Shown: positions 1-64,000 of the stretch, in pieces
How the letters are laid out: the number at the start of each line of letters is the position of its first letter
How positions within the stretch are numbered: position 1 is the stretch's first letter
Source of the DNA: Escherichia coli
GTDB lineage: Bacteria > Pseudomonadota > Gammaproteobacteria > Enterobacterales > Enterobacteriaceae
Assembly: GCF_044324875.1 (NCBI RefSeq)
Contig: NZ_CP172187.1
Length of the DNA stretch: 64,000 nucleotides
Reading direction: 5' to 3' (one strand)
Notes under the pieces: generated by a model
Told to the model about the DNA's origin: nothing
Database searches by the model: none
The model's input: only the letters and a program-made list of their open reading frames with translations
Translations under genes and position numbers: made by a program

Positions 1-993
1 TAAGGCTCTGCATGCGGCGGCAATAATGTCCCGGCTGTCCTGTGTGGGCAATGGAAGCTTTTCCACAGCGGCATTGCTGTAACAGGGTTCTTTTACTGCA
101 AAGGGGGATGTCCGTACAAATGTCGTCACCTGCCGGCAATACTGACGTTCCCCACGTAGTTTCTCTGCGGCCCGCTCTGCATACTGAACAACAGCCTGGT
201 GCATGGCATCTTTGTCTGTGATTCGTTCACCAAAACTGCGACTACAGACAATCTGCTGTTTTGCCGGTGGTGCTTCTTCCAGGGATATGCAGGACTCGCC
301 GTTGAGTTCGCGTACCGTACGCTCAAGAATGACGCTGAAGTTTTTCCGGATGAATGCCGTGTTAGCCTGCGCCAGCTGCAGTGCTGTGTTAATACCCAGC
401 GCATTCAGCTTTTCCGTCAGTCTGCGTCCTACTCCCCAGACCTCACCAACTGGCTGCAGCCCCAGTAGCTTCAAGGTCCGATTACGGTTTTCTGCCGTCA
501 GCGCGACCACTCCGGAAAACTGTGGCCATTGCTTTGTTGCCCACTGTGCACTTTTAGCCAGCGTTTTTGTAGGCGCAATGCCCACCCCCATGGTGAGTCC
601 TGTCCAGCTCTTTACCTGTTCCCTGAGCTGATGACCAAAAACCTCCGGAGAGATGCAATGATTTATCCCCCGCAAATCAATGAACATTTCATCAATTGAG
701 TAGGGCTCAACTGCGGGAGAAAGCGACTCCAGAACAGCCATAACCCGTTGGCTCATGCTGTGGTACAGCGCATAATTGCTGGAAAATACATGTATTTTCT
801 TCTCCAGGCGCATTTGTCTCACCTGAAACCAGGGCTGCCCCATTCTGATGCCAAGGGCTTTTGCCTCCGGGCTGCGCGCGATCACACAGCCATCGTTATT
901 GCTGAGTACGATGACCGGTTCGTTGCGAAGGTCCGGGCGGAAAACTTTTTCACATGAGGCGTAGAAACTGTTGATATCAGCCAGTGCAAACAT
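1..993 (-). CDS. impB: Y-family translesion DNA polymerase subunit (UmuC/MucB/ImpB-like); 5' part only, gene continues past the left edge
   Basis: Minus-strand ATG is the reverse complement of 991-993 and overlaps the impA stop by 1 nt. Hand translation gives MFALADINSFYASCEKVFRPDLRNEPVIVLS, the conserved UmuC-family N-terminus. Absent from the ORF track because there is no in-window stop; frame beyond ~30 codons not checked by hand. Confidence 0.65.
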   Translation of the reverse strand, partial: MFALADINSFYASCEKVFRPDLRNEPVIVLSNNDGCVIARSPEAKALGIRMGQPWFQVRQMRLEKKIHVFSSNYALYHSMSQRVMAVLESLSPAVEPYSIDEMFIDLRGINHCISPEVFGHQLREQVKSWTGLTMGVGIAPTKTLAKSAQWATKQWPQFSGVVALTAENRNRTLKLLGLQPVGEVWGVGRRLTEKLNALGINTALQLAQANTAFIRKNFSVILERTVRELNGESCISLEEAPPAKQQIVCSRSFGERITDKDAMHQAVVQYAERAAEKLRGERQYCRQVTTFVRTSPFAVKEPCYSNAAVEKLPLPTQDSRDIIAAACRAL

Positions 994-1430
994 CAGCGTA
1001 ACTCCCGCGTCCTGTGTATCACGTGAGTGACAACACCAAAAATACAGATGTTTTCCGGATACAGTGTGCGGAACTCCGGGCTGTCTGAAACCGGCTCCAG
1101 TGCCGGGCGTGGGCGCAACAGCAGTCGTTTGACGGTGAACTCACCATCGATCTCAGCGATAACGATGTCCCCGTGTTGTGGTTTTTCGGCCCTGTCCACT
1201 ACCAGCAGATCACCATTCTGCACGCCAGCCTGGTTCATCGATTCACCGCTGGCGCGCAGAAAGAAGGTGGCTGCAGGTCTGCTGATGCAATAGCTGTTCA
1301 GATCCAGTTCCTGCTCAGCATAATCAGTGGCAGGCGAAGGAAAACCGGCCTGGCAACGATCGGCAAACAACGGTCGCACGTAACTGTCATTGCCTGAAGG
1401 GTCAGCCGGACGGTGATAAACGGTACTCAT
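993..1430 (-). CDS. impA: UmuD/MucA/ImpA-like SOS mutagenesis protein (LexA-type self-cleaving S24 peptidase fold)
   Basis: 145-aa ORF with the conserved segment FFLRASGESMNQAGVQNGDLLVVDR and a catalytic-Lys region typical of UmuD/LexA C-domains; sits between impC and impB. Confidence 0.85.
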   Translation of the reverse strand: MSTVYHRPADPSGNDSYVRPLFADRCQAGFPSPATDYAEQELDLNSYCISRPAATFFLRASGESMNQAGVQNGDLLVVDRAEKPQHGDIVIAEIDGEFTVKRLLLRPRPALEPVSDSPEFRTLYPENICIFGVVTHVIHRTRELR

Positions 1431-1675
1431 GCTGCAGGCAGCCAGCTGTCGTCCTGCCAGATTTCTTCCAGCAGAGACAGGATACGTTCTTTATCCTTGT
1501 CGTTGCGGGCTCCTGTGACAGATACAGACGGGGCGCTGCCCTGGTCTATACGCAGCCAGATTTCCGGGTAGTGTGGTTTCAGACGTCGTTCGATTTCATT
1601 CTGTAGCGCCTGAAGTGTGCCTGATTTGAGGTTTTTTGTGCTCTGGCGGTCGAAAAGAATTTCAATGCGGATCAT
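1427..1675 (-). CDS. impC: ImpC-like small protein, first gene of the impCAB operon
   Basis: ORF-track frame 1427..1735; chosen start is the internal ATG (MIRIEILFDRQ...) preceded by AAGGGAG, which leaves the LexA box outside the CDS. 4-nt overlap with impA. Confidence 0.7.
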   Translation of the reverse strand: MIRIEILFDRQSTKNLKSGTLQALQNEIERRLKPHYPEIWLRIDQGSAPSVSVTGARNDKDKERILSLLEEIWQDDSWLPAA

Positions 1676-1698
1676 GTTCTCATCTCCCTTTTCTTTTG

Positions 1699-1714
1699 CT
1701 GTATGTATATACAG
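1699..1714. promoter_or_regulatory. LexA (SOS) operator upstream of impC
   Basis: Perfect palindromic CTGTATGTATATACAG (CTGT-N8-ACAG) 24 nt upstream of the impC start. Confidence 0.65.
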
Positions 1715-1984
1715 TATTCTAATAACTGAATCCACACACAGTCAAATGTCATTATTGTGACTAAAAAACGCTCAATTCTCTGAGGGTGTGGCTGTATGCC
1801 TGCTGTGGACTGCTGTGTCCAGCTTATCCACAGCATTTTGCGCACGGTTCTGTGAATAAAATACCTGGTTACCCAGGCCGTGCCGGCACGTTAACCGGGC
1901 TGCATCCAATGCAAGTGTGTCGCTGTCGCCGGCATCCTCACCAGGTCACTCAGCAGTCAGGGAGAAAAATGGCGGATGAAGTAT

Positions 1985-2340
1985 GACGGAGACGGTCGGG
2001 CAAGTGCCCGTTTCTTTTCCGACAAAGGATGTCGCCGTGCTCCTCTTTTTACTGCGCCGGCTGACGCGGCGCGGCATAAACGCTGCCTGTGGTCAGTGTC
2101 CCGCGTCCGGCGGGCACGGGACGGGCGCTTTTACCGCTCCCGGCTGGCGTCGGTGACAGTGTACGCCAGCCCGTCGCCCTTTTCTGATGAACGCCCTTCA
2201 AGCCGCTTTCGCGGCATAGCCTTGCCGTCAAAAAGACGACGGCTGCGGTATTCCACGGTCGGCCTGACCCGTTACCGGACGCGGTGAACAGCCCACAGGC
2301 AGCGGGGAACGGGCACCACAGGGGGGCCCTCCCGGTGCTC
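1985..2340. repeat. Leading-region repeat family A, copy 1 (~350 bp, GC-rich, hairpin-rich); candidate Frpo/ssi-like single-strand promoter
   Basis: Near-identical to 3290-3650 (shown by near-identical translations of ORFs 1976..2287 and 3248..3592 and by direct reading); ends immediately upstream of the ATG at 2343. Confidence 0.8.
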
Positions 2341-2342
2341 CT

Positions 2343-3284
2343 GTGAGGAGAATTCCCATGCCAAACTGGTGCTCAAATCGTATGTATTTTTCTGGTGAAC
2401 CAGCACAGATCGCTGAGATTAAACGACTGGCCAGCGGTGCAGTCACACCGCTTTATCGCCGCGCCACAGATGAAGGTATTCAGCTGTTTCTGGCCGGTAG
2501 TGCCGGACTTCTGCAGACCACTGAAGATGTGCGGTTTGAACCATGCCCCGGACTGACGGCTGCCGGACGTGGTGTTGTATCGCCGGAGAATATCGCGTTC
2601 ACCCGCTGGCTGACACACCTGCAGAACGGTGTGCTACTGGATGAAAAAAACTGCCTGATGCTGCATGAACTCTGGCTGCAGAGTGGTACTGGCCAGCGTC
2701 GCTGGGAAGGATTACCGGATGAGGTCAGGGAAAGCATCACCGTGCATTTCACCGCCAAAAGAGGTAACTGGTGTGGCTTCTGGAGTAACGAGGATGTATC
2801 GGTGTGGTGGAACCGTCTGTGTGACAATGTACTGCCGGAAAAAACCATGCCGTTTGACCTGCTGACGGTTCTGCCCACCCGCCTGGATGTTGAAGTGAAT
2901 GGCTTTAACGGTGGTGTTCTGAACGGTGTTCCTTCTGCGTATCACTGGTATACGGAACAGTATGGCGTGAAGTGGCCTGTGGGGTATGAGGTGAATATCA
3001 GCAGTCAGGGAGACAACTTCATTCAGGTTGATTTCGACACGCCGTGGTGTCAGCCGGAAAGCGACGTTATTGCAGAATTAAGCCGCCGTTTCAGTTGCAC
3101 ACTGGAGCACTGGTATGCCGAGCAGGGCTGCAATTTCTGTGGCTGGCAGCGATATGAGCGTGGAGAGCTTGTTGATGTCCTGTGGGGGGAATTGGAATGG
3201 TCTTCCCCGACAGATGACGATGAGCTGCCGGAAGTCACCGGACCTGCGTGGATTGTCGACAAGGTGGCGCATTACGGTGGATGA
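2343..3284 (+). CDS. Hypothetical leading-region protein (313 aa; Cys/Trp-rich), function unknown
   Basis: Long ORF immediately downstream of repeat A copy 1; alternative start ATG at 2358 (MPNWCS...). No motif I can assign. Confidence 0.55.
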   Translation: MRRIPMPNWCSNRMYFSGEPAQIAEIKRLASGAVTPLYRRATDEGIQLFLAGSAGLLQTTEDVRFEPCPGLTAAGRGVVSPENIAFTRWLTHLQNGVLLDEKNCLMLHELWLQSGTGQRRWEGLPDEVRESITVHFTAKRGNWCGFWSNEDVSVWWNRLCDNVLPEKTMPFDLLTVLPTRLDVEVNGFNGGVLNGVPSAYHWYTEQYGVKWPVGYEVNISSQGDNFIQVDFDTPWCQPESDVIAELSRRFSCTLEHWYAEQGCNFCGWQRYERGELVDVLWGELEWSSPTDDDELPEVTGPAWIVDKVAHYGG

Positions 3285-3289
3285 ATTCT

Positions 3290-3650
3290 GACGGAGACGG
3301 GCGGGCAACCGCCCGTTTCTTTTCCGACAAAGGATGTCGCCGTGCTCCTCTTTTTACTGCGCCGGCTGACGCGGCGCGGCATAAACGCTGCCTGTGGTCA
3401 GTGTCCCGCGTCCGGCGGGCACGGGACGGGCGCTTTTACCGCTCCCGGCTGGCACCGGTGACAGTGTACGCCAGCCCGTCGCCCTTTTCTGATGAACGCC
3501 CTTCAAGCCGCTTTCGCGGCATAGCCTTGCCGTCAAAAAGACGACGGCTGCGGTATTCCACGGTCGGCCTGACCCGTTACCGGACGCGGTGAACAGCCCA
3601 CAGGCAGCGGGGAACGGGCACCACAGGGGTGCCCTCCCGGTGCCTTCTGT
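3290..3650. repeat. Leading-region repeat family A, copy 2
   Basis: Direct repeat of 1985-2340 with a few substitutions; ends at the RBS (AAGGAGG) of the methyltransferase gene at 3668. Confidence 0.8.
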
Positions 3651-3667
3651 AAGAGAAGGAGGCTTTT

Positions 3668-4351
3668 ATGTCCCGTTTTATCCTGGGTGACTGCGTGCGA
3701 GTTATGGCCACGTTTCCGGACAATGCTGTCGATTTCATCCTCACCGACCCGCCGTATCTCGTCGGTTTCCGTGACCGTTCCGGGCGCACCATTGCCGGTG
3801 ACGTTAACGATGACTGGTTGCAACCTGCCAGCAATGAGATGTACCGCGTACTCAAAAAAGACGCTCTGTTGGTCAGCTTCTACGGCTGGAACCGTATTGA
3901 CCGCTTTATGGCGGCCTGGAAACGCGCCGGATTCAGCGTGGCAGGGCACCTCGTGTTCACCAAAAACTACACATCCAAATCTGCGTATGTCGCGTACCGC
4001 CACGAATGCGCCTACATCCTGGCAAAAGGCCGTCCACGTCTGCCACAAAACCCGCTGCCGGACGTGCTGGGCTGGAAATATTCGGGCAATCGTCATCACC
4101 CGACGGAAAAGCCTGTTACCAGCCTGCAACCGCTGATTGAGAGCTTCACACACCCGAACGCAATTGTGCTGGACCCGTTTGCAGGCAGCGGCTCAACCTG
4201 CGTTGCCGCCCTCCAGTCCGGACGCCGGTATATCGGTATCGAGCTGCTTGAGCAGTATCACCGTGCCGGACAGCAACGACTGGCTGCCGTTCAACGGGCC
4301 ATGCAGCAGGGGGCCGCGAATGATGACTGGTTTATGCCGGAGGCTGCGTAA
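3668..4351 (+). CDS. Orphan DNA methyltransferase, beta-class (N6-adenine/N4-cytosine type; DPPY motif precedes the SAM-binding FAGSGST motif)
   Basis: 227-aa ORF with TDPPYLVGF near the N-terminus and DPFAGSGSTCVAA near the C-terminus; no adjacent restriction endonuclease gene. Confidence 0.85.
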   Translation: MSRFILGDCVRVMATFPDNAVDFILTDPPYLVGFRDRSGRTIAGDVNDDWLQPASNEMYRVLKKDALLVSFYGWNRIDRFMAAWKRAGFSVAGHLVFTKNYTSKSAYVAYRHECAYILAKGRPRLPQNPLPDVLGWKYSGNRHHPTEKPVTSLQPLIESFTHPNAIVLDPFAGSGSTCVAALQSGRRYIGIELLEQYHRAGQQRLAAVQRAMQQGAANDDWFMPEAA

Positions 4352-4573
4352 ATGAACTATGCCGGACACGAAAAACTTCGCGCCGAAGTGGCGGAGGTGG
4401 CCAACACCATGTGTGACCTTCGGGCCAGGCTGAACGATATGGAGCATCGCTGTCGTTTTGATTCCGATGTGCTTGTTGAACGCCTGACACGCCAGACGCT
4501 GTATCGCGCCAATCGCCTGTTTATGGAGGCGTATACCGAAATTCTTGAACTGGATGCGTGCTTCAAAGATTAA
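4352..4573 (+). CDS. Hypothetical small protein (73 aa)
   Basis: ATG abuts the methyltransferase stop; same strand as all leading-region genes. Confidence 0.5.
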   Translation: MNYAGHEKLRAEVAEVANTMCDLRARLNDMEHRCRFDSDVLVERLTRQTLYRANRLFMEAYTEILELDACFKD

Positions 4574-4585
4574 GGGGGAGACGAA

Positions 4586-5020
4586 ATGTACGGAACATGC
4601 GAAACACTCTGCCGGGAGCTGGCAGCGCAGTATCCGGGAGACACGCCGCTGATGCTGGTTGTCTGGTCCCCGGAAGAGATTCAGGCACTGGCTGACGGTA
4701 TGGAAATTTCTCTGACCGATCATGAAATCAGGACCGTCCTGTCGCGCCTGGAGGACATCCCGGAAGACCAGCGGAGTGAATCCGGTATTTCTTCTGCCGC
4801 TGCGATGGAGATTATCAGCAACGTGAGCGAAAACCGCCAGGTGACCGTCCCTGCTGAACTGCTGGCGTCCCTGATTCAGACCGCCGAACAGGCACTGTGG
4901 AAACGTGAATGGGCCGCCCGTGATAACGGCCTTGCCGTCCCGGAATGTGTTACCCGCCGTCAGGCAGTGATTAATCAGGCCCGCACCCTGCTGAAAAACA
5001 ACACACACGAAAACAACTGA
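4586..5020 (+). CDS. Hypothetical acidic protein (144 aa); paralog of ORF 6497..6919
   Basis: Shares the R(Q/H)VTVPA motif and a similar N-terminal pattern with ORF 6497..6919; RBS GGGGGAG upstream. Confidence 0.6.
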   Translation: MYGTCETLCRELAAQYPGDTPLMLVVWSPEEIQALADGMEISLTDHEIRTVLSRLEDIPEDQRSESGISSAAAMEIISNVSENRQVTVPAELLASLIQTAEQALWKREWAARDNGLAVPECVTRRQAVINQARTLLKNNTHENN

Positions 5021-5134
5021 TGTTATCGCCGCCTGCCCTCTGCCATTCAGAGACTGACCGGAACCGGGGCGGAACTGGTACTGTCCGGCAGTCAGTGGCA
5101 GTCGCTGCCGGTACTTCCGGCAGACGGAACGCAG

Positions 5135-5608
5135 GTGTCTTTCCCGTATGCCGGAGAATGGCTGACCGAAGACGAAATCAGGGCTGTTCTTGATGCGGTG
5201 CACGATGCGGTACGAAGCATCTGTTACCAGGTGGCAGAAGATACGCGGCGTATCCGTGCGGCGCTGACCACCACCGGTCAGACGTTGCTGACCCGCCAGA
5301 CGCGCCGCTTTCGCCTGGTCGTGAAGGAAAGCGATCATCCCTGCTGGCTCGATGAAGATGACGAAAACCTGCCCGTAGTGCTCGATGTCATCGTGAACCG
5401 GGGCGCACGTTTTTCGGCAGTGGAAATGTACCTGGTCAGCGATTGTATTGAGCATATCCTGTCCAGTGGGCTGGCCTGCGATGTGCTGCGTATACCGGAT
5501 GAACCGCCCCGCCGCTGGTTTGACCGTGGTGTTCTGCGGGAGGTGGTCCGGGAAGCCCGGACCGAAATCCGCAGCATGGCGGATGCCCTGGCAAAAATCC
5601 GTAAATGA
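5135..5608 (+). CDS. Hypothetical protein (157 aa)
   Basis: Co-oriented ORF; no recognisable motif. Confidence 0.5.
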
Positions 5609-5749
5609 TGACACTGGCGGGGTAAATCCCCGCCTTTTTCCTGCCGGTCCCCGGACAGAGCACAAAGGAAGTCGCCGCCGGCTCCGCTTTACCCGGCCAT
5701 GCGGGGCATGGCCTTGTGGATTTTCAGTTATGTGGCCTCAGCGTCGTGT

Positions 5750-5990
5750 GCGGGCTGTGCCGTGCCTCCATCGTAGCCGGGCTTCTGCGGGCGGGTTGCA
5801 AGGTAAGGTGAACCGCTGCGGTCACCCGGTCCCTCCTTCCCGTCTGCCGTGATTTTCCGGTCGTTCACCCGCTCAGATTTCGCGGTCTCACCCTCCAACT
5901 CCCGCCAGCCGTGTGCGTCAGGCTGCGGCTTCCCTTGCGCCCTTGCAACCCTGCAGGCCCGGCAAAGATGGAGGCACGGCACCGCCCGGT
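5750..5990. other. Long-range inverted repeat in a GC-rich 415-bp intergenic region upstream of klcA; candidate single-strand hairpin promoter/ssi element
   Basis: GCCGTGCCTCCATC (about 5763) pairs with GATGGAGGCACGGC (about 5968) about 190 nt apart, with further local palindromes; no ORF of note. Confidence 0.4.
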
Positions 5991-6024
5991 GTCGCGGAAT
6001 ATGTGAACAACGGAGGAAAACATC

Positions 6025-6450
6025 ATGCAATATGCGAAACCTGTCACTCTGAATGTTGAAGAGTGCGACCGTCTGTTTTTTCTGCCTTACCTGTTTGGCC
6101 AGGATTTTCTGTATGCCGAGGCATCTGTGTACGCGCTGGCGAAAAAAATGATGCCGGAATATGACGGCGGATTCTGGCACTTCATCCGCCTGCCGGACGG
6201 TGGCGGTTACATGATGCCGGATGGCGACCGTTTTCATCTGGTCAACGGTGAAAACTGGTTTGACCGTACGGTCAGCGCCGATGCCGCAGGCATCATTGTG
6301 ACTTCCCTTGTGATTAACCGTCAGTTGTGGCTGTACCACGACAGCGGTGATGCAGGACTGACTCACCTGTACAGGATGCGCGATGCGCAGTTGTGGAGCC
6401 ACATCGAATTTCACCCCGAATGCAATGCGATTTACGCGGCACTGGACTGA
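6025..6450 (+). CDS. klcA: KlcA/ArdB-family anti-restriction protein
   Basis: 141 aa with family hallmarks FLPYLFG...[16 protein letters not shown]...[11 protein letters not shown], matching my recollection of KlcA/YfjX-type proteins. Confidence 0.8.
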
Positions 6451-6496
6451 TTAACGGACGGGGCGGCAATGCCGCCCCTGTAAAGGAGACGAGAAC

Positions 6497-6919
6497 ATGT
6501 ACTGTACTGTTAAAGAAATTATCCGCGAAGTGCTGGATACAGACGTGCCGGACAGTGAATGCGTTTTTGCCGTGGTGCTGACCCGTGGGGATGTGCGCCA
6601 CATAGCTCAGGACTGGAGTCTGGCAGACGATGAGCTGGAAACCGTCATGCAGCGGCTGGACGATGCCTTTGAGCATGGTGCGGATGTCAGCGTTGTTCAC
6701 GACGTTGTTCGTGAACTGATGGAAGAAAAGCGCGCCAGCCGTCATGTGACAGTCCCGGCGATGATGCTGGAAAAAGTGATGGCGCTGGCAGGCAGTGAAA
6801 TGAAGCGCCTGTATGCCGTCGGAAGTGAGAACGGGGGCGACGGTGACGCATTCGTCAGGGAGGAACGCGAAGCAATGGACGTTGTGTTACAGGCGCTGGA
6901 CGGGGAGACGATGTCATGA
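6497..6919 (+). CDS. Hypothetical acidic protein (140 aa); paralog of ORF 4586..5020
   Basis: Shares the RHVTVPA motif and N-terminal pattern with ORF 4586..5020; RBS AAGGAG upstream. Confidence 0.6.
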   Translation: MYCTVKEIIREVLDTDVPDSECVFAVVLTRGDVRHIAQDWSLADDELETVMQRLDDAFEHGADVSVVHDVVRELMEEKRASRHVTVPAMMLEKVMALAGSEMKRLYAVGSENGGDGDAFVREEREAMDVVLQALDGETMS

Positions 6920-7107
6920 ATATCAGCACAGAAACCCGCGAAATTCTGCGTAATTACAGGGCCGTGATTAATGCGCGGCGTCGTGAAATGGGGCAGAAAC
7001 CGCTCACCACCGCGCAGATTGTTGATGAAATCTGCGATTTTGTGGCGAATCAGCAGGCGGTTTTCCTGGGCGGTCACTACATCTTACAGGGCAGCAGAAA
7101 CAGGTGA
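6916..7107 (+). CDS. Hypothetical small protein (63 aa)
   Basis: ATG overlaps the preceding stop (ATGA), suggesting translational coupling. Confidence 0.4.
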   Translation: MNISTETREILRNYRAVINARRREMGQKPLTTAQIVDEICDFVANQQAVFLGGHYILQGSRNR

Positions 7108-7295
7108 TACAGGGGCAGGCGGTGGAGGCCGCCTGTCAGCCCGCGCGAAAACCCCTGGCAGGCTGACGCCTGCCGGAAGGGAAGCGGGCCACGCTGGCGC
7201 GTCGCCCGTTACCCTTCCCGTCTGTGATGTGTCTGACTCAGGAGTGTTTCTTTCTTATGTTGCGGAACTGTTCCTGATGTTGTTGTTGTTCCTTT

Positions 7296-7895
7296 ATCTG
7301 CTGCTCTGATTCTGACTACTGCAGTGTTGTTCTGTCTGCCGGGCGCACCTTCGGCTCCCGGCTGCCTGGCGGCATCCGGTCGTCAGGCCCGACTCCGACA
7401 GGCAGCTGCTGGCGCACCTGCCAGTCTCCGCCGAACCCGCTGGCGCGGCTTCGGGCTGCCGCTACGGTCCGATGCGTGAAAACCCCGGGCTTGCAGCGAC
7501 CGTTCTGGTCGCGCCGCCTCTGTCGCGCCGTGGCCTGCGCTCCAGGCATCCCGGCAAAAAGACGCCGGGATGTAAGGCGCAACGCCGTTTCGCAAACCGC
7601 GCTTCACGTCGTTGCTGCGGGTCCCTGCTCATTGCCTGCCGGGTGCCACACACCCGTATGAGTCCCTGTCGCCGGGGGCATAGACAGCCACAACCTGCCG
7701 CACTGACTGTCCAGGGTAAATGAACAGCCCACAAAATTTTTTACCCAAAACCCGGTAAAAAATTTTGCGTTCTGCCCAGGACAGGTGCGTCAGGCCGTGG
7801 CAGTGATGCCCCTTGCGGCGAAGGTTCTCAAACGGGTGAAGTTCATACCACAGGGAATACAGCAGCAGGTTCCCGCGAAACGTCAAAACCGCGGC
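7296..7895. repeat. Leading-region repeat family B, copy 1 (~600 bp, GC-rich); candidate Frpo/ssi-like single-strand promoter
   Basis: Shares ...CTGATTCTGACTACTGCAGTGTTGTTCTGTCTGCCGGGCGCACCTTCGGCTCCCGGCTGCC... through ...CGCGGCTCCCGAAACTCAAC with copies at 10651-11280 and 18720-19340. Confidence 0.8.
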
Positions 7896-8148
7896 TCCCG
7901 AAACTCAACGGGTGATGTTCTTTAAAAATCAGGATTTATTTCAGGCTCCGGCAATACGCATTTATGTGTTCTGTCAGTCATCCGGCTGGCAGGTAATGAG
8001 AACGCAGGAACAGAAGGAGGAAAACACCGGAGAACGTCAGACGCAGATATGAAAAAAGCAGGCCGGGGAGGACCTGCTTAATCCACACCGCAAAAACTGT
8101 TCGAGCAGTTTCTGCGGTTCCATTCAACAGTCATAAGGAGTTTCATTT

Positions 8149-8379
8149 ATGACGGTAAGTATTGTTTCACCTTCCGCAGCGGCTGTAAAGCCCCGCCGTC
8201 ATCCCCGTTTCAGACGCGAAGACATCCCCGCGCCGGAAATTGACCCCGTGCTGAAAGCCTTCGGGCGACACATAGCCCGGAGTTTTCACCGGGGGCGTGG
8301 TGTACACATCCCCGCCATGAAAAACACGGCCTTCGGGCAGGTGCTCCGCACACTCGAACTGAAACGCGCTTTTAACTGA
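8149..8379 (+). CDS. Hypothetical small basic protein (76 aa)
   Basis: ORF downstream of repeat B copy 1 with RBS AGGAG. Confidence 0.4.
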   Translation: MTVSIVSPSAAAVKPRRHPRFRREDIPAPEIDPVLKAFGRHIARSFHRGRGVHIPAMKNTAFGQVLRTLELKRAFN

Positions 8380-8430
8380 TGAGGTGAGCCGCCCCGCGAG
8401 GGGCGGCAACAGATGGAAGGAGAACATTTT

Positions 8431-9792
8431 ATGACATTAGCAGCAATCACCATGACCGCCCCGGAAGCCGCCAACCCTGTGCAGATGTACCGCGCGACCT
8501 ACTCACCGGATGACAACAAACTGCGCCTGTATGCCGCGTCACGTCTTGACCCGGAGACGTATAAAAAAGTGCATGATGCCGGTTTTCGCTGGGCACCCAA
8601 ACAGGCGCTGTTTGTCGCGCCAGCCTGGACACCGGGCCGGGAAGACGTGCTCCTCTCACTTGCCGGAGAGATTGAGGATGAAGACAGCACGCTCGCTGAA
8701 CGTCAGGAAGCACGGGCGGAGCGGTTTACCGGATACAGCGGAAAGCGGGCCAGTGAATCCGCACAGGCACTTGATGAAGTGGAAAGACTGGCCGCGATGA
8801 TCCCGCCCGGTCAGCCCATTCTTGTGGGGCATCACAGCGAACGCCGCGCCCGTCGTGATGCGCAGCGTATTGAAAACGGCATGAAACGTGCCGTGATGCT
8901 CTTTGAGCGTGCGGAATACTGGGAGGAGCGGGCGCGGTCGGCACTGCTTCACGCGAAGTATAAAGAACGCCCGGACGTTCGCTGGCGTCGTATCAAAAAA
9001 ATCGAAGCGGATTTGCGCAAGGCTGAAAAGACCATCGCGCAGTCGCAGAAATATCTGACGATGTGGCGGGCTGAATCGCTGGATCTGAATATGGCAAAAC
9101 TCATCAGCAGTCATGACCATATCAGCGCCTGTTTCCCGCTGGACAGGTATCCGCGCCCGGCAGAAAAAAGCCAGTATGAAGGAAGTCGATCGTTATGGTC
9201 GGCCCTGGATGATGACATCATCACCACGGAGCAGGCCCGCGAAATTGCGATCCGCTGTCATGAACGGCAGATTCAGCATCAACAACGCTGGGTTAACCAC
9301 TATCATAACCGCCTGATCTATGAGCGTGCCATGCTGGACGAAAGCGGCGGCGTGGTTACCCGGACACAGGATTTTGAGCCGGGCGGACAGGTTTTCAGCC
9401 GGGGCGAGTGGCTGACCATCATCCGCGTGAACAAAAGCAACGGGGCGGTGAGTTCAGTCACAACGCCGAATTACAGTTTTCTCGGGTACAGCGGCACGAT
9501 GAAAGTGACACCCGATCGCATCACGGACTACAAAGCACCATCGGCAGAAGAGGCTGCCGTCGCCAGTCAGGCCGCGAAGCGTCCGCCGGTAGTCAACTAT
9601 CCGGGGGAAGGTTTCCGGGAAATGACAAAGGCGCAGTGGGCCGCCCTGCCCCGGGACTGTAAGGCCGTGCGCAGTGTGGCAGAGACAGAAGACCACGGGG
9701 CATACCGCTACCGCCGCACAATGGACAATAATTTCCGCCTGGTGAATGTGTATATCACTGACATGAAAATCACGGAAATCCCACAGAAATAA
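8431..9792 (+). CDS. Conserved hypothetical leading-region protein (~453 aa)
   Basis: ORF-track frame 8413..9792; ATG at 8431 follows AAGGAGAA. Charged and coiled-coil-like; no catalytic motif recognised. Confidence 0.55.
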   Translation: MTLAAITMTAPEAANPVQMYRATYSPDDNKLRLYAASRLDPETYKKVHDAGFRWAPKQALFVAPAWTPGREDVLLSLAGEIEDEDSTLAERQEARAERFTGYSGKRASESAQALDEVERLAAMIPPGQPILVGHHSERRARRDAQRIENGMKRAVMLFERAEYWEERARSALLHAKYKERPDVRWRRIKKIEADLRKAEKTIAQSQKYLTMWRAESLDLNMAKLISSHDHISACFPLDRYPRPAEKSQYEGSRSLWSALDDDIITTEQAREIAIRCHERQIQHQQRWVNHYHNRLIYERAMLDESGGVVTRTQDFEPGGQVFSRGEWLTIIRVNKSNGAVSSVTTPNYSFLGYSGTMKVTPDRITDYKAPSAEEAAVASQAAKRPPVVNYPGEGFREMTKAQWAALPRDCKAVRSVAETEDHGAYRYRRTMDNNFRLVNVYITDMKITEIPQK

Positions 9793-9838
9793 GGTATATC
9801 CCCCCGGGAAATCCCCGGGGGATGACGGAGATAATGAC

Positions 9839-10402
9839 ATGCACAGTCAGTTAAGAGAACGTATCCGGCTGATGCGCGCAAGGCTGGATAACGCCGCGCC
9901 GGTTGCTGAAATCCGGGCTGAATCTCAGCTTTTTGTGACTCCTGCCCCGGTCTGTGATCGCCTGGTGACGCTGGCGGAAATCAGCAACCGTGATCACATT
10001 CTGGAACCCTCTGCCGGCACCGGGGCCATACTGCTGGCGATTCGGGATACCGCGCCGGAGGCCATGTGTGATGCGGTGGAGATTAACAGCGGGCTGGTCC
10101 GGTATCTGCGGGAAAATTTTAACGGTGTCAGGGTACAGTGTGGCGACTTCATGGAATGGCAGCCGGTGCAGTATTACAGCCGGATCATTATGAATCCGCC
10201 GTTCAGTCACGGGCAGGATATCCGGCATATCCTGCGGGCTTTTTCCCTGTTGCGTCCGGGGGGCGTTCTGGTTGCCGTCTGTCTCAACGGGCCGCGCCAG
10301 CAGGAGAAGCTGTTACCGTTTTCTGACGTCCGCGAGGAGCTGCCGCGCGGCACGTTTGCTTATACCGATGTCCCGACGATGATTATTCGTTTGCGTGCCT
10401 GA
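9839..10402 (+). CDS. Small SAM-dependent methyltransferase (187 aa); probable second orphan N6-adenine DNA methyltransferase
   Basis: SAM-binding-like LEPSAGTGAILLA followed by IMNPPF (NPPF-type motif IV); too short for a separate target-recognition domain, so substrate is uncertain. Confidence 0.65.
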   Translation: MHSQLRERIRLMRARLDNAAPVAEIRAESQLFVTPAPVCDRLVTLAEISNRDHILEPSAGTGAILLAIRDTAPEAMCDAVEINSGLVRYLRENFNGVRVQCGDFMEWQPVQYYSRIIMNPPFSHGQDIRHILRAFSLLRPGGVLVAVCLNGPRQQEKLLPFSDVREELPRGTFAYTDVPTMIIRLRA

Positions 10403-10581
10403 TGACACAGGGCTGGCGGGAGGATAAATGCCCGTCTGTCCGCGCCGGGAAAAGACCGCGCGCCGGTGGCGCTGAAAGGGGCCGCGCTCACGCGCCGCCC
10501 CTTTCATTACGCGGACGTTCTGATGGGGGCTTCTGTCTTTTCAGACCTGTCATTTGTCTGTTACTGATGATGTTGTTGTTC

Positions 10582-10647
10582 CTGCTACTGCTACTGCTAC
10601 TGCTACTGCTACTGCTACTGCTACTGCTACTGCTACTGCTACTGCTC
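10582..10647. repeat. Hexanucleotide tandem repeat (CTGCTA)x11
   Basis: Eleven perfect units counted directly at the 5' edge of repeat B copy 2; the equivalent position in copies 1 and 3 is not expanded. Confidence 0.9.
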
Positions 10648-10650
10648 TTC

Positions 10651-11280
10651 TTTTTCCTGCTGCTCTGATTCTGACTACTGCAGTGTTGTTCTGTCTGCCG
10701 GGCGCACCTTCGGCTCCCGGCTGCCTGGCGGCATCCGGTCGTCAGGCCCGACTCCGACAGGCAGCTGCTGGCGCACCTGCCAGTCTCCGCCGAACCCGCT
10801 GGCGCGGTTTCGGGCTGCCGCTACGGTCCGATGCGTGAAAACCCGGCTTGCAGCGACCGTTCCGGTCGCGCCGCCCCTGTCGCGCCGTGACCTGCGCTCC
10901 AGGCATCCCGGCAAAAAGACGCCGGGATGTAAGGCGCAACGCCGTTTCGCAAACCGCGCTTCACGTCGTTGCGGCGGGTCCCTGCCCGTTGTTGTGTCCG
11001 GTGCCATTCACCTGTTTAAGCCCCTGTCGCCGGGGGCTGATACAGCCACAACCTGCCGCACTGACTGTCCAGGGTAAATGAACAGCCCACAAAATTTTTT
11101 ACCCAAAACCCGGTAAAAAATTTTGCGTTCTGCCCAGGACAGGTGCGTCAGGCCGTGGCAGTGATGCCCCATGCGGCGAAGGTTCTCAAACAGGTGATGG
11201 TGAATACCGGAGGGAACAAAGAGCAGGTCCCCGCAAAACGTCAAAACCGCGGCTCCCGAAACTCAACAGATGATGGGGGC
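10651..11280. repeat. Leading-region repeat family B, copy 2, directly upstream of ssb
   Basis: Direct sequence identity with copies 1 and 3; the 3' end ...CGAAACTCAACAGATGATGGGGGCTGAAAAC is shared exactly with copy 3. Confidence 0.8.
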
Positions 11281-11308
11281 TGAAAACATCAACAGAAGGA
11301 GACACATC

Positions 11309-11347
11309 ATGGCAGTTCGTGGCATTAACAAGGTCATTCTTGTCGGT
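11309..11347 (+). CDS. ssb: Plasmid single-stranded DNA-binding protein, exon 1 (codons 1-13, MAVRGINKVILVG)
   Basis: ATG with RBS AAGGAG; the 13 codons are the canonical SSB N-terminus; the reading frame is interrupted by GTGCG at 11348. Confidence 0.8.
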
Positions 11348-11960
11348 GTGCGCCGTTGAAGCGCGGTGTTTTATGGAGTGTTGCCTGAAAAGCAACATGG
11401 CTTAGTGGTATAGCCATTGCATACTGTGGTTAGCCTTGCTTGGTAACAGGCTCGGAGATCCTGAAAAGGAGAGGTGAACATAGCATCCACAGAAAAGGGT
11501 GGTGAATATGGAAATCGTTATAAGTATCACCATTCAATGCAAGATGTATATGGATAAACTGGGTTTGTTGAAGTCGAGATCTATGTGGGAAACAGGAAAC
11601 CAATAACGCAGAACGATTGAAGCGTTATTCCCGTACTAGCACAAGAAATCCGTCCGACGTTGATTGTGACCACTCTAACGGGCCAGCTATTGATGAAATA
11701 GTTAAACGATCGAAAGACATCCTAAGTACATCGCATCTCCACACCGTGAAACTACGGGACTACCTAAACTGGATTTATACCCAGCATGGTAGCGGAGTCT
11801 CCATAGTACTCAAGGTCGGCCTGTAATGGGTTCCGGCAGTCCGCATTATACGGAAGCAGCAAAGGTATAAATCAACCGGAAGGAAGATGAAAGCCTCACA
11901 GTGCTGCGGGGAAGGGAGACAGTTGTTAGATACATCAATCTCTAAGAGGAGGGTTAGCCA

Positions 11961-13862
11961 ATGCTGCCTGATGAACTTGAGAAAAGATTAGATGGAATTG
12001 AGGATGCTTCAAAAAAAGGGTATCCAGTACGTAATCTATACAAAATTGCGTGTGAGCCCGGACTGTGGCTGCAAGCCTACGTGAATATACGGGCCAATGC
12101 AGGTGCACTGACTCAAGGTGTATCAACAGATACCATTGATGGCTTTTCTATCGAAAGAGCAGAGAAGCTGGCAAAAACATTGCGGAGTAGAGAATACGTA
12201 GCGAAACCTGTACGCAGAGTTCAGATCCCAAAAAAGGACGGAAAAACCAGACCGCTGGGGATTCCAGGTGGAGACGATAAACTGGCGCAAGAAGTAGCAA
12301 GAATTATTCTGGAAAGGGTTTATGAACCAGTATTCTCTGAACACTCTCATGGATTCAGACCAAAACGTTCGTGTGAAACTGCGCTCAGATCTATTCGTCC
12401 AGTCTGGAACGGAGTTAAATGGATCGTGGATGTTGATATCAAAGGTTTCTTTGACAATATCCCCCACAAACTATTGCTGAATACACTGGCAGAGAAAATT
12501 AAGGATAAGAATTTCCTGAAATTAATCGAACAGTGGCTGAAGGCAGGATATGTGGACAATTGGAAATACCATCGCTCATATTCTGGCACGCCACAAGGTG
12601 GGATAATTTCTCCCTTACTGGCAAATATATACCTCGACAAACTGGACCGTTTTGTAGAACAGAATTTAATTCCTGCATATACAAGCGGTACAAAACGAAG
12701 AGCGAATCCAGATATGAACAGGCTGGCCCATAAGATTCATAAACTACGAAAGAAAGTAGACGGTATGGCAACTGATTCTGAATCAGAAAAAGAAGCCATA
12801 AAGAAAGAAATTGAACGACTGCTTGAAGAAAAACGTTCTATACCATCTCAGGTCATGAACGATCCAAACTTCAGGCGTATGTACTATGTTCGATATGCTG
12901 ATGACTTCGTAATCGGTGTCATCGGCTCGAAGAAAGATGCTGAACATATATCAAGACAGGTCAGAAACTTTATTACTACTTCACTGGGATTGGAAGTTAA
13001 TGAAGCAAAGACCAGGATCCGCCATATCTCAGAAGGAGTTAATTTTTTAGGCTATGAAATCAGACAGGCAGATGCAAAGAAATTGCTGAAGCAGAAAATG
13101 CAAGGGCGGCACGCTCTCCGGAGATCCACCACAGGAATTGTGCAGCTCTTCGTTCCTGACAATATAGCCGCTAAATTTTGTCACCAAAAGAAATATGGCT
13201 GTTATGAGAATGTGAAGGCTGTACATCGTTCAAGTCTACAAAATCTCAGTGAAGCTGAAATTGTTCTGACTTTCAACGCGGAAATGCGCGGATTGGCGAA
13301 CTACTACAGTCTGGCGCTGGACATGAAATATAAATTATCAAAATTATATTTCATATGGCAAATAAGCCTTTTTAAGACCCTGGCGAATAAACGACGTAGT
13401 TCAGTGAATAAAGTCGCCAAATCGCTACGGCAAAATAATGGAGATCTGGCTATTACCGTTCAGGCCAAAAATGGATCCCGAAAGATTGAGGTTTTCAAAC
13501 TCAAACATGTCAATCGCAACCGAACAACGATTGTCGATACGGAACCGAGAACCGCACATATCACAACCCGCACAACAGAGATCATGCGTCGATTAGGGGC
13601 AAGGATCTGCGAGTATTGTGCGAAGACTGGGCGCTGCGAAGTACATCATGTCAGAAAGCTAAAAGACCTGAAGAAAGGTCGTAAGGCCGGATATAAACCC
13701 AGCTTGTGGCAACTAATGATGATCGCACGCCGCCGGAAAACGATGATTTTGTGCGCAAGTTGCCACGACAAGTTACATAGCGGAAAACTACCCGATTTGA
13801 GACAGGAAAAGGGAAGAATACTCCTGCAACCACCTGTCTCAAGCGGGGATTCTGCTAAATGA
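11961..13862 (+). CDS. Group II intron-encoded protein: reverse transcriptase, maturase (X) and HNH endonuclease domains
   Basis: 633 aa with RT motifs (LGIPGGDDKLAQE, SHGFRPKRSCETAL, FFDNIPH, GTPQGGIISPLLANIYL, YVRYADDFVIGV) and a C-terminal Cys/His HNH-like cluster (CEYCAKTGRCEVHHV...CASCHDKLH). Confidence 0.9.
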   Translation: MLPDELEKRLDGIEDASKKGYPVRNLYKIACEPGLWLQAYVNIRANAGALTQGVSTDTIDGFSIERAEKLAKTLRSREYVAKPVRRVQIPKKDGKTRPLGIPGGDDKLAQEVARIILERVYEPVFSEHSHGFRPKRSCETALRSIRPVWNGVKWIVDVDIKGFFDNIPHKLLLNTLAEKIKDKNFLKLIEQWLKAGYVDNWKYHRSYSGTPQGGIISPLLANIYLDKLDRFVEQNLIPAYTSGTKRRANPDMNRLAHKIHKLRKKVDGMATDSESEKEAIKKEIERLLEEKRSIPSQVMNDPNFRRMYYVRYADDFVIGVIGSKKDAEHISRQVRNFITTSLGLEVNEAKTRIRHISEGVNFLGYEIRQADAKKLLKQKMQGRHALRRSTTGIVQLFVPDNIAAKFCHQKKYGCYENVKAVHRSSLQNLSEAEIVLTFNAEMRGLANYYSLALDMKYKLSKLYFIWQISLFKTLANKRRSSVNKVAKSLRQNNGDLAITVQAKNGSRKIEVFKLKHVNRNRTTIVDTEPRTAHITTRTTEIMRRLGARICEYCAKTGRCEVHHVRKLKDLKKGRKAGYKPSLWQLMMIARRRKTMILCASCHDKLHSGKLPDLRQEKGRILLQPPVSSGDSAK

Positions 13863-13888
13863 GTTTATCCCCAATAAGCTAGCAATGG

Positions 13889-13926
13889 AGAGCCGTATGC
13901 ACTGAAAGGTGCACGTACGGTTCGGA
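13889..13926 (+). ncRNA. Group II intron domain V (catalytic hairpin)
   Basis: Matches the conserved domain V consensus as I recall it (GAGCCGUAUGC...GCACGUACGGUUC), about 80 nt from the 3' splice site. Confidence 0.7.
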
Positions 13927-14008
13927 GGGGGGGTAACGGTGATCTAACTCAAGATAAGCAGGACATATTCGCCATTTATCTTGAAAGACCACACGTACCC
14001 TACCCTAC

Positions 14009-14497
14009 CGTCTGGGAAAAGATCCGGAAGTCCGTTACATCCCAAACGGGGGCGCAGTGGCAAACCTGCAGGTGGCCACGTCAGAAAGCTGGCGCGACAA
14101 ACAGACGGGGGAGATACGGGAGCAGACAGAATGGCATCGCGTGGTGCTGTTCGGCAAGCTCGCGGAAGTGGCTGGTGAGTATCTGCGCAAGGGCGCGCAG
14201 GTCTACATCGAAGGTCAGCTTCGCACCCGTAGCTGGGAGGATAACGGTATCACCCGTTACGTCACCGAAATTCTTGTTAAGACCACGGGCACCATGCAGA
14301 TGCTGGGACGTGCCGCAGGTACTCAGACTCAGCCGGAAGAGGCGCAACAGTTCAGCGGTCAGCCTCAGCCGGAATCACAGCCGGAACCGAAAAAAGGAGG
14401 CGCGAAAACGAAAGGCCGTGGACGTAAGGCCGCGCAGCCGGAGCCTCAGCAGCCGTCTGAACCCGCGTATGACTTCGATGACGACATTCCGTTCTAA
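14009..14497 (+). CDS. ssb: Plasmid single-stranded DNA-binding protein, exon 2
   Basis: In frame with ORF 14057..14497 ([19 protein letters not shown]...DDDIPF, acidic SSB tail); upstream in-frame codons [17 protein letters not shown] continue the SSB OB-fold. Confidence 0.8.
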
Positions 14498-14510
14498 CGA
14501 AAGACAGTGA

Positions 14511-14786
<276 letters not shown>

Positions 14787-14849
14787 GAGAGGTGCCGGAC
14801 GGGAACGCGTCCGGCAGACATACAACCATCCCGGTCAAAGGAGAAATAT

Positions 14850-16807
14850 ATGTCAGTTACAGAGTCTAAGACAAAAACGGAGCGTAAATCCAGCCGTAAA
14901 CCTGCAAAAACGCAGGAAACTGCACTGTCTGCCCTGCTGGCGCAGACGGAGGAAGTGAGCGTGCCGCTGGATTCACTGATTAAATCACCGCTGAATGTGC
15001 GCACGGTGCCGTATTCTGCGGAGTCCGTCAGTGAACTGGCTGATTCCATTAAGGGAGTCGGCCTGCTGCAGAATCTGGTTGTTCATGCCCTGCCAGGTGA
15101 CCGTTACGGTGTCGCCGCAGGTGGTCGCCGACTGGCAGCACTCAACATGCTGGCAGAGCGTGACATCATTCAGGCTGACTGGCCTGTCCGCGTGAAAATT
15201 ATTCCGCAGGAGCTGGCGACGGCTGCATCGATGACCGAGAACGGTCATCGTCGGGATATGCACCCTGCCGAACAGATTGCCGGATTCCGCGCAATGGCGC
15301 AGGAAGGCAAAACACCTGCGCAAATCGGTGATTTGCTGGGCTATTCACCCCGCCATGTCCAGCGAATGCTGAAACTGGCTGACCTTGCGCCTGTCATCCT
15401 CGATGCGCTGGCAGAAGACCGCATCACCACCGAACACTGTCAGGCGCTGGCGCTGGAGAACGACACCGCGCGTCAGGTGCAGGTGTTTGAAGCCGCTGCC
15501 AGTCAGGATGGGGTGGAAAACCGGATGTGCGGGTTATCCGCAACCTGATTACGGAAAGTGAAGTGGCGGTGAAGGACAACACTAAATTTCGCTTTGTGGG
15601 GGCTGATGCTTTCTCGCCTGACGAACTGCGCACCGATTTGTTCAGCGATGACGGGGACGGTTATGTCGACCGCGTGGCGCTCGATGCCGCCCTGCTGGAA
15701 AAACTCCAGGTTGTTGCAGAGTCCCTTCGGGAAGCAGAAGGCTGGGAATGGTGCGCCGGGCGCATGGAGCCAGTCGGTGAGTGCCGTGAGGATGCCGGAA
15801 CATACCGCTGTCTGCCGGAGCCGGAAGCGGTGCTGACGGAGGCGGAAGAAGAACGCCTGAACGAACTGATGACGCGTTACGACGCGCTGGAAAACCAGTG
15901 TGAGGAATCCGACCTGCTGGAAGCAGAAATGAAGCTGATGCGCTGCATGGCGAAGGTCAGAGCGTGGACGCCGGAGATACGTGCCGGAAGCGGTGTGGTG
16001 GTGTCCTGGCGTTATGGCAACGTATGTGTCCAGCGTGGTGTGCAGTTGCGCAGTGAAGATGACGCGACTGACGACGCTGACCGCACGGAACAGGTGCAGG
16101 AGAAAGCGTCAGTGGAGGAAATCAGTCTGCCACTGCTGACGAAAATGTCTTCCGAACGCACGCTGGCAGTCCAGGCGGCACTGATGCAGCAACCGGACAA
16201 ATCCCTGACACTGCTGGCATGGACGCTCTGCCTGAATGTGTTTGGCAGCGGAGCGTACAGTAAACCAGCACAAATCAGCCTGGAATGTAAACATTATTCG
16301 CTGACCAGCGATGCGCCGTCAGGGAAGGAAGGTGCCGCATTCATGGCGCTGATGGCAGAAAAAGCCCGTCTTGCGGCCCTGTTACCGGAGGGATGGTCAC
16401 GGGACATGACGACATTCCTTTCACTCAGTCAGGAGGTGCTGTTATCCCTGCTCAGTTTCTGCACCGCGTGCAGCATCCACGGCGTTCAGACCCGCGAGTG
16501 TGGTCACACGTCACGCAGCCCGCTGGACACGCTGGAGAGCGCCATCGGTTTTCACATGCGCGACTGGTGGCAGCCGACAAAAGCAAACTTCTTCGGACAC
16601 CTGAAAAAGCCGCAGATTATCGCAGCCCTGAATGAGGCAGGACTGTCCGGTGCCGCACGGGACGCGGAGAAGATGAAGAAAGGCGATGCGGCTGAACATG
16701 CAGAGTTCCATATGAAAGACAACCGCTGGGTGCCTGGCTGGATGTGTGCACCACGTCCACAGACGGATACCACTGAACGCACTGATAACCTGGCTGATGC
16801 CGCCTGA
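14850..16807 (+). CDS. ParB-like nuclease-domain protein, apparently split by a frameshift into 14850..15548 and 15527..16807
   Basis: N-terminal part has ParB/Srx-like motifs (LQNLVVHALPGDRYGVAAGGRRLAALN, HTH-like region); the second ORF continues in another frame with a 22-nt overlap. Combined length (~650 aa) is that of intact homologues as I recall them. Confidence 0.6.
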
Positions 16808-16858
16808 TGAACAACCACACCGCCCCGCCGGAGACGGGGCGGCAGCAAGGGAGATACC

Positions 16859-17296
16859 GTGATGAAAACTGAACTGACCCTGAATGTCCTGCAGACCATG
16901 AACGCACAGGAATATGAAGATATCCGTGCTGCGGGAAGCGATATGCGCCGTAATCTCACTCACGAGGTGATGCGTAAAGTGGACGCACCGGCTAACTGGA
17001 TGATGAATGGCGAGTATGGCAGTGAGTTCGGGGGCTTTTTCCCCGTCCAGGTTCGTTTCACGCCAGCCCACGAACGTTTTCACCTGGCGTTATGTTCACC
17101 GGGCGATGTCTCTCAGGTCTGGGTGCTGGTTCTGGTGAATGCCGGTGGTGAGCCGTTTGCGGTGGTTCAGGTGCAGCGGCGGTTTGCACCGGAAGCTGTC
17201 AGCCATTCACTGGCACTGGCGGCGTCACTGGATGCGCAGGGGTACAGCGTTAACGACATCATTCATATCCTGATGGCGGAAGGAGGTCAGGCATGA
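16859..17296 (+). CDS. psiB: PsiB, plasmid SOS-inhibition protein
   Basis: 145 aa matching F-plasmid PsiB nearly end to end from memory ([25 protein letters not shown]...). Confidence 0.9.
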
Positions 17297-18012
17297 GCGC
17301 ACGTTCACAGGCACTGGTTCCTCTCAGCACAGAGCAACAGGCCGCATGGCGGGCGGTGGCGGAGACCGAAAAACGCCGCCATCAGGGTAACACGCTGGCT
17401 GAATATCCGTATGCGGGTGCGTTTTTCCGCTGTCTGAACGGAAGCCGCAGGATATCGCTGTCTGACCTGCGATTTTTCATGCCGTCCCTGACCGCAGAAG
17501 AACTGCACGGCAACCGTCTTCAGTGGCTGTATGCCATCGATGTGCTGATTGAAACACAGGGCGAGGTCTGCCTCCTTCCCCTTCCCGGTGATGCAGCAGA
17601 GCGCTTGTTCCCGTCGGTGCGGTTTCGTGTCAGGGAACGCAGTCGCCATAAATCCGCGCTGGTCATGCAGAAGTACAGCCGCCAGCAGGCGAGGGAGGCA
17701 GAGCAGAAAGCCCGTGCGTACCAGGCGCTGGTCGCTCAGGCTGAAATCGAACTGGCATTCCATTCGCCGGAAACAGTCGGAAGCTGGCATGCACGCTGGA
17801 GTGACCGGGTGGCAGAGCATGACCTGGAAACCCTGTTCTGGCAGTGGGGCGAGCGTTTTCCGTCACTGGCCGGAATGGAACGCTGGCAGTGGCAGGATAT
17901 GCCGTTCTGGCAGGTTATTGCGGAAGCCAGTCTTGCAGCAAGAGAGGCCGGTCACGCTGTCCGTGAGATGGAGCGGTGGATGGTGCCGAACAAACTCCGG
18001 GAGGCAGCGTGA
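17293..18012 (+). CDS. psiA: PsiA
   Basis: 239-aa ORF overlapping psiB by 4 nt in the canonical psiB-psiA arrangement; sequence consistent with F PsiA. Confidence 0.85.
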
Positions 18013-18199
18013 TGCGGCAACAATCACACGGATTTCCCGTGAACGGTCTGAATGAGCGGATTATTTTCAGGGAAAGTGAGTGTGGTCAGCGTGCAGGTAT
18101 ATGGGCTATGATGTGCCCGGCGCTTGAGGCTTTCTGCCTCATGACGTGAAGGTGGTTTGTTGCCGTGTTGTGTGGCAGAAAGAAGATAGCCCCGTAGTA

Positions 18200-18270
18200 A
18201 GTTAATTTTCATTAACCACCACGAGGCATCCCTATGTCTAGTCCACATCAGGATAGCCTCTTACCGCGCT
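18200..18270 (-). ncRNA. sok: Sok-type antisense RNA of the hok/mok/sok locus; approximate position
   Basis: Placed by analogy with type I hok/sok systems, where the antisense overlaps the mok start region; exact ends not determinable by eye. Confidence 0.35.
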
Positions 18271-18446
18271 TTGCGCAAGGAGAAGAAGGCCATGAAACTA
18301 CCACGAAGTTCCCTTGTCTGGTGTGTGTTGATCGTGTGTCTCACACTGTTGATATTCACTTATCTGACACGAAAATCGCTGTGCGAGATTCGTTACAGAG
18401 ACGGACACAGGGAGGTGGCGGCTTTCATGGCTTACGAATCCGGTAA
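18234..18446 (+). CDS. mok: Mok/FlmC-like overlapping reading frame that couples hok translation
   Basis: 70-aa ORF overlapping hok in a different frame. Confidence 0.55.
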
Positions 18447-18450
18447 GTAG
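18292..18450 (+). CDS. hok: Hok/FlmA type I toxin (52 aa)
   Basis: Hand translation: [52 protein letters not shown]; too short for the ORF track. Confidence 0.85.
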
Positions 18451-18719
18451 CAACCTGGAGGCGGGCGCAGGCCCGCCTTTTCAGGACTGATGCTGGTCTG
18501 ACTACTGAAGCGCCTTTATAAAGGGGCTGCTGGTTCGCCGGTAGCCCCTTTCTCCTTGCTGATGTTGTACGGGCATGAACAACCTGACTTCAGGAAGGTC
18601 GTTTCCCTTCAGGAACGGGGATGAACGCGCGCCTGCGGCGCCCGTTCTTTTCCCCCGCCTTCTCTGGTTATGGCCTGTCAGAAATCACATCACCTTCCCT
18701 GTGATTATTCTCTTTTTCT

Positions 18720-19340
18720 TCCTGCTCTGATTCTGACTACTGCAGTGTTGTCCTGTCTGCCGGCGCACCTTCGGCTCCCGGCTGCCTGGCGGCATCCGGT
18801 CGTCAGGCCCGACTCCGACAGGCAGCTGCTGGCGCACCTGCCAGTCTCCGCCGAACCCGCTGGCGCGGTTTCGGGCTGTCGCTACGGTCCGATGCGTGAA
18901 AACCCCGGGCTTGCAGCGACCGTTCCGGTCGCGCCGCCTCTGTCGCGCCGTGGCCTGCGCTCCTGGCATCCCGGCAAAAAGACGCCGGGATGTAAGGCGC
19001 AACGCCGTTTCGCAAACCGCGCTTCACGTCGTTGCTGCGGGTCCCTGCCCGTTGTTGTGTCCGGTGCCATTCACCTGTTTAAGCCCCTGTCGCCGGGGGC
19101 TGATACAGCCACAACCTGCCGCACTGACTGTCCAGGGTAAATGAACAGCCCACAAAATTTTTTACCCAAAACCCGGTAAAAAATTTTGCGTTCTGCCCAG
19201 GACAGGTGCGTCAGGCCGTGGCAGTGATGCCCCATGCGGCGAAGGTTCTCAAACAGGTGATGGTGAATACCGGAGGGAACAAAGAGCAGGTCCCCGCAAA
19301 ACGTCAAAACCGCGGCTCCCGAAACTCAACAGATGATGGG
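18720..19340. repeat. Leading-region repeat family B, copy 3
   Basis: Direct identity with copies 1 and 2; ends about 30 nt upstream of the ATG at 19371. Confidence 0.8.
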
Positions 19341-19370
19341 GGCTGAAAACCAGAGAGAGGAGAAAGCTGG

Positions 19371-19658
19371 ATGAGTACCCGAAATATCCACGTTAACACC
19401 GCGTCGTACACGATTCTTGTTGCCGGGAGGGAAAAAAACACCGGGGAAGAGTGGGACGTCCTGGAATTCAGCAGCCTGACTGAGCTGAAAAAATATCGCA
19501 AAAGCCACCCGGAAAAGATGGCCTTCAGCTATAGCTACGCGCTCAGCCGGGGTGTGGATACGCAGTTCCGCCATATCAACATTGCGGAAGCCGATCACTT
19601 CAAACAGTTCCTGCGTCAGATTAAGCGTGCCGGCCTCGATATCCGGGCGATCTGCTGA
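19371..19658 (+). CDS. Hypothetical protein (95 aa) downstream of repeat B copy 3
   Basis: ORF with RBS GGAGAAAG. Confidence 0.5.
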   Translation: MSTRNIHVNTASYTILVAGREKNTGEEWDVLEFSSLTELKKYRKSHPEKMAFSYSYALSRGVDTQFRHINIAEADHFKQFLRQIKRAGLDIRAIC

Positions 19659-19776
19659 CCGGATGTGATGAATATCCCTCCTGATTGTTGCAATCTTGTT
19701 AATGGAGATCGGGAGAGATGATATTAAGCGGAAAAATTTTTTATTAAATTTATTCTTTCATAAAGGAGTAGCTGTT

Positions 19777-20598
19777 ATGCGATTAGCTTCCCGTTTTGGT
19801 CGGTATAATTCCATCCGTCGTGAACGTCCTTTAACGGATGATGAATTAATGCAGTTCGTGCCTTCGGTATTTTCCGGTGATAAACATGAGTCCCGGAGTG
19901 AACGTTATACGTATATTCCAACAATCAATATCATCAATAAGTTACGTGATGAAGGTTTCCAGCCATTCTTTGCCTGTCAGAGTCGGGTTCGTGATTTGGG
20001 ACGCCGCGAATACAGTAAACATATGTTACGTCTTCGCAGGGAAGGGCATATTAACGGGCAGGAAGTTCCTGAAATTATCCTGCTTAATTCACATGATGGT
20101 TCATCCAGTTATCAGATGATCCCCGGAATTTTTCGTTTTGTCTGCACAAATGGCCTGGTGTGCGGAAATAATTTTGGCGAAATCCGTGTTCCACATAAAG
20201 GTGATATTGTCGGGCAGGTTATCGAGGGAGCGTATGAAGTGCTCGGTGTCTTTGATAAGGTCACTGATAATATGGAGGCGATGAAAGAAATTCATCTTAA
20301 CAGTGACGAGCAACATTTATTTGGCAGAGCTGCACTGATGGTCAGGTATGAAGATGAAAATAAAACGCCAGTGACACCTGAACAGATAATTACTCCCCGT
20401 CGTCGGGAAGATAAACAGAACGATCTCTGGACAACCTGGCAGCGGGTTCAGGAGAATATGATAAAAGGTGGATTATCGGGGCGAAGTGCCTCCGGGAAAA
20501 ATACCAGGACAAGAGCCATTACAGGTATTGATGGTGATATAAGAATCAACAAGGCGTTATGGGTGATTGCCGAACAGTTCAGAAAGTGGAAGTCATGA
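19777..20598 (+). CDS. Conserved leading-region protein (273 aa), possibly DUF932/YubP-like
   Basis: ORF-track frame 19696..20598; ATG at 19777 preceded by AAGGAG. Family assignment is from memory and uncertain. Confidence 0.5.
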   Translation: MRLASRFGRYNSIRRERPLTDDELMQFVPSVFSGDKHESRSERYTYIPTINIINKLRDEGFQPFFACQSRVRDLGRREYSKHMLRLRREGHINGQEVPEIILLNSHDGSSSYQMIPGIFRFVCTNGLVCGNNFGEIRVPHKGDIVGQVIEGAYEVLGVFDKVTDNMEAMKEIHLNSDEQHLFGRAALMVRYEDENKTPVTPEQIITPRRREDKQNDLWTTWQRVQENMIKGGLSGRSASGKNTRTRAITGIDGDIRINKALWVIAEQFRKWKS

Positions 20599-20603
20599 TA
20601 ATA

Positions 20604-20641
20604 TAAGTAAAGCCCCGAAAAAATTTTCGGGGCTTTACTTA
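20604..20641. terminator. Bidirectional hairpin terminator between the leading-region genes and gene X
   Basis: Perfect inverted repeat TAAGTAAAGCCCCGAAAA / TTTTCGGGGCTTTACTTA flanked by A/T runs. Confidence 0.6.
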
Positions 20642-20894
20642 TATTATCATTTTTCGGCATTGCTGTGTCGTCTGATATACCTCAATTTCATCGACCGGCT
20701 TTCCGGTTGTCTGTAAATATTGTGCCCGCGAAAAATGGTCTGGCAGGAGGCTGCGCAGTTACCGGGTATATATAAGATGGGTTCCCGCTTCGCGGGGCTT
20801 CGGCCAGTCAGTATTGTCACTCATATGATATTTTTGTGTGTGGCCTTCCATGCCGCTTTTGCGGCATAACCGGTATCTGACAATGTCTGTAAGA

Positions 20895-21404
20895 TTAATT
20901 GTTCTGCACGCTGTTAATTTCCGGAAGTGATTTCTTCGTGGCCGGAAGCCGGATACCTTTACTGCTTTTTATCCCGGTATAAATCCGGTAAACCTCTGAT
21001 GCGTAGGCAAGACGTCTCTGGTTCTGGCGTTCGGATTTCCTGAATCCTGCATTGTATGCACCAACGGCCTCCCAGGTGACGCCCCATTTTTTAAATGCTA
21101 TTGCCAGATAATAAGCACCGGTATAAATGTTCATGCAGGGATCTGTTGTCAGATGTTCTGGCTTAATTCCGTAGCGGGCCAGTTCGTTAAAATGCTGGGA
21201 ATCTACCTGCATCAGTCCGCTGCCATATCCCGTTACCGGATTAATACCGATGGCATTAACCCGGTAACGGGATTCTTTCCATGATATTGCTCTCAGTAAA
21301 TCAGGATCTATTTTGTAATCCCGGCCTGCAAGATCAAAGCAATCAGTGGCATGGCAGATCTCATTTATAAACATCAGGCAGATGGCTAACATCCATTTTT
21401 TCAT
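20895..21404 (-). CDS. Gene X / orf169-type lytic transglycosylase
   Basis: ORF-track frame 20895..21497; internal start [12 protein letters not shown] gives a 169-aa signal-peptide protein with a lytic transglycosylase-like region; adjacent to oriT as in F-like plasmids. Confidence 0.8.
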
Positions 21405-21469
21405 TTTTCCACCTCTGGTGACTTTATCCGTAAATAATTTAACCCACTCCACAAAAAGGCTCAACAGGT

Positions 21470-21830
21470 TGGTGGTTCTCACCACCAAAAGCACCACACA
21501 CTACGCAAAAACAAGTTTTTGCTGATTTGCCACTTGAATCATTAACTTATGTTTTAAATAATGTATTTTAATTTATTTTACATTATAAAAAGGATTCATT
21601 GGTGAATCGCATATGATTCACCAATGAATTTAACACAACTCATAGATGAATCAGTAATAATAAAACAACGAGTTAAAGCGAATTGACTCTAGATTCAATT
21701 CGTGATGTGATTTGCTGCATGAATCGTAATTTTCGTAACTTGCGTCACGATTCGATTCATCGATGAATTGTCATTTTTTTATATGTGAAATAAATTTGAT
21801 GCGATAAGAAAATAAAGAGGTATACATATG
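21470..21830. other. oriT region; predicted nic site on the minus strand at about 21495/21496
   Basis: Minus strand reads ...TTTTTGCGTAGTGTGT|GGTGCTTTTGGTGGTGAG, the F-like nic consensus as I recall it; AT-rich with multiple inverted repeats (e.g. 21590-21630, 21690-21770) in the expected TraM/IHF/TraY binding zone upstream of traM. Confidence 0.7.
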
Positions 21831-22211
21831 GCGAAAGTGCAGGCTTATGTCAGTGACGAAATTGTCTATAAAATAAATAAAATTGTGGAAAGAAGACGTG
21901 CAGAAGGAGCTAAAAGTACAGATGTAAGTTTCTCAAGCATATCCACTATGCTTCTCGAATTAGGGCTTCGTGTATATGAGGCTCAGATGGAGCGTAAAGA
22001 GTCAGCGTTCAATCAGGCTGAGTTTAATAAGGTGCTTCTTGAATGTGCGGTAAAAACACAGTCAACAGTTGCTAAGATTTTAGGTATTGAGTCACTAAGC
22101 CCTCATGTTTCCGGGAATCCAAAGTTTGAATATGCGAATATGGTCGAAGATATCAGGGAGAAGGTGTCATCTGAGATGGAGAGGTTCTTTCCAGAAAATG
22201 ATGAGGATTAA
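21828..22211 (+). CDS. traM: TraM, relaxosome accessory protein
   Basis: 127 aa beginning MAKVQAYVSDEIVYKINKIVERRR. Confidence 0.9.
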   Translation: MAKVQAYVSDEIVYKINKIVERRRAEGAKSTDVSFSSISTMLLELGLRVYEAQMERKESAFNQAEFNKVLLECAVKTQSTVAKILGIESLSPHVSGNPKFEYANMVEDIREKVSSEMERFFPENDED

Positions 22212-22334
22212 AAAAGAATTAAAAGTTGATTTGCTTCAAATAACAGGATTTTGATCTGGTTCAATTTGATGACAATTAACCGCATAAAGGTTATATTAAT
22301 TACGTGGTTAATGCCACGTTAAAAATTGAAACTG

Positions 22335-22415
22335 AAAATCGCCGATGCAGGGAGTTCAGACCTCCCTGCATCGACTGTCCATAGAATCCTTAACGGAGGT
22401 TCCTATGTGTGCGCT
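22335..22415 (-). ncRNA. finP: FinP antisense RNA (approximate)
   Basis: Two stem-loops in the traJ leader: hairpin 22341-22378 and a second hairpin at about 22381-22410 whose loop holds the traJ Shine-Dalgarno (AACGGAGG) and whose stem holds the start codon. Confidence 0.5.
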
Positions 22416-23091
22416 GGATCGTAGAGAAAGGCCACTTAACAGTCAATCTGTAAATAAATACATCCTTAACGTTCAGAATATCTACAGAAATTCTCCCGTT
22501 CCGGTTTGTGTCCGTAACAAAAACCGGAAAATCCTTTATGCCAATGGGGCTTTTATTGAACTCTTTTCCAGAGAAGATAAACCCTTATCCGGAGAGAGTT
22601 ATATACGTCTGCAGGTTGAAATTTTTCTTTCATCACTTGAACTGGAATGCCAGGCTCTTGGACATGGCTCTGCATTTTGTCGTCGTTTTAATTTTCATGG
22701 CGAAATCTATCAGATAAGGATGGAGAATGTTTCTTTTTATAATGACGAATCTGTTGTTTTATGGCAAATTAATCCGTTTCCTGATTATCCATTTTTTGCG
22801 TTAAATCAGAGTGGAAGTAATACAAATACTTCTGATAAATTAACGATATGGAATGATCTTTCTCCAGGGACATTGGTTGTTTTCTCTTTTTATATGCTGG
22901 GTGTTGGTCACGCAACAATTGCCAGAGAGTTGGGTATTACAGACAGAGCATCTGAGGATCGAATTAAACCAGTTAAACGGAAAATAAAAGAATTTTTTGA
23001 ACACTTTGATTTATTCAGAGTGTCATGTATCTATAAAGGAGAAATAGATTCGCTATTAAGTATAATTCGTGAATTTTATAGTATTAAGTAA
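22405..23091 (+). CDS. traJ: TraJ, tra operon activator
   Basis: ORF-track frame 22345..23091; ATG at 22405 follows GGAGG and gives an [10 protein letters not shown]... start. Confidence 0.8.
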
Positions 23092-23102
23092 ATGTTAAAT
23101 AA

Positions 23103-23130
23103 GGCACGCCAATTTTGGCGTGTTTTTTTT
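23103..23130 (+). terminator. Rho-independent terminator after traJ
   Basis: Hairpin CACGCCAA/TTGGCGTG followed by T8. Confidence 0.7.
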
Positions 23131-23184
23131 CGTCGGTTTCTGTGCAATCATGATTTTATTAGTCAGGAAACAGAGGTGAATTGA

Positions 23185-23412
23185 GTGAGGAGGCGTAACG
23201 CGAGAGGCGGGATAAGCAGAACAGTCTCAGTGTATCTCGATGAAGATACAAATAACCGACTTATTCGGGCCAAAGATCGTAGCGGTAGAAGTAAAACTAT
23301 AGAGGTTCAGATCCGTCTCAGAGATCATCTGAAACGGTTTCCTGATTTCTATAATGAAGAAATATTCAGGGAGGTGATCGAAGAGAACGAGTCAACATTT
23401 AAAGAACTTTAG
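23185..23412 (+). CDS. traY: TraY, relaxosome accessory protein (short R100-type)
   Basis: 75-aa ORF with a non-ATG start, in the canonical position. Confidence 0.75.
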   Translation: MRRRNARGGISRTVSVYLDEDTNNRLIRAKDRSGRSKTIEVQIRLRDHLKRFPDFYNEEIFREVIEENESTFKEL

Positions 23413-23445
23413 TTTTTATCTATCAATATTAAACAGAGGAATCAT

Positions 23446-23805
23446 ATGAATACTGTTTTAAGTGTTCAGGGTGCTTCTGCGCCTGTTGAAAAGAAATCGT
23501 TTTTTTCTAAATTCACTCGTCTGAATATGCTTCGCCTGGTTCGCGCAGTGATCCCGGTTGCTGTTCTGATGATGTTCTTCCCGCAACTGGCAATGGCAGC
23601 ACAGGGCCAGGACCTGATGCAGAGTGGTAACTCCACGGTTAAGGCGACCTTCGGTAAGGACTCCAGTGTTGTTAAATGGGTTGTTCTGGCTGAAGTTCTG
23701 GTCGGTGCTGTCATGTACATGATGACCAAAAACGTCAAGTTCCTGGCCGGTTTTGCCATCATCTCTGTATTTATTGCTGTGGGTATGGCCGTCGTTGGCC
23801 TCTGA
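23446..23805 (+). CDS. traA: TraA propilin
   Basis: 119 aa; long leader then hydrophobic pilin core. Confidence 0.9.
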
Positions 23806-23819
23806 CAGGAAATAAAACG

Positions 23820-24131
23820 ATGTCGGGAGACGAGAATAAACTTAAGAAATATCGTTTCCCGGAAACACTGACCAACCAGAGCCGCTGGTTTGGCCTGCCA
23901 CTGGATGAACTGATCCCCGCAGCAATCTGTGTTGGCTGGGGTATCACAACATCGAAATATCTGTTCGGTATTGGTGCAGCTGTTCTGGTTTATTTCGGGA
24001 TTAAAAAACTGAAAAAAGGGCGGGGCAGTTCCTGGTTACGTGACCTGATTTACTGGTATATGCCAACAGCCCTGCTGCGCGGTATTTTTCATAATGTTCC
24101 CGATTCGTGTTTCCGGCAGTGGATTAAATAG
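23820..24131 (+). CDS. traL: TraL
   Basis: Small membrane protein in canonical position. Confidence 0.85.
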
Positions 24132-24152
24132 AACTGATATCAGGATTGTTAT

Positions 24153-24719
24153 ATGGAACACGGTGCCCGTTTAAGTACCAGTCGTGTAATGGCCATCGCC
24201 TTTATATTTATGTCAGTGCTTATTGTTCTCAGCCTCTCTGTTAACGTCATTCAGGGGGTGAATAACTACCGCCTTCAGAATGAGCAACGCACTGCCGTGA
24301 CGCCAATGGCATTTAATGCCCCCTTTGCCGTGTCACAGAACAGTGCCGACGCCTCTTATTTACAGCAGATGGCGCTGTCATTTATTGCCCTCCGTCTGAA
24401 TGTTTCATCAGAAACCGTCGATGCCTCACATCAGGCGCTTCTGCAATATATCCGCCCGGGCGCACAGAACCAGATGAAAGTTATTCTGGCTGAAGAAGCG
24501 AAGCGTATTAAAAACGATAACGTGAACTCAGCCTTTTTCCAGACCAGTGTTCGTGTCTGGCCTCAGTATGGCCGTGTGGAAATTCGTGGTGTGCTTAAAA
24601 CCTGGATTGGTGATTCAAAACCTTTCACTGATATCAAACATTACATCCTTATTCTGAAGCGGGAAAACGGGGTGACCTGGCTGGATAATTTCGGGGAAAC
24701 AGACGATGAGAAAAAATAA
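24153..24719 (+). CDS. traE: TraE
   Basis: 188 aa, N-terminal transmembrane segment; canonical position. Confidence 0.85.
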
Positions 24720-25434
24720 TACGGCAATAATATTCGGCGGCCTGTTTTTTTCCTGCAGCGTGATGGCCGCAAACGGTACGCTGGCCCCCACTGTGGTGCC
24801 AATGGTGAACGGTGGTCAGGCCAGTATTGCCATCAGCAATACCAGCCCGAATCTGTTTACCGTTCCCGGTGACCGGATTATCGCCGTGAACAGTCTGGAT
24901 GGTGCCCTGACCAATAATGAGCAGACCTCCTCCGGCGGTGTGGTGGTGGCCACCGTCAACAAAAAGCCCTTTACGTTCATTCTGGAAACAGAACGTGGTC
25001 TGAATCTTTCCATTCAGGCCGTTCCCCGTGAAGGCGCGGGGCGTACCATTCAGCTGGTCAGTGACCTGCGCGGAACCGGAGAAGAAGCCGGTGCGTGGGA
25101 AACGTCCACGCCTTACGAATCCCTGCTTGTGACCATCAGCCAGGCTGTCCGTGGCGGAAAATTACCTGCAGGCTGGTATCAGGTTCCTGTGACAAAGGAA
25201 ACCCTGCAGGCCCCGGCGGGGCTGTCTTCAGTGGCAGATGCCGTATGGACGGGGAATCACCTGAAGATGGTCCGCTTTACCGTGGAAAATAAAACGCTGT
25301 CTGCCCTGAATATCCGGGAAAGTGATTTCTGGCAGCCGGGAACCCGTGCCGTGATGTTCAGCCAGCCTGCCAGCCAGTTACTGGCAGGTGCGCGCATGGA
25401 TGTGTATGTCATCCGTGACGGGGAGGGCAACTGA
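24706..25434 (+). CDS. traK: TraK
   Basis: 242 aa; canonical position. Confidence 0.85.
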
Positions 25435-26861
25435 TGGCCAGTATCAACACCATTGTGAAACGCAAGCAGTACCTGTGGCTGGGGATTGTGGTTGTCGGTG
25501 CAGCCTCCGCGATTGGTGGGGCACTGTATCTGTCTGATGTGGACATGTCCGGTAACGGTGAGGCGGTGGCTGAACAGGAGCCTGTACCGGATATGACCGG
25601 TGTGGTGGATACGACCTTTGATGACAAGGTGCGTCAGCATGCCACCACAGAGATGCAGGTGACGGCAGCGCAGATGCAGAAGCAGTATGAGGAAATCCGT
25701 CGTGAGCTGGATGTCCTGAACAAACAGCGCGGTGATGACCAGCGTCGTATTGAAAAGCTGGGACAGGATAATGCTGCCCTGGCAGAGCAGGTAAAAGCCC
25801 TGGGTGCAAATCCCGTCACCGCGACCGGTGAGCCAGTACCGCAGACGCCAGCCTCACCGCCCGGCCCGGAAGGCGAACCACAGCCAGGAAACACACCCGT
25901 ATCTTTCCCGCCGCAGGGCAGCGTTGCTGTTCCACCGCCGACGGCGTTTTATCCCGGGAATGGTGTCACGCCACCACCACAGGTGACGTACCAGTCTGTG
26001 CCGGTGCCTAACCGGATACAGCGTAAGGTGTTTACCCGTAATGAGGGAAAACAGGGACCATCACTGCCGTACATTCCGTCAGGAAGTTTTGCGAAAGCCA
26101 TGCTGATTGAAGGGGCGGATGCCAATGCCTCTGTCACCGGTAATGAATCCACGGTGCCGATGCAGCTGCGTATCACCGGCCTGGTGGAAATGCCGAACAG
26201 CAAGACGTATGACGCAACGGGATGTTTTGTGGGTCTGGAAGCCTGGGGGGATGTGTCCAGTGAGCGTGCCATTGTACGCACCCGCAATATCAGCTGCCTG
26301 AAGGACGGCAAAACTATTGATATGCCGATTAAGGGGCATGTCAGCTTCCGGGGTAAAAACGGTATCAAGGGCGAAGTGGTGATGCGTAACGGCAAAATCC
26401 TCGGCTGGGCATGGGGCGCGGGATTTGTTGACGGTATCGGTCAGGGAATGGAGCGTGCCTCCCAGCCGGCTGTCGGGCTGGGTGCCACCGCTGCTTACGG
26501 GGCCGGCGATGTCCTTAAAATGGGTATCGGTGGCGGCGCATCGAAAGCCGCACAGACGCTCAGTGACTACTACATCAAACGTGCCGAACAGTATCACCCG
26601 GTGATACCGATTGGTGCGGGCAACGAAGTGACCGTGGTGTTCCAGGACGGCTTCCAGCTGAAAACCGTGGAAGAGATGGCGCTGGAACGCACGCAGAGCA
26701 GAGCTGAAGAAGACAATCCGGAAAGTCCGGTTCCTGTTCCGCCATCGGCTGAAAGTCATCTTAACGGCTTTAATACTGACCAGATGCTGAAGCAGCTGGG
26801 CAACCTGAATCCGCAGCAGTTTATGTCCGGCAGCCAGGGAGGGGGCAACGATGGCAAATAA
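25434..26861 (+). CDS. traB: TraB
   Basis: 475 aa with N-terminal TM segment, coiled coil and Pro-rich linker. Confidence 0.85.
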   Translation: MASINTIVKRKQYLWLGIVVVGAASAIGGALYLSDVDMSGNGEAVAEQEPVPDMTGVVDTTFDDKVRQHATTEMQVTAAQMQKQYEEIRRELDVLNKQRGDDQRRIEKLGQDNAALAEQVKALGANPVTATGEPVPQTPASPPGPEGEPQPGNTPVSFPPQGSVAVPPPTAFYPGNGVTPPPQVTYQSVPVPNRIQRKVFTRNEGKQGPSLPYIPSGSFAKAMLIEGADANASVTGNESTVPMQLRITGLVEMPNSKTYDATGCFVGLEAWGDVSSERAIVRTRNISCLKDGKTIDMPIKGHVSFRGKNGIKGEVVMRNGKILGWAWGAGFVDGIGQGMERASQPAVGLGATAAYGAGDVLKMGIGGGASKAAQTLSDYYIKRAEQYHPVIPIGAGNEVTVVFQDGFQLKTVEEMALERTQSRAEEDNPESPVPVPPSAESHLNGFNTDQMLKQLGNLNPQQFMSGSQGGGNDGK

Positions 26862-27435
26862 TATGTCACTCCGTCAGATATGCCATGCCACCCGGTATGT
26901 TGTTGTCCGGGGCCTGTGTTGGTTGTTCTGGTGTCTGAAATACGCCGTCATTCTGCCACTGGCCACAATGGCCCTGATGGCTCTGTTTGTTTTATGGAAG
27001 GACAACACCACACCGGGAAAATTACTGGTTCAGGAAATTGACTTCGTAAGACAAACAGCCCCTGCCGGGCAGTTTCCTGTAAGAGAATGTTTGCCTTCTC
27101 TGCATGATCTTCCAGGAGCAGAAGAGAAAATCTGCCGTTACCGTGCTGCTGATGCTGCAGATTATGTCAGGGAGACTGACCGGTCACTGATGCAACTGGT
27201 CACCGCATTCTGGGCAACGCTGGCACTTATGTATATGTCGTTTGCGGCAGGCACCGGGAAATATCCGGTGCGACCCGGAAAAATGAAATGTGTCCGTGTG
27301 GCAACAGCAGATGAGCGTCTGAAGGAAGTTCTTGCAGAAGACACTTCCCTGCCGGGAAAAATCAGGGAATGCCATGTTTATTTCCCTGATGACAGAACAA
27401 TCAGAAACAACGGAGATAAAAATGAACATGCGTAA
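26851..27435 (+). CDS. traP: TraP
   Basis: 194-aa membrane protein in canonical position. Confidence 0.75.
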   Translation: MANNMSLRQICHATRYVVVRGLCWLFWCLKYAVILPLATMALMALFVLWKDNTTPGKLLVQEIDFVRQTAPAGQFPVRECLPSLHDLPGAEEKICRYRAADAADYVRETDRSLMQLVTAFWATLALMYMSFAAGTGKYPVRPGKMKCVRVATADERLKEVLAEDTSLPGKIRECHVYFPDDRTIRNNGDKNEHA

Positions 27436-27742
27436 TATTAATGTTATTACTGCCCGCTCTGTACCGGATAAAAGCGTATCAGATGATTTTATGCATGCTG
27501 TTCTCAGTAACTGCACCACAAGAATCGTACTTCCTGCACCGAAGGAATTCAGTTCTGAATCATTGCCGCACAATTTTAATATGGCTGCTGTCGGTGTGAT
27601 GAAGAAGGGTATGTCGATGAGCTTATTTTCTTCTCCGGGGCATATTGTGGTTGCCGGACAATCCGGTGGCGGAAAATCTGTTCCGGTGAAAGAACTAATC
27701 GACAGAATTATTCAGAAATATAAGGAACCCTTCGATGAATAA
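27422..27742 (+). CDS. trbD: TrbD (start uncertain)
   Basis: ORF-track frame 27332..27742; ATG at 27422 overlaps the traP stop; contains a P-loop-like GQSGGGKS. Confidence 0.55.
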   Translation: MNMRNINVITARSVPDKSVSDDFMHAVLSNCTTRIVLPAPKEFSSESLPHNFNMAAVGVMKKGMSMSLFSSPGHIVVAGQSGGGKSVPVKELIDRIIQKYKEPFDE

Positions 27743-27986
27743 GCTGGTTTCTGATGGCAGCGTCAAAAAAATAAATTATCCGGTGCTGTATGAATCCGGA
27801 ATAACACCTCCGTTATGTGAAGTCAGTGCGCCAGAACCTGATGCGGGGGGGAAACGCATTGTGGCATATGTTTATAAATCATCACGGAATACGGTTTTTG
27901 AAAATCCTGACATTGTAAAAACCTGTACGGTCAGGGATTTGAAGAATGATTTTGTGAACTGCGATGAGAAAGGTGAGGGACAATGA
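27735..27986 (+). CDS. trbG: TrbG
   Basis: 83 aa; canonical position. Confidence 0.75.
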   Translation: MNKLVSDGSVKKINYPVLYESGITPPLCEVSAPEPDAGGKRIVAYVYKSSRNTVFENPDIVKTCTVRDLKNDFVNCDEKGEGQ

Positions 27987-28498
27987 AACAGATTTCTTTA
28001 TTTATTCCTCTGCTGGGGACCTTATTACTTTCCGGCTGTGCCGGAACCAGTACGGAATTTGAGTGTAACGCCACCACATCCGATACCTGTATGACGATGG
28101 AGCAGGCCAATGAGAAGGCCAAAAAACTGGAGCAGTCCTCAGAAGCAAAGCCGGTTGCGGCATCACTGCCGCGCCTGGCTGAAGGGAACTTCCGGACAAT
28201 GCCGGTGCAGACCATTACCGCGACCACTCCGTCCGGCAGCAGACCTGCGGTGACAGCACATCCGGAGCAGAAACTGCTGGCACCACGCCCGCTGTTTACC
28301 GCTGCCCGGGAAGTGAAAACGGTTGTTCCGGTCAGTTCAGTTACGCCGGTAACACCTCCTCGTCCGCTAAGAACGGGTGAGCAGACGGCAGCATTATGGA
28401 TAGCGCCTTATATTGATAACCAGGATGTTTATCATCAGCCATCCAGCGTGTTTTTTGTTATTAAACCGTCTGCGTGGGGAAAGCCACGTATTAATTAA
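27983..28498 (+). CDS. traV: TraV lipoprotein
   Basis: 171 aa with lipobox LLLSGCAG. Confidence 0.85.
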   Translation: MKQISLFIPLLGTLLLSGCAGTSTEFECNATTSDTCMTMEQANEKAKKLEQSSEAKPVAASLPRLAEGNFRTMPVQTITATTPSGSRPAVTAHPEQKLLAPRPLFTAAREVKTVVPVSSVTPVTPPRPLRTGEQTAALWIAPYIDNQDVYHQPSSVFFVIKPSAWGKPRIN

Positions 28499-28632
28499 CT
28501 GGCCCTGAAGTTGTATATCAGCCGGCAATGTCGGCGGGCTTTCTGTATTCAAAATCTGCCTGTAAAACGAGTGCCCTGTGCGTGAAAAGGGATGGGCGGT
28601 AGCGTGTCAGAACATGTCGGGAGGAATATTCC

Positions 28633-28854
28633 GTGAGTGATGAAGCCGATGAAGCATATTCAGTGACAGAACAACTGACCATGACAGGAATAAACCTGAT
28701 ACGCCAGAAAATAAATGCTCATGGTATTCCTGTTTATCTCTGTGAAGCATGCGGAAATCCTATTCCGGAAGCCCGGCGGAAAATATTTCCCGGTGTGACG
28801 TTGTGCGTTGAATGTCAGGCGTATCAGGAAAGGCAGAGGAAACACTATGCATAA
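28633..28854 (+). CDS. traR: TraR (DksA/TraR-family zinc finger)
   Basis: 73 aa with CEACGNPIPEARRKIFPGVTLCVECQ. Confidence 0.85.
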   Translation: MSDEADEAYSVTEQLTMTGINLIRQKINAHGIPVYLCEACGNPIPEARRKIFPGVTLCVECQAYQERQRKHYA

Positions 28855-29320
28855 ATCAGAAGCTGAAAAAATAGATTCTATTCTGGATGAACATCAACAG
28901 ATATATCGCAGACATAACCGAATAGATAACATCCTGGCGTTTTGTGCGTGTATTGCATGGGTTCCCTGTATTATTGCTGCGTTCGGCGTTGATGGTATAT
29001 ATCTGAAAATACTGTTTGCGGTCCTTGCCTGCTGTGGTGCGGTATGCTTTTTTATTTTCTTCTTCACCCTCCTGCCGGAATCACTCATGGTCCTCAGCCG
29101 TCAGAGCCTGCTTCAGCTTATGCGTCTGACTGAAGACGTACCGGATGCGAGACAGGAACTGCTTAACCGTCTGCTGTCCGGTAAAAAACTGACTGGTCGG
29201 GATGAACAGGATATCCGGCGTCTCTGGCAGGAGAAAGTGGATGCAATGCAGGAGTCTGCCACCCGTCAGCGTGAACAGGATACTATTCGGAAGTTTACTG
29301 AAGGGAATAAATCCGAATGA
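28847..29320 (+). CDS. Hypothetical membrane protein, accessory ORF between traR and traC
   Basis: ORF-track frame 28808..29320; ATG at 28847 overlaps the traR stop; two predicted TM helices. Confidence 0.5.
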   Translation: MHKSEAEKIDSILDEHQQIYRRHNRIDNILAFCACIAWVPCIIAAFGVDGIYLKILFAVLACCGAVCFFIFFFTLLPESLMVLSRQSLLQLMRLTEDVPDARQELLNRLLSGKKLTGRDEQDIRRLWQEKVDAMQESATRQREQDTIRKFTEGNKSE

Positions 29321-29368
29321 GAATCTGCAGTGTTTTATGACCTCATAAGTTAACTGAAGGGATATTCA

Positions 29369-29614
29369 GTGATTAATATACAAGCGGAGATAATAAAGAA
29401 TGCATACCTTTATTTTTCTTGTGCTGATAAAAATATTAACGGTGGCGGAAGCTGGAATATTACACCCATGCCAAATACGGACGTATGCGTGCAGGTTCTT
29501 CGGACAATCGAGTCACACGGAGGCAGGGGATTTGGAAATACAGGGGAATGTATTGAAGTTAAAACAAATAAACCTTTGAACAACGTGATGGATACACTGA
29601 ATGGGGGGCAATGA
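29369..29614 (+). CDS. Hypothetical small protein (81 aa)
   Basis: AT-rich ORF between traR and traC. Confidence 0.4.
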   Translation: MINIQAEIIKNAYLYFSCADKNINGGGSWNITPMPNTDVCVQVLRTIESHGGRGFGNTGECIEVKTNKPLNNVMDTLNGGQ

Positions 29615-30004
29615 GTGCTTACTGCTTCAAAGGAAAATGAAATGAAGTCGATATATTTAGAATCTGTTCTGGCTTTTATATTTGTTGGCGTTATGGCTAT
29701 GTTGATATGTGGTCTTTTTTACAATGACTACCTTGAGCAACAACCTGCAACACCAGAACAACTGAGAGAGATTACACAGGATATCCCCTGTGCAGCAGAA
29801 GCATTTAAGGAAGCTATTAAGTCTGACACATCTGATTATCAGCCTGAACCTTTAAGTCTTGGTAAGGCAAAAGAGCTTGCATCAGCGTGTAGAGAAAGAA
29901 ACGAAATGGCAGAGGTGAAACGGGTAAGAGAAAATGAGCGCAATAAGATTCGCGAAAAACAAATTCAGGCATTAAATGATGCTCATTCAGTAAAGGAACG
30001 TTAA
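29615..30004 (+). CDS. Hypothetical protein with N-terminal TM segment (129 aa)
   Basis: AT-rich ORF; alternative start ATG at 29642. Confidence 0.45.
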   Translation: MLTASKENEMKSIYLESVLAFIFVGVMAMLICGLFYNDYLEQQPATPEQLREITQDIPCAAEAFKEAIKSDTSDYQPEPLSLGKAKELASACRERNEMAEVKRVRENERNKIREKQIQALNDAHSVKER

Positions 30005-30129
30005 TCCTGGTTTCCTGTTAAAAGCCTCCATCTCTTATTTGTGCTGTGGTTTCAGGAATGGCACTGCGTGATATATCCACGGCCACAGACTGATATTTTC
30101 CTTTTTTAAACGCACTAAGGAATACGCAT

Positions 30130-32760
30130 ATGAGTAATAACCCACTTGAGGCCGTCACTCAGGCGGTTAACTCCCTCGTCACAGCACTGAAACTGCCTGA
30201 CGAATCAGCAAAGGCCAATGAAGTGCTGGGCGAAATGAGCTTCCCGCAGTTCAGCCGTCTGCTGCCGTACCGTGATTACAACCAGGAATCCGGTCTGTTC
30301 ATGAATGACACCACGATGGGCTTTATGCTGGAAGCCATTCCCATCAATGGGGCGAATAAGTCCATTGTGGAGGCACTCGATCACATGCTGCGCACCAAAC
30401 TGCCGCGCGATATTCCGTTGTGTATCCATCTGATGTCCAGTCAGCTGGTTGGTGACAGGATTGAATACGGGCTGCGTGAGTTCTCCTGGTCAGGTGAACA
30501 GGCTGAACGGTTTAACGCCATTACCCGGGCCTATTATATGAAAGCGGCAGCGACACAGTTTCCGCTGCCGGAGGGGATGAATCTGGCCCTGACCCTGCGC
30601 CATTACCGGGTGTTTATCTCGTACTGTTCTCCTTCGAAGAAAAAAAGCCGGGCCGACATTCTGGAAATGGAAAACCTGGTGAAAATCATCCGGGCGTCGT
30701 TACAGGGGGCCAGTATCACCACACAGACGGTGGATGCACAGGCCTTTATCGATATTGTCGGGGAGATGATTAACCATAACCCGGACTCCCTGTACCCGAA
30801 AAGACGTCAGCTGGACCCGTATTCTGATCTGAATTATCAGTGTGTGGAGGACAGTTTTGATCTGAAAGTCCGGGCTGATTACCTGACGCTGGGCCTGCGT
30901 GAGAACGGCAGGAACAGCACGGCCCGCATCCTGAATTTCCATCTGGCCCGTAACCCGGAAATCGCCTTCCTGTGGAACATGGCCGACAACTACAGCAACC
31001 TGCTGAACCCGGAACTGTCCATCTCCTGTCCGTTCATCCTGACGCTGACTCTGGTGGTGGAAGACCAGGTGAAAACCCACAGCGAAGCCAACCTGAAGTA
31101 CATGGACCTGGAGAAAAAGTCGAAGACCTCCTATGCCAAATGGTTTCCGTCCGTGGAGAAAGAGGCGAAGGAGTGGGGGGAACTGCGTCAGCGGCTGGGC
31201 TCCGGTCAGTCCTCCGTGGTGTCCTACTTCCTCAACATCACAGCATTCTGCAAGGACAATAATGAAACGGCGCTGAAAGTGGAGCAGGACATCCTGAACA
31301 GCTTTCGTAAAAACGGTTTTGAGCTGATTTCACCGCGCTTTAACCACATGCGCAATTTCCTGACCTGCCTGCCCTTTATGGCCGGGAAAGGGCTGTTTAA
31401 ACAGCTGAAAGAGGCCGGAGTGGTTCAGCGCGCAGAGAGCTTTAATGTGGCCAACCTGATGCCGTTAGTGGCGGATAACCCCCTGACACCGGCAGGTCTG
31501 CTGGCACCCACCTACCGTAACCAGCTGGCGTTTATCGATATTTTCTTCCGGGGGATGAATAACACCAATTACAACATGGCGGTCTGTGGCACCTCCGGGG
31601 CCGGTAAAACCGGGCTGATACAGCCACTTATCCGCAGCGTGCTGGACTCCGGGGGCTTTGCCGTGGTGTTCGACATGGGGGATGGCTACAAGTCCCTGTG
31701 TGAGAACATGGGGGGCGTATATCTGGACGGTGAAACCCTGCGCTTTAACCCGTTTGCGAACATCACCGATATTGACCAGTCAGCGGAGCGTGTCCGCGAC
31801 CAGCTGTCGGTGATGGCCAGCCCCAACGGTAACCTGGATGAAGTGCATGAAGGTCTGCTGCTGCAGGCGGTCAGGGCATCATGGCTGGCCAAAGAGAACA
31901 GGGCTCGTATTGATGACGTGGTGGATTTCCTGAAAAACGCCAGTGACAGCGAGCAGTATGCCGGGTCACCGACTATCCGCAGCCGTCTGGACGAAATGAT
32001 TGTGCTGCTTGACCAGTACACTGCCAACGGCACTTACGGCCAGTATTTTAACTCTGATGAGCCGTCCCTGCGGGATGACGCAAAAATGGTGGTGCTGGAG
32101 CTGGGCGGACTGGAAGACCGTCCGTCACTGCTGGTTGCGGTGATGTTCTCCCTGATTATCTACATCGAGAACAGGATGTACCGCACGCCGCGTAACCTCA
32201 AGAAACTGAACGTTATTGATGAAGGCTGGCGTCTGCTGGACTTCAAAAATCACAAGGTCGGTGAATTTATTGAGAAAGGCTACCGTACGGCCCGCCGTCA
32301 TACCGGTGCCTATATCACCATCACACAGAACATCGTCGACTTTGACTCTGACAAGGCCTCCAGTGCTGCCCGCGCGGCATGGGGTAACTCCTCCTACAAA
32401 ATTATCCTCAGACAGAGTGCGAAGGAGTTCGCGAAATACAACCAGCTGTATCCGGACCAGTTCCAGCCACTGCAGCGCGACATGATTGGTAAGTTTGGTG
32501 CGGCCAAAGACCAGTGGTTCAGTTCCTTCCTGCTGCAGGTGGAAAACCATTCCTCCTGGCACCGCCTGTTTGTGGACCCGTTAAGCCGCGCCATGTACAG
32601 CTCTGACGGCCCGGATTTTGAGTTTGTGCAGCAGAAACGTAAAGAGGGGCTGAGTATTCATGAGGCGGTGTGGCAGCTGGCGTGGAAGAAGTCAGGGCCG
32701 GAGATGGCTTCGCTGGAAGCCTGGCTGGAAGAACATGAGAAATACAGGAGTGTTGCATGA
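30130..32760 (+). CDS. traC: TraC, VirB4-family type IV secretion ATPase
   Basis: 876 aa with Walker A GTSGAGKTG. Confidence 0.95.
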   Translation: MSNNPLEAVTQAVNSLVTALKLPDESAKANEVLGEMSFPQFSRLLPYRDYNQESGLFMNDTTMGFMLEAIPINGANKSIVEALDHMLRTKLPRDIPLCIHLMSSQLVGDRIEYGLREFSWSGEQAERFNAITRAYYMKAAATQFPLPEGMNLALTLRHYRVFISYCSPSKKKSRADILEMENLVKIIRASLQGASITTQTVDAQAFIDIVGEMINHNPDSLYPKRRQLDPYSDLNYQCVEDSFDLKVRADYLTLGLRENGRNSTARILNFHLARNPEIAFLWNMADNYSNLLNPELSISCPFILTLTLVVEDQVKTHSEANLKYMDLEKKSKTSYAKWFPSVEKEAKEWGELRQRLGSGQSSVVSYFLNITAFCKDNNETALKVEQDILNSFRKNGFELISPRFNHMRNFLTCLPFMAGKGLFKQLKEAGVVQRAESFNVANLMPLVADNPLTPAGLLAPTYRNQLAFIDIFFRGMNNTNYNMAVCGTSGAGKTGLIQPLIRSVLDSGGFAVVFDMGDGYKSLCENMGGVYLDGETLRFNPFANITDIDQSAERVRDQLSVMASPNGNLDEVHEGLLLQAVRASWLAKENRARIDDVVDFLKNASDSEQYAGSPTIRSRLDEMIVLLDQYTANGTYGQYFNSDEPSLRDDAKMVVLELGGLEDRPSLLVAVMFSLIIYIENRMYRTPRNLKKLNVIDEGWRLLDFKNHKVGEFIEKGYRTARRHTGAYITITQNIVDFDSDKASSAARAAWGNSSYKIILRQSAKEFAKYNQLYPDQFQPLQRDMIGKFGAAKDQWFSSFLLQVENHSSWHRLFVDPLSRAMYSSDGPDFEFVQQKRKEGLSIHEAVWQLAWKKSGPEMASLEAWLEEHEKYRSVA

Positions 32761-33143
32761 CCATAACGCAAAAAACGACGGATGTTACAGCCCCCCGACG
32801 CAGCCACTGGTGGTGGACGGTGCCGGGATACCTGGCAATGGTGTTACTGAACGCAGCCATCAGTTACGGCATTGTCAGACTGAACGCACCGGTGACTGCC
32901 GCCTTCAACATGAAACAGACCGTGGATGCGTTTTTTGACAGCGCCAGTCAGAAACAACTGTCAGAAGCACAGTCAAAAGCCCTTTCAGCGCGTTTTAACA
33001 CGGCACTGGAAGCCAGCCTGCAGGCGTGGCAGCAGAAACACCACGCGGTCATTCTGGTGTCGCCTGCTGTGGTACAGGGGGCACCGGATATCACCCGGGA
33101 AATCCAGCAGGATATTGCCCGGCGAATGAGGGCGGAGCCATGA
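32757..33143 (+). CDS. trbI: TrbI
   Basis: 128 aa; start overlaps the traC stop. Confidence 0.8.
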   Translation: MTITQKTTDVTAPRRSHWWWTVPGYLAMVLLNAAISYGIVRLNAPVTAAFNMKQTVDAFFDSASQKQLSEAQSKALSARFNTALEASLQAWQQKHHAVILVSPAVVQGAPDITREIQQDIARRMRAEP

Positions 33144-33772
33144 GATGCCGGGGGCTGATTGCCCTGCTGATATGGGGGCAGAGTGTGGCCGCCGCCGATC
33201 TTGGTACCTGGGGCGATCTGTGGCCGGTAAATGAGCCGGACATGCTGACGGTGATCATGCAGCGCCTGACGGCACTGGAGCAGTCCGGTGAGATGGGCCG
33301 GAAAATGGATGCCTTTAAGGAGCGGGTGATCCGCAACAGTCTGCGGCCCCCTGCCGTGCCCGGTATCGGACGCACGGAGAAATACGGCAGCCGGTTGTTT
33401 GACCCGTCCGTCAGACTGGCTGCGGATATCCGGGATAACGAAGGGCGGGTGTTTGCCCGTCAGGGTGAAGTGATGAATCCATTGCAGTATGTTCCTTTTA
33501 ACCAGACGCTGTATTTCATCAATGGCGATGATCCGGCGCAGGTGGCCTGGATGAAACGCCAGACGCCGCCCACACTGGAGAGCAAAATTATCCTCGTGCA
33601 GGGCAGTATCCCGGAGACGCAGAAGTCTCTGGACAACCGTGTTTACTTTGACCAGAACGGTGTGCTCTGCCAGCGCCTCGGCATTGATCAGGTCCCGGCA
33701 CGGGTGAGCGCCGTTCCCGGCGATCGCTTCCTGAAGGTGGAATTTATTCCGGCAGAGGAGGGCAGAAAATGA
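33140..33772 (+). CDS. traW: TraW
   Basis: ORF-track frame 33026..33772; internal ATG at 33140 gives a 210-aa signal-peptide protein overlapping the trbI stop. Confidence 0.8.
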   Translation: MRCRGLIALLIWGQSVAAADLGTWGDLWPVNEPDMLTVIMQRLTALEQSGEMGRKMDAFKERVIRNSLRPPAVPGIGRTEKYGSRLFDPSVRLAADIRDNEGRVFARQGEVMNPLQYVPFNQTLYFINGDDPAQVAWMKRQTPPTLESKIILVQGSIPETQKSLDNRVYFDQNGVLCQRLGIDQVPARVSAVPGDRFLKVEFIPAEEGRK

Positions 33773-34761
33773 AGCGAAGCCTGTGGCTGCTGATGTTATT
33801 CCTTCTCGCCGGTCATGTCCCTGCAGCGTCTGCGGATTCTGCCTGTGAGGGGCGTTTTGTAAACCCGATCACGGATATCTGCTGGAGCTGTATTTTCCCG
33901 CTCTCGCTGGGCAGTATCAAAGTCAGTCAGGGTAAGGTCCCCGACACGGCGAACCCGTCGATGCCCATTCAGATTTGTCCGGCACCGCCGCCGCTGTTCA
34001 GGCGTATCGGGCTGGCCATTGGTTACTGGGAGCCGATGGCGCTGACGGACGTCACCCGATCACCGGGATGCATGGTTAACCTGGGCTTCAGCCTGCCGGC
34101 TTTTGGTAAAACGGCACAGGGAACGGCGAAAAAGGATGAGAAGCAGGTGAACGGGGCGTTCTATCACGTTCACTGGTACAAATACCCGCTGACGTACTGG
34201 CTTAACATCATCACATCGCTGGGCTGTCTGGAAGGTGGTGACCTGGATATCGCTTATCTTTCTGAAATCGACCCCACCTGGACGGACAGCAGCCTGACCA
34301 CCATTCTCAATCCGGAAGCTGTCATCTTTGCCAATCCGATAGCACAGGGGGCCTGTGCAGCAGATGCCATTGCCAGCGCCTTTAATATGCCTCTCGATGT
34401 TCTGTTCTGGTGTGCCGGTTCGCAGGGCAGTATGTACCCGTTCAATGGCTGGGTGAGTAATGAGTCCAGTCCGTTGCAGTCCTCCCTGCTGGTCAGTGAA
34501 CGCATGGCGTTCAAGCTGCACCGTCAGGGCATGATTATGGAAACCATCGGGAAAAATAACGCCGTCTGTAATGAATATCCGTCCCCAATCCTGCCCAAAG
34601 AACGCTGGCGTTACCAGATGGTGAATATGTACCCGGACAGCGGACAGTGCCACCCGTTCGGGCGCAGTGTGACCCGCTGGGAGACGGGAAAAAATCCGCC
34701 CAACACAAAGAAAAACTTCGGCTACCTGATGTGGCGTAAACGTAACTGTGTGTTCCTGTAA
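33769..34761 (+). CDS. traU: TraU
   Basis: 330 aa with signal peptide. Confidence 0.9.
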   Translation: MKRSLWLLMLFLLAGHVPAASADSACEGRFVNPITDICWSCIFPLSLGSIKVSQGKVPDTANPSMPIQICPAPPPLFRRIGLAIGYWEPMALTDVTRSPGCMVNLGFSLPAFGKTAQGTAKKDEKQVNGAFYHVHWYKYPLTYWLNIITSLGCLEGGDLDIAYLSEIDPTWTDSSLTTILNPEAVIFANPIAQGACAADAIASAFNMPLDVLFWCAGSQGSMYPFNGWVSNESSPLQSSLLVSERMAFKLHRQGMIMETIGKNNAVCNEYPSPILPKERWRYQMVNMYPDSGQCHPFGRSVTRWETGKNPPNTKKNFGYLMWRKRNCVFL

Positions 34762-34789
34762 GTCATGTTAATCAATAAGAGGATCGATT

Positions 34790-35101
34790 ATGAAGGTGGG
34801 GGTAATAAGAAATAAGCACGCAGAGGACTTCAGAAAAATATGTCTTCTGTTTATCCGGTTAACGAGCAATGTATTAAAACTGTTTCCTTTTGCTATGGTG
34901 ATGTGCTCTGTGGTGTGGTTTTATTTTTGCCCTGAACATATTCTCTCAGACATTGTTAACGACTGGCACGATGCAGATACACTGGAAAAAATACGGATTG
35001 TCAGACTGTATCTGAAGACGTCTTTTATTCTGACAGTGGTGGGCGTTGTTATTTCATATCTTTCTTCAGATAAGTTTATGCCCGTTAAGCGCAGGAAATG
35101 A
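34790..35101 (+). CDS. Hypothetical membrane protein (103 aa), accessory ORF between traU and trbC
   Basis: AT-rich ORF with two predicted TM helices. Confidence 0.45.
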   Translation: MKVGVIRNKHAEDFRKICLLFIRLTSNVLKLFPFAMVMCSVVWFYFCPEHILSDIVNDWHDADTLEKIRIVRLYLKTSFILTVVGVVISYLSSDKFMPVKRRK

Positions 35102-35163
35102 GTCTGGCGGTTCTCATAAATATAACCGTGTGTGCATGTGTACAATATAAGTAAAGGTGCGTT

Positions 35164-35685
35164 ATGGGATTTTTCTCGTTTTTACGAAAGATAAGTAATA
35201 AAGAAAAAGGGGTGGTTATCTATGAGAAGCAGTGGTTCTCACTGCTGGAAAAGGTGAGTGCTTTTGATGAGGTCAGACAATGGGCTGAAAGTAATGGTGG
35301 AGCATATTATCCTCTGCTGGAGTGTCGTCGGCTTACAGACAGTGAAGATGTCAGGAAATCAGAGGATATACTGAACCGACTGGAGTTTATTGACAGAAGA
35401 TTTCGGGAATTCATCAGCATTATGTCTGAACATATTAATAATGATAAAACTAAATCCATGTGGGAGAGGGAATTGTCTGAATATCCACCGGAAAAAATAT
35501 ACCAGGTCCGGAGAGAGGGAGAACATCTGTCATTAAAAAATTACGGTGATGATATTACTCTGAACAGAGATACCGCCGTGGCTACGGTGCAGATTACTGT
35601 CAGCAGAAAATGCATTACTCAGGAAGAAATGGATGAATTATATGCATTGTCTGAGAGACTGAAAGAAAAGTGCGCCGGTAATTAA
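35164..35685 (+). CDS. Hypothetical protein (173 aa), accessory ORF between traU and trbC
   Basis: AT-rich ORF; no recognised motif. Confidence 0.45.
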   Translation: MGFFSFLRKISNKEKGVVIYEKQWFSLLEKVSAFDEVRQWAESNGGAYYPLLECRRLTDSEDVRKSEDILNRLEFIDRRFREFISIMSEHINNDKTKSMWERELSEYPPEKIYQVRREGEHLSLKNYGDDITLNRDTAVATVQITVSRKCITQEEMDELYALSERLKEKCAGN

Positions 35686-35711
35686 ATTATATCACTGTGC
35701 CGGGAGATGAT

Positions 35712-36350
35712 ATGAGCCGGAAAATATTTGTACTTTTTGCCCTGACAGCAGGACTGTTTATTTCTGCCCATGCTTCGGAAAATGTGAATACACCCGAAAA
35801 CCGCCAGTTCCTGAAGCAGCAGGAAACACTGAGTCAGCAGTTACGTGAAAAACCGGACACACAGCTGCAGGCATGGGCAGAACAGCAGGTCAGGGCGAAT
35901 CCCCTTCAGCATTCCGATAACCAGTTTCTCGATGAACTGGTCCGTAAACAGCAGGCTTCGCAGGGTGATAAACCACAGCAGGGTGCCCTGTATTTTGTGT
36001 CGTTTTCCATACCCGAAGAGGGGCTGAAACGGATGCTGGGTGAAACCCGGCACTACGGTATTCCGGCCACGCTGCGGGGCATGGTGAACAACGACCTGAA
36101 GACCACCGCTGAAGCCGTGCTGTCCCTGGTGAAAGACGGCGCGACTGATGGTGTTCAGATCGACCCGACGCTGTTTTCACAGTACGGCATTCGCAGCGTT
36201 CCGGCCCTGGTGGTGTTCTGCAGCCAGGGGCACGACATCATCCGGGGAAACCTGCGCGTCAGGCAGGCGCTGGAGAAAGTGGCCGCCACAGGAGACTGCC
36301 GGCAGGTGGCTCAGGGACTGCTGGACGGCACCGGGGATAAATCGCAATAA
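35712..36350 (+). CDS. trbC: TrbC
   Basis: ORF-track frame 35697..36350; ATG at 35712 gives a 212-aa protein with signal peptide (MSRKIFVLFALTAGLFISAHA). Confidence 0.85.
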   Translation: MSRKIFVLFALTAGLFISAHASENVNTPENRQFLKQQETLSQQLREKPDTQLQAWAEQQVRANPLQHSDNQFLDELVRKQQASQGDKPQQGALYFVSFSIPEEGLKRMLGETRHYGIPATLRGMVNNDLKTTAEAVLSLVKDGATDGVQIDPTLFSQYGIRSVPALVVFCSQGHDIIRGNLRVRQALEKVAATGDCRQVAQGLLDGTGDKSQ

Positions 36351-36406
36351 GTTTACCTGCAGGCTATTACCGGATTGACCCGGACATCCGTGCACTGGTG
36401 TCCGCG

Positions 36407-36718
36407 ATGAACGTGCATGGATTTCGTACATATGCGTCCTGTCAGGGGCATGGCTTCCCTGTTACGAAACTGCCGCCTTATATCGCCTTTTCCTGTCCGG
36501 TAAAAATGGCTGCCCTTCTGGAGCAGCGACTGCGGCAGGATGCTGAATCAGCAATACCACGTCTGACATGGGGATGGTCGGTGAAGGGGACTTTTAACAG
36601 TGATTTTCAGCTTTGCTTCCGGCTTCAGCCTGAAAGCCCTCATCACTGGTATCACCGGTACTGTCGCCGCTCACTGCGTGCAGACTTCAGGACGCTGGTC
36701 CGCTTACTGAATCCGTAA
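36407..36718 (+). CDS. Hypothetical Cys/His/Trp-rich protein (start uncertain)
   Basis: ORF-track frame 36398..36718; the frame stays open upstream of the first ATG. Confidence 0.4.
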   Translation: MNVHGFRTYASCQGHGFPVTKLPPYIAFSCPVKMAALLEQRLRQDAESAIPRLTWGWSVKGTFNSDFQLCFRLQPESPHHWYHRYCRRSLRADFRTLVRLLNP

Positions 36719-36742
36719 ATCTGTTCCCGTAAGGAGGCATTG

Positions 36743-37165
36743 ATGGCGCTGACAAAGAAGCAGCGGGAAAAACTGCGTATGAAATTCGGCGGTCGTTGTG
36801 CGTACTGCGGCTGTGAACTGCCGGAAAAAGGCTGGCATGCCGACCATGTTCAGGCGGTGCTCCGCAAGTCAGAGCAGTGCATGAAGGCTGCAGAAAAGCG
36901 CATTTTCAGGCTGAAATCCACCGGTGATGTTTTCAGACCGGAGGCCGACTGTCCGGAAAACCTCGTCCCGGCCTGTGCGCCGTGCAACCTGCTGAAAACA
37001 ACATATTCGCTGGAGATGTTCAGAACGCAGGTGTCCCTGCAGGTTGAACGGGGGCGAAGAAGCAGCGTGAATTTCAGGACCGCAGAACGGTTCGGGCTGA
37101 TTCAGGTGGTGAACAAACCAGTCGTGTTCTGGTTTGAGCAATATCAGAGGGAGAGTGAGGTATGA
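36743..37165 (+). CDS. HNH endonuclease
   Basis: CAYCGCEL...HADHV...CAPCNLLK motif set; ATG at 36743 follows AAGGAGG. Confidence 0.75.
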   Translation: MALTKKQREKLRMKFGGRCAYCGCELPEKGWHADHVQAVLRKSEQCMKAAEKRIFRLKSTGDVFRPEADCPENLVPACAPCNLLKTTYSLEMFRTQVSLQVERGRRSSVNFRTAERFGLIQVVNKPVVFWFEQYQRESEV

Positions 37166-39012
37166 AACGTCTTCTGCCATTGCTGCTGGGGCTGGCAGTC
37201 AGTGTGGCACAGGCTGACAGCAACAGTGATTACCGGGCGGGTTCTGATTTTGCCCGTCAGATTCAGGGGCAGGGTACAGGCAGTATTCAGGGCTTTAAGC
37301 CACAGGAGAGTATCCCCGGCTATAACGCGAATCCGGACGAGACAAAATATTACGGTGGAGTGACTGCCGGCGGGGATGGCGGCCTGAAAAATGACGGCAC
37401 CACGGAATGGGCGACCGGTGAAACCGGAAAAACTATCACAGAGTCATTCATGAACAAGCCGAAAGACATTCTTTCACCGGATGCGCCGTTTATCCAGACC
37501 GGCAGGGATGTGGTGAACCGGGCTGACAGCATTGTGGGAAACACCGGGCAGCAGTGCAGTGCGCAGGAGATAAACCGCAGTGAATTCACAAACTATACCT
37601 GTGAGCGGGACACGATGGTGGAGGAGTACTGCACACGGACTGCCAGTATCACCGGGGACTGGAAATACACGGATGAATATCGTGAGGTGACGATACCGCA
37701 CTCACAGTTCCAGTTCAGTATGAACGGGCTGAAACTGGTGTTCAGTGTCACGGCTCCGGTAACCGGTACAGTGGAAAGTGCATCATTGTCTGTATACGCC
37801 GCTTTTTTCTTCCTGAATTCTCGTTATACCTTCATGAATTCGACGTTCAATGTTGGCCTGGTAAACGGGCAGTCGGGTACTTTCCCCTTGTCCGGGGCGA
37901 CAGGTTTGCAGGTGACACAGGGGCAGGTTCTGACCGGTAGTGGCTGTACTGCAAACGGTAATTGCCTCCCGCACGGGAACGGTGACAGGAAAGTCTATGA
38001 ATCGCTTGTCAGTGGTGCTTCCACCTTTACGCTGAAACTCAGGATGAAGGTCCGTGATAAAGAATGGGTTCCCCGGGTGGAGTGGGTGGAGAGTTGTCCG
38101 TTTAATAAAGCGGATGGCGTGCTGAAAGGCACTGAGTGTTCAGAGCCGGGGGGTACGAAAACGGGTGTGATGGAAGGTAAACCCTGGAGCATCACACAGG
38201 CATGCTGGGCATACCGGGATAAATATGTCACACAGTCCGCAGATAACGGCACCTGTCAGAAATATGTCGATAATCCGGCCTGTACGCTGGCCTCACGTCA
38301 GTGCGCGTTTTATTCCGATGAGGGAATCTGTCTGCATGAGTATGCCACGTACTCCTGCGAGTCCAGAACATCAGGAAAAGTGATGGTCTGTGGTGGTGAT
38401 GTCTTCTGCCTTGACGGTGAATGCGATAAGGCACAGAGCGGAAAAAGCAGTGATTTTGGTGAGGCTGTATCACAGCTGGCTGCGCTTGCCGCCGCAGGTA
38501 AGGATGTTGCCGCCCTGAATGGTGTGGATGTCAGGGCTTTCACGGGCGAGGCGAAATTCTGCCGTAAGGCCGCAGCCGGCTTCAGTAACTGCTGTAAGGA
38601 TGGTGGCTGGGGTCAGGATGTGGGGCTGGCGAAGTGCAACAGTGAAGAAAAGGCACTGGGAAAGGCAAAGGACAACAAACTGACGGTGAGTGTGGGCGAG
38701 TTCTGTTCGAAAAAGGTACTCGGTGTCTGCCTGCAGAAAAAGCGCAGCTACTGCCAGTTTGATTCGAAACTGGCGCAGATAGTCCAGCAGCAGGGGCGTA
38801 ACGGGCAGCTGCGTATCGGGTTTGGCAGCGCCAAAAGTCCTGACTGCCGTGGAATAACCGTGGATGAACTACAGCGTATTAAGTTCGACCAGCTGGACTT
38901 CACTAACTTCTACGAAGACCTGATGAATAACCAGAAAATCCCGGACAGTGGCGTTCTGACGCAGAAAGTGAAAGAGCAGATTGCTGACCAGCTGAAGCAG
39001 GCAGGACAATAA
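37162..39012 (+). CDS. traN: TraN, outer-membrane mating-pair stabilisation protein
   Basis: 616 aa, signal peptide, Cys-rich. Confidence 0.9.
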   Translation: MKRLLPLLLGLAVSVAQADSNSDYRAGSDFARQIQGQGTGSIQGFKPQESIPGYNANPDETKYYGGVTAGGDGGLKNDGTTEWATGETGKTITESFMNKPKDILSPDAPFIQTGRDVVNRADSIVGNTGQQCSAQEINRSEFTNYTCERDTMVEEYCTRTASITGDWKYTDEYREVTIPHSQFQFSMNGLKLVFSVTAPVTGTVESASLSVYAAFFFLNSRYTFMNSTFNVGLVNGQSGTFPLSGATGLQVTQGQVLTGSGCTANGNCLPHGNGDRKVYESLVSGASTFTLKLRMKVRDKEWVPRVEWVESCPFNKADGVLKGTECSEPGGTKTGVMEGKPWSITQACWAYRDKYVTQSADNGTCQKYVDNPACTLASRQCAFYSDEGICLHEYATYSCESRTSGKVMVCGGDVFCLDGECDKAQSGKSSDFGEAVSQLAALAAAGKDVAALNGVDVRAFTGEAKFCRKAAAGFSNCCKDGGWGQDVGLAKCNSEEKALGKAKDNKLTVSVGEFCSKKVLGVCLQKKRSYCQFDSKLAQIVQQQGRNGQLRIGFGSAKSPDCRGITVDELQRIKFDQLDFTNFYEDLMNNQKIPDSGVLTQKVKEQIADQLKQAGQ

Positions 39013-39035
39013 GGTATGGAAAATAACCGGGGGAA

Positions 39036-39284
39036 ATGATGAAGGTCATATTCACGTCGAACCGTTTTATTGATTTTCTTATCCGGCTTTTGATTACAGC
39101 GATTGTCATTTCCCCGGTAATTATCTGGTCGTGGGATACGGTAAAAGAAACCACGGCAGACGGGATGCCTGCCGCTGCTTTCGTTATCCTTTACTCCGGT
39201 GTGCTCCTGTTTATTCTGTATTTTTGTTTTTCTGCCCTGACCTGCAGAAAACCGATGAAAGAAAAAATGATGAAAGGAATGAAG
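39036..39284 (+). CDS. trbE: TrbE-like small membrane protein; reading frame continues into traF without a stop
   Basis: Upstream portion of ORF-track frame 39036..40028; no in-frame stop separates it from the traF start at 39285. Confidence 0.45.
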
Positions 39285-40028
39285 ATGAATAAAGCATTAC
39301 TGCCACTGTTACTCTGCTGCTTTATTTTTCCGGCGTCAGGGAAAGATGCAGGCTGGCAGTGGTATAACGAGAAAATAAATCCGAAGGAAAAAGAAAATAA
39401 ACCTGTACCTGCAGCCCCCCGTCAGGAGCCGGATATTATGCAGAAACTGGCCGCGCTGCAGACGGCAACAAAGCGGGCGCTGTACGAAGCCATTCTGTAT
39501 CCCGGCGTGGATAATTTTGTGAAATATTTCCGGCTGCAGAATTACTGGACTCAGCAGGCCGGGCTTTTCACCATGAGTGCTAAAAAAGCTATGCTGGCAC
39601 ATCCCGAACTGGACTATAACCTGCAGTACAGCCATTACAACGGCACGGTCCGGAACCAGCTGGCGGCAGACCAGGCGCAGCAGCGACAGGCCATTGCGAA
39701 ACTGGCTGAACACTACGGCATCATGTTCTTTTACCGGGGGCAGGACCCCATCGACGGGCAGCTGGCGCAGGTCATTAATGGCTTCAGGGATACCTATGGT
39801 CTGAGTGTTATTCCCGTTTCCGTGGATGGTGTGATTAATCCGCTGTTGCCGGATTCCCGGACTGACCAGGGGCAGGCGCAGCGCCTCGGCGTGAAATATT
39901 TCCCGGCCATGATGCTGGTTGACCCGAAACAGGGCAGTGTTCGCCCGTTATCATACGGCTTTATTTCGCAGGACGACCTGGCAAAACAATTCCTGAACGT
40001 TTCTGAAGATTTTAAACCCAATTTTTAA
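39285..40028 (+). CDS. traF: TraF, thioredoxin-fold pilus assembly protein
   Basis: Internal ATG giving MNKALLPLLLCCFIFPASG..., 247 aa. Confidence 0.85.
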   Translation: MNKALLPLLLCCFIFPASGKDAGWQWYNEKINPKEKENKPVPAAPRQEPDIMQKLAALQTATKRALYEAILYPGVDNFVKYFRLQNYWTQQAGLFTMSAKKAMLAHPELDYNLQYSHYNGTVRNQLAADQAQQRQAIAKLAEHYGIMFFYRGQDPIDGQLAQVINGFRDTYGLSVIPVSVDGVINPLLPDSRTDQGQAQRLGVKYFPAMMLVDPKQGSVRPLSYGFISQDDLAKQFLNVSEDFKPNF

Positions 40029-40043
40029 TCGCGGATTTGATTT

Positions 40044-40391
40044 ATGAGTGAAGATTATTTGAAACTGTTTACAGGTGTTGTTCTGTTAATATTTGTCATT
40101 ATTGCCGGTTATTTCTTTTCTGAGCGTAATGACAGGAAAATGTTTCTCCTGGGCTCACTGGTTTTCCTTGTTATTAATATCGCGTGTTTATATGTGCTGA
40201 CTGCCAGTCTCTGGTTTCTGTGTGGTGCAATTATGAATCAGGGCGCAGCAATGGTTGTTCCAATGGTTATTGGCTCATTACCGAACGTTACGAGCTTCGA
40301 CGGGTTCAGAAGAATATTTATCTGTATTATGTTGTCATCAGTATGGTCCGGAGTGATGTGGTTTTTTATAAGGGGGCTTATGACAGGCTAA
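40044..40391 (+). CDS. trbA: TrbA
   Basis: 115-aa membrane protein in canonical position. Confidence 0.75.
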   Translation: MSEDYLKLFTGVVLLIFVIIAGYFFSERNDRKMFLLGSLVFLVINIACLYVLTASLWFLCGAIMNQGAAMVVPMVIGSLPNVTSFDGFRRIFICIMLSSVWSGVMWFFIRGLMTG

Positions 40392-40392
40392 G

Positions 40393-40707
40393 TCATATAA
40401 AACGGTCATAAAAACCATGCAAAATAATGAGGTTGATTACTGAAGACCATATGATAAACCATACCGCAATCCAGTGGCTTCTGAATAGCTCACAAAAATA
40501 AATATAGATAATTGAAAATAACCATAATACAACGATGCCTGCTGCGATACTTAATAAACTTATTACAAGATAGTCAGGGAAGGCATTGACCGGTAATGAA
40601 TGTGATGCTGCATATATCAGCGCAATAATTGCCGCATTTCCCAGTAACGACTCTCTTATTATGTTTCTGATTATTTCCAGTTTTTCTTTAAAAGATCGCT
40701 TTTCCAT
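40393..40707 (-). CDS. artA: ArtA (anti-tra strand ORF)
   Basis: 104-aa minus-strand ORF between trbA and traQ, same length and position as F artA. Confidence 0.65.
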   Translation of the reverse strand: MEKRSFKEKLEIIRNIIRESLLGNAAIIALIYAASHSLPVNAFPDYLVISLLSIAAGIVVLWLFSIIYIYFCELFRSHWIAVWFIIWSSVINLIILHGFYDRFI

Positions 40708-40787
40708 TTGTACCTCTGATTAATATCACACAAACGCGAATATTACAGACATGAATACTCTCATGTAAATAATAACCGGAGTTTAAC

Positions 40788-41072
40788 ATGATAAGTAAAC
40801 GCAGATTCTCTTTACCCCGGCTTGATATTACGGGAATGTGGGTATTTTCCCTGGGTGTCTGGTTTCATATCGTCGCCCGTCTTGTTTACAGCAAACCCTG
40901 GATGGCTTTTTTTCTGGCGGAGCTGATTGCGGCCATCCTTGTGCTGTTCGGCGCATACCAGGTGCTGGATGCATGGATTGCCCGTGTCAGCCGGGAAGAG
41001 CGTGAGGCACTGGAAGCCAGGCAACAGGCCATGATGGCAGAGCAGCAGGAGGGCGGACATGTCTCTCACTAA
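40788..41072 (+). CDS. traQ: TraQ, pilin chaperone
   Basis: 94-aa membrane protein in canonical position. Confidence 0.8.
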   Translation: MISKRRFSLPRLDITGMWVFSLGVWFHIVARLVYSKPWMAFFLAELIAAILVLFGAYQVLDAWIARVSREEREALEARQQAMMAEQQEGGHVSH

Positions 41073-41604
41073 ATTACTGCCGGTCATTTTGTTGATGATG
41101 GCCACAGGTGTGCAGGCCTCCACCCGGGATGAAATTGAACGACTCTGGAATCCGCAGGGTATGGCCGCGCAGCCTGCACAACCGGCAGCAGGCACGTCAG
41201 CCAGGACAGAAAAGCCGGCCCCCCGCTGGTTCCGCCTCAGCAACGGCAGGCAGGTTAACCTGGCCGACTGGAAGGTGGTGCTGTTTATGCAGGGGCATTG
41301 CCCTTACTGTCACCAGTTTGACCCGGTACTGAAACAGCTGGCACAGCAGTACGGCTTTTCCGTTTTTCCCTACACCCTGGATGGTCAGGGTGATACCGCC
41401 TTTCCAGAGGCATTGCCGGTGCCACCGGACGTGATGCAGACCTTCTTCCCGAATATCCCGGTGGCCACACCGACCACCTTCCTGGTCAACGTCAACACGC
41501 TGGAAGCATTACCGCTTTTACAGGGGGCAACGGATGCCGCCGGTTTTATGGCGCGGATGGATACCGTTCTGCAGATGTACGGAGGAAAAAAGGGTGCGAA
41601 ATAA
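41059..41604 (+). CDS. trbB: TrbB, thioredoxin-like disulfide isomerase
   Basis: 181 aa with CPYC motif and signal peptide. Confidence 0.85.
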   Translation: MSLTKLLPVILLMMATGVQASTRDEIERLWNPQGMAAQPAQPAAGTSARTEKPAPRWFRLSNGRQVNLADWKVVLFMQGHCPYCHQFDPVLKQLAQQYGFSVFPYTLDGQGDTAFPEALPVPPDVMQTFFPNIPVATPTTFLVNVNTLEALPLLQGATDAAGFMARMDTVLQMYGGKKGAK

Positions 41605-41908
41605 GCAGGTGGTGTTACTCATTGCCGGAATATCCGGCATCGCGACGGGAATAATCGTCAGCCTGAATATCACCTTTATTCGTCAGGGACTTTTTTATCC
41701 CGCCAGCCCTGTAGAAATTGTCGTTTCGCTGTGTCTTACCTTTTCTGTTTCTGTTGTGTTTTTTGTGGGGGCAATTGTGGGATGGATTTTGGTGTCTGAA
41801 ATATATTACAGCCGCATGACCGGTCTGAATGAATCATCAGTAATTTCAGAGGAAACTTATAATGACAGAAAACAAAAAGAATCAGGAATTCAAAATAAGA
41901 AAAATTAG
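41534..41908 (+). CDS. trbJ: TrbJ (start uncertain)
   Basis: Membrane-protein ORF in canonical position; the true start is probably internal (about 41594). Confidence 0.6.
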   Translation: MPPVLWRGWIPFCRCTEEKRVRNKQVVLLIAGISGIATGIIVSLNITFIRQGLFYPASPVEIVVSLCLTFSVSVVFFVGAIVGWILVSEIYYSRMTGLNESSVISEETYNDRKQKESGIQNKKN

Positions 41909-42254
41909 ACGGAATATTGAGTATAGTTTCAGAGGTTCTGACAGATATTTTGATTTGTTTTTTGTTTTCCTTGTTGCCGGAATTGTTTTATGGGCAGTTA
42001 TGCACGTTATTTTCGATGTCTGTATTGATTCGTGGATGGCCGACCCGAAATTACTTAATTTCCAGTATATGTGGAATGTTCTGATGAAAGTCATTCCGTT
42101 TACGTTATGGGCGCTGGCAGCAGGGTTTCTTGTTACATTTTTTCTGTCCCCAATGTGCGAATTAATATTCGGAAATATCGGGATATTCCTGCTGAAATGT
42201 CGTATGCGCCGGGAGAACAAATTAAGGGAGGGCAAGAATGATGCCACGCATTAA
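41862..42254 (+). CDS. trbF: TrbF
   Basis: 130-aa membrane protein in canonical position. Confidence 0.7.
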   Translation: MTENKKNQEFKIRKIRRNIEYSFRGSDRYFDLFFVFLVAGIVLWAVMHVIFDVCIDSWMADPKLLNFQYMWNVLMKVIPFTLWALAAGFLVTFFLSPMCELIFGNIGIFLLKCRMRRENKLREGKNDATH

Positions 42255-43614
42255 ACCTCTTCTGGTTCTTTGTGCCGCTTTACTGACGGTCACACCCGCA
42301 GCGTCAGCGGATGTGAACAGCGACATGAATCAGTTCTTTAATAAGCTGGGATTTGCTTCCAATACCACACAGCCGGGCGTCTGGCAGGGGCAGGCCGCCG
42401 GCTATGCTTACGGTGGCTCCCTGTATGCCCGTACTCAGGTCAAAAATGTTCAGCTGATTTCCATGACGCTGCCGGATATCAATGCCGGATGTGGTGGCAT
42501 CGACGCCTACCTCGGTTCGTTCAGTTTTATTAATGGCGAGCAGTTGCAGCGTTTTGTTAAGCAGATTATGAGCAATGCTGCCGGTTACTTTTTTGACCTT
42601 GCCCTGCAGACAACGGTGCCGGAAATAAAAACCGCAAAAGACTTCGTACAGAAAATGGCAAGCGACATTAACAGTATGAACCTCAGTTCCTGCCAGGCTG
42701 CACAGGGGATTATCGGCGGGCTTTTCCCCCGGACGCAGGTGTCCCAGCAGAAAGTCTGTCAGGACATTGCCGGTGAGAGCAATATTTTTGCTGACTGGGC
42801 GGCTTCCCGGCAGGGATGTACCGTTGGCGGGAAATCTGACAGCGTCAGGGATAAAGCCAGCGACAAGGATAAGGAGCGGGTGACCAAAAACATCAACATC
42901 ATGTGGAATGCGCTTTCCAAAAACAGAATGTTTGACGGCAACAAAGAGCTGAAAGAGTTTGTGATGACGCTGACCGGCTCACTGGTGTTTGGTCCCAACG
43001 GCGAAATCACACCGCTGTCGGCCAGAACCACTGACCGCTCAATTATCCGGGCCATGATGGAAGGCGGCACAGCAAAAATTTATCACTGCAACGATTCGGA
43101 CAAGTGTCTGAAGGTGGTGGCGGATGCAAATGTGACCATCGCCCGGGATAAAGCCCTGAAGTCACAGATTACAAAACTGCTCACCAGTATTCAGAATAAA
43201 GCGGTCAGCGACACGCCTCTGGATGACAGGGAAAAAGGCTTCATTTCCAGCACCACCATCCCCGTCTTTAAATATCTGATTGACCCGCAGATGCTCGGTG
43301 TTTCCAACAGTATGATTTACCAGCTGACGGACTATATCGGTTACGACATCCTGCTGCAGTACATTCAGGAGCTGATACAGCAGGCCCGGGCGATGGTGGC
43401 CACAGGAAATTATGACGAAGCAGTTATCGAACATATTAACGACAACATGAATGATGCCACCCAGCAGATTGCGGCGTTTCAGTCACAGGTGCAGGTACAG
43501 CAGGATGCGCTGCTGGTTGTCGATCGTCAGATGAGCTACATGCGTCAGCAGCTTTCCGCCCGCATGCTCAGTCGTTACCAGAACAACTATCACTTCGGAG
43601 GGAGCACGCTGTGA
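42238..43614 (+). CDS. traH: TraH
   Basis: 458 aa with signal peptide. Confidence 0.9.
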   Translation: MMPRIKPLLVLCAALLTVTPAASADVNSDMNQFFNKLGFASNTTQPGVWQGQAAGYAYGGSLYARTQVKNVQLISMTLPDINAGCGGIDAYLGSFSFINGEQLQRFVKQIMSNAAGYFFDLALQTTVPEIKTAKDFVQKMASDINSMNLSSCQAAQGIIGGLFPRTQVSQQKVCQDIAGESNIFADWAASRQGCTVGGKSDSVRDKASDKDKERVTKNINIMWNALSKNRMFDGNKELKEFVMTLTGSLVFGPNGEITPLSARTTDRSIIRAMMEGGTAKIYHCNDSDKCLKVVADANVTIARDKALKSQITKLLTSIQNKAVSDTPLDDREKGFISSTTIPVFKYLIDPQMLGVSNSMIYQLTDYIGYDILLQYIQELIQQARAMVATGNYDEAVIEHINDNMNDATQQIAAFQSQVQVQQDALLVVDRQMSYMRQQLSARMLSRYQNNYHFGGSTL

Positions 43615-46433
43615 ATGAAGTTTATGTGATTGCCGGTGGTGAGTGGTTGCGGAATAACCTGAATGCCATTGCCGCCTTTATGGGAACCAGAACGTGGGAT
43701 TCCATTGAAAAAATTGCGCTCACATTGTCTGTTCTCGCGGTGGCCGTAATGTGGGTACAGCGGCACAACGTGATGGATTTGCTGGGCTGGGTGGCCGTGT
43801 TTGTGCTTATCAGCCTGCTGGTTAATGTCCGTACATCGGTGCAGATTATTGATAACAGTGACCTGGTCAAAGTTCACCGGGTGGATAATGTGCCGGTCGG
43901 ACTGGCGATGCCACTTTCACTGACGACCCGTATCGGGCATGCAATGGTGGCCAGTTACGAGATGATCTTCACGCAACCGGACAGTGTCACCTACAGCAAA
44001 ACGGGGATGCTGTTTGGCGCAGAACTGGTATCAAAAAGCACCGACTTTTTGTCCCGTAATCCGGAAATCGCCAATCTTTTCCAGGATTATGTGCAGAACT
44101 GCGTGATGGGGGATATTTACCTGAACCACAAATATACGCTGGAGGAGCTGATGGCCTCCGCTGATCCCTACACGCTGATTTTTTCCCGCCCCAGCCCGCT
44201 GCGGGGCGTTTATGACAGCAATAATAATTTCGTAACCTGTAAGGACGCTTCGGTTTCGCTGAAAGACAAGCTGAATCTGGACACACAGAGTGGCGGAAAA
44301 ACCTGGCATTATTATGCCCAGCAGCTATTTGGCGGACGCCCTGATCCTAACCTGCTGTTCAGTACGCTGATTGGCGACAGTTACAGTTACTTCTATGGCT
44401 CAAGTAAATCAGCCAGCCAGATCATCCGCCAGAATGTCACCATCAATGCGCTGAAGGAGGGGATCACCAGTTATGCCGCACGTAATGGTGATTCGGCCAG
44501 CCTGGTGAATCTGGCCACCACGTCATCGATGGAGAAACAACGTCTGGCACATGTATCAATCGGTCATGTGGCGATGCGGACACTGCCCATGACGCAGACC
44601 ATCCTGACGGGGATCGCCATCGGTATTTTCCCGCTCCTGGTACTGGCGGCTGTATTCAACAAACTGACGCTGTCCGTCCTGAAAGGCTATGTGTTTGCCC
44701 TGATGTGGTTGCAGTCATGGCCAATGTTGTACGCCATTCTGAACAGCGCCATGACATTTTATGCAAAGCAGAATGGTGCACCGGTGGTGCTCTCGGAAAT
44801 TTCACAGATACAGCTGAAATACTCCGATCTGGCTTCCACTGCCGGGTATCTTTCCATGATGATCCCGCCATTATCCTGGATGATGGTCAGGGGGCTCGGG
44901 GCAGGATTTTCCAGTGTGTACAGCCATTTCGCTTCCTCTGCTATCAGCCCGACCGCCAGTGCAGCAGGCAGTGTGGTTGACGGTAATTACTCCTACGGCA
45001 ACATGCAGACGGAGAACGTGAACGGCTTCAGCTGGAGCACCAACAGCACCACGTCGTTTGGTCAGATGATGTACCAGACCGGCAGTGGCGCAACTGCCAC
45101 ACAGACCCGTGACGGTAATATGGTGATGGATGCAAGCGGAGCGATGTCCCGGTTACCGGTCGGCATCAATGCAACGCGTCAGATTGCGGCGGCACAACAG
45201 GAAATGGCCCGGGAAGCATCGAACAGAGCAGAAAGTGCCCTGCATGGGTTCAGCAGCAGTATTGCCAGTGCCTGGAACACGCTCAGTCAGTTTGGTTCTA
45301 ACCGGGGGAGCAGTGATTCTGTCACCGGTGGCGCTGACAGTACGATGAGCGCACAGGACTCCATGATGGCCAGCCGTATGCGCAGTGCAGTGGAAAGCTA
45401 TGCGAAGGCGCATAATATCAGTAATGAGCAGGCGACTCAGGAACTGGCATCCAGAAGTACGAGAGCTTCTGCCGGGATGTATGGAGATGCTCATGCTGAA
45501 TGGGGGGTTAAACCTAAAATTCTTGGTGTTGGTGGAGGATTAGGTGTTAAAGGTGGTGGTCGCGCTGGTATTGATTGGGAAGATAATGATGCGCATACGG
45601 CAAGTAGTAATACTCAGTCGAGCCATAATGCTCGTCATGATATCGATGCCAGAGCTACACAAGACTTTAAAGAGGCCAGCGATTACTTTACCAGTCGCAA
45701 GGTCAGTGAGTCCGGCAGCCATACTGACAATAATGCTGATTCCCGTGTGGATCAGTTGTCTGCAGCCCTGAACTCAGCAAAACAGAGTTACGACCAGTTC
45801 ACGACGAATATGACCCGCAGCCATGAATATGCTGAAATGGCATCCCGTACTGAAAGCATGAGTGGGCAGATGAGTGAAGACCTGTCGCAACAGTTTGCAC
45901 AGTATGTGATGAAACACGCGCCGCAGGATGCCGAAGCTATTCTGACAAACACCAGTTCACCGGAGATTGCAGAACGCCGTCGGGCTATGGCGTGGTCTTT
46001 TGTTCAGGAACAGGTGCAGCCTGGTGTTGATAATGCCTGGCGTGAATCCCGTGGGGACATCGGTAAAGGAATGGAGAGCGTACCTTCGGGTGGTGGCAGC
46101 CAGGATATTATTGCTGATCATCAGGGGCATCAGGCCATTATTGAGCAAAGAACGCAGGACAGTAATATCCGTAATGATGTAAAACATCAGGTTGATAATA
46201 TGGTCACAGAATACCGAGGCAATATCGGAGATACTCAGAGCAGCATACGTGGCGAAGAAAATATTGTAGGAAGACAGTATTCTGAACTACAAAATCACCA
46301 TAAAACAGAGGCATTATCTCAGAATAATAAATATAATGAAGAAAAATCGGGTCAGGAAAGAATGCCCGGGGCTGACAGTCCACAGGAACTGATGAAAAGA
46401 GCAAAGGAGTATCAGGATAAGCACAAGCAATAA
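43611..46433 (+). CDS. traG: TraG, mating-pair stabilisation and entry-exclusion determinant
   Basis: 940-aa polytopic membrane protein. Confidence 0.9.
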   Translation: MNEVYVIAGGEWLRNNLNAIAAFMGTRTWDSIEKIALTLSVLAVAVMWVQRHNVMDLLGWVAVFVLISLLVNVRTSVQIIDNSDLVKVHRVDNVPVGLAMPLSLTTRIGHAMVASYEMIFTQPDSVTYSKTGMLFGAELVSKSTDFLSRNPEIANLFQDYVQNCVMGDIYLNHKYTLEELMASADPYTLIFSRPSPLRGVYDSNNNFVTCKDASVSLKDKLNLDTQSGGKTWHYYAQQLFGGRPDPNLLFSTLIGDSYSYFYGSSKSASQIIRQNVTINALKEGITSYAARNGDSASLVNLATTSSMEKQRLAHVSIGHVAMRTLPMTQTILTGIAIGIFPLLVLAAVFNKLTLSVLKGYVFALMWLQSWPMLYAILNSAMTFYAKQNGAPVVLSEISQIQLKYSDLASTAGYLSMMIPPLSWMMVRGLGAGFSSVYSHFASSAISPTASAAGSVVDGNYSYGNMQTENVNGFSWSTNSTTSFGQMMYQTGSGATATQTRDGNMVMDASGAMSRLPVGINATRQIAAAQQEMAREASNRAESALHGFSSSIASAWNTLSQFGSNRGSSDSVTGGADSTMSAQDSMMASRMRSAVESYAKAHNISNEQATQELASRSTRASAGMYGDAHAEWGVKPKILGVGGGLGVKGGGRAGIDWEDNDAHTASSNTQSSHNARHDIDARATQDFKEASDYFTSRKVSESGSHTDNNADSRVDQLSAALNSAKQSYDQFTTNMTRSHEYAEMASRTESMSGQMSEDLSQQFAQYVMKHAPQDAEAILTNTSSPEIAERRRAMAWSFVQEQVQPGVDNAWRESRGDIGKGMESVPSGGGSQDIIADHQGHQAIIEQRTQDSNIRNDVKHQVDNMVTEYRGNIGDTQSSIRGEENIVGRQYSELQNHHKTEALSQNNKYNEEKSGQERMPGADSPQELMKRAKEYQDKHKQ

Positions 46434-46435
46434 TA

Positions 46436-46933
46436 TTGTATGGGGAGATGATAATGAGATGTTTAACCCATATTGCTCTGGTAACGGTGATACAGTTTAT
46501 CGCCTGTTATCTGGCTGGTTGGGGGAATGCCGAAACAATTTTTATGCTGTTCTTCATAGTACTATGGCAGGGACTGTTTATATGGTTGTTCTCTCAAATA
46601 CGAAAAAAACGGAATGTGTCGGATGAGTTTAAGTTTAGTAAAGGCGTTTGGTATATAACGATGCCAGTATCTTCCTTACTCTCTCCATTATTAAGCCTGA
46701 TGGTTTTTATCATTGGTACACTATACGAATTAAGGCGAGTTAGTGGTTGTGTAAGTGTAAGAGAATGGATGCAATCTCAGGTAAATGAACAAACTAATGA
46801 AGATTTGCATCTGGATTTTGATAATATGGATTTTCATCGTACTAATCCTGCAACAGGGTTACCTATGTCAGGTATTGGTGTGGATATCGGCGGTAATTCA
46901 TATGGTTATAGTTCAAAACGATATGATGAGTGA
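46436..46933 (+). CDS. traS: TraS, entry exclusion
   Basis: 165-aa AT-rich membrane protein between traG and traT. Confidence 0.75.
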   Translation: MYGEMIMRCLTHIALVTVIQFIACYLAGWGNAETIFMLFFIVLWQGLFIWLFSQIRKKRNVSDEFKFSKGVWYITMPVSSLLSPLLSLMVFIIGTLYELRRVSGCVSVREWMQSQVNEQTNEDLHLDFDNMDFHRTNPATGLPMSGIGVDIGGNSYGYSSKRYDE

Positions 46934-46978
46934 ATCTTAATTTGTATATTATGACGTTTTATTCAATATGAAGGAACA

Positions 46979-47713
46979 TTGATGAAAATGAAAAAATTGA
47001 TGATGGTTGCACTGGTCAGTTCCACTCTGGCCCTTTCAGGGTGTGGTGCGATGAGCACAGCAATCAAGAAGCGTAACCTTGAGGTGAAGACTCAGATGAG
47101 TGAGACCATCTGGCTTGAACCCGCCAGCGAACGCACGGTATTTCTGCAGATCAAAAACACGTCTGATAAAGACATGAGTGGGCTGCAGGGTAAAATTGCT
47201 GATGCTGTGAAAGCAAAAGGATATCAGGTGGTGACTTCTCCGGATAAAGCCTACTACTGGATTCAGGCGAATGTGCTGAAGGCCGATAAGATGGATCTGC
47301 GGGAGTCTCAGGGATGGCTGAACCGTGGTTATGAAGGCGCAGCTGTTGGTGCAGCGTTAGGTGCCGGTATTACCGGCTATAACTCAAATTCTGCCGGTGC
47401 CACACTCGGTGTAGGCCTTGCTGCTGGTCTGGTGGGTATGGCTGCAGATGCGATGGTGGAAGATGTGAACTATACCATGATCACGGATGTGCAGATTGCA
47501 GAGCGTACTAAGGCAACGGTGACAACGGATAATGTTGCCGCCCTGCGTCAGGGCACATCAGGTGCGAAAATTCAGACCAGTACTGAAACAGGTAACCAGC
47601 ATAAATACCAGACCCGTGTGGTCTCAAATGCGAACAAGGTTAACCTGAAATTTGAAGAGGCGAAGCCTGTTCTCGAAGACCAGCTGGCCAAATCAATCGC
47701 AAATATTCTCTGA
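46979..47713 (+). CDS. traT: TraT, surface exclusion lipoprotein
   Basis: 244 aa with lipobox LALSGCGA; matches F TraT from memory. Confidence 0.95.
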
Positions 47714-47915
47714 ACCTCGTCAGGAGGCTGATCTGACCGGCCTCCTTGCTGACGCCTCGCGTTGCTCGTTGTCCAACCCCGGGATGTAACAAAATAAATT
47801 TTGTCACCTCCCGGCGTTTCCGAAATAAATATGAAAACACTGAGCGGTTGTGCAAATTCTTTGTGCGACCGTGAAGTGTTGCCGGCGAAGCCGGGATCTT
47901 CCGGAGAAAGTCATT

Positions 47916-48704
47916 ATGACATCAGACAATATCGCTGAATATGTTGGTGAGAATAATCAATTTACTGAGAAGCCTGTAACTGAATACCCCCCGGTGATAC
48001 AGGATAATACAGTGACCACTAAAGACTATCTGTACAGCAATAATATTGATACTGACCTTTTAGTGGTTATCGGAGGGCTTATTGTTATATTGTTTCTCAT
48101 GATGCTTATCATGTACTTTATTAATTCTCTCAGGCATAAGGAATTAACTGAAATACTGACAAAAATATCTTTTCCTGAAAAATCCGGGAGCAATTCGCTT
48201 AAACCGGAAGCGGTCAGCTGTAATTTGTTGTCCCTGTGTGTGCTGGCACCGGTATTCTGTACACCCAAAAAGCTGGCTGAAGTTTCCAGGGAGATCATCG
48301 TGGCGAGTGCGCAGGAGATTGCATGGACGCCGGGGAGCAGTCGTATTGATGGTCATCAGGGCGAAAATATTACCTGGTCTCTGTCGTCACAGTCTCATGC
48401 CGATAAATACGAGCTCATCAATAAAACGTCCCGTGTTTCTCCTGACAGTGGCCGTTTTTATGAACCGGACACAGTTCTGGATCACCGTGAACGGGTACGC
48501 CTTTTTATTCAGATCCAGTTTCCGCATGGGAGTGACTGGTCTGAAGTATTGCGCCTGACTGACATTGTTGCAGAGAAGGTCTCTTCCGGCAGGACTGCAG
48601 GTGCGTATTCCGCTCTATTCGATCACGGATTGGCATCGAAGTCCGATCAGCGATTCGCATCCATTCGATCAACCGGGAACTTAACTTTTTCTACCGCTTT
48701 TTAA
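47916..48704 (+). CDS. Hypothetical single-pass membrane protein (262 aa) inserted between traT and traD; 3' end runs into the IS terminal repeats
   Basis: ORF-track frame 47850..48704; ATG at 47916; TM helix LLVVIGGLIVILFLMMLIMYFI; the last ~30 codons overlap the IS21-type terminal repeats beginning at about 48602. Confidence 0.5.
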   Translation: MTSDNIAEYVGENNQFTEKPVTEYPPVIQDNTVTTKDYLYSNNIDTDLLVVIGGLIVILFLMMLIMYFINSLRHKELTEILTKISFPEKSGSNSLKPEAVSCNLLSLCVLAPVFCTPKKLAEVSREIIVASAQEIAWTPGSSRIDGHQGENITWSLSSQSHADKYELINKTSRVSPDSGRFYEPDTVLDHRERVRLFIQIQFPHGSDWSEVLRLTDIVAEKVSSGRTAGAYSALFDHGLASKSDQRFASIRSTGNLTFSTAF

Positions 48705-49456
48705 CGCGTTTTTTCGCTGCTTTCCACTACCGGGGGATTTTTCCTCAGTGACTCTCCCTGAAGGACCACTCGGTGTGAGTTATGTACCAGTCTGTCCAGG
48801 ATGGCATCTGCTGTTGTTGGGTTCTCCATCAGACCATGCCATTTATCTACCGGGAACTGGCTTACCACTATCGTGCTGCTTTGTCCGTAACGATCCTCTA
48901 TGAGCTCCAGAAGGTCATTACACTGGGCGTTACTTAACTGTTCCAGCCCCAGATCGTCCAGGATTAGAACCTGTATTTTTTGCAACTGTTTCAGATATTT
49001 CAGCCAGCTGCCATCAACACGTCCCTGAGCCAGTTGTTCCAGTAATCGCCCGGTTCTACAGTACCGGACGCTGTGTTTCTGTCGACATGCCTGTTCGCCC
49101 AGCGCATTGGCTATCCAGCTCTTGCCACATCCTGTCGGACCGGTTATCAGCAGGTTTTTCCTGTGGGTTATGTAGTGGCCGTTCAGCAGTTCTCTCATCT
49201 GTTCAGCCCGCAGACCTCTTGAGGCCGGATAGCGCAGCCCTTCCGGTGTTGCCTGGTATTTCAGGCCGGCATTTTTTCTCAACCGTGCCACACGGCTGTT
49301 TTCCCTGCTCAGAAGCTCGTCATCAACCAGCAGCGTCAGCCTTTCCTCGAACGACAGTTCGTCGTAGGTCTGAGGCGTTTCCCGCTGCCGTATCAGGCTC
49401 CCGGCCATCGCCGGGAGTTTCAGTTGGGTCAGTTTGTTTAACAGGTTATCACTCAT
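48701..49456 (-). CDS. istB: IstB-like AAA+ ATPase transposition helper
   Basis: ORF-track frame 48701..49699; internal start MSDNLL...; Walker A GPTGCGKSW and Walker B LILDDLG. Confidence 0.8.
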   Translation of the reverse strand: MSDNLLNKLTQLKLPAMAGSLIRQRETPQTYDELSFEERLTLLVDDELLSRENSRVARLRKNAGLKYQATPEGLRYPASRGLRAEQMRELLNGHYITHRKNLLITGPTGCGKSWIANALGEQACRQKHSVRYCRTGRLLEQLAQGRVDGSWLKYLKQLQKIQVLILDDLGLEQLSNAQCNDLLELIEDRYGQSSTIVVSQFPVDKWHGLMENPTTADAILDRLVHNSHRVVLQGESLRKNPPVVESSEKTR

Positions 49457-49472
49457 ACTGTTGTTCCTTCTG

Positions 49473-51119
49473 TCAGTGGTAGTAGCCCGGACCACGCAGG
49501 TTTTCATGCTCTGAAGCATATGCCGGATGTTGTTCGCCCTGGCGGGATAATGGAAGCTCCAGGTTCTCCCGATGGTGACGCAGCAGATTGTCGATAAAGC
49601 GTCTGTCAGGGGCGTTATAGTGCAGGGCAACGTAACAGGCCTTTTCCAGCCGTTCCGGGCCGTATTTTTTCTGAAGTGCCAGCAGCCCCAGAACTGCACG
49701 ATAAGCCAGTTCCGGATGGGGTTTTGCCTTCAGCATGGATTCAACCACCCGGCCTGTGGACGGGCCCGTACGTTTTCCCTGCTCGATCAGGCGTTCCGGT
49801 GTCCATGTCCCGTGCTGCCGGTGGCGCTCTGGCATGTGAAGCGGATTGGTTGTGTGTTTATATTCATGTGTGCTGCGCGGATGTTGCGCCACACACTGCC
49901 CCTTGTGCCAGAGCTGTACCACCGACTGCCCCGCCTTCAGTGACAGACGCTGACCGACCAGTTCGTGTGGAACGGAGTACCAGTGACGGGCATATTCAAC
50001 GTGGTAGTCAGGGCCAACCTTCACAGCTTTGTATTCCGTGTATTCATAAGGTGCCAGAGGCAGCGGAGAGAGTGCTGGCGCATCCAGTATGCGGAAGCGT
50101 TCTGCACGGGTTTGATTGCCGTACCCCTTCATTGGCCGGTTATTCATGTCTGTCAGTAACTCCCTAAGGCGCGCATTCAGCGCCCTGAGCGTGTGGAAGG
50201 TTTCATTACGGATGCGGGCAAGAAGCCATCGTTCAACGATGAGGACGCCGTTTTCTGCTTTTGGTTTATCTTTAGGTTTGCGTGGTCGGGCCGGGATGAT
50301 AACCGTGCCATAGTGCTCAGCCAGTGCCTGATAACTGTCGTTGATGACAGGCTCATATCGATCGGCCTTTTTCACTGCGCTTCTGAGGTTATCGGGGATG
50401 AGCAGCTTCGGTACGCCGCCCAGGAAGGTCAGGCAACGGCTGTGGGCATTTAACCATGACATCATGTCCTGACCTTCGCACGCTTCAACGTAGGTATAGT
50501 TGGACGCCCCCATTACGGCCACGAAGATTGCCACGCGGCGTATCTCACCGGTGTCCGGATTAATAACAGGAACCGTAGGACCACAGAAGTCGATAAAAAG
50601 CTTTTCGCCGGCACGATGCTCCTGGCGCATGGAGAGACGTCGCGTTTTTTTCCACTCCCGGTAGCAACGGCAGAAGTGCGAGTATCCCATCGCTTTGTTA
50701 CCCGCCTGTGCCTTGTATTCCATCCACAACAGTTGCCGCGTCACACCTGGTTTTCTCATTTCCGTATCGAAGTACAACATGTCAGGCATTACAAGCTCTG
50801 ATGCAAAGGTGTCTTTGGGCGGAAAAATGAGTTTCTCCAGCGTGTCATGGGATATATCAGCAGGTAATGGCCATGACAGAGAAGAGGCTTTGAAGCGGGC
50901 AAGAACCTCAAAAACGGTTGAGGCGCTGATGTGTAACGTCAGTCCGATACAACGGTTAGTCAGCTTCTTGTCGAACTTGAGCTGAAGGATCTTAAAACAG
51001 GTTTCCATAGTGCTCCTGGATTTTCTCTTTCTGGACATTGACGTCTCCACTGGTTTAAACACGGCAATGGAGACTGTGGTGAAAAGAGTTAATTCCCGGA
51101 GTGACTGGCAGGATGCCAA
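49473..51119 (-). CDS. istA: IstA-like transposase (start uncertain)
   Basis: 548-aa ORF whose 3' end overlaps istB; HTH-like N-terminus; two-gene arrangement diagnostic of the IS21 family. Confidence 0.75.
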   Translation of the reverse strand: MASCQSLRELTLFTTVSIAVFKPVETSMSRKRKSRSTMETCFKILQLKFDKKLTNRCIGLTLHISASTVFEVLARFKASSLSWPLPADISHDTLEKLIFPPKDTFASELVMPDMLYFDTEMRKPGVTRQLLWMEYKAQAGNKAMGYSHFCRCYREWKKTRRLSMRQEHRAGEKLFIDFCGPTVPVINPDTGEIRRVAIFVAVMGASNYTYVEACEGQDMMSWLNAHSRCLTFLGGVPKLLIPDNLRSAVKKADRYEPVINDSYQALAEHYGTVIIPARPRKPKDKPKAENGVLIVERWLLARIRNETFHTLRALNARLRELLTDMNNRPMKGYGNQTRAERFRILDAPALSPLPLAPYEYTEYKAVKVGPDYHVEYARHWYSVPHELVGQRLSLKAGQSVVQLWHKGQCVAQHPRSTHEYKHTTNPLHMPERHRQHGTWTPERLIEQGKRTGPSTGRVVESMLKAKPHPELAYRAVLGLLALQKKYGPERLEKACYVALHYNAPDRRFIDNLLRHHRENLELPLSRQGEQHPAYASEHENLRGPGYYH

Positions 51120-51347
51120 TCAATGATCGGAAGCATGCCAAATCGTGATCGATTGTGATGCCAAACTGTGATCGGAGATGGATGCCAAATCATGATCGAT
51201 TCGAATGCCAAACTGCGATCGATTCAGATGCCATTTTGCAGCAGGCGGGTATCACCACCGGCATACAGGGTACACCTGGTCTGTTTCTGTGAATTAACCC
51301 CACATCATCCTTTTCTGCCCTGTTCCAGATTTTCCCGGAGTTTCATC

Positions 51348-53546
51348 ATGAGTTTTAACGCAAAGGATATGACCCAGGGCGGTCAGATTGCGTCCATGCG
51401 TATCCGCATGTTCAGCCAGATCGCCAATATCATGCTTTACTGCCTGTTTATTTTTTTCTGGATACTCGTTGGTCTGGTTTTATGGGTAAAAATAAGCTGG
51501 CAGACGTTTGTGAACGGCTGTATTTACTGGTGGTGTACCACGCTGGAAGGCATGCGGGATTTAATCAAGTCCCAGCCAGTATATGAGATTCAGTATTACG
51601 GCAAAACCTTCCGGATGAACGCTGCCCAGGTACTGCATGATAAATATATGATCTGGTGCGGTGAGCAGCTATGGTCCGCATTCGTTCTGGCGTCTGTCGT
51701 GGCCCTGGTTATTTGCCTGATCACCTTCTTTGTTGTCTCCTGGATTCTGGGGCGTCAGGGTAAACAACAGAGCGAAAATGAAGTCACAGGTGGTCGTCAG
51801 CTGACAGACAATCCGAAAGACGTTGCCCGGATGCTGAAAAAAGACGGCAAGGACTCCGATATCCGGATTGGCGACCTGCCGATTATCCGGGATTCCGAAA
51901 TCCAGAACTTCTGTCTGCACGGCACGGTCGGGGCCGGTAAGTCGGAGGTTATCCGTCGTCTGGCCAACTACGCCCGTCAGCGCGGTGATATGGTGGTGAT
52001 TTATGACCGTTCAGGGGAATTTGTTAAAAGTTACTATGATCCCTCCATCGATAAAATCCTGAATCCGCTGGATGCCCGCTGTGCCGCATGGGATTTGTGG
52101 AAGGAGTGCCTGACACAGCCGGATTTTGATAATACCGCAAATACTCTGATCCCTATGGGTACAAAAGAGGACCCGTTCTGGCAGGGTTCAGGACGTACCA
52201 TTTTTGCGGAAGCGGCGTACCTGATGCGTAATGACCCCAACCGCAGCTACAGCAAACTGGTGGACACACTGCTTTCCATCAAAATTGAAAAACTGCGTAC
52301 CTTCCTGCGTAATTCACCGGCAGCCAACCTGGTGGAAGAGAAAATTGAGAAAACGGCGATTTCCATCCGTGCTGTGCTGACCAACTACGTGAAAGCCATC
52401 CGTTACCTGCAGGGGATTGAGCATAACGGTGAGTCTTTTACCATCCGTGACTGGATGCGTGGTGTCCGGGAAGATCAGAAAAACGGCTGGCTGTTTATCT
52501 CGTCGAATGCCGACACCCATGCCTCCCTGAAGCCGGTGATCTCCATGTGGCTGTCCATTGCCATTCGTGGTCTGCTGGCAATGGGAGAAAACCGTAACCG
52601 TCGTGTGTGGTTTTTCTGTGACGAGTTACCCACGTTACACAAACTGCCGGACCTGGTGGAGATCCTGCCGGAAGCCCGTAAGTTCGGAGGCTGTTATGTG
52701 TTTGGTATCCAGTCCTATGCCCAGCTGGAAGATATCTACGGTGAGAAAGCGGCGGCCACGCTGTTTGACGTCATGAACACCCGTGCTTTTTTCCGTTCCC
52801 CGAGCCATAAGATTGCAGAGTTCGCTGCCGGTGAGATTGGTGAGAAAGAGCACCTGAAAGCCAGCGAGCAGTATTCCTACGGTGCTGACCCGGTACGTGA
52901 CGGGGTATCGACCGGTAAGGATATGGAGCGTCAGACACTGGTCAGTTATTCCGACATTCAGTCTCTGCCGGATCTGACCTGCTATGTCACTCTGCCCGGA
53001 CCGTATCCGGCAGTAAAACTCTCCCTGAAATATCAGGCACGACCGAAGGTCGCTCCGGAGTTTATTCCGCGTGACATCAACCCGGAAATGGAGAACCGTC
53101 TGAGTGCCGTACTTGCTGCAAGGGAAGCAGAAGGTCGCCAGATGGCCAGCCTCTTCGAACCGGAGGTTGCCTCCGGAGAAGGCGTGACTCAGGCTGAACA
53201 GCCACAACAGCCACAACAGCCACAACAGCCACAACAGCCACAACAGCCACAACAGCCACAACAGCCAGTGTCTTCTGTCATGAATGATAAGAAGTCAGAT
53301 GCAGGTGTGAGTGTTCCGGCAGGGGGGATCGAGCAGGAGCTGAAAATGAAACCGGAAGAAGAGATGGAACAGCAACTGCCACCCGGGATCAGTGAATCCG
53401 GTGAAGTGGTGGATATGGCCGCTTATGAGGCATGGCAACAGGAAAATCATCCGGACATCCAGCAGCAGATGCAGCGTCGTGAAGAGGTGAACATTAATGT
53501 GCACCGGGAGCGCGGGGAGGATGTTGAGCCGGGAGATGATTTCTGA
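51348..53546 (+). CDS. traD: TraD, type IV coupling protein
   Basis: ORF-track frame 51168..53546; true start [22 protein letters not shown] at 51348; Walker A GTVGAGKS; matches F TraD from memory. Confidence 0.95.
53199..53261 (+). repeat. 9-bp tandem repeat (CAGCCACAA)x7 encoding the TraD C-terminal (QQP)n tract
   Basis: Counted directly in the sequence. Confidence 0.9.
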
Positions 53547-56500
53547 TGTTGAGTTTTAGCGTTGTTAAATCGGCAGGCAGTGCCGGAAACTATTACACCG
53601 ACAAGGATAATTACTATGTGCTGGGTAGCATGGGAGAACGCTGGGCCGGTCAGGGGGCTGAACAGCTTGGGCTGCAGGGCAGCGTCGATAAGGATGTTTT
53701 TACCCGTCTTCTGGAGGGCAGGCTGCCGGACGGGGCGGATTTAAGCCGCATGCAGGATGGCAGTAATAAGCATCGTCCCGGCTACGACCTGACCTTCTCC
53801 GCCCCCAAAAGTGTCTCCATGATGGCCATGCTCGGGGGGGATAAACGTCTTATTGATGCACATAACCAGGCTGTGGATTTTGCTGTCCGTCAGGTGGAGG
53901 CGCTGGCTTCCACACGGGTGATGACGGACGGACAGTCAGAAACGGTGCTGACCGGTAATCTGGTGATGGCACTGTTTAACCATGACACCAGTCGCGATCA
54001 GGACCCACAGTTACACACGCATGTGGTGGTGGCTAATGTCACGCAGCATAACGGCGAGTGGAAGACACTGAGCAGTGACAAAGTGGGGAAAACCGGATTT
54101 TCCGAGAACGTGCTCGCGAACCGGATTGCGTTCGGGAAAATATATCAGAGTGAGTTACGTCAGCGCGTTGAGGCGCTGGGTTATGAAACCGAAGTGGTCG
54201 GTAAGCACGGTATGTGGGAGATGCCGGGCGTACCGGTGGAGGCCTTTTCCGGACGCTCACAGGCTATCCGGGAGGCCGTCGGGGAAGATGCCTCGCTGAA
54301 ATCCCGGGATGTGGCGGCACTGGATACGCGAAAATCCAAACAGCACGTCGATCCGGAAATCAGAATGGCTGAATGGATGCAGACGCTGAAGGAAACCGGG
54401 TTCGACATCCGGGCATATCGTGACGCGGCGGATCAGCGTGCGGAGACCCGCACGCAGGCGCCCGGGGCTGTTTCACAGGAGGGGCCGGATGTGCAGCAGG
54501 CGGTGACACAGGCCATTGCCGGATTAAGTGAACGAAAAGTGCAGTTCACGTATACGGACGTGCTGGCCAGGACGGTCGGCATACTGCCGCCGGAAAATGG
54601 TGTGATTGAACGGGCACGCGCCGGTATCGATGAGGCCATCAGCCGTGAGCAGCTTGTCCCCCTCGATCGTGAGAAGGGGCTGTTCACGTCCGGGATTCAT
54701 GTGCTCGATGAGCTGTCAGTCCGGGCACTCAGTCGTGACATCATGAAACAGAACCGGGTGACCGTACATCCGGAGAAAAGTGTCCCCCGGACGGCCGGTT
54801 ACAGCGATGCCGTCAGTGTTCTGGCACAGGATCGCCCGTCGCTGGCCATTGTGTCCGGGCAGGGCGGTGCAGCCGGGCAGCGTGAGCGGGTGGCTGAACT
54901 GGTCATGATGGCCCGGGAGCAGGGGCGGGAGGTGCAGATTATCGCTGCTGACCGTCGCTCGCAGATGAACCTGAAGCAGGATGAACGGCTGTCCGGTGAG
55001 CTGATAACCGGACGTCGTCAGCTGCAGGAGGGCATGGTCTTCACGCCGGGCAGTACCGTTATCGTTGACCAGGGCGAAAAACTCTCCCTGAAAGAGACGT
55101 TAACCCTGCTGGACGGTGCCGCACGTCATAACGTACAGGTCCTGATAACCGACAGCGGGCAGCGAACCGGTACAGGCAGTGCGCTGATGGCCATGAAGGA
55201 TGCCGGGGTGAACACGTATCGCTGGCAGGGCGGAGAACAGCGACCGGCCACCATCATCAGTGAACCGGACCGGAATGTCCGCTATGACCGGCTGGCCGGA
55301 GATTTTGCGGCCAGCGTGAAAGCCGGAGAAGAGAGCGTGGCACAGGTCAGCGGGGTACGGGAACAGGCCATACTGACACAGGCCATTCGCAGTGAGCTGA
55401 AAACACAGGGCGTGCTCGGACACCCGGAGGTGACCATGACCGCCCTGTCACCGGTCTGGCTGGACAGCCGGAGCCGTTATCTGCGGGATATGTACCGACC
55501 GGGGATGGTGATGGAGCAGTGGAACCCGGAGACACGCAGTCATGACCGCTATGTTATCGACCGGGTGACGGCGCAGAGTCACAGCCTGACCCTGCGGGAT
55601 GCGCAGGGCGAAACGCAGGTGGTGCGTATTTCCTCCCTGGACAGCAGCTGGTCGCTGTTCCGGCCGGAAAAAATGCCGGTGGCAGACGGCGAGCGACTGA
55701 GGGTGACAGGGAAAATTCCCGGACTCCGCGTCTCCGGCGGTGACCGCCTGCAGGTGGCATCCGTCAGTGAAGATGCGATGACGGTTGTTGTGCCGGGGCG
55801 GGCTGAACCGGCCACCCTGCCTGTGGCTGATTCACCGTTCACGGCACTGAAGCTGGAGAACGGCTGGGTGGAAACGCCCGGGCATTCCGTCAGCGACAGT
55901 GCGAAGGTTTTTGCCTCCGTCACACAGATGGCAATGGACAACGCCACCCTGAACGGTCTGGCCCGCAGTGGTCGTGATGTCCGGCTGTATTCTTCACTGG
56001 ATGAAACCCGTACTGCGGAAAAACTTGCCCGCCATCCCTCCTTTACGGTGGTTTCTGAGCAGATAAAGGCGCGTGCCGGTGAGACATTGCTGGAAACCGC
56101 TATCAGTCTGCAGAAAGCCGGGCTTCACACGCCGGCACAGCAGGCTATTCATCTGGCCCTTCCTGTGCTGGAAAGTAAAAACCTGGCCTTCAGCATGGTG
56201 GACCTGCTGACAGAGGCGAAGTCGTTTGCTGCAGAAGGAACCAGTTTTACTGAACTGGGAGGGGAAATCAATGCGCAGATAAAACGCGGTGATTTACTGT
56301 ATGTGGATGTGGCAAAAGGCTATGGCACAGGCCTGCTGGTTTCCCGTGCGTCGTATGAGGCAGAAAAGAGCATTCTTCGCCATATTCTCGAAGGTAAGGA
56401 GGCGGTCACGCCGCTGATGGAGAGAGTACCTGGCGAACTCATGGAGAAACTGACATCAGGACAGCGTGCCGCCACCCGCATGATACTGGAAACGTCCGAC

Positions 56501-58816
56501 CGTTTCACGGTGGTGCAGGGCTATGCCGGTGTGGGTAAGACCACACAGTTCCGGGCGGTGATGTCAGCCGTGAACATGCTGCCGGAGAGTGAGCGTCCCC
56601 GTGTCGTTGGGCTGGGTCCCACGCACCGCGCGGTCGGGGAGATGCGCAGCGCCGGCGTGGATGCACAGACACTGGCGTCCTTTCTGCATGACACGCAGCT
56701 GCAGCAGCGCAGCGGAGAAACGCCGGATTTCAGCAACACGCTGTTCCTGCTCGATGAGAGCTCAATGGTGGGCAATACCGACATGGCACGGGCATACGCC
56801 CTGATTGCGGCCGGTGGCGGTCGTGCTGTGGCCAGCGGTGACACGGACCAGCTGCAGGCCATCGCGCCCGGTCAGCCTTTCCGTCTCCAGCAGACGCGCA
56901 GTGCTGCCGATGTGGTCATCATGAAGGAGATTGTGCGTCAGACGCCGGAACTGCGGGAGGCGGTATACAGCCTGATTAACCGGGATGTGGAAAGGGCACT
57001 GTCCGGGCTTGAGAGTGTGAAACCGTCTCAGGTTCCCCGTCAGGAGGGCGCATGGGCACCGGAGCACTCCGTGACGGAGTTCAGTCACAGCCAGGAAGCG
57101 AAACTGGCAGAAGCGCAGCAGAAGGCGATGCTGAAAGGCGAGGCTTTCCCGGATATCCCCATGACACTGTATGAAGCCATTGTCCGCGACTATACCGGCA
57201 GGACACCGGAAGCACGGGAGCAGACGCTGATTGTCACACACCTGAATGAGGACCGGCGCGTACTGAACAGCATGATTCATGATGCACGGGAAAAGGCCGG
57301 TGAGCTGGGCAAAGAGCAGGTCATGGTGCCTGTCCTGAACACAGCGAATATACGTGACGGAGAACTGCGTCGTCTCTCCACCTGGGAGAATAACCCGGAT
57401 GCCCTTGCCCTGGTGGATAGTGTGTATCACCGGATTGCCGGTATCAGCAAGGATGACGGGCTGATAACCCTGCAGGATGCGGAAGGTAACACGCGGCTGA
57501 TTTCGCCCCGGGAGGCGGTGGCTGAAGGCGTCACACTGTACACCCCGGACACCATCCGGGTGGGAACCGGTGACCGGATGCGCTTCACGAAGAGTGACCG
57601 GGAGCGCGGTTATGTGGCCAACAGCGTCTGGACGGTGACAGCGGTTTTAGGTGACAGTGTCACGTTGTCGGACGGACAGCAGACCCGGGTGATTCGCCCC
57701 GGTCAGGAGCGGGCAGAGCAACATATTGACCTGGCTTATGCCATCACCGCCCACGGTGCGCAGGGGGCAAGTGAAACCTTTGCCATCGCGCTTGAAGGCA
57801 CGGAAGGTAACCGGAAACTGATGGCAGGCTTTGAGTCAGCTTATGTAGCCCTGTCGCGTATGAAGCAGCATGTGCAGGTGTACACCGATAACCGTCAGGG
57901 CTGGACGGATGCCATCAACAATGCCGTACAGAAAGGAACTGCCCACGATGTGTTTGAACCGAAACCGGACCGGGAGGTCATGAATGCAGAGCGGCTGTTC
58001 AGTACGGCGCGGGAGCTGCGGGACGTGGCGGCAGGCCGTGCCGTTCTTCGTCAGGCGGGACTTGCCGGGGGAGACAGTCCTGCACGGTTTATTGCTCCGG
58101 GACGTAAATATCCGCAACCGTATGTGGCACTGCCGGCTTTTGACCGTAACGGCAGGTCCGCCGGTATCTGGCTGAACCCGCTGACCACGGATGACGGAAA
58201 CGGGCTGCGGGGATTCAGCGGTGAAGGCCGGGTGAAAGGCAGCGGGGATGCACAGTTTGTGGCCCTGCAGGGCAGCCGTAACGGAGAGAGCCTGCTGGCT
58301 GATAATATGCAGGATGGTGTCCGGATTGCCCGTGATAATCCTGACAGCGGTGTGGTGGTGAGAATCGCCGGTGAAGGCCGTCCGTGGAATCCCGGTGCCA
58401 TCACCGGTGGTCGCGTGTGGGGGGATATCCCGGACAACAGCGTCCAGCCGGGGGCCGGAAATGGTGAACCGGTTACAGCTGAAGTGCTGGCACAGCGGCA
58501 GGCTGAAGAGGCCATCCGCCGTGAAACGGAACGTCGCGCAGATGAAATTGTCCGTAAAATGGCAGAGAACAAACCTGACCTGCCGGATGGCAGAACAGAG
58601 CAGGCTGTCAGGGAGATTGCCGGGCAGGAGCGTGACCGGGCTGCCATAACTGAACGGGAAGCCGCGCTGCCGGAGAGTGTGCTGCGTGAATCACAACGGG
58701 AGCGGGAAGCGGTCCGGGAGGTTGCCCGGGAAAATCTGCTGCAGGAGCGTCTGCAGCAGATGGAGCGGGATATGGTCCGTGACCTGCAGAAAGAGAAAAC
58801 CCTGGGCGGAGACTGA
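53546..58816 (+). CDS. traI: TraI, relaxase-helicase
   Basis: 1756 aa; start overlaps the traD stop; matches F TraI from memory. Confidence 0.95.
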   Translation: MLSFSVVKSAGSAGNYYTDKDNYYVLGSMGERWAGQGAEQLGLQGSVDKDVFTRLLEGRLPDGADLSRMQDGSNKHRPGYDLTFSAPKSVSMMAMLGGDKRLIDAHNQAVDFAVRQVEALASTRVMTDGQSETVLTGNLVMALFNHDTSRDQDPQLHTHVVVANVTQHNGEWKTLSSDKVGKTGFSENVLANRIAFGKIYQSELRQRVEALGYETEVVGKHGMWEMPGVPVEAFSGRSQAIREAVGEDASLKSRDVAALDTRKSKQHVDPEIRMAEWMQTLKETGFDIRAYRDAADQRAETRTQAPGAVSQEGPDVQQAVTQAIAGLSERKVQFTYTDVLARTVGILPPENGVIERARAGIDEAISREQLVPLDREKGLFTSGIHVLDELSVRALSRDIMKQNRVTVHPEKSVPRTAGYSDAVSVLAQDRPSLAIVSGQGGAAGQRERVAELVMMAREQGREVQIIAADRRSQMNLKQDERLSGELITGRRQLQEGMVFTPGSTVIVDQGEKLSLKETLTLLDGAARHNVQVLITDSGQRTGTGSALMAMKDAGVNTYRWQGGEQRPATIISEPDRNVRYDRLAGDFAASVKAGEESVAQVSGVREQAILTQAIRSELKTQGVLGHPEVTMTALSPVWLDSRSRYLRDMYRPGMVMEQWNPETRSHDRYVIDRVTAQSHSLTLRDAQGETQVVRISSLDSSWSLFRPEKMPVADGERLRVTGKIPGLRVSGGDRLQVASVSEDAMTVVVPGRAEPATLPVADSPFTALKLENGWVETPGHSVSDSAKVFASVTQMAMDNATLNGLARSGRDVRLYSSLDETRTAEKLARHPSFTVVSEQIKARAGETLLETAISLQKAGLHTPAQQAIHLALPVLESKNLAFSMVDLLTEAKSFAAEGTSFTELGGEINAQIKRGDLLYVDVAKGYGTGLLVSRASYEAEKSILRHILEGKEAVTPLMERVPGELMEKLTSGQRAATRMILETSDRFTVVQGYAGVGKTTQFRAVMSAVNMLPESERPRVVGLGPTHRAVGEMRSAGVDAQTLASFLHDTQLQQRSGETPDFSNTLFLLDESSMVGNTDMARAYALIAAGGGRAVASGDTDQLQAIAPGQPFRLQQTRSAADVVIMKEIVRQTPELREAVYSLINRDVERALSGLESVKPSQVPRQEGAWAPEHSVTEFSHSQEAKLAEAQQKAMLKGEAFPDIPMTLYEAIVRDYTGRTPEAREQTLIVTHLNEDRRVLNSMIHDAREKAGELGKEQVMVPVLNTANIRDGELRRLSTWENNPDALALVDSVYHRIAGISKDDGLITLQDAEGNTRLISPREAVAEGVTLYTPDTIRVGTGDRMRFTKSDRERGYVANSVWTVTAVLGDSVTLSDGQQTRVIRPGQERAEQHIDLAYAITAHGAQGASETFAIALEGTEGNRKLMAGFESAYVALSRMKQHVQVYTDNRQGWTDAINNAVQKGTAHDVFEPKPDREVMNAERLFSTARELRDVAAGRAVLRQAGLAGGDSPARFIAPGRKYPQPYVALPAFDRNGRSAGIWLNPLTTDDGNGLRGFSGEGRVKGSGDAQFVALQGSRNGESLLADNMQDGVRIARDNPDSGVVVRIAGEGRPWNPGAITGGRVWGDIPDNSVQPGAGNGEPVTAEVLAQRQAEEAIRRETERRADEIVRKMAENKPDLPDGRTEQAVREIAGQERDRAAITEREAALPESVLRESQREREAVREVARENLLQERLQQMERDMVRDLQKEKTLGGD

Positions 58817-58835
58817 TACAGGAAGACAAACACTG

Positions 58836-59582
58836 ATGACAACGGATAACACGAATACGACACGTAACGATTCACTGGCTGCACGGACCGATACCTGGTT
58901 GCAGTCGTTTCTGGTCTGGTCACCCGGACAGCGGGATATCATCAAAACGGTGGCACTGGTGCTGATGGTACTGGACCACATCAATCTGATATTCCAGCTG
59001 AAGCAGGAATGGATGTTTCTGGCCGGGCGAGGAGCCTTTCCGCTGTTTGCCCTGGTGTGGGGGCTGAATCTGTCCCGTCATGCGCATATCCGGCAACCGG
59101 CCATTAACCGGCTGTGGGGATGGGGAATTATTGCCCAGTTCGCATATTATCTGGCCGGCTTTCCCTGGTATGAGGGGAATATCCTGTTTGCCTTTGCAGT
59201 GGCGGCACAGGTGCTGACGTGGTGTGAAACGCGCAGTGGGTGGCGTACAGCAGCGGCCATTCTTCTGATGGCCCTGTGGGGGCCCTTGTCCGGCACCAGT
59301 TACGGCATTGCCGGGCTGCTGATGCTGGCAGTCAGCCACCGGCTGTACCGGGCGGAAGACAGAGCGGAACGTCTGGCGCTGGTCGCCTGCCTGCTGGCTG
59401 TTATTCCGGCGCTTAACCTTGCCACCAGTGATGCAGCGGCGGTGGCCGGTCTTGTGATGACGGTGCTGACCGTTGGTCTGGTGTCGTGTGCAGGAAAATC
59501 ATTACCCCGTTTCTGGCCCGGGGATTTTTTCCCGGTATTCTACGCCTGTCATCTGGCTGTGCTGGGCGTTCTGGCGCCGTGA
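58836..59582 (+). CDS. traX: TraX, pilin N-acetylase
   Basis: ORF-track frame 58677..59582; ATG at 58836 (MTTDNTNTTRNDS...) gives a 248-aa membrane protein. Confidence 0.85.
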   Translation: MTTDNTNTTRNDSLAARTDTWLQSFLVWSPGQRDIIKTVALVLMVLDHINLIFQLKQEWMFLAGRGAFPLFALVWGLNLSRHAHIRQPAINRLWGWGIIAQFAYYLAGFPWYEGNILFAFAVAAQVLTWCETRSGWRTAAAILLMALWGPLSGTSYGIAGLLMLAVSHRLYRAEDRAERLALVACLLAVIPALNLATSDAAAVAGLVMTVLTVGLVSCAGKSLPRFWPGDFFPVFYACHLAVLGVLAP

Positions 59583-59636
59583 CGGGTGTGGTATCTTTGA
59601 CCGTAACAGGATGATTCGTCAGAGGCAGAACACAGC

Positions 59637-60197
59637 ATGACAGAGCAGAAGCGACCGGTACTGACACTGAAGCGGAAAACGGAAGGGGAGACGCCTGTCC
59701 GCAGCCGGAAAACCATCATCAATGTCACCACGCCACCAAAGTGGAAGGTGAAAAAGCAGAAGCTGGCCGAGAAAGCAGCCCGGGAAGCAGAGCTGGCGGC
59801 AAAAAAAGCGCAGGCCAGACAGGCACTGTCCATTTATCTGAACCTGCCCACGCTGGATGAGGCCGTGAATACCCTGAAACCCTGGTGGCCGGGATTGTTT
59901 GACGGTGACACGCCCCGGCTTCTGGCCTGCGGTATCCGGGACGTGTTACTGGAAGACGTGGCGCAGCGGAATATCCCGCTCTCGCATAAAAAACTGCGCA
60001 GGGCGCTGAAGGCCATCACCCGTTCAGAAAGCTATCTGTGTGCCATGAAAGCCGGTGCCTGCCGGTATGACACGGAAGGGTATGTGACGGAGCATATTTC
60101 TCAGGAGGAGGAAGCGTATGCGGCAGCGCGTCTGGATAAAATCCGCCGCCAGAACCGGATAAAGGCAGAACTTCAGGCCGTGCTTGATGAGAAATAA
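59637..60197 (+). CDS. finO: FinO, RNA chaperone for fertility inhibition; intact
   Basis: 186 aa, basic N-terminus; uninterrupted. Confidence 0.9.
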
Positions 60198-60327
60198 AAA
60201 AGCCTCCGTCAGAGAGAGGAGGCAGGGAAATAAGGCTTAAAGGAAATAACTTCCGTACCCAAAAGGAAATCGGTCCACTGAATTATTTAACACCATAATG
60301 CTGACGGGTTAAAGAGGAGTGATAAAG

Positions 60328-60540
60328 ATGAATGGATTCAGAAACAGTTCACGGAACGGTCAGGTCTGGCGCTGGCAGCGTGCCGGAAGCCGGGCCGTTA
60401 TTCTGGAGGTCAGTGGACGCTGGATGGAAGCGGCAGAAGCATGGCGACGGGCTGCCGGTGTTGCACCCCGGACAGACTGGCAGCAGTTTGCCCGAAAAAG
60501 GGCTGAACAATGCCACCGACGCTGCCGGGGAAGGGTGTAA
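60328..60540 (+). CDS. Hypothetical small Arg/Trp-rich protein
   Basis: Short ORF; could be spurious. Confidence 0.3.
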   Translation: MNGFRNSSRNGQVWRWQRAGSRAVILEVSGRWMEAAEAWRRAAGVAPRTDWQQFARKRAEQCHRRCRGRV

Positions 60541-60787
60541 CGAAAAAGCAGCCTTCATTACTCCAGGGATTCAGAAGGCTGAATAATGCATGAGATTTGC
60601 TTTTTTTAATATCCGGTCGGGCAGTATGACCGGACAGTTCTGAGTAGCACAGAGTTTTTTCCGTATTAAGTCGTGATTTTATATTTTGTGATTAATTTCG
60701 CAAAATAAGGTGTTATTCAGTGTGTGCTGCGATATTCAGGATTACCTGAAATACAGGTGCCATTTATCTGATATGGAGAATAATATG

Positions 60788-61246
60788 AGGAAATATATTC
60801 CACTGGTATTATTTATCTTTTCATGGCCGGTATTGTGTGCAGATATTCATGGACGGGTTGTTCGTGTACTGGACGGTGATACCATCGAGGTCATGGACTC
60901 ACGGAAGGCAGTGCGGATCAGGCTGGTAAATATTGATGCACCGGAAAGGAAACAGGATTATGGCCGGTGGTCAACGGACATGATGAAATCACTGGTTGCA
61001 GGAAAAACGGTTACCGTCACATATTTTCAGCGAGATCGTTATGGTCGTATTCTCGGGCAGGTTTATGCACCAGACGGAATGAATGTTAATCAGTTTATGG
61101 TCCGGGCCGGGGCTGCCTGGGTATATGAGCAGTACAACACAGATCCCGTGCTGCCTGTCCTTCAGAACGAAGCCAGACAACAAAAACGTGGGCTCTGGTC
61201 AGATGCTGATCCGGTTCCCCCCTGGATATGGAGACACCGTAAATAA
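60788..61246 (+). CDS. Secreted thermonuclease (SNase/micrococcal nuclease-like)
   Basis: ORF-track frame 60710..61246; internal start MRKYIPLVLFIFSWPVLCA (signal peptide); motifs VRVLDGDTIEV, RLVNIDAPE. Confidence 0.8.
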   Translation, partial: RKYIPLVLFIFSWPVLCADIHGRVVRVLDGDTIEVMDSRKAVRIRLVNIDAPERKQDYGRWSTDMMKSLVAGKTVTVTYFQRDRYGRILGQVYAPDGMNVNQFMVRAGAAWVYEQYNTDPVLPVLQNEARQQKRGLWSDADPVPPWIWRHRK

Positions 61247-61291
61247 AGCGATGGCAATCTTATCATTCATCTGTTCTCAGCGGGAATAAAA

Positions 61292-61501
61292 ATGGCGAAA
61301 ACAAAACAGGAATGGCTGTATCAGTTACGGCGATGTTCATCAGTCAATACGCTGGAAAAAATTATTCATAAAAACAGAGACAGTTTATTAAACAGTGAAC
61401 GTGAATCATTTAATTCAGCAGCAGACCACCGGTTAGCGGAATTAATCACCGGAAAGTTATATGACAGGATACCAAAAGAGATATGGAAATATGTAAGGTA
61501 A
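61292..61501 (+). CDS. Hypothetical small protein (69 aa)
   Basis: AT-rich ORF. Confidence 0.4.
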   Translation: MAKTKQEWLYQLRRCSSVNTLEKIIHKNRDSLLNSERESFNSAADHRLAELITGKLYDRIPKEIWKYVR

Positions 61502-61538
61502 TAATTCAACATAATTAATTTCCAGGAACAGATAAATA

Positions 61539-62129
61539 ATGAAGTTGATTATTTTTATTCTCATTGTTCTGATTATTGCAGCGTTACTTATCCGGATTAT
61601 CCTCAGAAGTGTAAATCAGCATTCTCCTTTGCTGATGCAGTTACATGCGGCAGGTATACGGACCGGTGATGCAGAGCGAATACTGTCCGGCGGTGAATAC
61701 TGGCAACGTCAGAAGACGCTGCTGACAGAAAGGGAAGTCAGTTTTATGAAAGGACTGTTCAGAATTGTGGATATGAAGCGGTGGTATCTGTGTCCGCAGG
61801 TACGGGTCGCGGATATCGTCCAGCTGAACGGGAATATCCGGCCACGATCACGCCAGTGGTGGCAGTTATTCAGGATGGTGTCTCAGTGGCATGTTGATGT
61901 GGTTATCGTTGAGCAGCGTTCGTTCAGTATTGTTGCAGCAGTAGAGCTGGATGATGCCAGCCATTTACGACCGGAACGCAGACGCCGGGATATTCTTCTG
62001 GAAGAGGTTCTGAGGCAGGCTGGTATTCCGTTGCTCAGAAGCCACGATGCCAGAAAACTGCTGCAGATGACCGGAGAATGGCTGAATACAACAGGGGCTG
62101 ATCAGCAGTCCCCGGAACATCGTAGCTGA
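61539..62129 (+). CDS. Membrane-anchored protein, possibly DUF2726-like
   Basis: 196 aa with N-terminal TM helix; family assignment from memory and uncertain. Confidence 0.5.
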   Translation: MKLIIFILIVLIIAALLIRIILRSVNQHSPLLMQLHAAGIRTGDAERILSGGEYWQRQKTLLTEREVSFMKGLFRIVDMKRWYLCPQVRVADIVQLNGNIRPRSRQWWQLFRMVSQWHVDVVIVEQRSFSIVAAVELDDASHLRPERRRRDILLEEVLRQAGIPLLRSHDARKLLQMTGEWLNTTGADQQSPEHRS

Positions 62130-62283
62130 CGCCTTCGCGTTGCTCAGTTGTCCAACCCCGGAAACGGGAAAAAGCAAGTTTTCCCCGCTCCCGGCGTTTC
62201 CGTAATAAAAAACGGGAAATGGTGGTCACAGAATAAATTCCGGAACTACCTGTACCCAAACTTTATATAATAAAGGTGAATAT

Positions 62284-62733
62284 ATGGAATATGATGATGT
62301 ATCAGAATTGATGATTAAGCGTGAACACAATATTCTTATTGTTGGGAATTCTGCCTCCCACATTGATAAGTTTTTTAAGGAGTATTCTATACCAAGTTCT
62401 AAATATTATGATTTCACTCAGATTAACAGTGATTCAGATGTAGAGAGAAATGAGAATGCTGTCTCTTTTATCAGGGATGCAATGAATAGTGAAGAGCTCA
62501 CAATCATTTTTAATTGCGTTGGGTGGCCTGATTTAGGTGGTGGAGCAGCAGTATCACAGTTTGCAATGATGGCCAGAAAATTTGGTAAACAACTTATTGT
62601 CGCTGTAAGTGAAAAGGATGCCATCAAATTAAAAGACAACTTTGATATTATTGGGATGTTGTCATATGGTAAAGAAAATTTTATTGCCATGAGTCATACG
62701 AAAAGCGAGTTAACTGGAGGGAAACGTCGGTAA
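62284..62733 (+). CDS. Hypothetical protein (149 aa), markedly AT-rich
   Basis: ORF with RBS AAAGGTG; Rossmann-like pattern (ILIVGNS...IIFNCVGWPDLGGGAA). Confidence 0.5.
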   Translation: MEYDDVSELMIKREHNILIVGNSASHIDKFFKEYSIPSSKYYDFTQINSDSDVERNENAVSFIRDAMNSEELTIIFNCVGWPDLGGGAAVSQFAMMARKFGKQLIVAVSEKDAIKLKDNFDIIGMLSYGKENFIAMSHTKSELTGGKRR

Positions 62734-62947
62734 CGGATTAAAAATAGATGTAAATAAAAAGCATACTTATTGGCTGGAGTGACGCCTTCGTGCTTCGGTA
62801 GTAAAAAACGGGAAATGAAGGTAATAGTCAGCAACAGGGAATGTGGTATTATCGCGGCGGGTGTCTGAGCCTTTCTGGTTCAGGCAAGACGCAGGTACCA
62901 GAAATGCGAAGACCCCACTTGTTAATCCATTAACTCGTGAGGTCTGC

Positions 62948-63154
62948 ATGAAGTACTTGAACACTACTGATTGTAGCCTCTTCCTTGCAGAGAGGTCAAA
63001 GTTTATGACGAAATATGCCCTTATCGGGTTGCTCGCCGTGTGCGCCACGGTGTTGTGTTTTTCACTGATATTCAGGGAACGGTTATGTGAACTGAATATT
63101 CACAGGGGAAATACAGTGGTGCAGGTAACTCTGGCCTACGAAGCACGGAAGTAA
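62948..63154 (+). CDS. SrnB' leader reading frame (mok analogue)
   Basis: ATG at 62948 (MKYLNTTD...) in frame with srnB. Confidence 0.5.
   Translation: MKYLNTTDCSLFLAERSKFMTKYALIGLLAVCATVLCFSLIFRERLCELNIHRGNTVVQVTLAYEARK
63005..63154 (+). CDS. srnB: SrnB/PndA-type Hok-family toxin (49 aa)
   Basis: MTKYALIGLLAVCATVLCFSLIFRERLCELNIHRGNTVVQVTLAYEARK. Confidence 0.85.
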   Translation: MTKYALIGLLAVCATVLCFSLIFRERLCELNIHRGNTVVQVTLAYEARK

Positions 63155-63437
63155 GCTGCCGGGCGGGGACGGAAGTCCCCGCTTTCCGGGAGTGTGAGGT
63201 ATTTCAGGGGCAGACACCCTACACGTCAGAAACCGCCGGTCCCGCCCGGGGCCGGCACACAGGTTAAGGCATTTCCTGTTTTTCAGCCATTTCGCAACAA
63301 AATTCACACTAAACGACAGTAATCCCCGTTGATTTGTGCGCCAACACAGATCTTCGTCACAATTCTCAAGTCGCTGATTTCAAAAAACTGTAGTATCCTC
63401 TGCGAAACGATCCCTGTTTGAGTATTGAGGAGGCGGG

Positions 63438-63698
63438 ATGTCGCAGATCGAAAATGCAGTAACTTCCTCACCGAAACGCATTTACAGAAAAGGTAATCCG
63501 TTAACCGGAGCCGAGAAACAACGTATATCTGTTTCCCGGAAAAAGGGGACACATAAAGCGATTAATGTTTTCATCCAGAGTGAACTCAAAGATGATTTGA
63601 CACAGCTTTGTAAAGATTCGGGCTTAACTCAAAAAGAAATGATAGAGCACTGGATTTTGAAAGAAAAAGCTGCGATGGATAATGCGAATAGAAGGTAA
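63438..63698 (+). CDS. copB: CopB/RepA2 repressor of the RepFIIA replicon
   Basis: 86-aa basic protein resembling IncFII CopB from memory (MSQ.ENAVTSS...). Confidence 0.75.
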   Translation: MSQIENAVTSSPKRIYRKGNPLTGAEKQRISVSRKKGTHKAINVFIQSELKDDLTQLCKDSGLTQKEMIEHWILKEKAAMDNANRR

Positions 63699-63933
63699 CT
63701 AAGTTACTTTCTTGAACATTTGAATTGCGGATGCTAGATTACTGATCGTTTAAGGAATTTTGTGGCTGGCCACGCCGTAAGGTGGCAGGGAACTGGTTCT
63801 GATGTGGATTTACAGGAGCCAGAAAAGTGAAAACCCCGATAATCTTCAGCAAGTTTGGCGACTAAGAGAAGATTAACGGGGCCATCTAAAAACCGTATAG
63901 CCAACAATTCAGCTATGCGGGGAGTATAGTTAT

Positions 63934-64000
63934 ATGCCCGGAAAAGTTCAAGACTTCTTTCTGTGCTCGCTCCTTCTGCGCATTGTAAGTGCAGGATGGT
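63934..64000 (+). CDS. Leader peptide (tap/repA6-like) preceding repA1; truncated by the window end
   Basis: ATG at 63934 ([22 protein letters not shown]...), about 235 nt downstream of copB, where the CopA/CopT region is expected. Confidence 0.4.

Follow-up and report, generated by a model that had tools for sequence, protein, structure and literature searches.

What do the small, co-oriented genes around klcA do that lie between two orphan methyltransferase genes on this Escherichia coli plasmid? A preliminary description had listed seven open reading frames (ORFs) here as having no assignable function and had proposed them as candidates for new anti-defence genes. All seven are present on the plus strand where they had been placed, as are both flanking methyltransferases (the second a class I SAM enzyme with an NPPF motif) and KlcA, a member of the Antirestrict/KlcA family in Pfam. 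The observation is correct, but it is not new: these conserved genes are already catalogued as uncharacterised candidate anti-defence genes in the excerpt of Supplementary Table 1 of Samuel et al. (2024; PMC11541004) used here. None of the ORFs matches a known anti-defence, defence or enzyme family in Pfam, NCBIfam, PHROGs or PADLOC, and no housekeeping family was found in these databases or in a PDB sequence search. The absence of an assignable function holds insofar as the searches returned none, but families were found for some of the ORFs (DUF1380 twice, DUF3560 and YubE), while the remaining ORFs gave no family match.

Identity of the Region and Direction of Transfer

By sequence comparison, positions 1,900–11,300 of the window (the whole stretch of 64,000 nucleotides that was analysed) are the leading region of an IncF plasmid, the early-entry region of F-type conjugative plasmids. 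At least 5,000 PLSDB plasmids match this interval at more than 90% identity, at least 3,450 with a query coverage of at least 80% among the matches listed, and the region is 93% identical to and collinear with F. A nic-like site, situated between the SLT gene and traM, differs at two positions from what we take to be the F nic sequence (Table 1). Its location on the minus strand shows that this is the transferred strand (T-strand) and that the block enters the recipient early; every listed ORF, itself on the plus strand, is read from the transferred strand as template. Downstream of the block, ssb, psiB, hok/sok and traM/J fit the leading-region setting proposed earlier. The identity of the block as the half of the IncF leading region that lies away from oriT, and its organisation in three transcription units, are on their own close to certain.

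Table 1. Features of the leading region and the nic-like site, with window coordinates.
Feature	Position	Strand	Evidence or remark
~330-nt hairpin element, copy 1, ssp3/class 3 type	1971–2304	-	upstream of DUF1281 gene
DUF1281/YubB-family gene	2358–3284	+	Pfam DUF1281 2.5e-47, DUF1281_C 1.5e-15
ssp3-class hairpin, copy 2, 5' of methylase operon	3276–3609	-	inverted repeat I4, arms 3386–3415 and 3580–3609
Orphan N6-adenine DNA methylase, operon A gene 1	3668–4351	+	NCBIfam PRK13699 2.1e-147
orf73, YubE family (PF27407)	4352–4573	+	phrog_4830 1e-36
DUF1380 paralog a (YcgB/YfcB/YubF), 144 aa	4586–5020	+	Pfam PF07128; phrog_9024 2e-71
5'-truncated remnant of 258-aa YchA/YubG-family gene	5021–5608	+	listed ORF from GTG at 5135
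Terminator-like stem-loop closing operon A	5616–5634	+	seven G-C pairs, then TTTTTCC
Class 2 single-strand promoter hairpin (F ssp2), 5' of klcA	5751–5988	-	inverted repeat I1, 32-nt arms, 91% complementary
klcA/ardB anti-restriction gene (F yfgB), operon B gene 1	6025–6450	+	Pfam Antirestrict 1.7e-26; phrog_10132
DUF1380 paralog b (YcgC/YcjA/YfeC/YubJ), 140 aa	6497–6919	+	Pfam PF07128
orf63, small basic protein, pI 9.8	6916–7107	+	
Frpo-type (class 1, ssp1) single-strand promoter element, copy 1, 5' of operon C	7284–7917	-	direct repeats D3–D6
AS-pc01 antisense RNA	8053–8154	-	Rfam RF02875, 89.7 bits vs gathering score 79
orf76, very basic small protein (pI 11.9), operon C gene 1	8149–8379	+	
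DUF3560 protein (YdbA), 453 aa	8431–9792	+	Pfam PF12083 1.1e-36
Small class I SAM methyltransferase, NPPF motif, operon C last gene	9839–10402	+	NCBIfam, PHROGs, PADLOC
Frpo-type element, copy 2, 5' of ssb	10643–11275	-	repeat and F comparison
nic-like site of oriT	21488–21504	-	GTAGTGTGTGGTGCTTT, 2 mismatches; 0 expected by chance

Three Operons Behind Hairpin Elements

The single-strand promoters postulated earlier correspond to long T-strand hairpins 5' of each operon. For operon A, the minus strand of 3340–3667 folds as DNA with -93.8 kcal/mol (z = -5.7), and the hairpin, called ssp3 by Fraikin (2026) and a class 3 promoter by Wen et al. (2025; PMC12672017), is homologous to the F element. 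The copy further upstream contains inverted repeat I2 with 30-nt arms, is 97% identical to 3276–3575 (direct repeat D1) and matches the F region 5' of the methylase at 94%. The DUF1281 gene that follows it, whose match to phrog_37043 begins at residue 6, is likewise uncharacterised and co-oriented with the block and lies outside the coordinates of the preliminary description. In F, the methylase operon is described as an M.EcoGIX-homolog operon, M.EcoGIX being a single-strand methylase (Wen et al., 2025; PMC12672017). The methylase is 83–87% identical in diverged plasmids, and the ATG of orf73, whose homologs carry the label PF27407:YubE in precomputed Pfam hits, directly abuts its TAA stop, which suggests translational coupling.

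One of the seven ORFs (5135–5608) is a truncated remnant rather than a gene. Relative to F and pYSP8-1, a 236-bp deletion, seen as a gap in the alignment to pYSP8-1 with its junction near 5043, stripped the 258-aa gene of its ribosome-binding site and start codon together with about 72 codons, and phrog_8919 is matched at profile positions 103–258 only. The remaining frame continues that of DUF1380a behind the TGA stop of the latter. The junction is rare, being common to 7 PLSDB records against at least 5,000 with the region.

The klcA hairpin of operon B (z = -4.3 for the minus strand of 5700–6024) is 93% identical to that of F, where ssp2 acts as promoter and replication roadblock and controls yfgB, an ArdB homolog (Fraikin, 2026; bioRxiv 10.64898/2026.01.09.698686). 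The start of orf63 overlaps the DUF1380b stop (ATGA), which again suggests translational coupling, and a 58-aa homolog with 47% identity occupies the same overlapping position in the diverged plasmid L006. At least 5,000 plasmids carry orf63 at an identity of 95% or more, and it has no Pfam match.

The element 5' of operon C folds with -183.5 kcal/mol (z = -10.4); its identity is 93% to the F element 5' of ssb, 84% to one 5' of ygeA, and 93–97% to the second copy in the window across the direct repeats. The first gene of the operon, orf76, occurs in 5,000 plasmids or more, and the order orf76-DUF3560-methyltransferase is kept in Klebsiella IncFII(K) plasmids. For DUF3560 the start at 8431 was chosen over an upstream ATG at 8413 because a GGAG precedes it by 8 nt and RefSeq uses it. 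The alignment contains an invariant GQP-LVGHHSE-(R/K)-AR motif, and the AlphaFold2 model is confident for residues 20–85 and 180–300 only.

The DUF1380 Proteins and Their Partners

As the preliminary description had recognised, ORFs 4586 and 6497 are paralogs (BLASTP 27% identity, E = 3e-9), both belong to DUF1380, and the R-x-V-x-VPA motif is kept across the family. Their description as flanking klcA is loose wording, because DUF1380b directly follows klcA but the remnant and a hairpin separate DUF1380a from it. Both are acidic (DUF1380a, pI 4.6 and net charge -10; DUF1380b, pI 4.41 and net charge -17), as is the family (median pI 4.6). The AlphaFold2 model of DUF1380a (mean pLDDT 84) has seven helices, and DUF1380 is predicted to be an acidic, all-helical protein with a two-part fold, a description new to this work. 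Beyond the family itself, structure searches matched nothing but generic helical hairpins or coiled coils; a methyltransferase identity was rejected since the predicted fold is all-helical and has no structural relatives.

Each DUF1380 type keeps its own partner in every diverged lineage examined, one after methylase-YubE and the other after KlcA, which is likewise new here. The order methylase-YubE-DUF1380 was found in all ten lineages compared (the window, pYSP8-1, F, pMT1, L006, L008, L010, L012, L014 and L016) and KlcA-DUF1380 in seven of seven (the window, pYSP8-1, F, L006, L009, L010 and L012). The linkage persists while DUF1380 identity drops to 34–39%, the methylase still being at 83–84%; small helical proteins are expected to diverge faster than an enzyme even without an arms race. 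In Klebsiella IncFII(K), a KlcA locus without DUF1380 is followed instead by a pol III theta homolog.

Possible Roles of the Unnamed Genes

The leading region of F comprises four operons, all of them equipped with a single-strand promoter, and its KlcA and M.EcoGIX-homolog operons are induced early in transconjugants (Wen et al., 2025; PMC12672017). Deletion of ssp2 lowers F transfer into restriction-proficient recipients, and its deletion or replacement has no effect in isogenic K-12 matings (bioRxiv 10.64898/2026.01.09.698686); deletion of Frpo2 from IncF plasmids left transfer rates unchanged, as cited in a passage of PMC10104558. The explanation that we favour, and hold as a whole to be probable by a small measure, is that the three units would be read off the incoming single strand in the recipient within the first minutes after transfer and that the unnamed genes may be accessory factors of restriction-evasion cassettes. 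It is established that the hairpins restore double-stranded -35 and -10 boxes on the T-strand, so that transcription lasts only until the complementary strand is made, and that the known operon members shield the entering DNA from restriction. Operon A would deliver the ssDNA adenine methylase with YubE, DUF1380a and the 258-aa protein (truncated here), operon B KlcA/ArdB with DUF1380b and orf63, and operon C orf76 and DUF3560 with a small N6A-type methyltransferase. The target of both DUF1380 proteins is most likely another protein, be it their own partner or a defence or nuclease component of the host; YubE, given its coupling, most likely serves the methylase as a subunit or modulator; and the small methyltransferase most likely has DUF3560 as its partner, because at 187 aa the enzyme appears too small for a target-recognition domain of its own.

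The accessory role in anti-restriction is our best-supported guess. Operon linkage alone shows neither physical nor functional interaction, no known anti-defence, defence or enzyme family is matched, and some KlcA loci do without DUF1380. KlcA alone is reportedly sufficient for anti-restriction in vivo (work said to be that of Serfiotis-Mitsa et al. in 2010). F lacks operon C altogether. This plasmid has no intact 258-aa gene, and such genes are therefore dispensable.

Less likely, though the most serious alternative, is that the unnamed genes act in establishment or regulation and not in anti-defence. The basic orf63 and orf76 proteins would then be nucleic-acid binders that adjust strand conversion, host transcription or the expression of the leading region, with the acidic DUF1380 proteins modulating them or their operon partners. 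There is a non-defence precedent in HerB/YfjB, a ParB-like leading-region protein that reprograms host transcription (PMC13370423), ssp2 itself has a role in DNA processing, and the lack of similarity to known anti-defence proteins is also in keeping with such a role. The basicity of the two proteins and a weak Pfam HU-CCDC81 match in orf76 (residues 25–62) point the same way, but this match is marginal (E = 7e-4, 38 residues), neither a helix-turn-helix nor another DNA-binding domain was detected in orf63, and the genes with which the tight pairing has been kept so deeply are specifically those of restriction evasion, namely the methylase and KlcA.

AS-pc01 is a known RNA, and its position over the start of ORF 8149 is a new observation: it covers the 5' UTR of orf76 with its Shine-Dalgarno sequence as well as the initial 6 nt of the ORF, and has a sigma-70-like promoter (8189–8161) and a terminator (8079–8056), both on the minus strand. 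A Klebsiella plasmid has retained it in the corresponding place (L004, 6910–7006, 94.8 bits). Because only double-stranded DNA can serve as its template, it would shut operon C down after establishment of the plasmid. Together with orf76 it could also be read as a module for addiction or stabilisation resembling a type I toxin-antitoxin system: an antisense RNA of about 100 nt with its own promoter and terminator overlies a small ORF at its ribosome-binding site and start, the arrangement is retained in a diverged plasmid, and hok/sok copies occur further along the leading region in the same window. We consider this reading improbable, as orf76 is strongly basic and without a hydrophobic or transmembrane stretch, unlike Hok-type toxins, heads a three-gene operon, and lies behind a Frpo-type promoter that fits early expression, not post-segregational killing.

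The six other listed ORFs are intact genes, with ATG starts preceded by GGAG-type Shine-Dalgarno sequences and purifying selection against diverged homologs (dN/dS 0.07–0.29: DUF3560 0.08, DUF1380b 0.22, DUF1380a 0.29, orf73 0.09 and orf76 0.13 at dS of ~0.8–0.9, and orf63 0.07 from very few changes at dS 0.10). That some, especially the three short ones, are chance frames or decaying relics is scarcely credible: the leading region does carry lesions (the cut 258-aa gene that left the listed remnant, a frameshifted herB homolog, an intron in ssb), but the short ORFs have dN/dS of 0.07–0.13, homologs of 47–55% identity at the same positions in diverged plasmids, and exact copies on at least 1,000 contigs each.

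Comparison With Known Systems

In the excerpt of Supplementary Table 1 of Samuel et al. (2024; PMC11541004) used here, leading-region-enriched uncharacterised families correspond to our ORFs in name and in position relative to oriT: YfcA/YubE, DUF1380 YcgB/YubF, YchA/YubG, DUF1380 YcgC/YubJ, "Plasmid protein", DUF1281 and DUF3560 YdbA. DUF1380 (families 7 and 14) and DUF3560 (28) are named outright, DUF1281 is family 27, families 11, 10 and 6 were matched here to YubE, the 258-aa gene and orf63, and orf76 was not found in that excerpt. The anti-defence-candidate hypothesis is shared, but the propagated names "adenine-specific methyltransferase" (DUF1380) and "hydrolase/HD" (DUF3560) are not supported here, and no cassette-level linkage was seen in the excerpt.

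The F leading region (NC_002483, 54.1–57.9 kb; ~93% nucleotide identity) shares the order methylase, 73-aa gene, DUF1380, 258-aa gene, klcA, DUF1380 and 63-aa gene and the hairpins 5' of the methylase, klcA and ssb; in the F literature the KlcA/ArdB homolog is called yfgB and the promoters ssp3, ssp2 and ssp1b/Frpo2, with yfdA and yffB on the side of ssp2 opposite yfgB. Unlike the window, F lacks the operon of orf76, DUF3560 and the small methyltransferase with its extra Frpo copy as well as the hairpin upstream of the DUF1281 gene, and has an intact 258-aa gene and no ssb intron. IncI1 plasmids (pESBL, ColIb-P9 and R64) similarly place class 1–3 hairpin promoters before M.EcoGIX, klcA/ardA or ssb-psiB operons, with recipient induction of up to ~500-fold, the homology being as stated in PMC12672017 rather than from direct sequence comparison.

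hok/sok-type loci resemble orf76 and AS-pc01 in the cis-antisense RNA over the translation start of a small ORF, and differ from them in that orf76 is basic, heads an operon and stands behind a single-strand promoter. With ArdA, the Ocr DNA mimics and KlcA/ArdB, the DUF1380 proteins have in common that they are small, acidic (pI 4.4–4.6), expressed early and encoded beside restriction-evasion genes, but they share neither sequence nor fold similarity with these proteins, their own fold being predicted as two-part and all-helical.

Setting of the Leading Region

In E. coli and Klebsiella, resistance genes travel chiefly on IncF plasmids. Whether these plasmids transfer successfully into a defended recipient is determined by the leading region, about half of whose genes are still without a function. 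The preliminary description placed the block at 4352-9792 in such a region, and this assignment holds. Between the SLT gene and traM, the minus strand carries a nic-like sequence, GTAGTGTGTGGTGCTTT, which resembles the nic sequence of F and has traM, traJ, and FinP beyond it; this identifies the minus strand as the one transferred (T-strand). The block, with all its genes on the plus strand, trails the nick by 11.7-17.1 kb, so that it enters early and the incoming strand is the template for its genes. The IncF leading-region markers ssb, psiB, hok/sok, a ParB-like gene, DUF932, and SLT occur in the order known from F; they were taken from the annotation of the near-identical plasmid pTB-nb3, with sok identified by Rfam and with ssb and the herB homolog located in the window itself.

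At least 5,000 PLSDB plasmids match a 5.5-kb query of the block at >90% identity, and 3,450 of these span at least 80% of the query. The matches listed are mostly conjugative IncF plasmids of Escherichia, Klebsiella, Salmonella, and Shigella, the best among them being E. coli pTB-nb3 (99.3%), while the F plasmid is collinear with the block at ~93% identity. At the distal edge of the region lie umuD-like and dinI/impC-like genes, a layout that recurs in other F-like plasmids and in families 34 and 38 of Samuel et al. (2024; PMC11541004).

Features of the leading region in the window, with dN/dS estimates and the corresponding leading-region-enriched families of Samuel et al. (2024), matched by name and position relative to oriT in the accessible part of their Supplementary Table 1
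Feature	Position	Remarks	dN/dS	Family
umuD-like and dinI/impC-like genes	993-1735	minus strand		
330-nt element, two copies	1971-2304, 3276-3609	upstream of DUF1281 / methylase		
DUF1281				27, DUF1281
Methylase	3668-4351	operon A		8, adenine methylase
orf73 (YubE)	4352-4573	operon A	0.09	11, YfcA
DUF1380a	4586-5020	operon A	0.29	7, DUF1380, YcgB/YubF
Deletion region	5018-5135			
258-aa gene, remnant	5021-5608	operon A; listed as ORF 5135-5608		10, YchA/YubG
Terminator-like stem	5616-5634	3' of 258-aa-gene remnant		
Inverted repeat	5751-5988	upstream of klcA		
klcA	6025-6450	operon B		9, KlcA
DUF1380b	6497-6919	operon B	0.22	14, PF07128, YcgC/YubJ
orf63	6916-7107	operon B	0.07 (few changes behind estimate)	6, 'Plasmid protein'
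Stretch related to (CTGCTA)n	7268-7315	upstream of first Frpo copy		
630-nt element, two copies	7284-7917, 10643-11275	upstream of orf76 / ssb		
AS-pc01	8053-8154	minus strand		
orf76	8149-8379	operon C	0.13	
DUF3560 gene	8431-9792	operon C	0.08	28, DUF3560, YdbA
Small methyltransferase	9839-10402	operon C		26, adenine methyltransferase
Poly-Leu ORF	10402-10668	spurious		
(CTGCTA)n tandem repeat	10558-10680	just upstream of second Frpo copy		
ssb exon 1	11309-11347			
Group II intron	11348-14008	2,661 nt, 5' GUGCG; reverse-transcriptase ORF 11961-13862; Rfam Intron_gpII 13888-14008		
ssb exon 2	14009-14497			
herB/yfjB homolog	14850-16807	ORFs 14850-15548 and 15527-16807		
nic-like sequence	21488-21504	minus strand		

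Single-Strand Promoters

Each gene group is preceded by a long T-strand hairpin. These elements share 93-94% identity with their counterparts in F, and their minus-strand DNA folds with z = -5.7 (ssp3-type), -4.3 (klcA hairpin), and -10.4 (Frpo-type) against shuffled controls. The putative single-strand promoters of the preliminary description are homologs of experimentally defined F elements, known in the literature as class 3 (ssp3), class 2 (ssp2), and class 1 (Frpo/ssp1) promoters, for which initiation from the single-stranded form only has been reported in pESBL and F (Wen, 2025, PMC12672017; Fraikin, 2026, bioRxiv 10.64898/2026.01.09.698686). F has four such leading operons, and those with KlcA and the M.EcoGIX homolog are induced in fresh transconjugants (PMC12672017). 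The ssp2 element drives yfgB, a KlcA/ArdB homolog, and stalls complementary-strand synthesis, and its deletion leads to less transfer into restriction-proficient recipients (bioRxiv 10.64898/2026.01.09.698686). The three operons of the block would accordingly be transcribed from hairpin promoters of the entering strand, and their known members shield DNA from restriction.

The two copies of the ssp3-class repeat are 97% identical, lie 1,305 nt apart, and flank the DUF1281 gene, whereas F has a single one, in front of the methylase. With the additional copy, DUF1281 would be under a single-strand promoter of its own, and loss of the gene could also be mediated by the repeat. Both Frpo copies have a hexanucleotide (CTGCTA)n tandem repeat or a short stretch related to it upstream, and the repeat creates the spurious poly-Leu ORF. 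A group II intron in sense orientation interrupts the leading-region ssb, so early SSB made from the single-strand promoter would depend on splicing; with the intron excised in silico, the two exons encode a complete SSB of 175 aa. Compared with F, the ParB-like herB/yfjB homolog lacks 1 nt near 15497 and reads as two ORFs, which marks it as a pseudogene or else reflects an error of sequencing; in pTB-nb3, the closest relative among the matches listed, it is intact.

Protein Families and Linkage of the Two DUF1380 Types

The two methyltransferases and KlcA that the preliminary description places around the ORFs are borne out, the first methyltransferase as a DNA methylase of PRK13699, the second as a small class I SAM enzyme with an NPPF motif, and KlcA as a KlcA/Antirestrict protein, and the proposed paralogy of ORFs 4586 and 6497 is confirmed by BLASTP (E = 3e-9, 27% identity) and by the Pfam family DUF1380 (PF07128, best E 2.5e-52) in both. 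ORF 8431 matches DUF3560 (PF12083, E = 1.1e-36) and, at residues 90-215 as numbered from the ATG at 8413, phrog_6744, and homologs of orf73 carry the label PF27407 'YubE' among precomputed Pfam hits. Scans of every ORF against NCBIfam, PHROGs, PADLOC, and Pfam give, apart from DUF and 'unknown function' families, only a chance match to FabG and a marginal HU-like match; the last is the only Pfam result for orf76, Pfam has nothing for orf63 or the 258-aa protein, and NCBIfam and PADLOC are empty for the unnamed ORFs. None of these matches a known anti-defence family (ArdA, ArdB/KlcA, ArdC, PsiB, or anti-CRISPRs) in Pfam, NCBIfam, or PHROGs, sequence searches of the PDB with DUF1380a, DUF3560, and the 258-aa protein find no match, and models and sequences of the unnamed ORFs find no anti-defence match in the PDB by sequence or fold. 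In Samuel et al. (2024; PMC11541004), DUF1380 family 7, family 6, and family 11 are likewise without anti-CRISPR or anti-restriction matches. The earlier reading of the ORFs as candidate anti-defence genes stands in that they are uncharacterized neighbors of restriction-evasion genes; they show no likeness to a known anti-defence family.

DUF1380 is a small family (282 clusters at 50% identity in a profile search of 1.84 billion representatives) of uniformly acidic proteins (median pI 4.6). AlphaFold2 predicts seven helices and zero strands (mean pLDDT 84) rather than a Rossmann-type alpha/beta fold, and DUF1380 is therefore, judging by the model, not the DNA methyltransferase that a propagated UniProt-derived name makes of it; there is no methyltransferase match in Pfam or NCBIfam, and AFDB50 matches at E <= 0.001 are DUF1380-family or unnamed proteins with no other functional annotation. 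The DUF3560 protein has an invariant GQP-LVGHHSE motif in the alignment. The name 'HD hydrolase' that some records give it is matched by no Pfam HD hit, the invariant motif reading GHHSE, and its model, with pLDDT <50 at residues 126-137, is too poor to assign a fold. Searches of phage genomes by tblastn find no DUF1380 and only four weak domain matches to DUF3560, giving no link to phage polyvalent proteins, and these DUFs are not mentioned by Iyer et al. (2017).

The one lead that merits experiment is that each of the two DUF1380 types is linked to a cassette of its own. Seven diverged DUF1380 representatives, one per 50%-identity cluster, were examined together with the window, pYSP8-1, F, and pMT1, and two contexts cover every one of them: N6_N4 methylase-YubE-DUF1380 (10/10 lineages) or KlcA-DUF1380 (7/7 lineages). 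The two cassettes directly abut in two lineages, and one lineage has a 58-aa orf63 homolog that, as in the window, overlaps the stop of DUF1380b. The linkage persists where identity has fallen to 34-39% for DUF1380, 53-55% for YubE, and 42% for the 258-aa protein, with the methylase at 83-84%.

Proposed Roles of the Unnamed Proteins

The unnamed proteins may be accessories of restriction-evasion cassettes. In this view, DUF1380a and DUF1380b, being acidic, would bind proteins and either assist the methylase and KlcA or act on the targets of these two; YubE would be a coupled partner of the methylase and DUF3560 a partner of the small methyltransferase, while the antisense RNA AS-pc01 would provide shut-off after establishment. 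If DUF1380, YubE, the 258-aa protein, and DUF3560 are such accessories, they would generally help to determine the host range of plasmids and might be targeted to block plasmid spread. We tentatively suggest, while considering it rather unlikely, that DUF1380 is a new plasmid-restricted anti-restriction accessory family whose types work with an ssDNA methylase (and YubE) and with KlcA/ArdB and, secondarily, that AS-pc01 is a dsDNA-only switch confining the orf76-DUF3560-methyltransferase operon to the zygotic window. If true, the DUF1380 role could explain the in vivo action of KlcA. A stronger claim is not warranted because the proteins resemble no known anti-defence protein, KlcA reportedly acts by itself in vivo, DUF1380 is missing from some KlcA loci, F is without operon C, and the window's plasmid has lost the 258-aa gene. 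The main rival is that the unnamed proteins are regulatory or establishment factors, for which HerB would be a precedent by analogy.

orf76 and the Antisense RNA AS-pc01

An Rfam match to AS-pc01 spans the Shine-Dalgarno sequence and ATG of orf76 and is bracketed by its own predicted sigma-70-like promoter and terminator. A Klebsiella IncFII(K) plasmid with an orf76 of 82% identity has kept it in the corresponding position, whereas F lacks both AS-pc01 and the orf76 operon. AS-pc01 is templated by the complementary strand, which is absent before conversion, and it would therefore act only on the double-stranded plasmid. A cis-antisense RNA over a translation start is also what a type I toxin-antitoxin system would show, but this reading fails on the properties of the protein: orf76 has no hydrophobic stretch and a pI of 11.9, unlike a small hydrophobic membrane-active toxin, and a Hok-like toxin is rejected.

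Conservation and Decay of the Reading Frames

An ORF listing recovers all the reading frames of the preliminary description on the plus strand, and six of the seven are genes with ATG starts and upstream GGAG-type ribosome-binding sites. The exact protein sequence of each of these is found in tens to >1,000 contigs in public data, and dN/dS was estimated against diverged homologs from Yersinia pestis pMT1, a Klebsiella IncFII(K) plasmid, and F; this selection and conservation rule against the ORFs being non-genes. For the DUF3560 gene, 8431 is the better-supported start.

The seventh, 5135-5608, is not an intact gene but a 5'-truncated remnant of the 258-aa gene. Its PHROG 8919 match starts only at profile position 103, and a 236-bp deletion relative to pYSP8-1 and F, with a junction common to only 7 PLSDB records, has removed the ribosome-binding site, the start, and ~72 codons. 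The deletion left the remnant in frame with DUF1380a, the TGA stop alone standing between them; read-through would give a fusion protein, and the match of frame is probably a coincidence. In the leading region of a diverged plasmid (GCA_040225255.1), a 262-aa paralog at 2919-3707 (26% identity) lies immediately 3' of a first YchA/YubG-family gene, and this family therefore also duplicates within leading regions.

Comparison with Catalogued Leading Regions

The genes of the block have counterparts among the largest leading-region-enriched families in the accessible part of Supplementary Table 1 of Samuel et al. (2024; PMC11541004), among which orf76 was not found. The table tags these families 'uncharacterized', and the paper proposes such genes as anti-defence candidates. 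The suggestion that the ORFs are candidates for new functions is thus a reasonable reading but coincides with a published working hypothesis. Literature searched by gene name yielded no functional study of any block gene, and yfhA and yfjB of the literature were rejected as block genes, being the ParB-like HerB gene outside the block. The initial observation is correct and its interpretation reasonable, but the literature already contains both. Few plasmid regions have been sequenced as often as this one, which is catalogued and actively studied; the locus, a near-identical copy, adds no new gene or architecture to it. The leads that the analysis provides are the strictness with which each DUF1380 type keeps to its cassette and the antisense RNA that lies over orf76.

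Follow-up and report, generated by a model that had tools for sequence, protein, structure and literature searches.

A probable class 2 single-stranded-DNA promoter upstream of klcA in the leading region of an F-like Escherichia coli plasmid

The promoters that conjugative plasmids carry on single-stranded DNA have been sorted into three classes in a study that profiled early transconjugants for the IncI1 plasmid pESBL and for F (PMC12672017; Nucleic Acids Res 2025;53:gkaf1299). Six operons were induced in pESBL; hairpins of the transferred strand (T strand) were mined upstream of each of them, and start sites were mapped by 5' RACE. Frpo and ssi1-3 make up class 1; the hairpins that precede klcA and ardA form class 2, and the one that precedes M.EcoGIX forms class 3. 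Classes 2 and 3 are conserved in F (PMC12672017). The highest transcription rates came from class 1. Class 2 sites gave full operon induction, with 5' RACE starts that agree with the hairpin promoter predictions. The pESBL klcA ortholog showed strong transient zygotic induction that was prolonged in uvrD recipients, and transcripts of the F klcA operon were enriched in recipients (PMC12672017).

Class 1, which includes Frpo1 and Frpo2 of F and ssi1-3 of ColIb-P9, is described in earlier sources (Masai and Arai 1997; Bates 1999; Couturier 2023, PMC9849209), and Frpo, by the summaries of Masai and Arai 1997 in later papers, supplies primer RNA in addition to acting as a promoter. Class 2 is expected to work like class 1, in which a T-strand hairpin in the leading region (250-300 nt) rebuilds -35 and -10 boxes, drives zygotic induction and is inactive once double-stranded. 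It differs in having no detectable sequence similarity to class 1, whose downstream genes are ssb, psiB and the ygeA block.

Here we describe an element upstream of klcA in a 64,000-nt stretch of E. coli contig NZ_CP172187.1 (assembly GCF_044324875.1), referred to below as the window. The window represents an F-like (IncF) conjugative plasmid, in which Rfam models detected the traJ 5' UTR with FinP (22302-22411), two hok/sok loci and CopA. Its minus strand at 21488-21506 resembles the sequence that we take to be the F/R100 nick region, and we therefore assign the T strand to the window minus strand and the leading region to positions below ~21.5 kb. Because the leading genes lie on the plus strand, the incoming T strand is their template, klcA included. 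The element occupies an intergenic leading-region site directly upstream of klcA, a gene templated by the T strand, and sits between the methylase operon and the ssb block, as in pESBL and F. Close to the oriT side of this region, ATGATAATATAAGTAAAGCCCCGAAAA / TTTTCGGGGCTTTACTTATATTATCAT (20595-20650) form a perfect palindrome of 27 nt with a loop of 2 nt, probably a bidirectional terminator.

A structured noncoding stretch at 5609-6024 separates a 157-aa open reading frame (ORF) at 5135-5608 from the 141-aa klcA ORF at 6025-6450. An earlier note on this DNA, made from the letters alone, had pointed to an inverted repeat bracketing a structured region here, and the repeat is real. GCCGTGCCTCCATC (5759-5772) and its exact complement GATGGAGGCACGGC (5967-5980) form a perfect pair with a spacing of 194 nt, for which the chance expectation in 416 nt is ~3e-4 (estimated as position pairs x 4^-14). 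A repeat search lengthened the 14-nt pair to 32-nt arms with 91% complementarity (5751-5782 and 5957-5988) and found a perfect 11-nt pair nested inside them (5793-5803 and 5941-5951). Folding the minus strand as single-stranded DNA, the check that the note had proposed, gave a stable structure: 5609-6024 reached -110.2 kcal/mol, compared with -84.6 +/- 4.2 for dinucleotide shuffles (z = -6.0), and none of 100 shuffles folded as well.

The stretch is composed of several parts. Nearest the upstream operon, and beginning 8 nt past the stop codon of the 5135-5608 ORF, is that operon's intrinsic terminator (5616-5639, plus strand), in which GGCGGGGTAAATCCCCGCC (5616-5634), with a 7-bp all-GC stem, is followed by the T run TTTTT. 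The terminator is kept in klcA-type homologs and is separate from the hairpin, though it falls within the interval marked in the earlier note. It is strong, lies directly upstream and insulates klcA from read-through. No double-strand sigma-70 consensus with 9/12 matches was found in 5000-6600. The conserved unit itself spans ~5664 to 6006, and homology between klcA-type and ardA-type copies starts at its left boundary (5664-5692, plus strand; AAAGGAAGTCGCCGCCGGCTCCGCTTTAC). Between this boundary motif and the long hairpin lies a small perfect hairpin (5695-5713; GGCCATGC-GGG-GCATGGCC), which was flagged as terminator-like and is conserved in homologs.

The probable body of the promoter is a long rod-like hairpin of the T strand (5745-5990, minus strand; ~240 nt), recovered by folds, by an RNAalifold consensus and by pair counts. 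Its left arm (5751-5803, minus strand), read 5' to 3' from 5803 down to 5751, would serve as the non-template strand of a reconstituted promoter duplex. The right arm (5941-5988, minus strand) is continuous with the klcA template and would serve as the template strand; its outer 16-bp helix is almost invariant. The two arms are joined by a strongly conserved apical rod (5804-5940, minus strand), an imperfect helix ending in a terminal loop.

The first gene after the element (6025-6450, plus strand) belongs to the klcA/ardB family of anti-restriction genes (Pfam PF03230 Antirestrict, E = 1.3e-26), and an identical plasmid segment carries the annotation antirestriction protein for its product. 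Two co-oriented genes follow at 6497-7107 (plus strand), a DUF1380-like gene (6497-6919) and a 63-aa ORF (6916-7107). The order of the three genes is shared by pESBL and F, and they probably form one operon; the next single-stranded-DNA promoter downstream begins at ~7284. The element probably heads a small operon, and in IncI1 plasmids elements of its class drive ardA, so the suggestion that it is dedicated to the anti-restriction gene was too narrow.

We also considered what else the stretch might encode. A protein-coding reading was dropped because indels of 4-5 nt in each arm distinguish the two main alleles of the hairpin (described below) and would break the frame of an ORF that ran across the arms. 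With these frame-breaking indels and no conserved ORF, the region does lack a convincing ORF, as had been noted. An Rfam scan of 5400-6200 found no family at gathering score, and a reading of the element as a member of a known RNA family was dropped as well. The sole Rfam match with E < 1 at the element was to AS-pc01 (5612-5713, minus strand; 21 bits, E = 0.32, against a gathering score of 79); this weak match to the terminator/motif segment is probably due to chance. A genuine AS-pc01 antisense RNA is found at 8053-8154 (minus strand), directly after the first class 1 unit.

To place the element among the published classes, we compared it with pESBL (NC_018659.1; stretch L003) and F (NC_002483; stretch L004). 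In BLAST alignments it was 90.0% identical over 422 aligned columns to the region upstream of klcA in pESBL (L003 7059-7471) and 90.4% identical to that in F (L004 11346-11755), while its positions 5665-6017 were 87.5% identical over 360 columns to the region upstream of ardA in pESBL (L003 14058-14410). The element shares with the class 2 regions of pESBL and F this full-length homology, the site 5' of klcA, a T-strand rod hairpin and the leader sequence; it differs from them in the allele of a mid-stem spacer and in the bases opposite the -10 box. The element sequence was not found in the supplements of the Nature 2024 paper.

The published mining rule accepts 300-nt stretches whose T-strand free energy falls below -75 kcal/mol (PMC12672017). 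By this measure the klcA element also qualifies, as its best 300-nt T-strand stretch (start 5701) folds at -79.7 kcal/mol, compared with a leading-region background of -48.8 +/- 14.2. Six clear T-strand peaks stand out in the leading region, each upstream of a gene block: the klcA element, two copies of a repeat family termed B and three copies of a family termed A. At 13888-14008 and 15081-15500, also within the leading region, the catalytic domain of a group II intron (Rfam RF00029, 67 bits) has a marginal T-strand peak (-75 to -77 kcal/mol) nearby, which probably reflects intron structure rather than a promoter.

Families A and B proved to be the other two classes. Family A (7284-7932, 10643-11290 and 18704-19353) matches the Frpo sites of F at 84-94% identity and is class 1, while family B (1971-2342 and 3276-3667) matches the hairpin upstream of M.EcoGIX in pESBL (L003 4490-4875) at 97% and is class 3. 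The klcA element is a copy of neither, as had been noted, since word-size-7 blastn alignments to either family left the hairpin uncovered. The best blastn alignment to family A was 17 nt long (E = 0.15-0.24), which is chance level, and the one match with E < 0.01 was a 29-nt stretch at the left edge in common with family B (E = 0.003-0.004). From the fold alone, -35 and -10 boxes could not be placed with confidence in the class 1 hairpins.

The modular layout of class 3 is that of class 2: a terminator is followed by AAAGGAWGTCGCCG, then a hairpin, then a leader with a Shine-Dalgarno sequence. The class 3 hairpin, with 30-nt arms ~165-175 nt apart, is nonetheless unrelated in sequence beyond the boundary motif, and it drives a single-stranded-DNA methyltransferase operon. 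AAAGGAWGTCGCCG makes up the first 14 nt of 5664-5692 and recurs at the corresponding position of each family B copy. In the leading region it is found only at 2024-2037, 3329-3342 and 5664-5677, each time just after a terminator and ~60-85 nt upstream of a class 3 or class 2 left arm; the whole window holds 5 matches with up to 2 mismatches, compared with 0.76 expected.

The window holds three class 1 units, each ~650 nt including a conserved upstream part, whereas F has been described with two; the extra copy precedes a DUF3560/ParB-like block (8149-9792). A trinucleotide-type CTG/CTA array (CTGCTA repeated; 10558-10680) lies directly upstream of the second class 1 unit, and a shorter relative of it (7268-7315) precedes the first. 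Two class 3 units that are 97% identical to each other precede a DUF1281 gene (unit 1971-2342, gene 2343-3284) and the DNA methylase gene (unit 3276-3667, gene 3668-4351); in the stretches used for comparison, L003 (pESBL) and L004 (F), only one class 3 copy had a match.

Collectively, these comparisons indicate that the klcA-upstream element is very probably a class 2 single-stranded-DNA promoter. The earlier note had proposed a third class of single-strand promoter or ssi site serving klcA. Its single-strand-promoter interpretation is supported, and the class is indeed a separate one, but given the full-length homology to the class 2 regions of pESBL and F, its "third class" is the published class 2. 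The element adds no new principle and is a member of an already described family.

To ask how the structure behaves across this family, we scanned metagenomes with a leader pattern that lies outside the hairpin, which yielded 120 loci and, together with the reference plasmids, 83 unique hairpin sequences. The gene downstream was KlcA, ArdA or a divergent KlcA in the fetched copies, with the exception of L065, an unrelated chance match to the leader pattern, and L058, a copy without an intact ORF called. The T strand folded better than its complement in all 83 unique homologs (means of -75.8 and -68.2, an average gap of 7.6 kcal/mol); in the window copy alone the strand bias is small (-77.4 compared with -73.0 kcal/mol). 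The non-Watson-Crick cells of the stem on the T strand were G.T in 81 cases and A.C in 15.

These strand-specific features bear on whether the hairpin acts at the RNA level instead, as a long structured 5' UTR, an attenuator or a site of processing within an upstream-initiated mRNA that continues into klcA. Such a role would fit the plus strand, which folds well too (5609-6024: -104 kcal/mol, z = -5.2), as any inverted repeat must. However, the minus strand is the better folder throughout the homolog set, each G.T of the stem on that strand becomes an A.C in plus-sense RNA, and a strong terminator separates the upstream ORF from the hairpin. The missing Rfam match and the published 5' RACE starts, which agree with hairpin promoter predictions (PMC12672017), also count against an RNA function, and the invariance of a TAnGAT motif on one arm only (see below) has no rationale at the RNA level. 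We consider an RNA-level role very improbable.

Pairing of the stem is maintained in the homologs. Of the stem cells, 89.7% were paired, compared with 36-41% when partners were slid, and 8 pairs had changed on both sides, compared with 0-2 in the slid controls. In a shuffle test of stem pairing, 0 of 500 shuffles reached the observed values, a significance that is inflated by close kinship among the homologs (91% mean column identity); the slid controls and individual compensations are the sounder evidence. Two divergent copies, L036 and L104, together with allele swaps account for most two-sided changes. The clearest compensations, GTGCATCC/GGATGCAC, GTCGGGC/GCCCGAC and GGATACA/TGTATCC, are those of L036 and L104. 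RNAalifold independently recovered a single long rod, with apical compensatory changes at alignment columns 97/159 and 114/140. As MAFFT misaligned the two spacer alleles (columns ~201-222), we analyzed the alleles separately, and the pair counts for helix 2 are an underestimate.

We next compared nucleotide diversity across the element with that of the gene downstream. Diversity was 0.18 at four-fold degenerate sites of klcA and 0.057 at its codon positions 1 and 2. Within the element, it was 0.056 in the apical rod, 0.013-0.029 in the outer stem, 0.007-0.008 in the GCCGGGC helix, 0.28-0.38 in the spacer modules and 0.48 at the bases opposite the -10 box. The class 2 element is thus under stronger constraint than klcA synonymous sites.

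Within the conserved stem, we infer the positions of the -35 and -10 boxes as follows. The non-template arm reads CCTTGCAACCC-gccc-GCAG-aa-GCCCGGC-tAcGAT-GGAGGCACGGCAC. The candidate -35 box, TTGCAA (5796-5801, minus strand), matches TTGACA at 4/6 positions and is fully paired in the 11-bp helix 5793-5803/5941-5951. The candidate -10 box, TACGAT (5770-5775, minus strand), is flanked by or lies within mismatches to the opposite arm; in the window copy its first and third bases are mismatched, and in pESBL and F, which have TAAGAT, a 3 x 3 internal loop covers positions 2-4. Each box has only 4/6 matches to consensus, and the spacer between them is irregular and bulged. In the 83 homologs the -10 motif TAnGAT is invariant at 5/6 positions, while the template-arm bases that oppose it take 8 forms. 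Such invariance on one arm fits recognition of a non-template -10 by sigma-70 and is sensible only if the arms pair. The -35 box is TTGCAT in 59 homologs and TTGCAA in 22, and TTGCCT and TTGTAT occur once each; the partner arm shows compensating changes.

From these box positions, transcription is predicted to start at 5976 +/- 2 nt (plus strand), 7 nt downstream of the -10 box and within the outer helix. The predicted 49-nt leader (5976-6024, plus strand) contains the Shine-Dalgarno sequence GGAGG at 6012-6016, and its first ~30 nt are common to ardA-type copies; its fold as RNA is unremarkable (z = -0.6). The boxes and start site proposed here may differ from the published assignments.

The two main alleles differ in the spacer between the boxes. 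In the window-type allele (21/83 unique sequences), TTGCAA is followed on the non-template arm by 20 nt and TACGAT, and the template spacer is 15 nt. In the pESBL/F-type allele (56/83), TTGCAT is followed by 15 nt and TAAGAT, and the template spacer is 19 nt. The spacer of the bulged hairpin averages ~17 nt, while neither arm alone offers 16-18 nt. Rare recombinant alleles with 20/19 and 15/15 spacers exist in nature, so that spacer pairing is not strictly required. The window-type allele is common, occurring at 99% identity or more in 800 E. coli records. Because the experimentally studied plasmids pESBL and F carry the other allele, the expectation that the window allele acts as a promoter draws on homology and on the conserved signature. 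More speculatively, and less likely than not, the two spacer alleles may form a built-in single-strand/double-strand switch, in which the bulged hairpin would hold the invariant non-template -10 in a pre-opened bubble. The window allele would then be an independently rebuilt spacer solution, perhaps of different strength or host range. In the same speculative vein, AAAGGAWGTCGCCG might mark a module shared by classes 2 and 3. If AAAGGAWGTCGCCG were such a functional or recombinational module, it could let hairpin-promoter cassettes shuffle between anti-defense genes.

Taken together, these data support a model for which we infer the exact boxes, the start site and the mechanism of switching off. 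In conjugation the recipient would first receive the T strand, here the window minus strand and the klcA template, and positions 5745-5990 would snap back into the ~240-nt rod hairpin. The lower stem would then mimic a double-stranded sigma-70 promoter, with the right arm as template and the left arm as non-template strand; of the two boxes on the left arm, the -35 (TTGCAA) would be paired, whereas the -10 (TACGAT), lying among mismatches, would be partly pre-melted. Host RNA polymerase would start at ~5976, unwind the remaining stem and transcribe klcA and the two following genes, so that the anti-restriction protein could be made before the complementary strand is synthesized. In the double-stranded state the hairpin would be lost and expression would be off: a lone arm has a spacer of 15 or 20 nt, and the left-arm boxes face away from klcA, and for these reasons the duplex is predicted to be silent. 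The terminator at 5616-5639 would keep upstream transcription out.

The promoters of the phage N4 virion RNA polymerase are likewise defined by a DNA hairpin, which lies on the template strand and works with SSB as cofactor. The hairpins of N4 have tiny stems of 5-7 bp, arise by extrusion from supercoiled duplex DNA and are read by a phage single-subunit polymerase, whereas the reader of class 2 would be the host sigma-70 holoenzyme acting on incoming single-stranded DNA.

A different emphasis is possible, in which the hairpin is mainly a priming site (ssi) for complementary-strand synthesis that makes a short primer RNA, with klcA expression secondary. Transcription from the hairpin runs in the direction of complementary-strand synthesis, conservation of the apical rod (diversity 0.056) exceeds the needs of a simple promoter, and Frpo is described as both promoter and primer-RNA source in the later summaries of Masai and Arai 1997. 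However, nearly every copy retrieved immediately precedes an anti-restriction gene (KlcA, ArdA or a divergent KlcA), the leader is shared, and class 2 sites gave full operon induction (PMC12672017). We regard a mainly priming role as possible though unlikely, and it is compatible with a promoter role in any case.

The promoter element is widespread. Plasmid records with the element at 90% identity or above number at least 5000, and 3680 of 5426 complete E. coli genomes carry it, nearly always on a plasmid. Since the arms also match in reverse, counts of places per record are doubled, and 4 places in an IncI1 plasmid correspond to 2 copies. A scan of genome contigs with a 20-mer from the apical loop returned 9 loci, several of them plainly mislabeled or contaminated, and added little diversity. 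Five of these copies (L005, L006, L008, L010 and L011), 91-99% identical to the window copy, were on short contigs of assemblies labeled Streptomyces morookaense, Oscillospiraceae, Collinsella and Acinetobacter idrijaensis, and most likely represent enterobacterial plasmid contamination or mis-binning.

Natural variants disrupt the hairpin in two ways. A 2.4-kb IS110-family element (annotated ISEc32) is inserted in the class 2 hairpin at the non-template -35 in L054, L099 (3301-5727), L111 (335-2761) and the plasmid hits H91-H96. The insertion cuts the -35 and -10 boxes off from both the apex and the template arm, and the same junction is found in at least 345 plasmid records. In L089 (~9000-9260), a deletion joins the end of the upstream ORF and TGACGCTGGCGGGG directly to left-arm GGATGCAAGGG; it removes the outer left arm and the -10 box, leaving klcA there without a hairpin, and apparently arose through the repeated CTGGCGGGG.

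The recurrent ISEc32 insertion at one point of the hairpin, along with recombination between left and right spacer modules, could suggest that mobile DNA left the element behind or uses it as a target, as with a MITE-like inverted repeat, a cruciform site of recombination or an IS target, and that it has no promoter role in this plasmid. We consider this extremely unlikely. The element has a fixed position 5' of klcA or ardA in thousands of plasmids and no other copy within the window, its diversity is well below that of synonymous sites, and its stem is kept by compensatory changes; being an IS target is, moreover, compatible with being a promoter.

The window copy shows that the class 2 element is extremely widespread and comes with at least two spacer alleles, of which the pESBL/F type is the one with a mapped start site. 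Its spacer allele, the boundary motif that class 3 also has and the repeated insertion of an IS110-family element at the -35 are worth following. Single-strand promoters explain how anti-restriction, anti-SOS and methylase genes are expressed minutes after entry, before the plasmid becomes double-stranded, and targeting them might be a way to block resistance plasmids from spreading.

Follow-up and report, generated by a model that had tools for sequence, protein, structure and literature searches.

A hexanucleotide microsatellite beside an Frpo-like element in an IncF plasmid leading region is the positional ortholog of the MLVA locus VNTR-37

The CTGCTA tract at positions 10582-10647 of the window, by which we mean the whole 64,000-nt stretch of Escherichia coli DNA analysed here, is the positional ortholog of VNTR-37 (= O157-37), an already known MLVA marker of plasmid pO157. 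We regard it as very probably a neutral or nearly neutral hypermutable microsatellite, namely the VNTR-37 locus, set in a non-coding, pyrimidine-rich spacer between a methyltransferase gene and an Frpo single-stranded-DNA promoter element.

The leading region of an IncF plasmid makes up the window. Directly upstream of the tract, on the plus strand, lies a class I SAM-dependent methyltransferase gene (9839-10402), recognized from its ORF and from the annotation of its homolog in two related loci (L001 and pO157, L002). The gene order in an annotated relative runs from an antirestriction protein through DUF1380, a small ORF, repeat copy 1, DUF4496, DUF3560 and the methyltransferase to the tract, and continues with repeat copy 2, ssb, DUF905, a ParB-like gene, psiB, hok/sok and repeat copy 3; beyond copy 3, the window carries traJ and the tra genes. 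ORF and sequence analysis places the first exon of ssb at 11310-11348 (plus strand), and the gene is split after codon 13 by a group II intron (window 11310-14060) that begins at 11349 with GTGCG, contains a reverse-transcriptase/maturase ORF at 11961-13862 and matches Rfam RF00029 (domain V/VI) at 13888-14008. Some related records (L018, L019) label ssb at this place as a 'frameshifted' pseudogene. A 1.3-kb stretch around the tract matches at least 5,000 plasmid records, which among the matches listed are mostly plasmids of Escherichia, Klebsiella, Salmonella and Shigella, most of them typed conjugative. Rfam families in the window include four antisense RNAs originally reported from plasmid pHK01 (AS-pc01, AS-pc02, AS-traG and AS-traI, at 8053-8154, 60437-60620, 44330-44415 and 56395-56471), as well as two sok copies, the FinP/traJ 5' UTR and CopA, a set that fits a backbone of the IncFII type. 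The leading/maintenance region farther upstream contains two 300-nt direct repeats (1971-2270 and 3276-3575), which are 97% identical and lie 1305 nt apart.

Direct reading shows that the array described in the initial annotation as (CTGCTA)11 is real but was credited with one base too many, as 10582-10647 consists of (CTGCTA)10 and a degenerate eleventh unit, CTGCTC. Tandem Repeats Finder reports it at 10582-10646 with period 6, 10.8 copies, 100% matches and a score of 130. A perfect array of 65 nt is far beyond chance, and only one other array in the window, at 53197-53267, is comparable. That array, (AACAGCCAC)x7.9, is likewise perfect and falls within an ORF of 792 aa (51168-53546); it probably represents the Gln-Gln-Pro repeat of TraD and is likely to vary in length as well. 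At 51111-51233, in the region where the same ORF starts, there is an imperfect tandem repeat of 23/47 nt with 73-81% matches. Neither strand of the CTGCTA tract has intrinsic structure relative to shuffled sequences (z = 0.26 and -0.91), and a hairpin or slipped structure within it was therefore rejected.

The orthology with VNTR-37 shows in the position of the array, its unit and its left flank. In pO157 of E. coli O157:H7, six CTGCTA units (period 6 and 6.3 copies by Tandem Repeats Finder) lie between the methyltransferase gene and ssb, just as in the window. The published VNTR-37 primers, GCCGCCCCTTACATTACGCGGACATTC and GCAGGAGAACAACAAAACAGACAGTAATCAGAGCAGC (PMC3321953, appendix table), both match pO157 exactly, at 2525-2551 (plus) and 2666-2702 (minus) of L002, and thereby bracket the array; the repeat length given for VNTR-37 is likewise 6 bp (PMC3321953, Table 1). 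Window and pO157 share the unit CTGCTA (TGCTAC as reported by Tandem Repeats Finder), the setting on an IncF backbone with the class I SAM methyltransferase gene on one side and Frpo/ssb on the other (also seen in L001), whole-unit copy-number polymorphism and a near-identical left flank that includes the forward primer site, matched at 25 of 27 bases at 10494-10520 (plus strand) of the window. The reverse primer, in contrast, has no match in the window at up to three mismatches, because the Frpo 5' segment that forms the right flank of the window is of another variant; pO157 and F share the one that the window lacks. Consequently, a PulseNet-type PCR would give a null allele on this plasmid, and the locus is orthologous by position while not being amplifiable as such. 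The two plasmids also differ in type: the pO157 record is classed as non-mobilizable, and the window comes from an IncF plasmid of conjugative type that has a complete tra region. VNTR-37 is in routine use for O157 subtyping, and the locus reportedly goes back to Keys et al. (2005) and Hyytia-Trees et al. (2006). Literature searches with the CTGCTA repeat sequence itself returned unrelated papers only.

The repeat number varies widely. With the terminal CTGCTC counted as a unit, we read 20 alleles, from 19 fetched homologous loci and the window, and obtained 1, 1, 3, 5, 5, 6, 6, 6, 7, 7, 7, 8, 8, 9, 10, 11, 11, 14, 15 and 16 units. The array is uninterrupted in 19 of these 20 alleles; the exception, plasmid pAA of E. 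coli 042 (L018, NC_017627.1), carries the compound array (CTGCTC)7(CTGCTA)6, in which the variant unit has itself expanded. Single-unit alleles (GTTCCTGCTACTGTTC) occur in L011 and L020. Five plasmids with identical flanks (150 nt on the left and 120 nt on the right) have 5, 6, 7, 10 and 15 units, which means that the array changes much faster than substitutions accumulate in the flanks. When complete E. coli genomes were queried with the flanks only, 1,483 of 5,426 contained a site at which at least 80% of the query is covered, and the spans in 19 further sampled E. coli plasmids correspond to roughly 1-16 units. The published record for pO157 agrees with this picture: 202 German O157 isolates had 3-17 repeats in 11 alleles, with a diversity index of 0.82 (PMC3321953), and serial passage over a total of ~211,500 generations yielded two whole-unit changes at O157-37, with a reported rate of 8.5e-5 per generation (PMC3777172). 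Thus, the comparison of related plasmids proposed in the initial annotation shows a repeat number that is not invariant, either in our 20 alleles (1-16 units) or in the literature (3-17), and the more modest reading offered there, that the tract may just mark replication slippage, is borne out by the variation in unit number among related plasmids (PMC3321953, PMC3777172). The probability that an error of sequencing or assembly created the tract is practically negligible. We found nothing in favour of this explanation beyond the general risk that short reads lead to mis-assembly of perfect short repeats. The array appears with differing unit numbers in complete plasmid records that run into the thousands and come from many laboratories, its 65 bp are shorter than any modern read, and published studies have sized PCR fragments of the locus and sequenced it (PMC3321953, PMC3768571, PMC3777172).

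The tract adjoins the second of three repeat-B copies, which we confirm at 7284-7784, 10643-11141 and 18704-19204. Copy 2 (plus strand) has a 3' part that runs on to 11337, and window positions 10839-11337 are 94.6% identical by BLAST to positions 6175-6672 of the F plasmid (L017), directly upstream of ssb. This F segment was named Frpo2 by Couturier et al., and ssb has been shown to depend on it when expressed early from the single strand that enters (PMC9849209); promoters of the same class as Frpo2 are the subject of Samuel et al. (PMC11541004). On the strength of this identity, repeat-B is the Frpo single-stranded-DNA promoter element. As ssb and psiB lie on the plus strand, the transferred strand (T-strand) is the minus strand here, and we folded it over 10480-11320. 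The predicted main stem-loop, the Frpo hairpin, spans about 10946-11262 on the minus strand (z = -10.6 versus shuffles), its apex is the AAAATTTTTTACC...GGTAAAAAATTTT palindrome, and smaller hairpins form in 10660-10945. A putative -35 element (TGGACA, 11066-11071) and a putative -10 element (TATCAG, 11037-11042) would lie in the 3' arm of the hairpin. Among the Frpo/ssi promoters, which work on single-stranded DNA in IncF and IncI leading regions, are those reportedly described by Masai and Arai in 1997 and the Frpo1 and Frpo2 of Couturier et al. (2023). Compared with these, the repeat-B copy adjoining the tract is an Frpo homolog with a strongly stable T-strand stem-loop, whereas neither the hairpin nor the segment shared with F Frpo2 includes the tract itself, which is thus the promoter's neighbour rather than a part of it.

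A three-way alignment of the repeat-B copies bears out the claim of the initial annotation that only one of them, the ssb-proximal copy 2, carries the array. At the corresponding site, copies 1 and 3 show no more than runs of GTT/CTG/CTT and read ...CTGATGTTGTTGTTGTTCCTTTATCTGCTGCTCTGA and ...TTATTCTCTTTTTCTTCCTGCTCTGA, respectively. The placement of the array at the 5' edge of repeat-B holds for the highly conserved part of the repeat, but a weaker homology between copies 1 and 2 runs across the array and further leftward, up to a GC-rich hairpin (10476-10506 in copy 2). Since the homology continues to the left, the array lies inside the fast-evolving 5' part of the repeat and not strictly outside it.

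From its location, the tract had been proposed to act as a length-variable spacer next to a putative promoter that modulates expression of ssb and its intron. Stated in terms of Frpo, the tract length would set the distance or geometry between an upstream element and Frpo and so modulate early ssb (and intron) expression. The tract does lie upstream of the Frpo-like element preceding ssb, and its length is highly variable; however, the anatomy of the region argues against this role, and we consider it highly improbable. In the centroid of the T-strand fold, the tract is unpaired, ~300 nt from the predicted base of the Frpo hairpin, and it lies ~190 nt beyond the segment homologous to F Frpo2. 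It is neither between nor beside the -35 and -10 elements, and it does not separate a regulator site from a promoter. Nor does it belong to the T-strand stem-loop that would rebuild the -35 and -10 elements, given that it is unpaired, unstructured and absent from F Frpo2, which is functional without a CTGCTA array and has been shown experimentally to drive ssb (PMC9849209). The alleles are continuous over 1-16 units with no preferred lengths in our sample, and no sigma-70-like promoter was found in 10300-11400. The geometry of the tract is not that of known repeat-controlled promoters. A double-stranded-DNA promoter or an intrinsic terminator at the tract was likewise rejected, with no promoter-like site there and with terminator-like matches that are weak and lie elsewhere. 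An array of DnaG priming sites was dismissed by reasoning, as CTG occurs on the strand that is not transferred, the T-strand sequence being (TAGCAG)n.

Two plus-strand ORFs overlap the tract, and both look spurious and are probably artefacts of low-complexity sequence. The first is an 88-aa poly-Leu ORF (10402-10668), called a 'hypothetical protein' in homologs; the second is a 94-aa ORF with a TTG start (10554-10838), in which the tract reads (Ala-Thr)n and which runs into the Frpo repeat. PGAP annotates both of them in many records, and neither has a Pfam match. In the pO157, F and pAA records, the annotation instead places ORFs on the minus strand of this DNA and gives one of them the name 'pilus protein'. 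In the window, where we examined all frames of both strands, the minus strand has no ORF across the tract that reaches 30 aa. The pAA 'pilus protein' is a minus-strand pseudogene in RefSeq whose translation is poly-Ser/Arg-Ser low-complexity sequence. A coding role for the plus-strand ORFs was rejected on their poor conservation and on the Pfam result. One could still imagine that the tract encodes a variable poly-leucine transmembrane segment of a real 88-aa protein, translationally coupled to the methyltransferase. The ORF at 10402-10668 is open in the window, and there and in some relatives its start codon shares bases with the stop of the methyltransferase gene (TGATG), as is typical of translationally coupled genes; copy 1 is open in the equivalent frame to the same stop codon, and 6-bp steps preserve the frame. 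This last property, however, keeps every frame open by construction, so that the persistence of an ORF here is uninformative. Conservation argues against such a protein, as the start is lost or the frame broken in 10 of the 20 plasmids: the ATG has become TGAAG in L004 and L011, loss of a single nucleotide puts the N-terminal part out of frame in L003, L007, L009, L010, L013, L014 and L016, and L020, annotated as frameshifted, is apparently also broken. In the plasmids with a broken frame, annotators choose another ATG or call the ORF frameshifted. The variable sites in the poly-Leu ORF number 8, 11 and 6 at codon positions 1, 2 and 3, with no third-position excess, and over the 180 nt upstream of the tract eight of the nine differences between the window and pO157 are non-synonymous (manual count). 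A range of 2 to ~32 leucines is, moreover, incompatible with one defined transmembrane helix, and the existence of this protein is in our judgement highly unlikely.

The DNA surrounding the array is itself of unusual composition. Downstream of the methyltransferase stop codon, sequence and alignment reveal a GC-rich inverted repeat, AAAGGGGCCGCG-CTCA-CGCGCCGCCCCTTTC (10476-10506), which is paired in the T-strand fold. The tract is embedded in a pyrimidine-rich, A-poor, low-complexity spacer made of ATG/GTT/CTG/CTT triplet runs (10541-10700, plus strand), with a purine fraction of 0.33 at copy 2, in the lowest 0.2% of 145-nt windows. A similar A-poor, pyrimidine-rich segment of ~145 nt lies at the 5' edge of all three Frpo-like copies (7160-7345, 10515-10705 and 18580-18765), with purine fractions of 0.32-0.35, in the lowest 0.1-0.5% of all windows; a GC-rich inverted repeat precedes each of these segments, and hairpins similar to the one at 10476-10506 are found ahead of copies 1 and 3. 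The F plasmid (NC_002483.1; L017 6016-6062) has a different microsatellite, (TTC/CTC)n, at the matching site upstream of Frpo2. F is without the whole DUF4496-DUF3560-methyltransferase module and without one Frpo copy, and an anchor search for the VNTR flanks found them absent from F.

This shared composition leaves room for a compositional or spacing role of the whole spacer. With the tract as its expandable core, the spacer might be a functional insulator, either as DNA, where a purine-rich, unstructured T-strand would prevent interference between the Frpo hairpin and the hairpin upstream of it, or as RNA, where an unstructured segment with more C than G would load Rho and stop read-through from the methyltransferase operon into ssb. 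In addition to the pyrimidine-rich edges of the three Frpo copies and the pyrimidine microsatellite of F, the lack of structure in the tract and its C:G ratio of 2:1, with regularly spaced C residues, would fit such a function. The argument is, however, one of composition purely, and repeated slippage alone also yields low-complexity sequence; the copy 1 segment has roughly as much C as G, so that a rut-like composition is not common to the copies, and plasmids with a single unit exist (L011, L020). We rate an insulator as very unlikely. The fuller proposal, in which an SSB-coated T-strand spacer or a Rho-loading RNA insulates and the VNTR length may tune how far ssb-psiB is uncoupled from the anti-restriction/methyltransferase operon, we hold to be very unlikely.

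The reading that we prefer, a neutral or nearly neutral microsatellite, would account for the tract as follows. The perfect 6-bp array may have arisen within an already repeat-prone, pyrimidine-rich spacer, with the single-unit alleles representing its seed. During DNA synthesis, the 6-bp units would misalign by slipped-strand mispairing, and whole units would be gained or lost at a rate far above that of point substitution. Slippage is the probable mechanism by analogy, being established for bacterial VNTRs (PMC3777172). The site is generally slippage-prone, as seen from a neighbouring ATG/GTT triplet indel among plasmids (GATGATG versus GATG), the expansion of CTGCTC in pAA and the unrelated microsatellite of F at the same place. 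Since the unit is 6 bp, length changes cause no frame shift, and since the tract lies outside the promoter hairpin, its length should have no switch-like consequence; the anatomy thus suggests that length is neutral. In contingency loci of Neisseria, Haemophilus and Campylobacter, repeat-length changes shift a reading frame, with a unit that is not a multiple of 3, or alter the -35/-10 spacing. The tract resembles these loci in being a perfect short tandem repeat with frequent length change by slippage, but its unit is 6 bp and hence not frame-shifting, there is no constrained ORF around it, and it lies hundreds of bases from the promoter elements. Weighing against full neutrality are the persistence of the tract in many diverged IncF lineages, the pyrimidine-rich edge of all three Frpo copies and the TGATG start/stop overlap in the window and some relatives.

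For the biology of these plasmids, the tract would be important only if the unit number affects early leading-region expression, and the anatomy argues against this. For annotation, the 'hypothetical protein' and 'pilus protein' ORFs over the tract can be flagged as probable low-complexity artefacts. As a marker, the tract is ready-made and hypervariable, with a flank-query match in about a quarter of complete E. coli genomes, and it could separate otherwise identical IncF plasmids in outbreak and transmission studies, as VNTR-37 does for pO157.

Follow-up and report, generated by a model that had tools for sequence, protein, structure and literature searches.

Three leading-region repeats of an IncF plasmid identified from sequence as class 1 (Frpo/ssi-type) single-stranded DNA promoters, each with an additional distal module

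The plasmid DNA analysed here, a stretch of 64,000 nucleotides that we call the window, carries three long direct repeats in its leading region. On the evidence of homology and predicted folding, these repeats are known Frpo/ssi (ssp1) elements, the class 1 single-stranded DNA (ssDNA) promoters, and are not a discovery. We are highly confident that each is a promoter unit in which a hairpin mimics a duplex promoter and so provides an early burst of gene expression. By the same comparisons, the promoter that has been described corresponds to the right-hand half of each repeat only, and the left-hand half is additional. The exact positions of the promoter boxes and start sites, and the activity of all three copies in this plasmid, are points that we infer.

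The direct repeats were delimited by a repeat search and by MAFFT alignment, and each measures ~640 bp (Table 1). The mean column identity of the three-copy alignment is 93%. Copies 2 and 3 are ~98% alike, and the divergence of copy 1 in the three-way alignment is found mainly in its right-hand third. Repeats of 640 bp with 93-98% identity cannot have arisen by chance. A blastn search found no fourth copy within the 64,000-nt window. The copies differ by indels of 1 or 2 nt that break the frames of the internal open reading frames (ORFs), and these chance ORFs differ from copy to copy, which argues that the repeats are non-coding. At the left end the homology dwindles gradually in the alignment, with no abrupt terminus. 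An earlier, sequence-only reading had described near-identical repeats of ~600 bp, each immediately upstream of a gene. The number of copies and their similarity stand, with limits slightly wider than proposed. The placement holds closely for copy 2, where the ATG of ssb (11310) lies 17 nt beyond the repeat, and for copy 3, where ORF 19371-19658 begins 15 nt beyond the repeat and is followed by a DUF932 ORF (19696-20598). It holds only loosely for copy 1, since ORF 8149 begins 214 nt beyond its end. This gap contains an Rfam match to AS-pc01, the antisense RNA of plasmid pHK01 (8053-8154 on the minus strand, 89.7 bits), and, on the plus strand, a 10-codon mini-ORF (ATG 8050) plus a hairpin.

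Two further observations concern the surroundings of copy 2. A perfect tandem hexanucleotide array, (CTGCTA) x 10.8 at 10582-10646, adjoins the repeat and forms the 3' end of ORF 10402-10668. This ORF encodes 88 aa here and 82 aa in NZ_MW800637, and the length of the array therefore probably varies between plasmids. On the other side of the repeat, ssb is interrupted past codon 13 by a group II intron (11349-14010) that starts with GTGCGCC. The intron holds a reverse transcriptase/maturase ORF (11961-13862; TIGR04416, E = 1e-92) and an Rfam Intron_gpII match (13888-14008), and exon 2 of ssb restarts at 14011. The same ssb-intron junction is present in 313 plasmid records; NZ_MW800637, which is otherwise identical, has an intact ssb. 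Since ssb is split in this way, early production of SSB from an ssDNA promoter would require splicing.

The window covers the leading and transfer regions of an IncF plasmid, and its repeat is 100% identical to that of NZ_MW800637. The genes are ordered methylase, antirestriction, ssb, parB-like, psiB, psiA, hok/sok, ygeA/B-like, orf169 and oriT-traM-traJ, with traM/traJ/FinP at 21.8-22.4 kb. The sequence TTTGCGTAGTGTGTGGTGCTTT, a nick region of the R100 type, was found on the minus strand at 21491-21510. At the nick, the relaxase takes the 5' end into the recipient. With the nick on the minus strand, it is thus the minus strand that is transferred, 5' to 3' toward lower coordinates, and that serves as template for the plus-strand genes. 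This agrees with the earlier proposal that the geometry of oriT implies minus-strand transfer, with plus-strand genes read from the entering strand. Everything below 21.5 kb is leading region. The copies lie 2-14 kb inside it and share one orientation relative to oriT, and the genes downstream of them are on the plus strand.

Other structured elements were seen in the same DNA. Near oriT, the DUF932 gene and orf169 flank a homologue of F ssiE (20712-20900, minus strand; 97.9% over 190 nt). Two matches to sok-type antitoxin RNAs (hok/sok-like) were found, one at 18118-18294 just upstream of copy 3 and one at 62859-63015 near the replication region, where there is also a CopA match (63825-63916). 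Another long hairpin of the transferred strand, at 5660-6024 (z = -4.8), is directly upstream of ORF 6025-6450, whose equivalent in NZ_MW800637 is annotated as an antirestriction protein. This segment shares 95% identity with the sequence that precedes ardA in the IncK2/Z plasmid pL2-87, resembles 'Frpo' 4' of Samuel 2024 and is probably a class 2 ssDNA promoter (ssp2).

The assignment of the repeats rests on blastn comparison with the sequences in supplement files 4 and 11 of Samuel 2024 (PMC11541004) and with the F plasmid (NC_002483). Copy 2 matches the 288-nt F Frpo2 fragment at 97.6% over 287 nt (11022-11308) and the 351-nt F ssiD at 87% over 355 nt (10930-11279). The corresponding values are 97.4% and 86.8% for copy 3, and 91% and 80% for copy 1. 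The hairpin tips of the ColIb-P9 ssi elements give a weaker match, 78-80% over 80-96 nt. The sequence-only reading had suggested single-strand promoters of the Frpo/ssi type and an alignment against F Frpo, and the homology of the repeats to Frpo2, ssiD and the ColIb-P9 tips supports that suggestion. F ssiD is the original Frpo (Frpo1, ssp1a) of Masai and Arai 1997.

The activity of the F elements has been demonstrated in vitro and in vivo (PMC9849209, PMC11541004, PMC12672017). Deletion of Frpo1 or Frpo2 abolishes the early production of downstream proteins in transconjugants (Couturier 2023, PMC9849209). When the F Frpo2 fragment was placed before an anti-CRISPR gene, it gave early expression and protection of F from Cas9 only in the leading region and only on the transferred strand (Samuel 2024, PMC11541004). 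The start sites of such promoters were mapped in pESBL in the study that named the family class 1 (Wen 2025, PMC12672017), and a 2026 preprint, in which the elements are named ssp1a and ssp1b, reports that they also prime complementary-strand synthesis (10.64898/2026.01.09.698686).

On the minus strand, each copy is predicted to form one long imperfect hairpin of ~320 nt with 121-123 bp. The earlier description of the repeats as hairpin-rich, with its proposal to fold the transferred strand of each copy, is thus borne out in all three copies. For the whole unit (10651-11300), the minimum free energy is -191.7 kcal/mol, compared to -128.8 +/- 5.4 for shuffled sequences (z = -11.6). The core (10930-11290) reaches -106.4 on the minus strand, compared to -91.9 when its pairing is forced on the plus strand. 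In all three copies the minus strand is favoured over the plus-strand pairs by ~13-14 kcal/mol. This preference arises because the core hairpin contains 8 G.T pairs, and it suggests that selection has acted on the transferred strand.

Covariation was analysed in a set of 11 homologues, made up of the three window copies, two from F, three from ColIb, one from Serratia and two from an insect metagenome. In the consensus fold, 95.4% of cells are paired compared to 88.0% in shuffles. Two-sided pair changes number 14, compared to 7.0 +/- 1.5 in shuffled alignments (reached in 0/500) and at most 4 in slid controls. One helix (alignment columns 156-168/286-298) covaries at 7 of its 11 pairs, and the adjacent helix (columns 176-185/266-275) is nearly invariant, with TGTCC.GGG paired with CCC.GGACA. 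The covariation of the stem indicates that the structure is under selection. In copy 2, the long hairpin constitutes the class 1 (Frpo/ssi) ssDNA promoter itself.

The functional F Frpo2 construct starts at the position matching 11022, and the promoter must therefore sit in the upper part of the hairpin. In the arrangement that we propose, the template would be the 5' arm, which is contiguous with ssb, and the 3' arm would be the non-template strand, read from loop to base. To judge by sequence and conservation, the TGGACA/TGTCC duplex is probably the -35 box. A spacer needs only to be paired, whereas a -35 box is read by its sequence. A covarying spacer helix and an invariant -35 helix would be expected, and this is the pattern that is seen; the covarying helix would then be the spacer and the invariant helix the -35 box. 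The tip of the hairpin comprises 16 bp and sets AAAAAATTTT at ~-56 to -47 along the unbulged template arm. At this place AAAAAATTTT fits the consensus of the distal UP element at 9 of 11 positions. An UP element is also marked on the Frpo structures of Samuel 2024 (PMC11541004). The internal loop with the -10 candidate faces 11160-11165 on the template side. If transcription begins at the candidate start, the leader to ssb would be ~137-139 nt.

Table 1. Coordinates of the repeats, of their predicted hairpins and candidate promoter elements, and of associated features
Feature	Position	Strand	Basis and remarks
Repeat copy 1, whole unit (distal module, promoter hairpin and leader start)	7296-7935	-	Alignment; blastn
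Copy 1 distal module	7296-7586		
Copy 1 long hairpin, 122 bp	7587-7904	-	Predicted fold
Operon downstream of copy 1	ORF 8149-8379; DUF3560 8413-9792; SAM methyltransferase 9839-10402; ORF 10402-10668		
Repeat copy 2, whole unit	10655-11293	-	Repeat search, alignment, blastn
Copy 2 distal module, GC-rich, multi-hairpin	10655-10943	-	3' of the promoter hairpin on the transferred strand; covariation
Distal-module hairpin with GAA triloop, GCGACCG-GAA-CGGTCGC	10853-10869	-	Predicted fold
Distal-module hairpin CATCCCGGC...GCCGGGATG	10904-10929	-	Hairpin quoted in the sequence-only reading
Copy 2 long hairpin, 123 bp, loop at 11104-11111	10944-11262	-	Predicted fold; covariation
Candidate -10, TGTATC (3/6)	11039-11044	-	Internal loop, 18 helical positions downstream of the -35 candidate; weak, sequence varies among homologues
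Candidate -35, TGGACA (5/6)	11066-11071	-	Non-template arm; paired with TGTCC at ~11137-11141; duplex nearly invariant in 11 homologues
Conserved 8-nt bulge TTCATTTA (CAT[T/C]T motif)	11075-11082	-	Non-template arm, between the UP-like stem and the -35 candidate
UP-element-like AAAAAATTTT	11091-11100	-	Hairpin tip, non-template arm; position counted on the template arm
Candidate transcription start, RNA-sense ATG	11171-11173	+	3-nt template-arm bulge, 6-8 nt past the -10 position; putative
Repeat copy 3, whole unit	18718-19356	-	Alignment; blastn
Copy 3 distal module	18718-19007		
Copy 3 long hairpin, 121 bp	19008-19324	-	Predicted fold
oriT nick region (R100 type), TTTGCGTAGTGTGT|GGTGCTTT	21491-21510	-	Sequence found on the minus strand

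A weight-matrix scan found no strong conserved canonical -35/-10 pair on the transferred strand of 8 homologues (best 5-6 bits), and the published "canonical" boxes were not reproduced by our own consensus scans. With a stricter scan, no sigma-70-like promoter was found in the region read as duplex DNA, which fits activity as ssDNA only. Three other placements were considered and rejected. The best scan match, TTGACG-N17/18-TTTTGT at the hairpin base (~11215-11245), has its pairing partner at 10946-11017, a segment missing from the Frpo2 construct that is active in vivo. The reverse arrangement, with the 5' arm as non-template strand, TTGAGA-N17-CATCAC as boxes and transcription toward the loop, needs an arm that the working construct likewise lacks. 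For TTGTGG after the A/T tip as the -35 box, there is no -10-like match at a consistent spacing in ssiD or in the ColIb copies.

Each repeat is twice the length of a characterised Frpo, and by blastn its distal ~290 nt lie outside both ssiD and the Frpo2 construct. The hairpin that the sequence-only reading had quoted as an example, GGCATCCCGGCAAAAAGACGCCGGGATGT, was found in this part of copy 2 (~10902-10930). A ~200-nt core of the distal module is 93-96% identical to the IncK2/Z plasmid pL2-87 of the I-complex, compared to only 72.6% in the psiB/psiA region, and the promoter hairpin of pL2-87 aligns to the window far less well than the distal core. For covariation, 8 sequences were available, namely the three near-identical window copies and five from IncK, Klebsiella IncFII and Enterobacter MOBP plasmids. 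Among these 8 sequences, which represent few independent lineages, 98.4% of cells are paired and there are 10 two-sided pair changes, compared to 5.8 +/- 1.3 in shuffled alignments (0/500) and at most 2 in slid controls. Among the pairs of the module, several G.T pairs are invariant, which points to a polarity on the transferred strand. The module is exchanged as a cassette that occurs in two far-distal forms: F carries type Y, and type X is found in this plasmid, in R100 and in plasmids of Klebsiella and Enterobacter. As F has a different far-distal sequence, the distal module is dispensable for promoter activity. A terminator scan found no convincing intrinsic terminator in the module, and a simple role as an RNA terminator is therefore not supported; the literature accessible to this analysis assigns no function to it. 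Complementary-strand synthesis and upstream transcription would both meet the distal module just before they meet the promoter hairpin, which suggests a role as roadblock, insulator or priming site. It is possible, if rather unlikely, that the distal ~290 nt form a separate functional element of the transferred strand, undescribed in the accessible literature, that acts as a roadblock/insulator or as a primosome-type priming site.

Among the closest known systems is F Frpo2 (ssp1b), upstream of ssb-yfjA-yfjB-psiB-psiA, which resembles copy 2 in position, strand logic and hairpin; all three window copies match its hairpin tip at 92-100% identity. The F repeats used in the comparison are at 10010-10635 and 15398-16025 of locus L002; F thus has two copies and this plasmid three. 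The far-distal part of the F repeats (type Y, L002 ~10016-10200) differs in sequence from its type X counterpart at 10686-10833 of the window. F Frpo2 is itself a chimera, with a lower 3' arm of the copy 1 type and a lower 5' arm of the copy 2 type, and its lower stem is mismatched. F ssiD/Frpo1 is homologous over its whole 351 nt, and copy 3 occupies the same position, before ygeA/ygeB-like genes. The tip of copy 3 is nevertheless of the Frpo2 type and not of the ssiD type (56-70% identity to the ssiD-type tip), indicating that the copies in this plasmid have been homogenised.

Segment-wise identities reveal that the repeats are patchworks of alternative segments; the tip, for example, is common to the window copies and F Frpo2 and is not that of F Frpo1. 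In the lower stem, copies 1 and 2 differ by compensating changes, CACCCG/CGGGTG in one compared to CACCTG/CAGGTG in the other. This mosaicism fits recombination between copies; the absence from F of the 3.4-kb operon that separates copies 1 and 2 here would have the same explanation. A comparable deletion has been described in an IncI plasmid (PMC3817090).

The ssi1-3 elements of ColIb-P9/IncI1, repeats of ~328 nt, are likewise three dispersed leading-region copies with a long hairpin and an A/T-rich tip. They share with the window repeats the CCCTGGAC / GTCC.GGG duplex, a small hairpin after the long one and a GGAGCGC..CGGCGCGAC motif; their outer arms could not be aligned to the window by BLAST. 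A folded ssDNA read by the host RNA polymerase is also known from ssoA of rolling-circle plasmids, where it yields a primer RNA. ssoA, which occurs in rolling-circle plasmids of Gram-positive bacteria, has no known sequence relationship to the repeats and is known to serve replication only, with no downstream genes. The class 2 and class 3 ssDNA promoters (ssp2, ssp3; Wen 2025 and 2026 preprint) follow the same principle of a leading-region hairpin on the transferred strand and have no sequence similarity to the repeats. For ssp2, the 2026 preprint also reports a role as a replication roadblock, which is not reported for class 1.

How the units are distributed bears on the idea of mobile-element remnants, raised earlier as a reading that could displace the promoter. 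In the form considered here, an element similar to a MITE or an insertion sequence would have inserted three times in the leading region and left remnants or copies. In its favour, the repeats are long, dispersed and near-identical, each with a very large inverted repeat inside it, and recombination between copies does reshuffle leading regions, as the mosaic segments and a published case (PMC3817090) illustrate. However, there is no transposase, and the indels between copies break the frames of the internal ORFs, which are therefore not conserved. Across 5,426 complete E. coli genomes, 13,784 places hold the unit (median 3 per genome), and plasmids account for 13,629 of them (98.9%); at least one of the rare chromosomal matches (H139) adjoins an ssb gene, as would be expected from an integrated F-like plasmid. 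More than 5000 plasmid records contain the unit, and the 5000 best-scoring of them hold 13,674 places, or ~2.7 per record, most of the records listed having 3. In all loci that were inspected the unit precedes genes of the leading-region type, the window copies are co-oriented relative to oriT, and the stem covaries. We give this explanation almost no credence. Of 120 loci in genome contigs that match the 15-mer CGACCGGAACGGTCG, nearly all lie in GC-rich genomes and match by chance; the only true homologue was in a Citrobacter sp. (L079).

That the units encode a product, be it small proteins or a structured RNA of minus polarity made from duplex DNA, is very unlikely. RefSeq/PGAP does annotate 2-4 'hypothetical proteins' across the repeats in thousands of plasmids, yet the frames and lengths of these ORFs differ among copies and homologues, as they do for chance ORFs in GC-rich DNA, and the annotated proteins are probably spurious calls in DNA that is GC-rich and structured. 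The G.T (G.U) pairs would suit an RNA of minus polarity, and the best sigma-70-like match on the minus strand, TTGACG-N17/18-TTTTGT near 11240, could be taken as its promoter. Its -10 match, however, has no A at position 2, where this base is essential, no promoter emerges from the stricter scan, and the Frpo2 construct functions without the pairing partner of the TTGACG region. No Rfam family was matched by the repeat at the gathering threshold, and permissive settings returned only two chance-level matches (E = 0.78 and 2.3).

The units might mainly be priming sites (ssi) for complementary-strand synthesis, the hairpin-derived RNA remaining hybridised and being extended by DNA polymerase, with gene expression a secondary effect. 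F ssiD was originally obtained as a site of single-strand initiation, the RNA made at Frpo acts as a primer for DNA synthesis in vitro (PMC7736820, PMC12672017), and early conversion downstream of ssp1a and ssp1b is reported to be rifampicin-sensitive in vivo (10.64898/2026.01.09.698686). Priming, however, uses the same transcription event and is compatible with a promoter role rather than exclusive of it. Each copy precedes an operon on the same strand with a ribosome-binding site (copy 1 at 214 nt), deletion of the F copies abolishes downstream protein production (PMC9849209), and a separate ssiE homologue is present near oriT. We consider it unlikely that priming is the main function, and retain the class 1 promoter as the preferred reading.

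According to the promoter model, the minus strand would enter the recipient with its 5' end first from the nick at ~21.5 kb, and on arrival ~320 nt of each unit would snap into the long imperfect hairpin. The hairpin would mimic duplex promoter DNA for the host sigma-70 RNA polymerase, with the A/T-rich UP-like tip, the TGGACA/TGTCC duplex as -35 box, a paired spacer and an internal loop that is already open at the -10 site as its proposed parts. Transcription would proceed from the loop side down to the hairpin base and continue on the incoming strand through the genes beyond. Its targets would be the hypothetical/DUF3560/methyltransferase operon for copy 1, ssb and the later genes for copy 2, and the ygeA/ygeB-like genes for copy 3. 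Synthesis of the complementary strand would then abolish the hairpin and switch the promoter off, limiting the production of 'establishment' proteins to a brief burst. These transcripts could also prime complementary-strand synthesis. Two observations sit uneasily with the promoter model, namely that ssb is split by the intron and that copy 1 is 214 nt from its ORF with the AS-pc01 match in between.

The mechanism was established in 1997 and confirmed in vivo in 2023-2026, and the value of the present assignment is one of annotation, since what RefSeq lists as 'hypothetical proteins' are regulatory ssDNA elements. The conserved distal module is the sole point that goes beyond the known element and might merit experiments. 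If it is functional as proposed, it could shield the hairpin promoter and prolong its activity, as ssp2 does in F. A class 1 promoter lets the genes that enter first be transcribed before the plasmid is double-stranded, which would allow an early launch of establishment genes in the first minutes after transfer, including those for SSB, an SOS inhibitor, a methyltransferase and probable anti-defence functions. The three copies flag three such early operons in this plasmid, and one of them, the hypothetical/DUF3560/methyltransferase operon, is missing from F.
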